Part shown: positions 1 through 23,789 of the stretch, piece by piece
Layout: every line of letters starts with the position of its first letter
Numbering within the stretch: position 1 is the first letter of the stretch
Source of the DNA: Candidatus Bipolaricaulia bacterium
GTDB lineage: Bacteria; Bipolaricaulota; Bipolaricaulia; JBHIAT01
NCBI GenBank assembly: GCA_046758705.1
Contig: JBHIAT010000040.1
Span: forward strand, 1-23,789
Reading direction: 5' to 3'
Length of the DNA: 23,789 bases
Position numbers and translations under genes: made by a program
Notes under the pieces: model-generated
The model's database searches: none
Told to the model about the DNA's origin: nothing
What the model saw: the letters and a program-made list of their open reading frames with translations, nothing else

Positions 1-109
1 CGGACGATCTGGGCGATCTCACCGAGGGAGAAGCCTTGATGAGACAGGAGGACCAGGTGAGCGCACTGGCGGACGCGCCGCTTGGGATGGTGGTGGTACG
101 CTTGGCTCT

Positions 110-598
110 TTGGGATTAATCGACATCATCGACCCGGTGAGTTGGACCGTGGTGCATTGGATTGATGTGGGAAAGACTAGCCAGGGACACCCACTGACCC
201 GTGAGGGCATCAGTTACTTCAATGGCCAGGTCTATCTTCTGCCCGAAGACGGCCCCAACTCGGAGGTGTTGATCTATCAACCGGCTCTCACCCCTGTACC
301 GCCTACAACAACACTTGCACCTCCAAAACCCATTGTGATAGACACAGACATGGCTGTTGATGACTGGGTGGCCATTCTTTACCTTTTGCAACGATCCGAC
401 GTAGCTGTAGAAGCGATTACTGTGACTGTGACTGGGGCGAAGAGGTGTTCTTGGACACCCTCAATGGCCGAGTTCCTTAGAAAGTTAGATGTCCTGTTGG
501 CCGAGGAACTGTCGATGGCTGGTGCCGGCGAAGCGACCCGTAAGCTGAGGAACGGAGGATGTAGCCGGTCGCTCTTACAGAAAGCCTTTTCGTTTTAG
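110..598 (+). pseudogene. Probable gene remnant: unknown domain + Pro/Thr linker + N-terminal ~38 aa of an inosine/uridine-preferring nucleoside hydrolase, truncated
   Basis: KPIVIDTDMAVDDWVAILYLLQRSDVAVEAITV (nt ~326-439) matches the IU-NH N-terminal DxDxxxDD motif. Similarity stops at ~440. The frame is open from nt 2, so the 5' end may lie outside the window. The 3' tail overlaps relE convergently. Confidence 0.5.
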
Positions 599-883
599 CT
601 CCTTGTAAAACTCGTCATCACCACGTTTCCCTATCCAATAGATGATAACCAGCTTCTTGTCATCATTGACTTCATAGTAGATCCGGTATTCCCCGCTATC
701 CACGCGATAGCCTTCGCCGATCGGTTTGCAATCTTGAGGACGGGGTTCGGACTGCAGGGAGAAGACCTTCAGGGTTATCTGCCTATAGACTTTTGCAGGG
801 TATCTCTGTGGGTTTCCAAGCTCTTTAATAACTCGATCATCTACCAAGAACCTATATGGTCCCCTGGCCTTCGCTTTCCTCAC
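575..883 (-). CDS. relE: Type II toxin, RelE/ParE family
   Basis: 102 aa basic protein with PRPQDCK..GYRVDSGEYRIYYEVND..LVIIYWIGKR. GTG start with GAGG upstream. Overlaps the 3' end of the antitoxin gene. Confidence 0.9.
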   Translation of the reverse strand: MRKAKARGPYRFLVDDRVIKELGNPQRYPAKVYRQITLKVFSLQSEPRPQDCKPIGEGYRVDSGEYRIYYEVNDDKKLVIIYWIGKRGDDEFYKELKRKGFL

Positions 884-1157
884 TCAGCTCTAACCTCTCT
901 CCATAAAGCCGCTCGTATTGATTGACAAGTTCTTCAAAAGGGACAAGACTCTTGGAGGACTCCTTCGCCGCTTTAAGCAGAGCAGCATCGCGTTCATCCT
1001 CAAACCTCTCCAACACGCGAAGGTCCTCCAGCGAGATGAGAGCAGCGACCGGCTTGTCGCGCCGCTCGATGATCACTCGCTCCTTGAGATAAATCACACG
1101 AGCGAGCAGATCTCCTATCTGATTCCTAAGTGCGGTCGCTCCGACTTTGACAGTCAT
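852..1157 (-). CDS. Type II antitoxin, Phd/YefM family
   Basis: N-terminus VGATALRNQIGDLLARV..ERVIIERRDKPVAALISLEDL is the Phd/YefM signature. Acidic C-terminus. SD AGGGGGAAGG upstream. Lies upstream of the toxin. Confidence 0.9.
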   Translation of the reverse strand: MTVKVGATALRNQIGDLLARVIYLKERVIIERRDKPVAALISLEDLRVLERFEDERDAALLKAAKESSKSLVPFEELVNQYERLYGERLELSEESEGQGTI

Positions 1158-1172
1158 CTGCCTTCCCCCTTA

Positions 1173-1199
1173 TTATAGTAATTGGTGCAATTATTATAA
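1173..1199. promoter_or_regulatory. Probable antitoxin operator (inverted repeat)
   Basis: TTATAGTAATTG-gtg-CAATTATTATAA: 12-bp arms with 1 mismatch, overlapping the -10 and start region of the TA promoter. Confidence 0.7.
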
Positions 1200-1221
1200 C
1201 TCACCCCTCCCTCAATGTCAA
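1193..1221 (-). promoter_or_regulatory. Sigma70-type promoter of the TA operon
   Basis: Minus strand TTGACA (1221-1216), 17-nt spacer, TATAAT (1198-1193): perfect consensus. Confidence 0.85.
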
Positions 1222-1260
1222 CCCCGTGCCTAGAATTCTGGCTTCGCCCGATCGCCGTCG

Positions 1261-1289
1261 TTGAAGCGATCTGAAGACTGTGCTATAAT
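1261..1289 (+). promoter_or_regulatory. Promoter of the tRNA/SRP RNA operon
   Basis: TTGAAG (1261-1266), 17 nt, TATAAT (1284-1289) with extended -10 TG; 50 nt upstream of the first tRNA. Confidence 0.75.
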
Positions 1290-1339
1290 GATCCTGCCGG
1301 TTGGCATACGAGGATGACAAGGGTTGTCGCATCCAGACC

Positions 1340-1426
1340 GGAGGGATGACCGAATGGCAAGGAGCCGGTCTCGAAAACCGGTAAGGCCGCAAGGCCCTCT
1401 GGGTTCGAATCCCAGTCCCTCCGCCA
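1340..1426 (+). tRNA. tRNA-Ser(CGA)
   Basis: Acceptor GGAGGGA/TCCCTCC, G discriminator, encoded CCA. Anticodon arm CCGGT-CTCGAAA-ACCGG. Long variable arm GGCC-GCAA-GGCC. T arm CTGGG-TTCGAAT-CCCAG. Confidence 0.97.
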
Positions 1427-1434
1427 AGATAAGA

Positions 1435-1520
1435 CAGTTAAAAGGTTGGAAAGTTAAAAAGTTAGCAAGTTAAAAGACTTTAAAACTTTTCAACTTTTGG
1501 AACTTTAAACTTTTAAACTG
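1435..1520. repeat. AT-rich inverted array of 8-nt units (NNAAAGTT ... AACTTTNN), empty copy of the element flanking the four-helix-bundle gene
   Basis: CAGTT-AAAAGGTT-GGAAAGTT-AAAAAGTT-AGCAAGTT-AAAAGACTTT-AAAACTTT-TCAACTTT-TGGAACTT-TAAACTTT-TAAACTG. Ends are CAGTT/AACTG. Nt 1445-1490 match 1716-1761 at 45/46 positions. Confidence 0.9.
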
Positions 1521-1528
1521 ACTTGCTT

Positions 1529-1604
1529 GCGCCTGTAGCTCAGGGGACAGAGCGTCGGACTGCGGATCCGAAGGCCGGAGGTTCAAATCCTCCCAGGCGT
1601 ACCA
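1529..1604 (+). tRNA. tRNA-Arg(GCG)
   Basis: Acceptor GCGCCTG/CAGGCGT + A + CCA. D arm GCTC/GAGC. Anticodon arm TCGGA-CTGCGGA-TCCGA. T arm GGAGG-TTCAAAT-CCTCC. Confidence 0.96.
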
Positions 1605-1611
1605 GTGACTT

Positions 1612-1702
1612 GGAGGGGTGGGTGAGCGGTCGAAGCCACCGGTCTGGAGAACCGGTGAAGTCCTTGTGGCTTCCGTGGGTTCAAATCCCACCCCCTCCGC
1701 CA
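1612..1702 (+). tRNA. tRNA-Ser(GGA)
   Basis: Acceptor GGAGGGG/CCCCTCC + G + CCA. Anticodon arm CCGGT-CTGGAGA-ACCGG. Long variable arm GAAGTC/GGCTTC. T arm GTGGG-TTCAAAT-CCCAC. Confidence 0.96.
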
Positions 1703-1767
1703 AAACAGTTGGAAAGTTGGAAAGTTAAAAAGTTAGCAAGTTAAAAGATTTTAAAACTTTTAAACTG
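1702..1767. repeat. Left repeat arm of the four-helix-bundle cassette (8-nt periodic units)
   Basis: AAAACAGTT-GGAAAGTT-GGAAAGTT-AAAAAGTT-AGCAAGTT-AAAAGATTTTAAAACTTTTAAACTG. Confidence 0.9.
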
Positions 1768-1771
1768 AATT

Positions 1772-2152
1772 GTGGCCAAGATAGGAAGGTTCGAGGAGAT
1801 CGAGGGATGGAAACTATCGAGAGAGTTGGTAAGAATGGTGTATAACCTGACTCAAGGAACTCCCTTTGCCCAAGATTATGGATTAAAGGATCAGATTCAA
1901 AGAGCGGCTGTATCGACCATGTCTAACATCGCTGAAGGGTTCGAGAGGAACTCTACGAAAGAGTTCATCCAATCCCTTTATGTCGCTCGCGGTTCTGTAG
2001 CAGAGGTCAGAAGTTTATTGTATGTGGCTTCCGATCTGGGATATATTGCACCTGAGGACTTTGCTGAGGTTTTTAACCAAGCGGAGGAAACGTCGAAAAC
2101 GATCTTTGGATTCATCAAATATTTATCGGCCAAAGACTTTAAAACTTTTTGA
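1772..2152 (+). CDS. Four helix bundle protein (23S rRNA intervening-sequence protein / S23-like, Avd-related fold)
   Basis: 126 aa with the family pattern RFEEIEGW..SRELV..VY..T....DYGLKDQIQRAAVSTMSNIAEGFER.STKEF...LYVARGSVAEVRSLLYVA.DLGYI. GTG start with no obvious SD. Confidence 0.92.
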   Translation: MAKIGRFEEIEGWKLSRELVRMVYNLTQGTPFAQDYGLKDQIQRAAVSTMSNIAEGFERNSTKEFIQSLYVARGSVAEVRSLLYVASDLGYIAPEDFAEVFNQAEETSKTIFGFIKYLSAKDFKTF

Positions 2153-2190
2153 CTTTTGAACTTTTGAACTTTTGAACTTTTAACTGTTTT
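2132..2190. repeat. Right repeat arm of the four-helix-bundle cassette (inverted 8-nt units)
   Basis: AAAGACTTTAAAACTTTT-TGA-(CTTTTGAA)x3-CTTTTAACTGTTTT. The terminal AACTGTTTT is the exact reverse complement of AAAACAGTT at 1702-1710. Confidence 0.9.
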
Positions 2191-2192
2191 AT

Positions 2193-2466
2193 AGGCCTGT
2201 GCTAGGTGGGGAGCTAGCGGTACCCTGTACTCGCAAACCGCTATAGCGAGACCGAACGGCGCCTGAGAGGTAGTGCCATAGGGGACTGCCTCGGATAAGC
2301 GGCGATGACGGTTGAGCCCTCTACGGCGAACGTCCATGAACCCCGTCAGGCCCGGAAGGGAGCAGCGGTAAGTGAACCTCTTCGGGTGTTAGAGGATTTC
2401 TTGGCCTGAGCTGGCTGTCCGGGTTCCGCCCGGTGGTACGCCCCGAAGGTGACCTCGCACAGGCCT
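2193..2466 (+). ncRNA. ffs: Signal recognition particle RNA, large (Alu-domain) bacterial type
   Basis: The 5' AGGCCTGTGC pairs with the 3' GCACAGGCCT. The 5' Alu-like GCTAGGTGGGGAGCTAGCGGTACCCTGTACTCGCAAACCGCTATAGCGAG resembles Bacillus scRNA. Helix-8 motif GTCAGGCCCGGAAGGGAGCAGC. Followed by a T-tract. Confidence 0.93.
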
Positions 2467-2499
2467 TCGCTTTTTTCCTTATCCTTATCACGATCACGA

Positions 2500-3525
2500 T
2501 TACTGTCGAATTTGGGGCTGTTTGACCGGTGGCAGGTTCAGATCGACATGATGACAGCGGACGAAATGGTTCGGCATCACTTCGACAAGGTCTGGAAGCC
2601 GCCGGGAGCAGATTTGATCCGCCAGGCTACAACGGGGGTGATAGGCACAGCCACTTGGTGGGTTCATCGGGCTCGGAATCTCACCGCCCCGACTTTGCTT
2701 GATCGGCTTCGCTTGTCGTTCGGCTTCGGAGATAACCGGGACGGCTGAAATCAATGTTCGCGTATAGGGGTGGAGGGGGGTGGTGAACAGGTCCTCCGTC
2801 GCGGCCAGCTCATAAATCCGCCCGACGTACATGACAGCGGTCCGACTGACCACTGTACGCATCAAGCTCAGGTCATGAGATATGAAAAGATAGGATAGCT
2901 GGAGCTCGGTTTGAAGATACTTTAAAAGCCGGATGATCTTGGCTTGGACCGATACGTCCAGAGCCGAGGTCGGCTCATCGAGGACGATAAAAGAGGGGTT
3001 CAGGGCCAGAGCCCGAGCTATGGCCACTCGCTGACGCTGCCCTCCACTCAGTGCGGATGGATATTTGTACATATAGCTGGGTGGGAGTTCGACCATTCGA
3101 AGGAGATCTGCCACGACCTTCTTGCGATCACGCCTGTTTTTAGCAATTTTATGCACGATTAGCGGCTCTTCAAGCGTGCTTTTGACGCTTCGACGCGGAT
3201 TAAGGGACGACTTGGGGTCTTGAAATACCATTTGGACCTCTTTCTTGAACAGGCCCAAGTCCTTCCCCGTCAGCTTGATCACATCGGTCCCATTAAACCG
3301 AATGGTCCCACGGGTTGGCGTGTGGATCTTGGCCAAGATCTTGCCGATCGTGGATTTTCCGGAACCTGATTCACCGACCAAGCCGAAGATTTCACCACTT
3401 TTGATCTCGAAGCTAACGCCTTCGACGGCTCTGACCTCTCCGATCTGTCGTTGGAAGAGTCCAACCCGTACCGGAAAGTGCTTGACCAAGTTCTCAACGA
3501 CGAGCAGGGGCTCATCCATTCTCAT
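2500..3525 (-). CDS. Oligopeptide/dipeptide ABC transporter ATP-binding protein (OppF/DppF-like)
   Basis: Walker A GESGSGKS, LSGGQRQR, LDEPT, HPYT and a C-terminal Cys motif. Start moved from 3585 to the ATG at 3525, which has an AGGGG SD and overlaps the upstream gene's end. Confidence 0.93.
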   Translation of the reverse strand: MRMDEPLLVVENLVKHFPVRVGLFQRQIGEVRAVEGVSFEIKSGEIFGLVGESGSGKSTIGKILAKIHTPTRGTIRFNGTDVIKLTGKDLGLFKKEVQMVFQDPKSSLNPRRSVKSTLEEPLIVHKIAKNRRDRKKVVADLLRMVELPPSYMYKYPSALSGGQRQRVAIARALALNPSFIVLDEPTSALDVSVQAKIIRLLKYLQTELQLSYLFISHDLSLMRTVVSRTAVMYVGRIYELAATEDLFTTPLHPYTRTLISAVPVISEAERQAKPIKQSRGGEIPSPMNPPSGCAYHPRCSLADQICSRRLPDLVEVMPNHFVRCHHVDLNLPPVKQPQIRQ

Positions 3526-4540
3526 GCTGATCCCCTGGTTCGGTATAGAGATAACATGCGACATAGTGATCGGGTTCGATCTCAATCAGGGGCGGCTTTT
3601 TTTGTGAGCAGATGGGCATGACATGATCACAACGCGGATTGAAGCGACATCCTGATGGAGCCGCCGTGTAATCAGGGACCATCCCCTGAACCCCCTCGGC
3701 AACCGCCTCACCGGTGAGGCGGGGGACAGAGGCGAGCAGCCCTTGTGTATAGGGATGCTTGGGGTTCTCGAACAGGGCACCCGTCGGCGCGGTTTCCATG
3801 ACCTGTCCGGCATACATAATATAGACTCGTTCGGTCATCTCCCCGATCACTCCAAGGTTGTGAGAGATCAGCAGCACGGAGATCATCCTGGTTTTGACCA
3901 GTTCATTCAGCAGATTCAGGATCTGGGCTTGGATGGTTACATCCAGGGCGGTCCCAGGTTCATCAGCGATGAGCAGTCTTGGCTCATTCACCAGGGCCAT
4001 GGCGATCAGCACCCGCTGGCGCATCCCTCCGCTGAGTTCTAACGGGTAACTGGTCATGATCCGCTGTGGGTCGGGAAGTCTGACCTCCTTCAATGCAGCC
4101 ACGGTTCTGTCATGGATCTCTTTCTTGGACAGCTTACCCTGGTGCTTGTGACTGAGTCTCTTTTGGGCAAACTGGATCACATCATGGAGCTGTTCGCCGA
4201 CGGTAAAAACGGGGTTGAGCGCGTTCATCGGATCTTGGAAGATCATCGAGATTTCGGTCCCTTTGGTTTGAAGGAGTTCTTTTTCAGACATCTTTAGGAC
4301 ATCCCGGCCGTTCAAGTGCACCTTACCCTGGATGGTTGCCGGGGGCGTTTTGAGCATCCCCATCACCGTCTTCATCGTGACCGTCTTGCCGCAACCGGTC
4401 TCTCCGGCCAATCCGATCCATTCTCCCTTAGCAACCTGAAGGGAGATACCATCGAGTACGCGAGAGATCCCTTCATAGCCTTGGAAACTGACGTAAAGAT
4501 CTCGGATATCGAGTGCAAGTGCATACTCGGCCTCGACCAT
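3512..4540 (-). CDS. Oligopeptide/dipeptide ABC transporter ATP-binding protein (OppD/DppD-like)
   Basis: [47 protein letters not shown]. Confidence 0.95.
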
Positions 4541-5446
4541 CTAAGCTCCCTCCACTTCGACGTCAAGCATATCCCGCAACCCATCCCCCAACAGGTTAAA
4601 TCCCAAGATGACGAAGAAAATAGCCAGGCTCGGGAAGACCGTCATCCACCATTTCTCAGGAAGGTATCGGGATCCATAGGATATCATCGTGCCCAGACCG
4701 GGCTTGGGTGGCTGCACCCCCAATCCCAAGAAGCTCAGGCCGGCTCCGACTAAGATAACAAACCCTGCATCCAATGTGATCTTTACGATGATCGAAGATG
4801 CACAATTGGGAAGGATATCCTTGAACATGATTCGAACCGGGCTGGCACCGATCACCTGACTGGCTTGAACAAACTCTTCCGTTTTAACCGATCGAGTGAT
4901 GCCAGCGACCAAGCGACAGTGCCACGTCCACCAGATCGCAGCCACCGCCAACATCGCTTTGTCGATGGTCGGGGTGAACGCCGCCGTGATCGCCAGCGCC
5001 ATGACGAGTGCAGGGATGGCCAAGAAGATGTCAGTGGTGCGCATGATGATCGTTTCGATTTTTCCACCGAAATATCCGGCAATGAGACCGAGGGTGATCC
5101 CGAAAGGGACGCTGATCCCCAACACGACGGCTGCCAGCATCAATGAGATCCGGTAACCGAAGATGGTCCTTGTAAACAGATCTCTGCCGACGGCATCGGT
5201 CCCGAACCAATGGGCTCTGCTGGGCGGTTGAAACGCATTGGTGAGGTGTGTCGTCGCTCCAGCATCTTGGGGATAAGGGGTGACGTAAGGGGCTAAAATG
5301 GCCAAAAATACAACCAGGACGACCATCGAACCGCCAGCGAGCGAAATCGGGTTGCGATGGAATCGGTACCAAGCACGCCCGAGTCGCTCTTTGAGAATCA
5401 TCCACGGGCTCTCAGTGAGTTCTGACGTATGCTGAGCCGTTTCCAT
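4541..5446 (-). CDS. Oligopeptide/dipeptide ABC transporter permease (OppC/DppC-like)
   Basis: HWFGTDAVGRD, EAA-type loop FVQASQVIGAS, LSFLGLG, FNLLGDGLRD. Confidence 0.95.
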   Translation of the reverse strand: METAQHTSELTESPWMILKERLGRAWYRFHRNPISLAGGSMVVLVVFLAILAPYVTPYPQDAGATTHLTNAFQPPSRAHWFGTDAVGRDLFTRTIFGYRISLMLAAVVLGISVPFGITLGLIAGYFGGKIETIIMRTTDIFLAIPALVMALAITAAFTPTIDKAMLAVAAIWWTWHCRLVAGITRSVKTEEFVQASQVIGASPVRIMFKDILPNCASSIIVKITLDAGFVILVGAGLSFLGLGVQPPKPGLGTMISYGSRYLPEKWWMTVFPSLAIFFVILGFNLLGDGLRDMLDVEVEGA

Positions 5447-6471
5447 TAAGCCTCCCGCTCCCGTATCCGGATGCGCGGATCGATGTACCCGGCTAGCACA
5501 TCGACAATGAAGTTCACCACGACAAACGCGAGGCCGATAATGAGGACCACCCCCATAATCGCGTTAAAATCCTTCTGTAGGATGGAGCGTATCCCATAGC
5601 TGGCCAGTCCGGGCCAGGCGAACACCACTTCAACGAGGAACGCATTGCCCAGTTCTGAGGCGAACGTGAGCCCCAAGATGGTCAGTGGTGGGATGAAGGC
5701 CGGTTTGAGCATGTATTTAAACGTGACGGAGCGATTGGATATCCCGAACGCCCGAGCGGATTCAATGTAGTCCTTGCCTAGGACATCGCTCACGCTGGCA
5801 CGGGTCAGGCGGGTGATCTGGCCGATTCCGGTCATGGCCACGGCGAATGAGGGAAGCAGAATATGTTGCAGCGCATCTCCCAAGGCGGTAAAATTTCCGG
5901 CAATTAAGCTATCTACGAGGAGAAAGCCGGTTCGGGCTGGTGGTGGAGACGTCAGCAGACTCAAGCGTCCCGTCGTGGGGAGAACGTCCAGACCATAAGA
6001 GAAGACGAGTTGCCCGATGAGTCCAACGACGAAAGGTGGCACCGCCACCCCAATAAATGCCATGATCCGAGTCCCATTGTCTATCCAGCTGTCTTTATAA
6101 CGAGCCGATAAGGCACCCAGTGGAACACCGATCACCAATACCCAAAAGATCGCTACCGCAACCAGCTCAACGGTGGCCGGTAAAAAGTGGGCGATGTCGA
6201 GGAACACGTTCCGCCGGGTCTGAAACGACAGGCCAAAATCACCACGAAATATCCCCCCAATATAGGTCCAATACTGCAGAGGCAATGGCTTGTTCATCCC
6301 CATCTTTTCCCTGAGGTTGTCCACCTGTTCTTGAGATGCGAATGGACCCAATGCCAGACGGGCGGGATCGCCAGGCAGCAAGCGAGCGATGATGAATATC
6401 AGGATGGAGATCCCGATCAAAACCAGAACGGAGACCAACGCTCTTCGGATGAGGAAGTAAGAGAATTTCAT
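5446..6471 (-). CDS. Oligopeptide/dipeptide ABC transporter permease (OppB/DppB-like)
   Basis: LPGDPA, GDFGLS, DYIESARAFG, EVVFAWPGL, IDPRI. Confidence 0.95.
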   Translation of the reverse strand: MKFSYFLIRRALVSVLVLIGISILIFIIARLLPGDPARLALGPFASQEQVDNLREKMGMNKPLPLQYWTYIGGIFRGDFGLSFQTRRNVFLDIAHFLPATVELVAVAIFWVLVIGVPLGALSARYKDSWIDNGTRIMAFIGVAVPPFVVGLIGQLVFSYGLDVLPTTGRLSLLTSPPPARTGFLLVDSLIAGNFTALGDALQHILLPSFAVAMTGIGQITRLTRASVSDVLGKDYIESARAFGISNRSVTFKYMLKPAFIPPLTILGLTFASELGNAFLVEVVFAWPGLASYGIRSILQKDFNAIMGVVLIIGLAFVVVNFIVDVLAGYIDPRIRIREREA

Positions 6472-6495
6472 CCGCTTTCCCTGTTTATATTTGAA

Positions 6496-6526
6496 AGAGA
6501 GGAGGGGAAGACCCCCCCTCCTCTCT
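6496..6526 (-). terminator. Intercistronic stem-loop after the SBP gene (mRNA stabiliser or partial terminator)
   Basis: AGAGAGGAGGGG / CCCCTCCTCTCT, a perfect 12-bp stem between the SBP and the first permease. Only a weak U-tract. Confidence 0.6.
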
Positions 6527-6552
6527 CCGTTCTTTCCACTACGCCCGCGAGT

Positions 6553-8148
6553 CTATTGCTCGTACCACAGGTCGTGGAAGTAGTAGTAGAAACTCATGAT
6601 GGGCCTGAACGTGAAGCCCTGTACGAAGTCTTGCATGGCGACCCGTAGCGGCATGACGTAGACGAAGATATCGGGCGTGTGCTCATTGATGACCTGTTGA
6701 GCTACATTCATGAGCAGCCCTCGCTCGACCTCGTCCAGGGTGACCCGCTCCTGATCGATCAACTGATCCACCACAGGATCCTGCAGCCACTCCGTGGACA
6801 TCCAGGTTCCGGCAGCTCTCGAATGGTACATGGAATAGAGGTAGGTATCGGGGTCAGGATAGTTGGAAGCGACGGAGATCACCATGATGTTCGGTGTGGT
6901 TTCGACCGTCGTTGCCAGGTCCGTCATCCGTCCCCACGGCTCTACATTGATTTGAAGATCGACGCCCAACTCGGCCAGGTTCTCCTTCAGGCGAAGCGCC
7001 ATCTTCCGGCGATTCTCGTTCCCGGCGGGCAGGGTGAGGCGGATCGGGGGAACATTCGGGTAGTATTGGCTCTGCTTGAGCTCCGTCCGGGCCTGTTCCA
7101 GGTCTTGCTGATATTGAAACACCTGGTCGTTATGTCCTGGGATGGTCAGGGGTATGGGGCCTTTGGCCGGACCCGAGCCGGGTTCGAAGATGTCAAATAC
7201 GCTTTGGTAGTCAAATGCCCAAGCCAGCATCCTTCGGATGTGGATGTCATCGGTGGGTGGAATCTGGGTGTTCAGTTTGAAGGAGAGCTGTTCAGTGGAC
7301 AGGAAGTCGAGCACCTTGACCCCTGAGTACCGATCCATCTCTTGATAGTCGGTGAACGTTCTCCAGTGTTCCACCATGGTCAACTCGCCTCTGCGTATCA
7401 TGGTCTTGACGGTGGCCGTTTCCCGGATGACCAGGGTATGGACCTCGTCTACCGATTGGTCCCCGTTTGGCCAGCCCTCAAAGTAGTCCTCGAACCTTTC
7501 CCAGACGATTTCACGGCCTCGATCCCAGGATTTCAGCATATAGGGGCCGGAGCCGGCATCTTCTGTGGTGGTAACCTCCAGCCATCCGGTGCCATAATCC
7601 CCGAATTCGCCGTATGGACCTGGTTGCATGTGGGCCAAGATCGCATCTTTGCTGACGATAAAGAGCCACGGAAGGCTGGAGACAAACGGAGCAAACGGCT
7701 TGTTCAGGTGGAAGGTCACCGTGTAACGATCATCCACGGTGACTTCATCCATCACATCCGACCACAGCCACGAATACCCGTCTTGAAGGGCGATGATGCG
7801 ATCCATGGTGAACTTGACGTCCTCAGCCGTCAGCGCGCTGCCGTCATGGAATTTGACTCCTCGCTTCAGATTGAAGATATAGGTCAAGCCGTCCGAGCTG
7901 ACGGTCCAACTTTCAGCCAATTTGGGCTCGATCTCGCCCGTTGCAGATGGGAAGACCAACGGGTCGTAGAGGTTGACCATGGCCGTGGACTCCGTATAGT
8001 CGGTGCCGCGACCTGGATCGATGGTTCCAAAGATCTGGATCGCACTCATGACAAAAATGTTCCTTGCCGCAACTTGACTAACGTAACCGAATCCCATCAA
8101 CAAAGCCAGCAATGTAACGACCACAATACCCATGCCCATGCGCTTCAT
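6553..8148 (-). CDS. ABC transporter substrate-binding protein, family 5 (OppA/DppA-like)
   Basis: Signal peptide, LAESWTVSSDGLTYIFNLKRGVKFHDGSALTAEDVKFT family-5 motif, GSGPY. SD AGGAGG. Confidence 0.95.
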   Translation of the reverse strand: MKRMGMGIVVVTLLALLMGFGYVSQVAARNIFVMSAIQIFGTIDPGRGTDYTESTAMVNLYDPLVFPSATGEIEPKLAESWTVSSDGLTYIFNLKRGVKFHDGSALTAEDVKFTMDRIIALQDGYSWLWSDVMDEVTVDDRYTVTFHLNKPFAPFVSSLPWLFIVSKDAILAHMQPGPYGEFGDYGTGWLEVTTTEDAGSGPYMLKSWDRGREIVWERFEDYFEGWPNGDQSVDEVHTLVIRETATVKTMIRRGELTMVEHWRTFTDYQEMDRYSGVKVLDFLSTEQLSFKLNTQIPPTDDIHIRRMLAWAFDYQSVFDIFEPGSGPAKGPIPLTIPGHNDQVFQYQQDLEQARTELKQSQYYPNVPPIRLTLPAGNENRRKMALRLKENLAELGVDLQINVEPWGRMTDLATTVETTPNIMVISVASNYPDPDTYLYSMYHSRAAGTWMSTEWLQDPVVDQLIDQERVTLDEVERGLLMNVAQQVINEHTPDIFVYVMPLRVAMQDFVQGFTFRPIMSFYYYFHDLWYEQ

Positions 8149-8252
8149 AGTTTTTTCCTCCTATCGGTGGATTTTTAGAGATTGGACTTTATACCACCCC
8201 CCTTCAGGTAGGCGTCTTCTAGATCACCTCCTGGGTTGATAGATATTAGAAA

Positions 8253-8283
8253 CAAGATATATCTTGCCCTTCACCTTTGTCAA
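8253..8283 (-). promoter_or_regulatory. Putative promoter of the Opp-like operon with an overlapping 14-bp palindrome
   Basis: Minus strand TTGACA (8283-8278) and -10-like TATCTT at 18-nt spacing. The perfect palindrome CAAGATATATCTTG (8253-8266) covers the -10. Confidence 0.55.
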
Positions 8284-8406
8284 CTATTTTGCAACCCTCC
8301 TGGGCATTTCAATAGATTCAGCTTCTCGAAGCGAGTTGCGCTCGGTGGGCCAAGCAGGTTAATATGCAGTCGCCCAGGGAAACCCAAGGCCAAAGGAGGA
8401 GGGTAA

Positions 8407-9993
8407 ATGGCTGCAGATCCCGCTTCCATCGATGATACTCGAAAGTCAGAGGTCACAAACGAAGAGTCCCTGGTCCGGACGGAGGGCATCTCCAAAGAGT
8501 TCCCCGGCGTCTGGGAGCATCTCATCTTAGATCACATCGATTTCGACGTGTACGCCGGGGAGATTCACGCGCTTTTGGGGGAGAATGGGGCGGGCAAGAC
8601 GGTCCTGGCCAATATCCTCTCCGGTTTCTATGTACCGACCAAAGGTCAAATTTACGTCAACGGCAAGCCGGTCTCGATCAACTCCCCGAAGGACGGCCTT
8701 AAACACGGGATCGGGATGGTTCACCAAGAGCTCATGCTGGCCCGTCCGTTCACCGTCGCTGAGAACGTCGCTTTGGGCCTGACCTCATCCAATTTCTCCT
8801 TCCCGCTTGCCCAGGTCGAGAGGCAGATCCGAGCGCTGTCTGAAAGGTACAGGCTGGGGGTCAACCCCAAGGCCAAGATCGAGGACCTGTCGGCCGGAGA
8901 ACAGCAGCGCGTCGAAATCATCAAGGTCCTTTACTACGATCCCAAAGTGCTCATCCTGGATGAACCGACCTCGCTATTGACGCCGGAGGAGTCCGAAGAA
9001 CTGTTCGTCGTGCTGCGGAAGATGGCTGAGGAAGGATACGGGATTGTGTTCATCACCCACAAGTTCGGGGAAGTGATGGCGGTAAGCGATCGTGTCACCG
9101 TTCTGCGATTGGGGAAGGTGAGCGGGAGGCGGAAGACCTCGGAGACGGACGAGAAGGAGCTGACCCGGCTGATGCTCGGTGAGCGGGTCCCGGTTCACCT
9201 CGAACGGAAACCGGTCCAGTCGGAACGGGTCGTGCTGGAGCTCAAGGACCTTCATGTGCTCGGCCCCGAGGGTGAGCCAGCAGTCAAGGACGTCTCGTTC
9301 TCGGTGCGCGAGGGTGAGATATTCGGGATCGCCGGAGTGGCGGGCAACGGTCAGAGAGAGCTGCTCGAAGCGATCACCGGTTTGCGAGACGTCAAAGCCG
9401 GGCAGGTGATCATCTTCGGAGAGGAGATGACCAACCGTTCGCCGAAGGAGATCATCGACGCGGGCGTCGCCCATATCCCCGAGGAACGCAGGAGATTGGG
9501 CGTCTCTGAGCCGATGTATGTGGCCGAGAACGTCGTTCTAAAGGATTACCGAACCTTGCCATTCTCTAAAAGGTCGATCCTGAACACCTCGTCTATCACG
9601 CGGCACTCGAAGCGGTTGGTCTCTGAATACAGTGTGCTGGTCCCGGATCTGTGGAGGTCCGAAACCCGAATACTTTCCGGAGGGAACATTCAGAGGTTGA
9701 TTCTGGCCCGGGAGACGTGGCGAAAGCCGCCGTTGATTATCGCCGCCCACCCAACCTATGGACTCGATCTCAAAGCGATCAAGCATACCTGGGAACTGTT
9801 CCTGGAACTGCGAGAACAGGGCTCGTCGTTCCTGCTCGTCTCCGAAGATCTGGACGAGGTCATGTCCCTGAGCGACCGCATCGCCGTCATGTTCAACGGA
9901 CAGATCGTGGACGTCGTTGAAGCCGCTGGGGCGAAGAAGGAAGGGATCGGGTTGATGATGGCCGGTGGGAAAGGAGACAGGAAAATCCCATGA
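8407..9993 (+). CDS. Nucleoside/sugar (CUT2) ABC transporter ATP-binding protein, duplicated ABC domains (NupA/YufO-like)
   Basis: GENGAGKT, IGMVHQE, LSAGEQQRVEI, LDEPT, second domain GIAGVAGNGQ and LSGGNIQR. Strong SD AAAGGAGG. Confidence 0.93.
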   Translation: MAADPASIDDTRKSEVTNEESLVRTEGISKEFPGVWEHLILDHIDFDVYAGEIHALLGENGAGKTVLANILSGFYVPTKGQIYVNGKPVSINSPKDGLKHGIGMVHQELMLARPFTVAENVALGLTSSNFSFPLAQVERQIRALSERYRLGVNPKAKIEDLSAGEQQRVEIIKVLYYDPKVLILDEPTSLLTPEESEELFVVLRKMAEEGYGIVFITHKFGEVMAVSDRVTVLRLGKVSGRRKTSETDEKELTRLMLGERVPVHLERKPVQSERVVLELKDLHVLGPEGEPAVKDVSFSVREGEIFGIAGVAGNGQRELLEAITGLRDVKAGQVIIFGEEMTNRSPKEIIDAGVAHIPEERRRLGVSEPMYVAENVVLKDYRTLPFSKRSILNTSSITRHSKRLVSEYSVLVPDLWRSETRILSGGNIQRLILARETWRKPPLIIAAHPTYGLDLKAIKHTWELFLELREQGSSFLLVSEDLDEVMSLSDRIAVMFNGQIVDVVEAAGAKKEGIGLMMAGGKGDRKIP

Positions 9994-11276
9994 ACAACAG
10001 AAAAGTAGTGAAAACCTTGGCGCTCGCCTGGGTCGTTGTCTTAATCGGGCTTGTCCTGCTGGCGGTGCCGGGCGCATCCGCAGAGTCCAAGGGAGAGATC
10101 GTGATCGTCACGCTGCCTCCCGGCAGGGGAGACCTGGGATTCACCGATCTGTCGTTCAAGGGAGCTGAACAGGCGGCCCAGGACTTCGGCCTGGAGGTCA
10201 GGCACGTGTTGGCCGACACGCCCGCGGATATGGTGCCCACCCTAAGCGTGGTGGCAAGACGCCCCAACGTGAAACTCATCATCGGCCCGGATTTCGACTG
10301 GTTGACGCCAATCACTACGTTGGCGCCGCGCTTTCCCGATAAGAACTTCTTGCTCATCGACATCGCCCCTGAGCAGTTCATCCCCAACGTATTGGGCGTC
10401 GTCTACGAACAACATAAGGGGAGCGCCCTGGTCGGGGCACTGGCTGCCTTGCTGGCGATCCATTACGACCAGCCTCACGTCGGCGTCGTCTTCGGCGTGC
10501 CGATCGCGGTGCTGTGGAACTTTGAGATCGGATACAAGTGGGGCGTCGACTGGGGGATCCAATGGTACAAATTCCATTTCCCCGATCAGTTCGCCGCCGA
10601 ACCGATGACGAGCATCGTCCACACACCGAGGAATCAGCGGGTGCTCTGGGAATACACCAACACCTGGACCAGCACGGCCGCCGGGGATGTGAGTGCCACC
10701 GCGATGTTCGAAGAAGGTGCGGTGGCGGTCTACAACGTCGCCGGTTCTACGGGGCTGGGTATTAACACCGCGCTGGAGCGGATCCGCGATGAGCGAGGGC
10801 TCGAGATGGGGCCGCCGTTCGGCATCGGCGTCGACGCCAATCAAGACTGGATCACGCCGGGCTTCGTGATCGCCAGCATGTTGAAGCGGGTCGACCGCAG
10901 CGTCTATGAGGCGGTCCGGTTGGTGGTTGAGGGCAAATTCAAAGACGTTGTGACGAGCGAAGCGGGCCAGGCGGTCCTGGGCATCGGGACGATGCTCGGA
11001 GGGAAACCGGTGACCGGAATTGAGGTGAGCGATCTGTCCCAGCTCGACGAATTCATCGAGTTCGGCAAACAAGCTGAAGCGTTGCAGGGCAGGCGGATCC
11101 TCCCGGCGTCACCGAGCGAGATCCGCAGCCAAGTTAAAGAGATGAGGGAGGGGCAACCGGCCTGGATCTGGGATGCCGTGGCCGAATTGGCAAGCCAGAT
11201 CGAGGCGGGCGAGGTCGCCGTCCCGAACGTTTGGAACAGACCCGACCTGGATCGCTGGCGGGATATCTACGGTTGA
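9990..11276 (+). CDS. BMP/PnrA-family nucleoside ABC substrate-binding protein, copy 1
   Basis: GRGDLGF, VAGSTGLG, IGVDANQDW, SMLKRVD BMP motifs. Signal peptide without a lipobox Cys. ATGA overlap with the ATPase gene. Confidence 0.9.
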   Translation: MNNRKVVKTLALAWVVVLIGLVLLAVPGASAESKGEIVIVTLPPGRGDLGFTDLSFKGAEQAAQDFGLEVRHVLADTPADMVPTLSVVARRPNVKLIIGPDFDWLTPITTLAPRFPDKNFLLIDIAPEQFIPNVLGVVYEQHKGSALVGALAALLAIHYDQPHVGVVFGVPIAVLWNFEIGYKWGVDWGIQWYKFHFPDQFAAEPMTSIVHTPRNQRVLWEYTNTWTSTAAGDVSATAMFEEGAVAVYNVAGSTGLGINTALERIRDERGLEMGPPFGIGVDANQDWITPGFVIASMLKRVDRSVYEAVRLVVEGKFKDVVTSEAGQAVLGIGTMLGGKPVTGIEVSDLSQLDEFIEFGKQAEALQGRRILPASPSEIRSQVKEMREGQPAWIWDAVAELASQIEAGEVAVPNVWNRPDLDRWRDIYG

Positions 11277-11380
11277 TCCCTTGCCCTTGACCGGTGAACG
11301 AGTCGAGCGGCGAATTTGATCAGGTGAGCGGGAAGGTGGCATACTAAGGCTTAATCGTAACTCAAAAGGGGGAGGTTACA

Positions 11381-12682
11381 ATGAACCATGTTCTGGATGG
11401 CAAAGGGGTGGCCAGGACCGTAGCGATCGCCTTGGTCATCACTTTCACTTTGGCAGGGCCCGGCCTGTTCACGGCCGTGGATGGTTTGGCCCAGTCTCCA
11501 GGAGAGATCGTGATCGTCACGGGGCCCCCCGGAAGGGGGGATCTGGGGTTTATCGATCTGATGTTCAAGGGTGCGGAGGAGGCGCAGAGAGACTTCGGTT
11601 TCGAGGTCAGACACGTGCTGGCCGACACGCCTGAGGATTATGTTCCAACGATCAGCGTGGTGGCAAGACGTCTCAACGTGAAGCTCATCGTCGGTGTATT
11701 CGATTCTCTAGAACCGTTTACCATCCTGGCACCGCGCTTCCCGGATAAGAACTTCCTGCTGATCGACGTCACCCCCGATCGGTACATTCCCAACCTATTG
11801 GGCGTGGCCTACGAGCAGCACAAGGGGAGCGCCCTGGTCGGGGCGCTGGCCGCTCTGCTGGCGATCCATTACGACATGCCTCACGTCGGTGTCGTCTTCG
11901 GCAAGCCGATCTCGGTGCTGTGGAACTTCGAGATCGGATACAAATGGGGCGTTGACTGGGCGATCCAGTGGTACAAGTTCCACTTCCCCGATCAGTTCGC
12001 GGACGAGCCGGCGACGAGCATCGTCCACACGCCGACGAATCAGCGGGTGCTCTATGAATACACCAACACCTGGTCCGATCCAGCCGTCGGGGATGTGAGC
12101 GCCACCGCGATGTTTGGTGAAGGAGCGGTGGCCGTCTACAACGTCGCTGGCGGCACGGGGTTGGGGATCAACACCGCGCTGGAGCGAATCCGCGATGAGC
12201 AGGGTCTTGAGATGGGACCTCCGTTCGGCATCGGCGTCGACGCCAACCAGGACTGGCTCACACCGGGTTTTGTCATCACCAGCATGTTGAAGCGGGTTGA
12301 CATCAGCGTCTATGAGGCGGCGCGGTTGATCGTTGAGGGCAAGTTCAAGGATGTGACGGCGAGCGAAGGGAGCCAGGCTATCCTGGGCATCGGGACGATG
12401 CTCGGAGGGAAACCGGTGACCGGGGTTGAGATCAGTGACCTGAGCCAGCTCGACGAGTTTATCAGGTTCGGCCAGCAGGCTGAAGAGATCCAGGGCAGTC
12501 GGATCCTCCCAGCGCCACCGGACGAGATTCGTGCCAAGGTCATCGAGATGAGGGGCAGTCAACCGGCCTGGATCTGGGACGCCTTGGCCGAGCTGAAACT
12601 GCAGATTCAGAGGGGTGAGGTCGTGGTCCCGAACGTTTGGACGCAACCGGCTCTGGAAAGCTGGCGGAGGATCTACGGTTGA
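11381..12682 (+). CDS. BMP/PnrA-family nucleoside ABC substrate-binding protein, copy 2 (tandem paralog)
   Basis: Same motifs as copy 1; the mature part is roughly 80% identical by eye. Own SD GGGGGAGG. Confidence 0.9.
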   Translation: MNHVLDGKGVARTVAIALVITFTLAGPGLFTAVDGLAQSPGEIVIVTGPPGRGDLGFIDLMFKGAEEAQRDFGFEVRHVLADTPEDYVPTISVVARRLNVKLIVGVFDSLEPFTILAPRFPDKNFLLIDVTPDRYIPNLLGVAYEQHKGSALVGALAALLAIHYDMPHVGVVFGKPISVLWNFEIGYKWGVDWAIQWYKFHFPDQFADEPATSIVHTPTNQRVLYEYTNTWSDPAVGDVSATAMFGEGAVAVYNVAGGTGLGINTALERIRDEQGLEMGPPFGIGVDANQDWLTPGFVITSMLKRVDISVYEAARLIVEGKFKDVTASEGSQAILGIGTMLGGKPVTGVEISDLSQLDEFIRFGQQAEEIQGSRILPAPPDEIRAKVIEMRGSQPAWIWDALAELKLQIQRGEVVVPNVWTQPALESWRRIYG

Positions 12683-12746
12683 TCGCTTATTCGCTAGAGT
12701 AGAGAGTGTGTAGAGAGAGGGGGAAGGGGGCATCTCCATCAAGGGG

Positions 12747-13853
12747 ATGCCCCTTGCCGTTGTGGTGGAAAAGGCTCAAATCGATCGACCTCGATCGCTG
12801 GAGACCGTTTTAAAAGCGGCTAGTCACTTCTCAGCGCCGGTCTTGGGGACGGCTCTGTCCATCCTTATTGGACTGGCTGGTGGGGCGGTGCTGATGGCGG
12901 CGTTCGGGCATAATCCGGGGCACGCTTACGCTTCGTTGTTCAAAGGTGGATTCATTGGGACGTTCGAGATCGCTTCGACGTTGGCCCGGGCCGCCCCGAT
13001 TTTGTTAGCGGCGCTGACGTTTACCATCGGGGTGCGGGCACGGATGCTCAACCTCGGCATGGAGGGGCAGGCGTACTTTGGAGCGGTGGGGGCTGTGGTG
13101 ATAGGGGGGGTGCTGACCTTACCCCCCGTTCTACATATTGTGGTCACCATGGCAGTTGCGATGGTCTTCGGTGCGCTGTGGGCGCTTCCAGCCGCCCTCC
13201 TGAAGGTGTGGAGGGGCGTCAATGAGATTTTGTCGACGCTGATGCTCAACTATGTGGCCCTGTTTATTACCACGCTCATCACCGTGAACCACTTGACCGG
13301 ACCGGGTACCGGGGACCGATCGGTGAAGATCCGAGAGAGCGCTCGGTTCTCAGAGCTCGTCGAATTTTCAGGCCTGACGTATGCGATCGTCATTGCGGCC
13401 GCGGCCTGCGTGCTGGTTTACCTGTATCTGTGGCGCACCAAACCAGGGTTTGCGCTTCGATTGACGGGTACCAGTCCGGATGCCGCCCGGTACGCCGGGA
13501 TCAACGCTAAGCGAATCGTTCTGCTCAGCCTGATCGGCGGTGGGCTGTTCGCCGGTCTCGGCGGGGCACTTCAGATCATAGGTCGCCCTCCGCTGTGGGT
13601 GCTGCGTGTCGATATGCTCAATGTGCTCAATCTGGGATGGAACGGAGTCGCCGTGGCACTCATCGGGAGGAGTCATCCCTTAGGCGTGATCCCCGCAGGC
13701 ATATTCTTTGCCGGCCTGTTAAGCGGAGCGAAGATAATGCAGCTGGAGGCGGGCGTCGCCGTTGAGCTGGTGAGCGCGGTCAGAGGCATCATCGTGGTCG
13801 CGTTGGCGATTCCCGGAATCATCGCGTTGGTCCGATGGAGGTTTAAGCGATGA
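12747..13853 (+). CDS. Nucleoside ABC transporter permease (NupB/YufP-like)
   Basis: Hydrophobic; NLGMEGQ, GVNEILSTLMLNY, AARYAGI, VALIGRSHPLG. Confidence 0.9.
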   Translation: MPLAVVVEKAQIDRPRSLETVLKAASHFSAPVLGTALSILIGLAGGAVLMAAFGHNPGHAYASLFKGGFIGTFEIASTLARAAPILLAALTFTIGVRARMLNLGMEGQAYFGAVGAVVIGGVLTLPPVLHIVVTMAVAMVFGALWALPAALLKVWRGVNEILSTLMLNYVALFITTLITVNHLTGPGTGDRSVKIRESARFSELVEFSGLTYAIVIAAAACVLVYLYLWRTKPGFALRLTGTSPDAARYAGINAKRIVLLSLIGGGLFAGLGGALQIIGRPPLWVLRVDMLNVLNLGWNGVAVALIGRSHPLGVIPAGIFFAGLLSGAKIMQLEAGVAVELVSAVRGIIVVALAIPGIIALVRWRFKR

Positions 13854-14851
13854 CGAGGACTCAAATCCCAGCCGTACTGAGGCAGCGGCGGTCTATTCTT
13901 CTGCTTGCCGGTTTCGTCGTGGTCGTGGCGATCGGCATCATCATCGATCGGGTCGGTGCCAATCTGCCCTCGCTGCTCAAGCTGGCGACGTTCGCGATGA
14001 CGCCGTACCTGCTGATGACGGTGGGGATGTGTCTCAATCAGAAAGCGGGCCTAATCAACATCGGGATGGAGGGGACCCTGCTGCTCAGCGCGCTGTTTTC
14101 GGCGTTCGCGGCCGATTACGTGGGGAGTACGTGGGGGGGCGTGCTCATCGGGATGGCGGCAGGCGCTCTGATGGGGTTGATATTCGGTCTCGTCAGCACG
14201 CAGCTCAAGGCGGACCAGATCATCGTCGGGTTAGGCATCATCTTCTTTGCCGCGGGACTCGCGCCGTTCCTGCTGCGCGCTTGGTCGTTGCCCGGACTTT
14301 TCAAGATTCCGGATCAGTTTAGGCTGCCGACCATCTCCACACCGATAGGCCATATTCCGGTGCTGCTGTTTGTGGCGATCGCGATCGCGGTGCTGGCTCA
14401 CCTGCTGTTGCATCGGACGTTGTTGGGGATCAAGATCAAGATCACCGGCGAGCGACCGGAGGCTGCCGACGTCGCCGGGGTGCGGGTGAACCGCATCCGC
14501 ATCTCGATGAGCATGATCCAGGGAACGCTGGGTGGCCTCGCCGGGGCGTTTTTGGTGTTGGGATGGTTTGGATCGGTGACCAACCTGGTTTCGGGTGGGC
14601 GAGGGTTTATCGCGTTGGCGATCACCATATTCGCCGTCCAGGAGCCGTTGATGGCGTTGTTTGGGTCGTTCCTGTTTGGCTTCTTCGAGGGGTTCGCACA
14701 CTGGGCGGCCCAGTCTCCGTTCATGAAGACGTATCTGCCTCCCGAACTTTCCCAGTCGATTCCGTTCATCATCCCCATCATCATTTTGGCCCTCCTGCCC
14801 CGGAGGGCGAGCGGTCCTAGCGCCATGGCCAGGCCCTACATACGGGAGTGA
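13850..14851 (+). CDS. Nucleoside ABC transporter permease (NupC/YufQ-like)
   Basis: KAGLINIGMEG, GERPEAADVAGV, GRGFIALA. ATGA overlap with the upstream gene. Confidence 0.9.
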   Translation: MTRTQIPAVLRQRRSILLLAGFVVVVAIGIIIDRVGANLPSLLKLATFAMTPYLLMTVGMCLNQKAGLINIGMEGTLLLSALFSAFAADYVGSTWGGVLIGMAAGALMGLIFGLVSTQLKADQIIVGLGIIFFAAGLAPFLLRAWSLPGLFKIPDQFRLPTISTPIGHIPVLLFVAIAIAVLAHLLLHRTLLGIKIKITGERPEAADVAGVRVNRIRISMSMIQGTLGGLAGAFLVLGWFGSVTNLVSGGRGFIALAITIFAVQEPLMALFGSFLFGFFEGFAHWAAQSPFMKTYLPPELSQSIPFIIPIIILALLPRRASGPSAMARPYIRE

Positions 14852-15792
14852 ATCAGGTGGAAACGAGTCGCAAGCAGATCATCCTCGATTGTGATCCGGG
14901 GCATGACGATGCGGTGGCCATACTGCTCGCCGCCGCTGCGCAGGAGCTGGATCTCCTCGGGATCACCACGGTCGCCGGGAACTCCTATCTGGAGAACACG
15001 ACGCGAAACGCGCTTTCCCTATGCACGCTGGCCGGTATAGACGTCCCCGTCTGCCCCGGCATCGGACGGCCCCTGGTTCGGGAACAGATCACCGCGCATG
15101 AGGTCCATGGCCCCTCGGGGCTGGACGGAGCAGAGCTTCCTGAACCCAAGCGAAAATCGGGCGAAAACGCCGTCGACTTCATCGCTGACCAGGTGAGCGC
15201 CCATCCGGGCAAGATCACGTTGGTGGCGGTCGGCCCCCTGACCAACATCGCCACCTTCCTGATCCGTTACCCCGAGCTCACTGAGGCGGTGGGGAGCCTG
15301 GTGTTCATGGGAGGGGGAATCGGGTTCGGCAACGTGACCCCTGCCGCAGAGTTCAATATCTACGCGGATCCCGAGGCAGCTGCCGTGGTGTTCAAATCCT
15401 CGATCGAAACGACGATGTTTCCCCTGGATCTGACCCACCAGGTGATGATCGCCGACGCGGAGATCGCCACGATCCGGTCCGCAGGCTCACCGGTCGCAAA
15501 CGCGCTGGCCGATCTACTGACCTACACTTTAAGAACGTGTCAAACCCTGTTTGGGTTGAAGGCCGCGCCTCTGCTGCATGACCCGTGCACGATCATCTAC
15601 CTGACCCACCCCGGTCTGTTTGAGGTCAACCGTTATTGGGGTGGGGTCGAGCTCAAGGGTGAGTACACCTATGGACAGACGGTGGTGGATCGCTGGGGGG
15701 TCACCGGTAGACCGCCAAACATTCAGGTGGCGGAGCGGGTCGACCGGGAGGCGTTCCTGGAGGTTCTGTACGAATTGCTCGGACGTTACTGA
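14848..15792 (+). CDS. Inosine/uridine-preferring nucleoside hydrolase (Rih family)
   Basis: DCDPGHDD Ca-binding motif, TTVAGN, VHG, GPLTNIA, MGG..GNVTPAAEFNIYADPEAA, LHDP. Confidence 0.95.
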   Translation: MNQVETSRKQIILDCDPGHDDAVAILLAAAAQELDLLGITTVAGNSYLENTTRNALSLCTLAGIDVPVCPGIGRPLVREQITAHEVHGPSGLDGAELPEPKRKSGENAVDFIADQVSAHPGKITLVAVGPLTNIATFLIRYPELTEAVGSLVFMGGGIGFGNVTPAAEFNIYADPEAAAVVFKSSIETTMFPLDLTHQVMIADAEIATIRSAGSPVANALADLLTYTLRTCQTLFGLKAAPLLHDPCTIIYLTHPGLFEVNRYWGGVELKGEYTYGQTVVDRWGVTGRPPNIQVAERVDREAFLEVLYELLGRY

Positions 15793-15800
15793 TTGGGTAG

Positions 15801-16661
15801 ATGATACCCGTCTTGTTTGCCCTCATTGCTTATCTTGGGTGGGGAATTGGCGATGTTTTTAGCACCATCGTTACGAGAAAATTAGGTGCGTACTCCACCA
15901 CGTTTTGGAACTTGGTATTCGGACTGCTCATCTTTAGCCCTTATATCCCCTTTGTCCTCAATGATCTTCAAAATATCACTCCAGGCATCTTTCTTTTAAA
16001 TATTGCACTTGCTGCCGTCCTCATCGTTGGGATCGTTGCCTTTTATGAGGGTTTAAGGATTGCCAATCCGTCTCTGGTTGGCACCATCGCAGCCTCGTTT
16101 GCCGCGGTGACCGTGGTTCTTTCGATTATCTTTCTCAAAGAGAGGATTACGGCCCCTCAGACCGTTGCTATGCTTGTTGTATTCTCGGGTTTAATCGTAT
16201 CAACTACGGATTTCAACGGGTTAAGCGCGGGGAAGTTGGCTATCAATCGCGGGATATTTTTGGCCCTTGTGGCCATGATGAGTTGGGGCGTTTACTTTAC
16301 CTTTATTAAAATTCCTGTTCGTGAGATCGGCTGGTTTTGGCCCGCGTATATTTCTTCTACTCCTTTTCCTTTGGTGTTTCTATTTATGAGAAGGCACAAA
16401 ATCAAATTGACCAGACCTAACTTCAAAGGCGCTCTGCTGCCGTTGGTTTTGGGTGCGTTTCTCGTCAGGGTAGCAGAGCTAAGCTTTAACTTTGCGATCG
16501 ATAGGGGACTGACGGCAGTCGTTGCCCCGATTGCAGGTGCTTATCCCACGCTTTTTGTCGTTTTGGCGTTTTTGGTTTTTAAAGACCCGATCACAAAACA
16601 GCAAATTGCGGGTATTGGGGTCACGTTAATCGGAATCGTGCTGCTCTCAATCTTCAGTTAG
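15801..16661 (+). CDS. DMT/EamA family transporter
   Basis: 286 aa, about 10 TM segments in two repeats, with IFLKERI and VFKDPIT motifs. Lower GC than its neighbours. Confidence 0.88.
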   Translation: MIPVLFALIAYLGWGIGDVFSTIVTRKLGAYSTTFWNLVFGLLIFSPYIPFVLNDLQNITPGIFLLNIALAAVLIVGIVAFYEGLRIANPSLVGTIAASFAAVTVVLSIIFLKERITAPQTVAMLVVFSGLIVSTTDFNGLSAGKLAINRGIFLALVAMMSWGVYFTFIKIPVREIGWFWPAYISSTPFPLVFLFMRRHKIKLTRPNFKGALLPLVLGAFLVRVAELSFNFAIDRGLTAVVAPIAGAYPTLFVVLAFLVFKDPITKQQIAGIGVTLIGIVLLSIFS

Positions 16662-16689
16662 GATGTCTACGTCTTTTCAAGATCCCACT

Positions 16690-17562
16690 TCAAGCCCGTT
16701 CAACCATTGCTCGGATGCGATCCAGGTGTTTTTCGGCCTCCTGCTCGCCGGCGATGACGAACTCGTCGATGTGGTCGAACGCCGTCCAGTCGGTCCCCTG
16801 GACGTCCGGTCGCAGTACCACCACGTGCTTCTCCCCCAACCGCTCCCGAGCCAATGCCCTCTGGGTGCGGGTCAGCTGGCGCCGTGCCATGAGATCGGCA
16901 TGCATCAAAACATCCAGGGTCGATCTCGCCTCGTAGAGAGGGATCGCACCGACATCGACGGCGATGACCCGATCGGCACCCATCGTAATGGCGGCATCGA
17001 TGGGCACCAGGTCGACGACGCCACCGTCGACGAGATACCGTCCGCCAAACTCCACCGGGTGGTAGACCATCGGGAGGGTGGTGCTCGCTTCGACCGCGCG
17101 GCAGATCAATCCTTCCTGGATGAAGACCGGCTCACCGGTGTCAATGTCGGCGGCAACGGCGGTGAACGGGATACGCAAATCCTCAAACCGGGTATCGCCG
17201 GTGAATTGGGCGAACAGTTCGCACATCGCGTGTATGTGCGCCTGTGCTTTGGATGGGGGAGAGTGCTAATCCCGCCGAAACAGGTACTCGGAGACCGTCC
17301 AGCCGAGGAGTCGCCGCAGGGTCTTGGTAAGCCCCTCAGGGATGTTGAGCGCCTTCTTGAGGTCGATCTCCTTGATCGCCTCCGCCAGCTGATCCATGTC
17401 AAGCCCGGACGCGAACGCGCCACCGATGGCCGCTCCCATGCTGGTCCCCGCCACACAATGAATGGGGATATCATGCTCCAACAGGGCGCACAGCACCCCG
17501 ATATGGGCAAGGCCCCGGGCGCCGCCGCCTCCAAGAGCCATACCGACGACTGGTTCTGCCAT
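16690..17562 (-). pseudogene. Patatin-like phospholipase interrupted by one in-frame TAG at 17268-17266
   Basis: GGGGARG and GTSMG lie in 17266-17562 and DGG lies in 16690-17226. The two ORFs are in the same frame, separated by TAG plus 13 sense codons. SD GGAGG precedes the ATG at 17562. Confidence 0.85.
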
Positions 17563-17623
17563 GACGTTCCTCCGGTTCAGAAAGATCCGCTAAGCTTGTA
17601 TCCAAGGTTCTTAATCCGCAAAC

Positions 17624-18979
17624 TTAACCGATCCTTTCCGGGATCTTCGACAGCTCGGCTCTCCAGCCGCTGCGCTCCATCAGCGCTGAAAATTGACGCT
17701 CGAATTCCGCACACACCTGGTCTTCGTCGACGGTTTGGACGGTCCGGGCCTCCATGATCACCCGACCGCCCACGATGACCGTGTCCACATCCGCACCGCT
17801 CGCCGAGTAGACCAACAAAGAGGGCAGGTTGTGCGTCGGACGCAGGTGGGGTTTGGAAAGATCGACCACGATGAGATCCGCCTGCTTTCCAACCTCGATC
17901 GATCCGATCTTATCCTCCATGCCGAGCGCTTTGGCGCCGTTGATCGTCGCCATCTCTAAAACCTGCCACGCCGACAAGGTGGCTGGGTCTCGGCGGTTGA
18001 GTTTGTGAATGATCGCGGCTGTCTTCATCTCTTCGAACAGATCCAGATTATTGTTGCTCCCTGTCCCATCGGTGCCCAGCGAGACGTTGATCCCCGCTTC
18101 GAGCATCTGGGGGACTGGAGAGATGCCGGTGCCGCCCTTGAGCTTACAGACCGGATTGTGGTTGGCTTTCACACCGCTCCGCTTCAAGATCTCGATCTCT
18201 GCGTCGTCAACGGTGACCACGTGCGCCCCCAGGATATCCTCCCCTAAGAAGCCGATTTCGTGAAGCAGCGTCACGGTGCTCTTCCCATACTTGGCCATCA
18301 CGATCTCCGTCTCGAAATCTCCTTCGGCCAGATGGAGATGGATACGAAGTCCCGTTTCATCGGCGGTCTCTCTGATCTTCTGGAGCGTTTCTAGGGAGCA
18401 GGTGTAAGCTGAGTGAGGGCCGAGGAAGCCTTTGACCCTGCCCTCGGCATATCCGTCGTACGCGTTCGCAAACGCGACGCTCGTTTCCAGGCTCGTGTCT
18501 ATCTTTTCCGGCCCGCTAAACTCCAGCACCGCCTGGGCAAGCGCTCCTCGAATCCCGGTCCGCTTGACCGCCTCGGCGACCTGTTCCATAAGGAAGTAGT
18601 GGTCGGCGAAGCAGGTGGTCCCGGTTTTGATCATCTCAACGCAGCCGAGCAGAGATCCCCAAAGCACATCCTCCGGAGTCAGGTTCGACTCGATCGACCA
18701 GGCCCGCTCCAGCCATTCTGTGCCGGAGATGTCGTCGACCACCCCCCTGAACAAGGTCATGGCTAGGTGGGTGTGCGTGTTGATCAGGCCGGGCAAAACC
18801 GCCATGCCCGTGGCATCTATGACTTTGACTTTGTCGGCCGCGTAGTGATTCTCCAACTCGGCGGTTGGACCGATCTCCGCAATCTTGCCGTCGTCCACGA
18901 TGATCGAAAAATCTTTGAGCACGTCTCGCTGTCCATCGAGCGGTAGGAGTATTCCGTTTTTTATGTGAATGTCTATCAT
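17624..18979 (-). CDS. Metal-dependent amidohydrolase, MTA/SAH deaminase (MtaD)-like
   Basis: PGLINTHTH, EMIKTGTTCFAD, GPHSAYT, HLHLAE, AHVV, LGTDG..SNN, ATINGAKALG, GSIEVGKQAD. The ATG at 18979 has SD AGGAAGTGA; an alternative GTG lies at 18988. Confidence 0.88.
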   Translation of the reverse strand: MIDIHIKNGILLPLDGQRDVLKDFSIIVDDGKIAEIGPTAELENHYAADKVKVIDATGMAVLPGLINTHTHLAMTLFRGVVDDISGTEWLERAWSIESNLTPEDVLWGSLLGCVEMIKTGTTCFADHYFLMEQVAEAVKRTGIRGALAQAVLEFSGPEKIDTSLETSVAFANAYDGYAEGRVKGFLGPHSAYTCSLETLQKIRETADETGLRIHLHLAEGDFETEIVMAKYGKSTVTLLHEIGFLGEDILGAHVVTVDDAEIEILKRSGVKANHNPVCKLKGGTGISPVPQMLEAGINVSLGTDGTGSNNNLDLFEEMKTAAIIHKLNRRDPATLSAWQVLEMATINGAKALGMEDKIGSIEVGKQADLIVVDLSKPHLRPTHNLPSLLVYSASGADVDTVIVGGRVIMEARTVQTVDEDQVCAEFERQFSALMERSGWRAELSKIPERIG

Positions 18980-19022
18980 CGATTTCACTTCCTGTTAGAT
19001 ATCAGATTAAGGAAGGTGATAG

Positions 19023-19946
19023 TCATCCACCTCGCCGCCCCGGCCGAGTGAACCACCTTCTCAGATATCCGGCAAGTACCATGCTGAGTCGCTCCTGGTG
19101 AAGCAGCATCTCCATCAAGCTCCGGTAGGCGGATCGAAGTTCGAGAACCGAAAACCACTCCGGCTTGATATCCAGTAGGTAGATCCCTCGATACCTACCT
19201 GCGATCCGGTTGAAGATTTGCTGATACGGGAGCATGCCGCGGCCCGGAGGAAGCATGAGATCGCCGAACCGAGGATCGTCCTCGTCGAGGATTCCGTAGT
19301 TGTCATCAAGATGCAGATGGATCACCCACGGCAGGATCCGATCGACCGCCGCAAACAGGTCGAAGCCGAGCCGGTTGGCCGCCAGGAACGCATGGCCCAG
19401 ATCGAGGGTGATCCCCAAATGGGGGGAGTTAAACCGCGCCACCAGTTCGGTGAGATCGTCGAGGTGAATCAGGGGCTCATCAAGGGTCCAACCGTTCTCC
19501 AGGCCGATGCGGATACCCCGACGGGAGGCGTAATAGACGTAATTGCTGAGCACCCGAATGATCTGGCGTTTGACGCAGTCGGAGTTAGGGTCTTTGGCTC
19601 GGCCGGTGTGCAAAACCAGGATTTCCGCATTGACGAGCTCACAGAAGTCGATCGAGTTGCGCAGCGCGTTCTTAGAGCGTTCATCATCGGGATCGGCGAT
19701 GTTGATGAGCGCAGACGGGGCGTGGACGGTGTAGGTGAGGTCGTAGCGTGCCAACACTTTGGAGATGCGGCGCAGCGCCTTGATATCGAGATTGCCGTCC
19801 GCTTCCCGGATGACACCAAGGGTACGTGGTGTGGGCTCAAGCTCGACGACATCGAAGCCGACCTGGGTGAACCGATGGAGCAGATCACCGAGCTGCTTCG
19901 GATCAGAGATCAGCATGCTGTGCAGCTCGATGCCGATCCGATTCAC
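19023..19946 (-). CDS. Sugar phosphate isomerase/epimerase (xylose isomerase-like TIM barrel, AP endonuclease family 2)
   Basis: RIGI, GFDVVEL, TVHAP, LVLHTG, IGLEN, TLDLGHA, HLHLDDN, PGRG motifs. Confidence 0.8.
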   Translation of the reverse strand: MNRIGIELHSMLISDPKQLGDLLHRFTQVGFDVVELEPTPRTLGVIREADGNLDIKALRRISKVLARYDLTYTVHAPSALINIADPDDERSKNALRNSIDFCELVNAEILVLHTGRAKDPNSDCVKRQIIRVLSNYVYYASRRGIRIGLENGWTLDEPLIHLDDLTELVARFNSPHLGITLDLGHAFLAANRLGFDLFAAVDRILPWVIHLHLDDNYGILDEDDPRFGDLMLPPGRGMLPYQQIFNRIAGRYRGIYLLDIKPEWFSVLELRSAYRSLMEMLLHQERLSMVLAGYLRRWFTRPGRRGG

Positions 19947-20053
19947 TGGCCGCGCCGTCGCGACGACGGCTCACCTCCACTCTTGTAGTCGCAGGACTCA
20001 GCGGGATATGTACGTAATCGAAGATGCAAATACGAAGTAAAAACATGGGTAAT

Positions 20054-20067
20054 AGGAGTTAACTCCT
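20054..20067. promoter_or_regulatory. Perfect 14-bp palindrome, candidate operator
   Basis: AGGAGTTAACTCCT in the divergent intergenic region. Confidence 0.4.
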
Positions 20068-20128
20068 GAGGACAGAACTCCCGATGTAATTCTCTAACCG
20101 GTCCGTTTGGCAACTCCATCGTAAATTT

Positions 20129-20158
20129 TTGACAGATGGATATCGAACATAATAAACT
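20129..20158 (+). promoter_or_regulatory. Putative promoter of the sugar ABC operon
   Basis: TTGACA (20129-20134), 18 nt, TAAACT (20153-20158). Confidence 0.55.
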
Positions 20159-20177
20159 AAAAATCCAAAATTGTCAA
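20149..20177 (-). promoter_or_regulatory. Promoter of the isomerase-amidohydrolase-patatin operon
   Basis: Minus strand TTGACA (20177-20172), 17 nt, TATTAT (20154-20149). Confidence 0.7.
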
Positions 20178-20235
20178 GAGCGGCGATCCTGGAGGCAGCT
20201 GGTTTTGACAGCAGAGAAAAAAAGAGGGGGAAGAG

Positions 20236-21585
20236 ATGCTAAACCGAATTTTGACTATAGGGATAGCGATCGCGGTCTTGGGCTTTGCGTTGCCTATGGT
20301 CTCTGCCCTCGGGCAGGAACCGGAGGTTGTCACGTTGCGGGCCAGCGTCATCGGTCCTGGACCAATGGGGGTCAAGAAGGCGACCAACCTGGAACTGGCG
20401 GCCGAGCGACTCAACGAAATGCTGAGGGTGTCAGGAGCATCGGTGCAGGTGAATGTCGATGTCGAATTTTCGGAGCTTAAGTGGGGACCGTTTGCCGACA
20501 AGTTCTATCTCGACTTCAGAGCTGGTCAGGCGCCTGATATCGTCACCATGAGAGAGACGGCTGACCTGGCCAAGGGGGGATTCATCATCCCGCTCGATGA
20601 CCATGTCAATGCTTTCTGGGATCTCAACTACTACGACTTCTATCCCAACCTCTGGGAGGGTGCCGTATGGAACGGTAAGATCTGGGGCATTCCCCATGAT
20701 GTCTCGCCGTCCGGGATCTGGTACCGGAAGGACGTGCTCCGGGAGCTCGGTTATAGTGACGCGGAGATCGCACAGATGCTGCCCACATCCGGGGACGTGT
20801 CCTTAGATGTCCTGGCCAAGCTGGCGAAGGAGACCGTCGATGCGGGTTTGGTTGAGTTCGGTATCCTGCACCGGCCCAGCTCGGGCTCAAATTTCTACGG
20901 GACGTTGCTGGCCTTCGGGGTCGAGGCTTACGATCCTGAAAAAGACGCGTTGGCGCTGAACAAGCCGGCGATGCGGGGATTCTACGAGTGGCATGCCGAG
21001 ATGGTCAGACAGGGCGTCATCCCCGCCGAGCCGCCACCGTGGGGGACGATCCACGGTACGTTCGTCGAGGGGAAGACGTTCAGCACCTGGGCGAGCCACG
21101 TCGGCACCCCGTCCGAATGGGCGGCGAAGTATGGGCTCACCGACGAGAGTTTGAAACAGGATCTGGGCTTCATCCCGTTCCTTCCGGCTACCCCCGAGGT
21201 GTCACCCGTCTCTGTCAATGACTACCCGCTCTACTTTGTGACCAGCCAATCGAAGCATCCGGAGATCGCGGCGCTGTTGCTCATGTTTGCGACCTCTCCG
21301 GAGGCGGCCGCGATTCACTCGGCGTTCTCACTGCGACCTCCTTACCGAAGATCCGCCGTATACCATCCGCTCATTGCGGATAATGACTACCTTCAGGTGG
21401 TGGCCTCATCTGCCGAGACGGTGAGACCCGTTCCCATCCATCCGAAGTTCTGGGCCTATATGGGGCGTGCCTTTGAGGCGTTAAAGGGAGTGGAAGCGGG
21501 GATCATCAGCCCGGCCCAGGCGGTCCAAGACCTGGAGGCGTTCTTGAGGATCGAGGCGCCGGATGCGGTGATCATCGGGAGGTAA
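20236..21585 (+). CDS. Carbohydrate (CUT1) ABC transporter substrate-binding protein
   Basis: Signal peptide, AGQAPDIV, GFIIPLDD, WNGKIWGIP, YRKDVL, SKHPEIA. Followed by two CUT1 permeases. Confidence 0.9.
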   Translation: MLNRILTIGIAIAVLGFALPMVSALGQEPEVVTLRASVIGPGPMGVKKATNLELAAERLNEMLRVSGASVQVNVDVEFSELKWGPFADKFYLDFRAGQAPDIVTMRETADLAKGGFIIPLDDHVNAFWDLNYYDFYPNLWEGAVWNGKIWGIPHDVSPSGIWYRKDVLRELGYSDAEIAQMLPTSGDVSLDVLAKLAKETVDAGLVEFGILHRPSSGSNFYGTLLAFGVEAYDPEKDALALNKPAMRGFYEWHAEMVRQGVIPAEPPPWGTIHGTFVEGKTFSTWASHVGTPSEWAAKYGLTDESLKQDLGFIPFLPATPEVSPVSVNDYPLYFVTSQSKHPEIAALLLMFATSPEAAAIHSAFSLRPPYRRSAVYHPLIADNDYLQVVASSAETVRPVPIHPKFWAYMGRAFEALKGVEAGIISPAQAVQDLEAFLRIEAPDAVIIGR

Positions 21586-21627
21586 CCGCGGCGGCACCGA
21601 CATGAGTTAATGTAGTCCATGTCAATG

Positions 21628-21660
21628 GCCCCTTGGAGGGAGTCATCCCCTTCAAGGGGC
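21628..21660 (+). terminator. Intercistronic stem-loop after the SBP gene (stabiliser or attenuator)
   Basis: GCCCCTTGGAGGGA-GTCA-TCCCCTTCAAGGGGC, a stem of about 13 bp without a long U-tract. Confidence 0.6.
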
Positions 21661-21694
21661 TTCGTCAATCATAGTAGTGTTTTGATGGGATGCA

Positions 21695-22600
21695 ATGATC
21701 CGAAAGCTGAAGGGTACGATCAGACCCTCCATCCCGCTCTTCCTTGGGCCCAGTGTCATCCTGGTTCTCATCTTTTACTTTGTCCCGATCGCGCTGACGA
21801 TCACCATGGCGTTCACTCGCATCGATCAGACGTTCACCTGGGAGTTGATCGGACTTGATAACTTCCGCCGGTTGATCGGGAATCAGGATCCCCTCATATT
21901 CAGGATCGTCAAGAATACGGTCGTCTACGTGGTCGCCACCCTTCCGATGATCATCGGGGGCGCGCTATTGATCTCTCTGCTCTCCTGGAGGATGGGAAAG
22001 CGAGCCCGGATCCTGTTCAGGACGATCTTCTTCCTGCCTCGGATGTTCCCCCCGGTCGTCTGGGCGTTCCTGTGGATCGTGAGTTTCGAGGGGACTCGCT
22101 ATGGGGTGTTTAACTCCGCGTTAGGGGCGTTCGGGATCTCCCCGATCCATTGGTTCATCCGCTATCCGATGACGGCCGTCATCTTGGCGAACGGCTTTCT
22201 GGGCATTGCATTGGCGATGTTGATCTTCAGCTCCTCCATCGAGTCCATCCCCCAGGACTACATCTGGGCGGCCGAGGTGGACGGCGCGTCGTTCTGGCAA
22301 CTGTCGAGATATATCGTTATCCCTCTGCTGAAGTGGCCGATCGCGACGATGACCATCTGGCATCTGATGTCCATGACCAACTCCTATGAATACATCTTGC
22401 TCATCACCAACGGGGGGCCGTACTTTACCACGGAAGTATGGGCCCTTTATGGTTACCACAGTGCGTTCCAGACATATCAGTACGGATATGGGAGCAGCCT
22501 GATGACCGTGCTGATGGGGGTGAACTTGGTGCTGTTCGTGATCGTCTGGAAGGTCTTCGGGATCAGAAGGTTGCTCCGTCCTAGCGGGGTGGAGGTATAA
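21695..22600 (+). CDS. Carbohydrate ABC transporter permease (MalF/UgpA-like)
   Basis: IGLDNF, FRTIFFLP, EAA loop SIPQDYIWAAEVDGASFWQ, TNGGP, YGYGS. Confidence 0.93.
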   Translation: MIRKLKGTIRPSIPLFLGPSVILVLIFYFVPIALTITMAFTRIDQTFTWELIGLDNFRRLIGNQDPLIFRIVKNTVVYVVATLPMIIGGALLISLLSWRMGKRARILFRTIFFLPRMFPPVVWAFLWIVSFEGTRYGVFNSALGAFGISPIHWFIRYPMTAVILANGFLGIALAMLIFSSSIESIPQDYIWAAEVDGASFWQLSRYIVIPLLKWPIATMTIWHLMSMTNSYEYILLITNGGPYFTTEVWALYGYHSAFQTYQYGYGSSLMTVLMGVNLVLFVIVWKVFGIRRLLRPSGVEV

Positions 22601-23434
22601 ATGAAAATGAAGGGGATCGGTAAAGCGGTACCCTATGTGATCCTGACACTCATCGTCCTACCTCTGTTGATGATGTACGTCGCCTTCTTCCTCCAATCCT
22701 TTAGCACGCAGTTGACAACGGGATTCATCCCCAAGGAGCTTGGGTTTTCCAACTTCAGCTTCCTGTGGGAGCCGCTCACCTTCGGCCTGAGGTTGGACTC
22801 GATATGGATCGTCTTGCTCAACACGGTCCTGTTCTCGGTGGTGTCAGGAGGGGTGGTGACGGTCTTATGTCTGTTAGGGGCCTACCCGCTCTCCCGGATC
22901 ACGTTCCGCGGTCGGGAGTTGTTCCTGTCGCTCCAGCTGGTGTTGCACAGCTTCCCCGGCCCTATCCTGCTGATCGCCGTCTTCTTTGTGCTGCTGTACC
23001 TGAAGTTGCTGAATACGATCCCTGGAGTGGCGTTGGCCCGGGCTGCCCTGGAGGTTCCTTTGGGGATCTGGATCCTCAAGGGGTTCTTCGATGGGATCCC
23101 ACTGGATATCGAGCGGGCGGCGATGGTCGATGGTTGTAACCGGTTCCAGGTCTGGGCCAGGGTGTTCCTGCCGTTGATCAGACCGGGGATCGCGGCGGTG
23201 TTCATCTGGGGTGCGCTGTTCGCCTGGCATGACTTCATCTATGTGTTCACCCTGTTGGGACGGGTCCGGTTAATGTCCACTCTGATCCAGGGCCTGATCG
23301 CCACCGAAGTCATCGATTTTGGGGTGTTAGCCGCCCTGTCATTGTTCTATCTGTTGCCCCCGTTGGTGCTATTCGTTTTCCTCCAGCGGGCGTTCATGCA
23401 GGTCGCCGTCTTCGGCGGTAAAGGAGCGACCTGA
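22601..23434 (+). CDS. Carbohydrate ABC transporter permease (MalG/UgpE-like)
   Basis: AYPLSRITFRGR, KGFFDGIPLDIERAAMVDGC, LPLIRPG, AWHDF, FLQR. Confidence 0.93.
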   Translation: MKMKGIGKAVPYVILTLIVLPLLMMYVAFFLQSFSTQLTTGFIPKELGFSNFSFLWEPLTFGLRLDSIWIVLLNTVLFSVVSGGVVTVLCLLGAYPLSRITFRGRELFLSLQLVLHSFPGPILLIAVFFVLLYLKLLNTIPGVALARAALEVPLGIWILKGFFDGIPLDIERAAMVDGCNRFQVWARVFLPLIRPGIAAVFIWGALFAWHDFIYVFTLLGRVRLMSTLIQGLIATEVIDFGVLAALSLFYLLPPLVLFVFLQRAFMQVAVFGGKGAT

Positions 23435-23521
23435 TATCGCGTCGATGGAAATCGCTCGGAGGGAAGGGTCTTAGAGTCAGTCGATTTTGACCGTGGGGAG
23501 AAGAAGGGAGGTAGAGTAGAG

Positions 23522-23587
23522 ATGTTAAATCGAATCTTGGCTATCGGGATGGCGATTGCGGTTCTGGGCTTTGCGTTGCGTAGCTAA
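23522..23587 (+). pseudogene. Truncated remnant (signal peptide only) of a paralog of the sugar-binding protein
   Basis: MLNRILAIGMAIAVLGFALRS* versus MLNRILTIGIAIAVLGFALP at 20236 (17/19 identical). Retains a GGGAGG SD-like leader. Confidence 0.75.
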
Positions 23588-23651
23588 CCCGTTTGAAGGC
23601 GATCATGATCCAACATCCTATCCTGAATCGTTAAACCTAACTGGCGCCTCA

Positions 23652-23680
23652 TTGACAATCCTCCCTCTTTCTGGTAAAAT
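23652..23680 (+). promoter_or_regulatory. Sigma70-type promoter for a gene beyond the window
   Basis: TTGACA (23652-23657), 17 nt, TAAAAT (23675-23680) with extended -10 TG. Confidence 0.7.
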
Positions 23681-23789
23681 AAATAGAATCTTCTGCATGA
23701 TTTTTGCCCCATTTTCAGTTTTTAGACCCTATAGGCTTACCGTTCGCTCATTCTAGATAGCAAAAATCAGAATCGCCGGTTCGACAGCG

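Follow-up and report, generated by a model that had tools for sequence, protein, structure and literature searches.

The window (the whole stretch of DNA analyzed here, 23,789 nt) carries on its forward strand the genes for tRNA-Ser(CGA) (1340 to 1426), tRNA-Arg(GCG) (1529 to 1604), tRNA-Ser(GGA) (1612 to 1702) and the large SRP RNA (2197 to 2462, with a terminal helix that probably spans 2193 to 2466). The spacer between tRNA-Ser(CGA) and tRNA-Arg(GCG) holds a gene-less foldback, called the solo below, and the spacer between tRNA-Ser(GGA) and the SRP RNA gene holds a related foldback with a gene inside it, called the cassette. Rfam matches in the window were confined to tRNA and SRP, and none fell on the solo; in 17 loci around other copies, tRNA was the sole match. 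The anticodon GCG of the tRNA-Arg is common to the relatives examined; bacterial tRNA-Arg commonly carries ACG. Divergent from the tRNA operon lies an antitoxin unit (575 to 1157, reverse strand), in which a Phd-family antitoxin gene is followed by a 102-aa ORF with no NCBIfam match that we take to be a RelE-type partner. This unit has a perfect TTGACA-17-TATAAT promoter at 1221 to 1193.

The core of the solo is 86 nt long (1435 to 1520). As the preliminary description had it, the core begins with CAGTT, ends with AACTG and lies just 3' of a tRNA-Ser CCA: it starts 8 nt past the CCA of tRNA-Ser(CGA) and ends 8 nt short of tRNA-Arg(GCG). The left arm (1435 to 1471, forward strand) consists of CAGTT and four 8-nt purine-rich units ending in GTT. 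It is followed by an 18-nt centre (1473 to 1490) and a right arm (1491 to 1520, forward strand) of 7 to 9-nt pyrimidine-rich units starting with AAC, with a terminal AACTG. Overall, the units are 7 to 9 nt long, of the AAAGTT type in the left arm and the AACTTT type in the right arm. The solo had been read as a left arm joined to a right arm with no gene. It is indeed a gene-less relative of the cassette, but the foldback extends beyond the 86-nt core and occupies the entire 102-nt spacer (1427 to 1528), starting directly past the CCA; the flanks 1427 to 1434 and 1521 to 1528 pair imperfectly, and 9 of the outer 13 nt of the spacer are paired. GC content is 26% in the solo versus 56% in the window. 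The predicted hairpin has a free energy of -20.6 kcal/mol (z -3.3) and none of 200 shuffles folded equally well; the repeats have several competing pairing registers, which makes the centroid weak. A scan found no promoter-like or terminator-like site in the solo or in the cassette arms. The 7-nt spacer between tRNA-Arg(GCG) and tRNA-Ser(GGA) (1605 to 1611) probably represents what is left of an element that collapsed. On one contig of a related strain (run X4, depth 6.8), 15 nt including CAGTT and AACTG are inserted at this place, and this minimal element, compared with the 7 nt here, suggests that elements also collapse over short time scales.

The cassette (1702 to 2190) begins at the last base of the CCA of tRNA-Ser(GGA), which is also the first base of a 9-nt terminal inverted repeat. 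Its 5' part (1702 to 1767) had been described as a left arm (1706 to 1767). A left arm is present, but this part is in fact a short complete hairpin by itself, in which the left arm and the same centre are followed by a stub of a right arm. The 3' part (2132 to 2190, forward strand) comprises the centre and the right arm and pairs with 1702 to 1767; in the predicted fold of the whole cassette the arms pair over about 55 bp with the ORF looped out (z -3.2). The ORF (1772 to 2152, forward strand) encodes a four-helix-bundle protein of TIGR02436, the Avd-related S23p or 23S rRNA intervening-sequence protein family. It belongs to this family by score (117 bits, cut-off 24), is related to Xcc0516 (five-chain structure 2GSC, E 9e-20) and matches Avd weakly (NF033474, 20.5 bits against a cut-off of 80). 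In the related strain, 12 of the 15 ORF substitutions listed (8 further differences in the stretch lie outside this listing) are synonymous versus 22% expected, and the gene is under purifying selection. Copies of the 18-nt centre flank the ORF on both sides in direct orientation (1744 to 1761 and 2132 to 2149, one mismatch, 388 nt apart), and the last six codons read through the downstream copy. Exact gene loss between the two centre repeats would leave a 93-nt element of the same build as the 86-nt solo.

The same arrangement recurs around homologous genes from many phyla. Inverted arrays of short units flank 72 of 80 homologs, compared with 30% (maximum 42%) in a control with mismatched pairs of flanks, and each homolog's flanking array uses its own unit sequence. 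A minority have extra arms, on one side (9 of 73) or on both sides (11 of 73) of the ORF, a crude count that is inflated by self-complementary units. Where the orientation could be called, the host neighbors of the homologs are mostly co-oriented with the gene (upstream 36 versus 4, downstream 34 versus 4). The solo is a gene-less member of this foldback family that brackets TIGR02436 four-helix-bundle genes. The same genome carries a second cassette (L002, G000 C23:3620-6895) with a broken four-helix-bundle gene and 9-nt units, about 1 kb from a third remnant with GAGTC-type units; a 5' fragment of a four-helix-bundle cassette lies at the start of that contig (C23:5-103).

The preliminary description reported that 45 of 46 nt match between the solo (1445 to 1490) and the cassette (1716 to 1761) and that the solo centre is identical to 2132 to 2149. 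Both statements were confirmed, the latter over 18 of 18 nt. The simplest account of such a match would be one local duplication of a tRNA-Ser gene with its trailer. Both copies follow a tRNA-Ser, the last 28 nt of the two tRNAs are 89% alike, and solo and cassette share 33 nt exactly. A local duplication can explain the 45/46 identity but not the arm family, which is spread over 18 contigs, nine kinds of tRNA and protein-gene junctions; as an origin of the element it is extremely improbable, and the case that had been named as fatal to a mobile-element reading (no other solos and a single ancient tRNA-Ser duplication) is excluded by the same distribution. A search for further copies found many: the arm pattern matched 37 arms on 18 contigs, compared with 0 in the reversed genome and 0, 0 and 1 in local shuffles, and one further right arm, before tRNA-Lys(TTT), escaped the pattern.

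The proposed preference for tRNA 3' spacers is strong. Left arms lie 3 to 8 nt past the CCA at 14 of 43 tRNA genes, and the arm-bearing ends belong to nine kinds of tRNA; right arms precede 10 of the 43. Among protein genes, 10 of 3,297 crude ORF ends carry a left arm, or up to 13 when mixed junctions are counted, giving an odds ratio of about 150 for tRNA ends versus ORF ends. This last test used 44 tRNA genes; of the 48 ARAGORN calls, the tmRNA and four doubtful calls within coding DNA were left out of the tRNA counts. The two kinds of junction also differ in the form of the element. Full hairpins occupy 10 of 11 spacers between RNA genes versus 1 of 12 junctions between coding sequences (p 1e-4; classes assigned by hand, with C50 and C110 being paralogs), and at the other 11 coding junctions a single arm remains. 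The copy on C148 was omitted from these classes because a contig end touches it. At protein genes the arms abut the coding sequence closely: in six cases the left arm begins 0 to 2 nt past the stop codon, on C79, C151 and C112 the right arm stops 2 to 3 nt ahead of the start codon, and the arm ends often supply TAA (left) or ATG (right). An ORF on C112 is presumably RNase III-like. Two solos with long loops (G000 C3:18587-18692 and C8:25720-25841) contain promoter-like hexamer pairs, read by eye, and look as if arms had joined both flanks of a host promoter. Searches with tblastn, blastn and nhmmer found no gene remnant in the AAAGTT-type solos of this genome.

Several comparisons point to copying between arms. 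Left arms resemble each other more within a contig than between contigs (0.66 versus 0.44, permutation p 0.003). The 45/46 match therefore does not prove transposition and is best read as local homogenization of two junctions of a tRNA-Ser with an arm, 271 nt from each other. For right arms the same-contig comparison gave p 0.17. Two left arms on C158 have 42 nt exactly in common, and a centre that is not made of units is common to solos on C116 and C158 (twice) and to the protein junction on C151 (16 to 24 nt exact). Right arms precede 5 of 5 tRNA-Arg and 2 of 2 tRNA-Glu genes, with 12 same-amino-acid pairs versus 2.1 expected (p 0.0002), a test confounded by tRNA operon order (Ser-Arg pairs). 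Left arms follow all four tRNA-Ser genes, and their clustering by amino acid over the whole set is borderline (8 versus 4.2, p 0.055); same-amino-acid left arms on different contigs are not more alike (0.56 versus 0.60). In another genome, a solo between tRNA-Asp and tRNA-Phe lies in a tandem duplicate of 142 nt (L194:1370-1511, G053), which is local amplification of a whole solo.

The genome belongs to Bipolaricaulota, and in the quick homolog tree the named homolog L098 groups with G016. The same spacers were compared in relatives, none of them nearer than the same class. Empty sites are present as anticipated. Of the 20 genomes that show the Ser(CGA)>Arg(GCG) pair, 8 have a spacer of 0 to 3 nt, 6 have a hairpin of related build but different units, and 6 have other inserts. 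The preliminary description had also looked to a target duplication, and here the result was negative: no direct repeat of at least 3 nt was found across the flanks of the solo (one of 1 to 2 nt may have occurred), and the empty sites themselves measure 0 to 3 nt. The Ser(GGA)>SRP spacer is 2 to 4 nt long in 14 genomes. Members of one family (f5) carry in this spacer an intact gene in five genomes (G016, G041, G046, G049 and G053), a broken gene in two (G004 and G024) and arms only in four (G008, G012, G032 and G036). In a second family (f4), the four-helix-bundle gene lies in the Ile(GAT)>Ala(TGC) spacer, where decayed copies occur too. The His>Arg(TCG) spacer is empty or holds any of three unit families in different genomes. 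When 184 genomes were scanned for a tRNA end followed by CRGTT, there were 14 matches in this genome, 7 to 11 in G016, G046, G053 and G155, and mostly 0 to 2 elsewhere. A metagenome scan for a tRNA-Ser end plus arm found none; a scan with a 22 to 23-mer of the arm found two loci, both single left arms past stop codons of unrelated genes with no tRNA. Loci of the f4 family (L324-L353 in G035, L043, L044 and L046) have yet another palindromic repeat family, which is GC-rich and lacks unit arrays; its copies lie in tRNA spacers and after tRNAs. The elements are dispersed, sit at gene boundaries, are enriched at tRNA ends and have been repeatedly gained and lost at the same spacers.

The f5 right arm contains a sigma-70-like promoter (TTGACY, 16 to 17 nt, TANACT) in all nine of the filled loci listed (L023, L026, L033, L034, L035, L037, L189, L221 and L254, in the spacer before the SRP RNA gene). 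It is correctly spaced for the SRP RNA, a possible case of domestication, and is missing from the arm in this genome. The hairpins might be domesticated parts of tRNA operons, processing helices or promoters, that are kept by selection whatever their origin. This promoter would fit such a role, as would G046, where hairpins occupy 12 of 18 tRNA-tRNA spacers (two unit families, 39 of 46 tRNAs examined), much the same set as in G004, and the helix cores retained among orthologous solos. Against domestication, the same spacers measure 0 to 4 nt in many relatives, unit families replace one another at a single site, and neither the solo nor the cassette arm of this genome has a promoter-like or terminator-like site. 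We consider domestication quite improbable as the general explanation.

The distribution of the gene bears on how the empty hairpins arose. A profile of 110 homologs was run on 256 distinct tRNA 3' ends; a gene or remnant lies at 13 of them, always in sense, and all 13 are Ser(GGA) or Ile(GAT) ends, whereas none of the other 39 armed tRNA ends has a gene trace. Recognition of the two gene-bearing sites was post hoc, and the sites in relatives are largely pattern-found; no p value is given for this contrast because the sites were found by pattern and the kin are not independent. Where gene decay is visible it leaves ragged remnants of 81 to 353 nt, whereas solos elsewhere are clean and mostly 70 to 100 nt long. 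Each solo could go back to a filled cassette that inserted separately at a tRNA end and then lost its gene precisely, much as a solo LTR arises, with no movement of the empty form itself. The 18-nt direct repeat around the ORF and the near-equality of the predicted 93-nt product and the solo suit this history, and so do the series at Ser(GGA)>SRP from intact through broken and arms-only to empty, the extra arms beside the ORF in the minority of homologs mentioned above (a crude count), and the grouping of tRNA-linked genes in one weakly supported part of the homolog tree, a quick version. It is made unlikely by the ragged products of decay, by the lack of gene traces at the 39 other ends, and by four sequencing runs in which the excised form was not seen. 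A candidate joint from 1761 to 2160 (runs X1-X3) was rejected as a case of gene loss; the contig that contains it derives from the paralogous C3 locus, shows 4 other letters and 9 gaps, and runs on into another tRNA-Arg. In the tree, a WOR-3 homolog directly behind a tRNA-Ser(GCT) (L107:1297-1900) is placed with the nine tRNA-linked Bipolaricaulota genes in that weakly supported group.

We favor the explanation that the empty hairpins derive from a filled cassette and then spread as empty forms, which is probable on the present comparisons. An empty hairpin would first arise through gene loss; at this locus a direct repeat brackets the ORF. It would then spread as such among stable-RNA junctions, partly by recombination or template switching, where the likeness of tRNA ends and of resident arms would aid recombination and unit slippage would reshuffle the arms. 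Spread in the empty state is the most likely course because Ser(GGA) and Ile(GAT) are the only tRNAs followed by gene remnants, because decay at these two sites is ragged and the other sites are clean, and because unlinked solos share centres and arm variants. Independent mobilization of the arms, as had been proposed, is accordingly the likeliest reading for the empty form, suggested by the gene-free clean sites and the shared centres. The spread most likely proceeds at least partly by homology-assisted copying between tRNA loci, and homology-assisted recombination would account for the local and isoacceptor patterns. Since the homology at a junction is often just CCA, jumps between unrelated tRNAs are hard to explain by host recombination alone; this leaves room for the four-helix-bundle protein, which may help the spread in trans. 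Whole hairpins would be tolerated in spacers that precursor processing removes in any case; inside mRNA one arm would usually be lost, probably since a long duplex there would lead to cleavage. By analogy, whole hairpins in RNA-RNA spacers fit removal with the spacer, as by RNase III on the Coxiella intervening sequence, and selection against cleavage would account for the missing arm in mRNA. Points against the favored explanation are the weak covariation in five orthologous solos, where 1 of 23 pairs changed on both sides, together with the borderline left-arm clustering and the confounding operon order noted above.

A bolder reading, which we hold to be doubtful, would make the Avd-like four-helix-bundle protein the active component of a hitherto undescribed class of mobile elements without transposase or target duplication. 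The protein might recognize its own foldback as RNA or single-stranded DNA and install filled or empty copies at RNA boundaries, a step that is equally speculative. Such boundaries might be tRNA CCA ends, stop/start junctions and, in one MAG, a CRISPR repeat, an extension that we put forward with the same reserve. If this were true, the insertions would be nearly harmless, since their ends would carry their own stop and start codons and they would leave with the spacer. Against it, the gene lies in sense with the tRNA at 13 of 13 sites, a misfit to simple tRNA-primed copying of a sense RNA, and no match to reverse transcriptase PF00078 (RVT_1) was found in any of five genomes, one of them a single contig 99% complete, which leaves an RNA-templated route without its enzyme. 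In the MAG concerned, a four-helix-bundle cassette (L165:796-1400) lies at the end of a CRISPR array and starts after nt 21 to 23 of the 29-nt repeat; a truncated repeat plus left arm recurs immediately after the cassette. Cas6 would be expected to cut 8 nt away from the end of the repeat, and the insertion point is presumably near that position.

The solo had been labeled MITE-like or REP-like, a label that does not hold. Movement of a classical MITE or REP/REPIN in trans by a DDE or Y1 (RAYT) transposase is very unlikely and largely refuted. Like a MITE, the solo has short terminal inverted repeats and no transposase of its own, is under about 200 bp, forms a stable hairpin and exists in many intergenic copies, and the genome has six Y1_Tnp matches. 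The target-site duplication of a MITE was not found, and the sole gene between such arms is the four-helix-bundle gene, not a cognate transposase (the transposase search covered Y1). The six Y1_Tnp matches all lie outside the 18 arm-bearing contigs, so that none is flanked by the repeats as a RAYT gene would be, and G035 has solos yet no Y1_Tnp match. In place of a 20 to 40 bp palindrome tagged with GTAG or CGTC there is an AT-rich element without such a tag, 86 to 102 nt long here and 70 to 100 nt in general. The published parts drawn on for bacterial MITEs (PMC3184786) and for REP/RAYT or TIR/TIRYT systems (PMC3733652) share with the present family one gene-bearing element, many empty palindromes derived from its ends, intergenic location and hairpin formation; the differences are that no transposase lies between the arms here and that the arms are slippage-prone unit arrays. 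The solo behaves as a non-autonomous derivative by REP/RAYT or MITE logic, yet belongs to neither group.

Closer relations are found among intervening sequences. In the ORF-bearing 23S rRNA intervening sequences of the S23p type (Coxiella burnetii, Leptospira), complementary termini enclose the gene in a long stem, and in Coxiella RNase III removes the sequence within the stem (PMC4990558, in part). The parts of that account used here agree with the cassette in the protein family, the enclosure by complementary termini, tandem heptamers in variable number upstream of the start codon, residence in a stable-RNA precursor and gene decay. The cassette has the four-helix-bundle ORF within complementary termini, and the solo has the termini without the ORF. 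The location differs, since S23p-type elements reside in 23S or 16S rRNA and the elements here lie between tRNA-Ser, tRNA-Arg and SRP RNA genes, and the family as a whole between tRNAs, SRP RNA and protein genes; both arms here are full tandem arrays, with dozens of gene-less copies per genome. The TAACTGA heptamers of Beggiatoaceae, Cyanobacteria and Bacteroidetes are intergenic, with no evident transfer mechanism in the portion of the source cited (PMC4679880). They resemble the present arms as short tandem units ending in AACTG a few nt before start codons, in essential operons; unlike them, the units here are 8-mers in mirror arms, and within the same portion the heptamers appear as direct repeats only, with neither a four-helix-bundle link nor a tRNA preference. 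Avd of the diversity-generating retroelements has a homologous fold (PF05635/2GSC versus Avd; PMC10053308, in part), but the ORF scores far below the Avd cut-off, and the lack of a PF00078 match in the five genomes sets this genome apart from a diversity-generating retroelement.

The literature, mostly main texts of open papers, yielded no inverted arrays around these genes outside rRNA and no tRNA-spacer solos; supplementary repeat lists (e.g., of PMC4679880) may bear on this. The tRNA-end preference, the contrast between full and half hairpins and that between gene-bearing and gene-free sites are apparently undescribed. The solo is part of a widespread element system, real and dispersed, that is apparently undescribed as well, and in several Bipolaricaulota lineages gene-less copies have accumulated immediately 3' of tRNA genes. 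Tandem heptamer or octamer arrays are among the commonest bacterial intergenic repeats, with no known function or origin according to the parts cited of 10.1101/309039 and PMC4679880, and the protein family TIGR02436, although very common, has no assigned function. At this locus filled and empty forms stand side by side, and relatives supply empty target sites and a decay series. It provides tests of protein-driven hairpin movement with a well-defined substrate and with a very small, equally well-defined target, the CCA terminus of a tRNA gene. If the doubtful protein-driven reading were true, rRNA intervening sequences and the intergenic heptamer or octamer arrays of many bacteria would have one origin.

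Follow-up and report, generated by a model that had tools for sequence, protein, structure and literature searches.

A PF05635 gene cassette with periodic inverted arms at the tRNA-Ser/SRP RNA junction of a Bipolaricaulia bacterium

Since the 1990s, intervening sequences (IVS) of 23S rRNA, the hallmark of which is excision by RNase III without re-ligation, have been known to encode proteins of the PF05635 family, for which we know of no function. What is such a gene doing between a tRNA-Ser and the SRP RNA, enclosed in inverted arrays of short tandem repeats, in a Candidatus Bipolaricaulia bacterium? The question arises from a window of 23,789 nucleotides, i.e. the whole stretch of DNA that was analysed (contig JBHIAT010000040.1 of assembly GCA_046758705.1, forward strand; features in Table 1). 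The reading that we favour, with a probability of roughly 0.55, is that an IVS-type gene cassette has been inserted at the tRNA-Ser(GGA)/SRP RNA junction, that its arms pair in the transcript and that the resulting stem is most likely cut by RNase III.

Table 1. Coordinates of the cassette and of the surrounding stable-RNA operon in the window
Feature	Positions	Strand	Basis
Promoter-like site (TTGAAG-17-TATAAT; TG precedes the second hexamer) in front of the stable-RNA operon	1261..1289	+	
tRNA-Ser(cga)	1340..1426	+	tRNA call and Rfam tRNA match
Gene-less hairpin of the same arm family, in the tRNA-Ser(cga)/tRNA-Arg spacer	1427..1528	+	fold, TRF, identity
tRNA-Arg(gcg)	1529..1604	+	tRNA call
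tRNA-Ser(gga), CCA encoded	1612..1702	+	tRNA call
Left arm: CAGTT, then NNAAAGTT units	1702..1760	+	sequence, TRF, duplex prediction
Inserted cassette, 491 nt, with CCA on its 5' side and the first GGC of the SRP RNA on its 3' side	1703..2193	+	comparison with empty junctions in relatives
Hairpin apex and short right-arm piece ending AAACTG	1744..1767	+	arm-family comparison, sequence reading
PF05635/TIGR02436 four-helix-bundle gene, GTG start, 126 aa	1772..2152	+	ORF and HMM
Right arm: AACTTTTN units, AACTG at the end	2132..2190	+	sequence, TRF, duplex prediction
Large SRP RNA	2194..2465	+	Rfam match 2197-2462 and pairing of ends read from sequence

The junction in the window and across the class

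On the 3' side of the insert, the Rfam match of the SRP RNA (165.1 bits, cut-off 60) was extended by reading the ends of the molecule, where GGCCTGTGC at 2194-2202 is complementary to GCACAGGCC at 2457-2465, with a run of T at 2471-2476 beyond it; since GGC at 2194-2196 pairs with 2463-2465, the SRP RNA starts at about 2194. The ends of the cassette, AAAACAGTT at 1702-1710 and AACTGTTTT at 2182-2190, form the perfect 9-bp terminal inverted repeat that a preliminary description of this DNA had noticed, and this repeat stops 3 nt before the SRP RNA, instead of the 2 nt given there. A scan for promoter-like and terminator-like sites found none within 1702-2196.

Among 151 genomes belonging to the same class, the SRP RNA was located in 132, and the sequence upstream of it was read for 111 loci in 110 genomes. 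Of these loci, 96 have a tRNA-Ser before the SRP RNA gene and on its strand; nine of the 15 loci without a tRNA have less than 320 nt of upstream sequence. In 70 of the 96 loci the spacer measures at most 7 nt and is empty, and two more (8-35 nt) contain no gene. Thirteen spacers of 81-290 nt have no detectable gene and hold remnants, two of 353-354 nt contain a partial PF05635 gene, eight of 446-511 nt contain a PF05635 gene (the window genome and seven members of family f5, the gene of genome G004 being broken by stops) and a single one of 936 nt has other content. The empty junction reads CCA, 1-7 nt and C(C/T)(G/A)TGC, for example CCA-GGC-CCGTGC or close variants, and in filled junctions the cassette sits between CCA and GGC; no target-site duplication is visible when filled and empty junctions are compared. 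Presence or absence at this spacer, which the preliminary description had proposed to compare among relatives, is therefore variable within the class.

The organisation of the operon without the insert can be read in genomes G097 and G019 of family f8, where the order is Ser(cga)-0/74-Arg(gcg)-6/7-Ser(gga)-3-SRP (gaps in nt). The first spacer of G019 (74 nt) is unrelated to the hairpin at 1427-1528 of the window, and its counterpart in G097 has a length of 0 nt. Both genomes have a single TTGACG-17-TATAAT before tRNA-Ser(cga), at the place that corresponds to the promoter-like site of the window. The gaps are so short that the four RNAs of these relatives must share one transcript and, given the near-zero gaps and the one promoter, co-transcription is the likely ancestral state. 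Together with the empty junctions, these two operons bear out the earlier view that the insert is a discrete unit, self-contained and located in a stable-RNA operon outside rRNA.

Occupied sites also decay in place. Full genes, broken genes and short remnants are all found at the SRP site in family f5, and in genus g5 alone five sites are full, four are remnants and three are empty; such a mixture within one genus implies either repeated gain or repeated precise loss at the exact junction. One remnant of 255 nt (G052) still encodes GIEAWQEAR from the N-terminus of the gene and another of 105 nt (G012) folds as one hairpin; at the SRP site the cassette decays by internal deletion into gene-less hairpins. 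The window copy has a structure in which this could take place in one step. The first 18 nt of the segment 1744-1767 (AAAGATTTTAAAACTTTT) are a direct repeat of 2132-2149, and the ORF is bracketed by the two copies (AAAGAYTTTAAAACTTTT, 1744-1761 and 2132-2149); a single deletion between them would convert the cassette into a gene-less hairpin like that at 1427-1528. Precise gain and loss at a single site could be due to homologous exchange through the highly conserved RNA genes on either side, but such exchange cannot account for movement between different spacers. As for variation among strains, contig joints in runs X1 and X4 that skip 1700-2197, from a comparison of four DNA runs of one study, were considered and rejected as polymorphism, because their sides are only 27 nt long and fit other community organisms with empty junctions.

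The protein gene and its arms, together and apart

The ORF product scores 120.3 bits on PF05635 (cut-off 33.8), of which 105 of 106 profile positions are covered, and 117.1 bits on TIGR02436 (cut-off 24). By sequence comparison, residues 8-105 match PDB 2gsc (E 8.9e-20), the entry of the solved four-helix-bundle protein XCC0516; this entry holds five chains, and XCC0516 is described as a homopentamer (PMC4990558). Four residues of the family motif GxxRxxxSxxxNxxE (PMC3936711), R44, S48, N52 and E55, are present and invariant in an alignment of 8 rows, and every row has Q41 in place of G at the first position. Values of dN/dS between 0.09 and 0.35 were obtained for six of ten pairs, the other four being saturated at synonymous sites and giving no ratio, and in run X4 of the same study the gene is found in a variant of about 95% similarity, five of whose six listed changes lie at third codon positions; these patterns of substitution indicate that the protein is under purifying selection. 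In the protein tree the window copy is sister to a copy located in a tRNA-Ile/tRNA-Ala spacer (support 93/82), and these two form one clade with six f5 copies at the SRP site (support 90/86), which looks like a cassette lineage living in stable-RNA spacers. No Shine-Dalgarno sequence is visible upstream of the ORF, and its last six codons and TGA fall within the right arm.

The arms consist of 8-nt tandem arrays, detected by TRF at 1707-1747 and 2143-2185. When 1700-2196 is folded, the ends pair and the ORF is looped out (MFE -140.2 kcal/mol, z -3.2, matched by 1 of 100 shuffles). Taken alone, the arms are predicted to form 51 bp between 1702-1760 and 2132-2190 at -41.9 kcal/mol (40 A-U, 7 G-C and 4 G-U pairs, i.e. 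78% A-U with a mismatch every 7-8 bp), and folding the left end on itself, as a local hairpin, yields only -12.4 kcal/mol. Folding, which the preliminary description had suggested as a check, thus pairs the arms in silico and returns the loop it had drawn around the ORF, with a helix of 51 bp in place of about 45.

Arms of this kind are a property of the family at large. PF05635 genes are present in 19 of 41 class genomes, and inverted-repeat arms, scored as present when the Smith-Waterman inverted-repeat score is at least 40 and above all eight shuffles, were found at 18 of 29 class loci. Among the best 80 loci in named genomes of many phyla, 49 of the 79 that could be scored have them, against 4 of 142 control windows shifted by 800 nt. 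The expectation that homologous genes would also be flanked by arms is therefore confirmed, in the class and across phyla. The units themselves vary by locus (GAGTC, GTGAGG, GTCCGTA, GGGTTCAT and others), and most of the other homologues' arms sit between protein genes. When arms were compared all against all for duplex formation, the right arm that paired best was the cognate one in 13 of 28 rows of the matrix; at locus L102, an orthologous cassette, the cognate arm ranks only 7 of 28, and some orthologues are without distinctly cognate arms. Among 114 loci, a tandem array is present upstream in 83 and downstream in 89. On each side 53 arrays have a period of 7 nt, 14-15 one of 8 nt and 5-6 one of 9 nt, and the period is the same on both sides in 57 of the 71 loci with two-sided arrays. 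The 8-nt period of the window is thus a minority form, 7 nt being the prevailing one. Its site is unusual for the family too, as a tRNA lies within 200 nt in only 3 of the 79 loci from the best 80 across many phyla.

Arms of this family are also found where there is no gene, either in gene-less hairpins or singly. One such hairpin, overlooked in the preliminary description, fills the tRNA-Ser(cga)/tRNA-Arg spacer of the window, its arms lying 275 nt upstream of those of the cassette. It folds at -27.1 kcal/mol (z -3.46, matched by 0 of 200 shuffles), is made of 8-nt arrays at 1436-1475 and 1477-1519 (TRF) and resembles both arms of the cassette (91% identity between 1431-1495 and 1702-1766, 85% between 1473-1519 and 2132-2178). 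A scan of the genome returned 27 arm loci, that is 25 beyond the two of the window; nine are full hairpins and the remaining ones are single arms, several of them directly 3' of protein-gene stop codons. All copies end CAGTT...AACTG. Thirteen of the 27 are at most 30 nt from a tRNA and an arm element occupies 8 of the 18 same-strand tRNA-tRNA spacers of at most 250 nt, so that arm-only copies are dispersed through the tRNA spacers of this genome. A non-palindromic apex, AAAATCCGTTAAC, is common to hairpins on three contigs (C116, two on C158, C151), which indicates copying rather than independent growth.

A similar dispersal is found in two f4 genomes that carry the sister cassette in the tRNA-Ile/tRNA-Ala spacer. 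The pattern AACTN{3,4}AACTN{3,4}AACT occurs there in 44 and 52 copies, compared with 1 in G068 and 0 in two compact f8 genomes, and the reversed control gives 0 in all five genomes; for this motif, 6 of 20 inspected places have the arm at most 10 nt from a tRNA. Not every cassette has arm-only copies. Searching the window genome for other four-helix-bundle genes with the same arms, as had been proposed, yielded a second, frameshifted PF05635 copy on contig C23 that does have arms, but these are built of unrelated 9-nt units, and their type (GGGTTCGTG) is confined to that contig (its two arms and a similar 9-nt array about 2 kb away).

What the stem may do and how the cassette may spread

The mechanism that we propose starts from the operon tRNA-Ser, tRNA-Arg, tRNA-Ser, SRP RNA, which would have been almost gapless and served by one promoter. 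In the co-transcript of an interrupted operon the arms would pair over about 51 bp, with the ORF in the loop, and any transcript extending from the tRNA into the right arm could form the stem. Such a stem would re-juxtapose the 3' end of the tRNA and the 5' end of the SRP RNA, as in relatives that lack the insert. Host RNase III, whose gene is present at C112:752-1117 and for which the stem is assumed to be a substrate, would then cleave it, separating the two stable-RNA precursors and freeing an mRNA of about 440 nt for the four-helix-bundle protein; the A/U-rich leader of this mRNA, devoid of a Shine-Dalgarno sequence, would derive from the left arm. By analogy with the rRNA form, cleavage of the stem by RNase III is the most likely outcome. 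We infer co-transcription through the cassette, this cleavage, translation of the ORF and the mode of spread.

Another reading, which we regard as rather unlikely, places the element at the DNA level: the arms would be TIRs of a MITE-like family whose copies enter stable-RNA spacers, the gene being cargo or helper and the RNA stem a by-product. The perfect 9-bp terminal repeat and the termini common to all copies fit this account, and so do the 27 arm loci with their occupation of tRNA-tRNA spacers, the apex repeated on separate contigs, the abundance of the AACT-type pattern in the f4 genomes with its proximity to tRNAs, and the coexistence of empty, filled and remnant sites in genus g5. However, the cassette has no transposase in it or near it and no visible target-site duplication, and none of the six Y1-transposase matches of the genome is on an arm-bearing contig. 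Moreover, other family members have arms of unrelated sequence that are complementary all the same, a sign that selection acts on pairing rather than on a recombinase site. The DNA-level account is also compatible with pairing and cleavage at the RNA level, since it concerns the spread of the element and not its function.

The arms could instead be transcription signals, the right arm acting as a promoter for the downstream stable RNA, the hairpin as terminator or insulator of the upstream RNA and the gene being a 3' tail of the tRNA operon transcript; we judge this unlikely for the window. In relatives the case is stronger, because TTGACN-16..18-TANNNT is present in 20 of 24 long f5/f7 spacers, where it ends 9-12 nt before the Rfam-defined SRP start (the background being 29 matches in 94.7 kb of upstream sequence), and is retained in remnants without a gene; there, the right-arm region has probably turned into the SRP RNA gene's own promoter. 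The claim in the preliminary description of one co-transcript is consequently backed by the single-promoter operon of the f8 relatives and tempered by this probable sigma-70-type SRP promoter. In the window itself, the best match is TTGAAC-18-TTAACT (2156-2185), which has no A at position 2 of its -10 hexamer and is recovered only by a relaxed pattern; the promoter scan reports nothing in the right arm, so that an own SRP RNA promoter there is doubtful. Many hairpins of the genome do end with AACTG followed by TTTT, as a terminator might, but, in contrast to intrinsic terminators, they have long, mismatched stems rich in A-U pairs, and the scan returned 0 terminator-like sites. Most other family members have their arms between protein genes, with nothing promoter-like.

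A larger role for the protein is more doubtful still. It might recognise the periodic units of the arms and drive the copying or retention of arm-bounded segments, which would make the cassette a transposase-free, protein-guided selfish element. Recognition might then involve a ring-shaped multimer like XCC0516, with one unit per subunit, on RNA or on single-stranded DNA, a suggestion that we put forward with the same reserve. Just as speculatively, the gene-less hairpins might be non-autonomous derivatives and the 23S rRNA IVS one habitat among several. As to an ordinary resident gene with flanking repeats due to chance or slippage and no shared role, intergenic DNA does commonly contain short tandem repeats (this genome has 334 TRF arrays with periods of 6-11), but this reading is extremely improbable, being already contradicted by the arms at 49 of 79 of the best loci against 4 of 142 controls, by the equal periods in 57 of 71 loci with two-sided arrays, by the 70 of 96 empty sites and by the fold z-score of -3.2.

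With insertion at the RNA junction followed by pairing and probable cleavage as the preferred reading, the gene-plus-stem unit of the 23S IVS is seen at another stable-RNA junction. The series of empty, filled, half-decayed and bare-hairpin sites argues for a discrete cassette that comes and goes and is not bound to rRNA, and it also argues that gene-less spacer hairpins can be relics or offspring of the cassette. The "rRNA intervening sequence" gene PF05635 looks like a general, movable cassette of stable-RNA operons. If it is true that the arms restore the processing of the RNAs that they separate, the tolerance of an insert within essential RNA genes would be explained. Three tRNAs, the cassette and the SRP RNA make up a short operon and thereby a simple experimental system.

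Comparison with known systems

The class-wide survey of the tRNA-Ser/SRP junction, with its empty, filled and decayed sites, is new. In a literature search from which subscription journals were largely absent, no paper was found that links PF05635 outside rRNA to periodic inverted arms, or to tRNA/SRP RNA spacers.

One comparison is with Avd of diversity-generating retroelements (DGR), a distantly related four-helix-bundle protein. The kinship of fold with Avd that had been put forward shows here only in weak HMM matches of the ORF product, both of them below cut-off (bAvd 19.5 bits, cut-off 40; DivGenRetAVD NF033474 20.5 bits, cut-off 80). The window differs from a DGR in having no template/variable repeat pair, and a search of the genome (93.9% complete) for reverse transcriptase (PF00078, RVT_1) gave 0 matches. 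The idea of a retroelement was dropped on this ground, and the earlier observation that neither a transposase nor a reverse transcriptase gene is nearby is upheld.

MITEs and REP/BIME elements share with the arm family short dispersed intergenic palindromes, conserved termini and the occurrence of gene-carrying beside gene-less forms. In contrast to them, the arms of the cassette are tandem arrays with a 6-nt core and 2 variable bases, the arm elements have a strong preference for tRNA flanks, and neither an associated transposase or RAYT (among the Y1 family and reverse transcriptases, which were searched) nor a target duplication was found. A RAYT/REP origin was considered and rejected, the six PF01797 matches of the genome being on C27, C207, C257, C204, C43 and C5, where none of the 27 arm loci is located.

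PF05635 genes have also been reported in cas loci, 18 of them, e.g. between cmr3 and cmr2 (Zhang, Doak and Ye 2013, PMC3936711). They resemble the present case as the same small gene intruding between unrelated co-transcribed genes; the flanks in the window are stable-RNA genes, unlike those in cas operons, and arms are unmentioned in the passage that describes them.

The ORF-bearing 23S rRNA IVS is the closest described system. That of Coxiella burnetii lies in helix 45, with an S23p ORF and three to four GACAGAT heptamers in its 5' flank, and is excised by RNase III, the cut being made at the first of several tandem heptamers (PMC4990558, where an ORF-bearing 23S IVS of Leptospira is also cited); the excision of the rRNA form, which the preliminary description had taken as established, is thus in print. 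A PF05635 protein, an ORF in the loop of a long inverted-flank stem (predicted here), a position inside a stable-RNA transcription unit and a sporadic occurrence among relatives at a fixed site are common to the 23S rRNA IVS and the cassette, and short tandem repeats form the 5' flank in Coxiella as they do here (PMC4990558). The differences are that the 8-nt arrays of the window have five to six units and stand on both sides, that arm-only copies populate other tRNA spacers of the same genome, and that the protein of the window is under purifying selection whereas the Coxiella S23p ORF has been argued to be decaying and untranslated (PMC4990558). The cassette therefore shares the architecture of the ORF-bearing IVS and departs from its defining location, its host site being a tRNA-Ser/SRP RNA junction and not a helix of 23S or 16S rRNA.

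The tRNA-Ser/SRP RNA junction and its probable promoter in relatives

The SRP RNA follows immediately the CCA of tRNA-Ser in most of the class's genomes (for example at loci L089, L119 and L109, from the relatives' genomes G097, G113 and G089 respectively), and the GGC scored there as a spacer of 3 nt is base-paired with the 3' end of the SRP RNA. It follows that a single cut should be enough to generate the 3' end of the tRNA together with the 5' end of the SRP RNA. The junction seems to accept inserts other than the cassette. Indeed, at L084 (G079, family f7) the tRNA-Ser(gct)/SRP RNA spacer reaches 936 nt and keeps a promoter-like TTGACG-17-TAGACT at its end; some 900 nt of this spacer are other sequence that seems to encode protein on the opposite strand. 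A conserved sigma-70-type promoter (TTGACN, 16-18 nt, then TA(A/C/G)ACT or TATGCT) was found at L030, L102, L103, L095 and other loci of families f5 and f7, where it lies within the final 60 nt ahead of the SRP RNA. This promoter is present in 20 of the 24 loci in which tRNA and SRP RNA are at least 81 nt apart and, in the gene-bearing f5/f7 loci, shares sequence with the cassette's right arm.

Arms and hairpins outside the junction

The second PF05635 copy of the genome that holds the window, G000, is on contig C23 (see the table for this and the other features), is interrupted near codon 101 by an in-frame TAA or a frameshift, and has arms built of 9-nt units, with a much longer right array (>10 units, GAACCCCAC/GAACCCGAT type). 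Partnerless single arms of the 8-nt family, with no second arm close by, were observed in intergenic gaps of protein operons of G000; they often start a few bases from the stop codon (TAA...CAGTT) and are followed by the ribosome-binding site of the next gene, and the one on C79 lies in reverse orientation between two genes resembling ilvB and ilvN. The non-repeat loop of a tRNA-spacer hairpin on C3 may be the last remnant of a lost insert. In the relative G003, six near-identical hairpins (L240-L245; AGTTTGTCAGTTGATCAGTT... / ...AACTGTCAAACTG) sit within a longer repeated segment (flank ...gggtcaagagatcgttaccagg...), which suggests that the arm hairpin is carried there by a larger dispersed element.

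Genes adjoining the stable-RNA units

Immediately upstream of the promoter region of the window's stable-RNA operon, a ParE-like gene and a Phd/YefM gene overlap by about 30 nt. Within the operon, positions 1423-1439 (GCCAAGATAAGACAGTT; 3' end of tRNA-Ser(cga) and start of the first, gene-less hairpin) and 1775-1791 (GCCAAGATAGGAAGGTT; first codons of the cassette ORF) are 82% identical over 17 nt, a likeness that may be due to chance or be a trace of ORF-to-arm joining. Finally, an RNase III gene on C112 is flanked by a tRNA gene and an arm hairpin, so that the enzyme proposed to cut the paired arms is itself encoded within such a tRNA unit.

Coordinates of the features in the window and on other contigs (C) of G000
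Feature	Position	Strand	Remarks
Second PF05635 copy	C23:4996-5488 (locus L002, 1100-2300)	minus	
Further 9-nt array	C23:2995-3037		resembles arms of second copy
Weak protein-fragment match	L002, 402-485		
Single arms	C3:14879, C10:16894, C25:5754, C42:5189, C50:99, C79:7212, C95:9181, C100:8412, C110:4221, C151:1250, C200:509		
tRNA-spacer hairpin	C3:18581-18695		45-nt non-repeat loop, normal arms
ParE-like toxin gene	within window 575-1157	minus	22 bits, just below cut-off of 23
Phd/YefM antitoxin gene	within window 575-1157	minus	40.4 bits
RNase III gene	C112, match 752-1117, inside 598-1510 (locus L141)		between tRNA-Gln(ttg) and hairpin
AAAGTT-type hairpin	C112:1358-1432		adjoins tRNA-Arg(cct)
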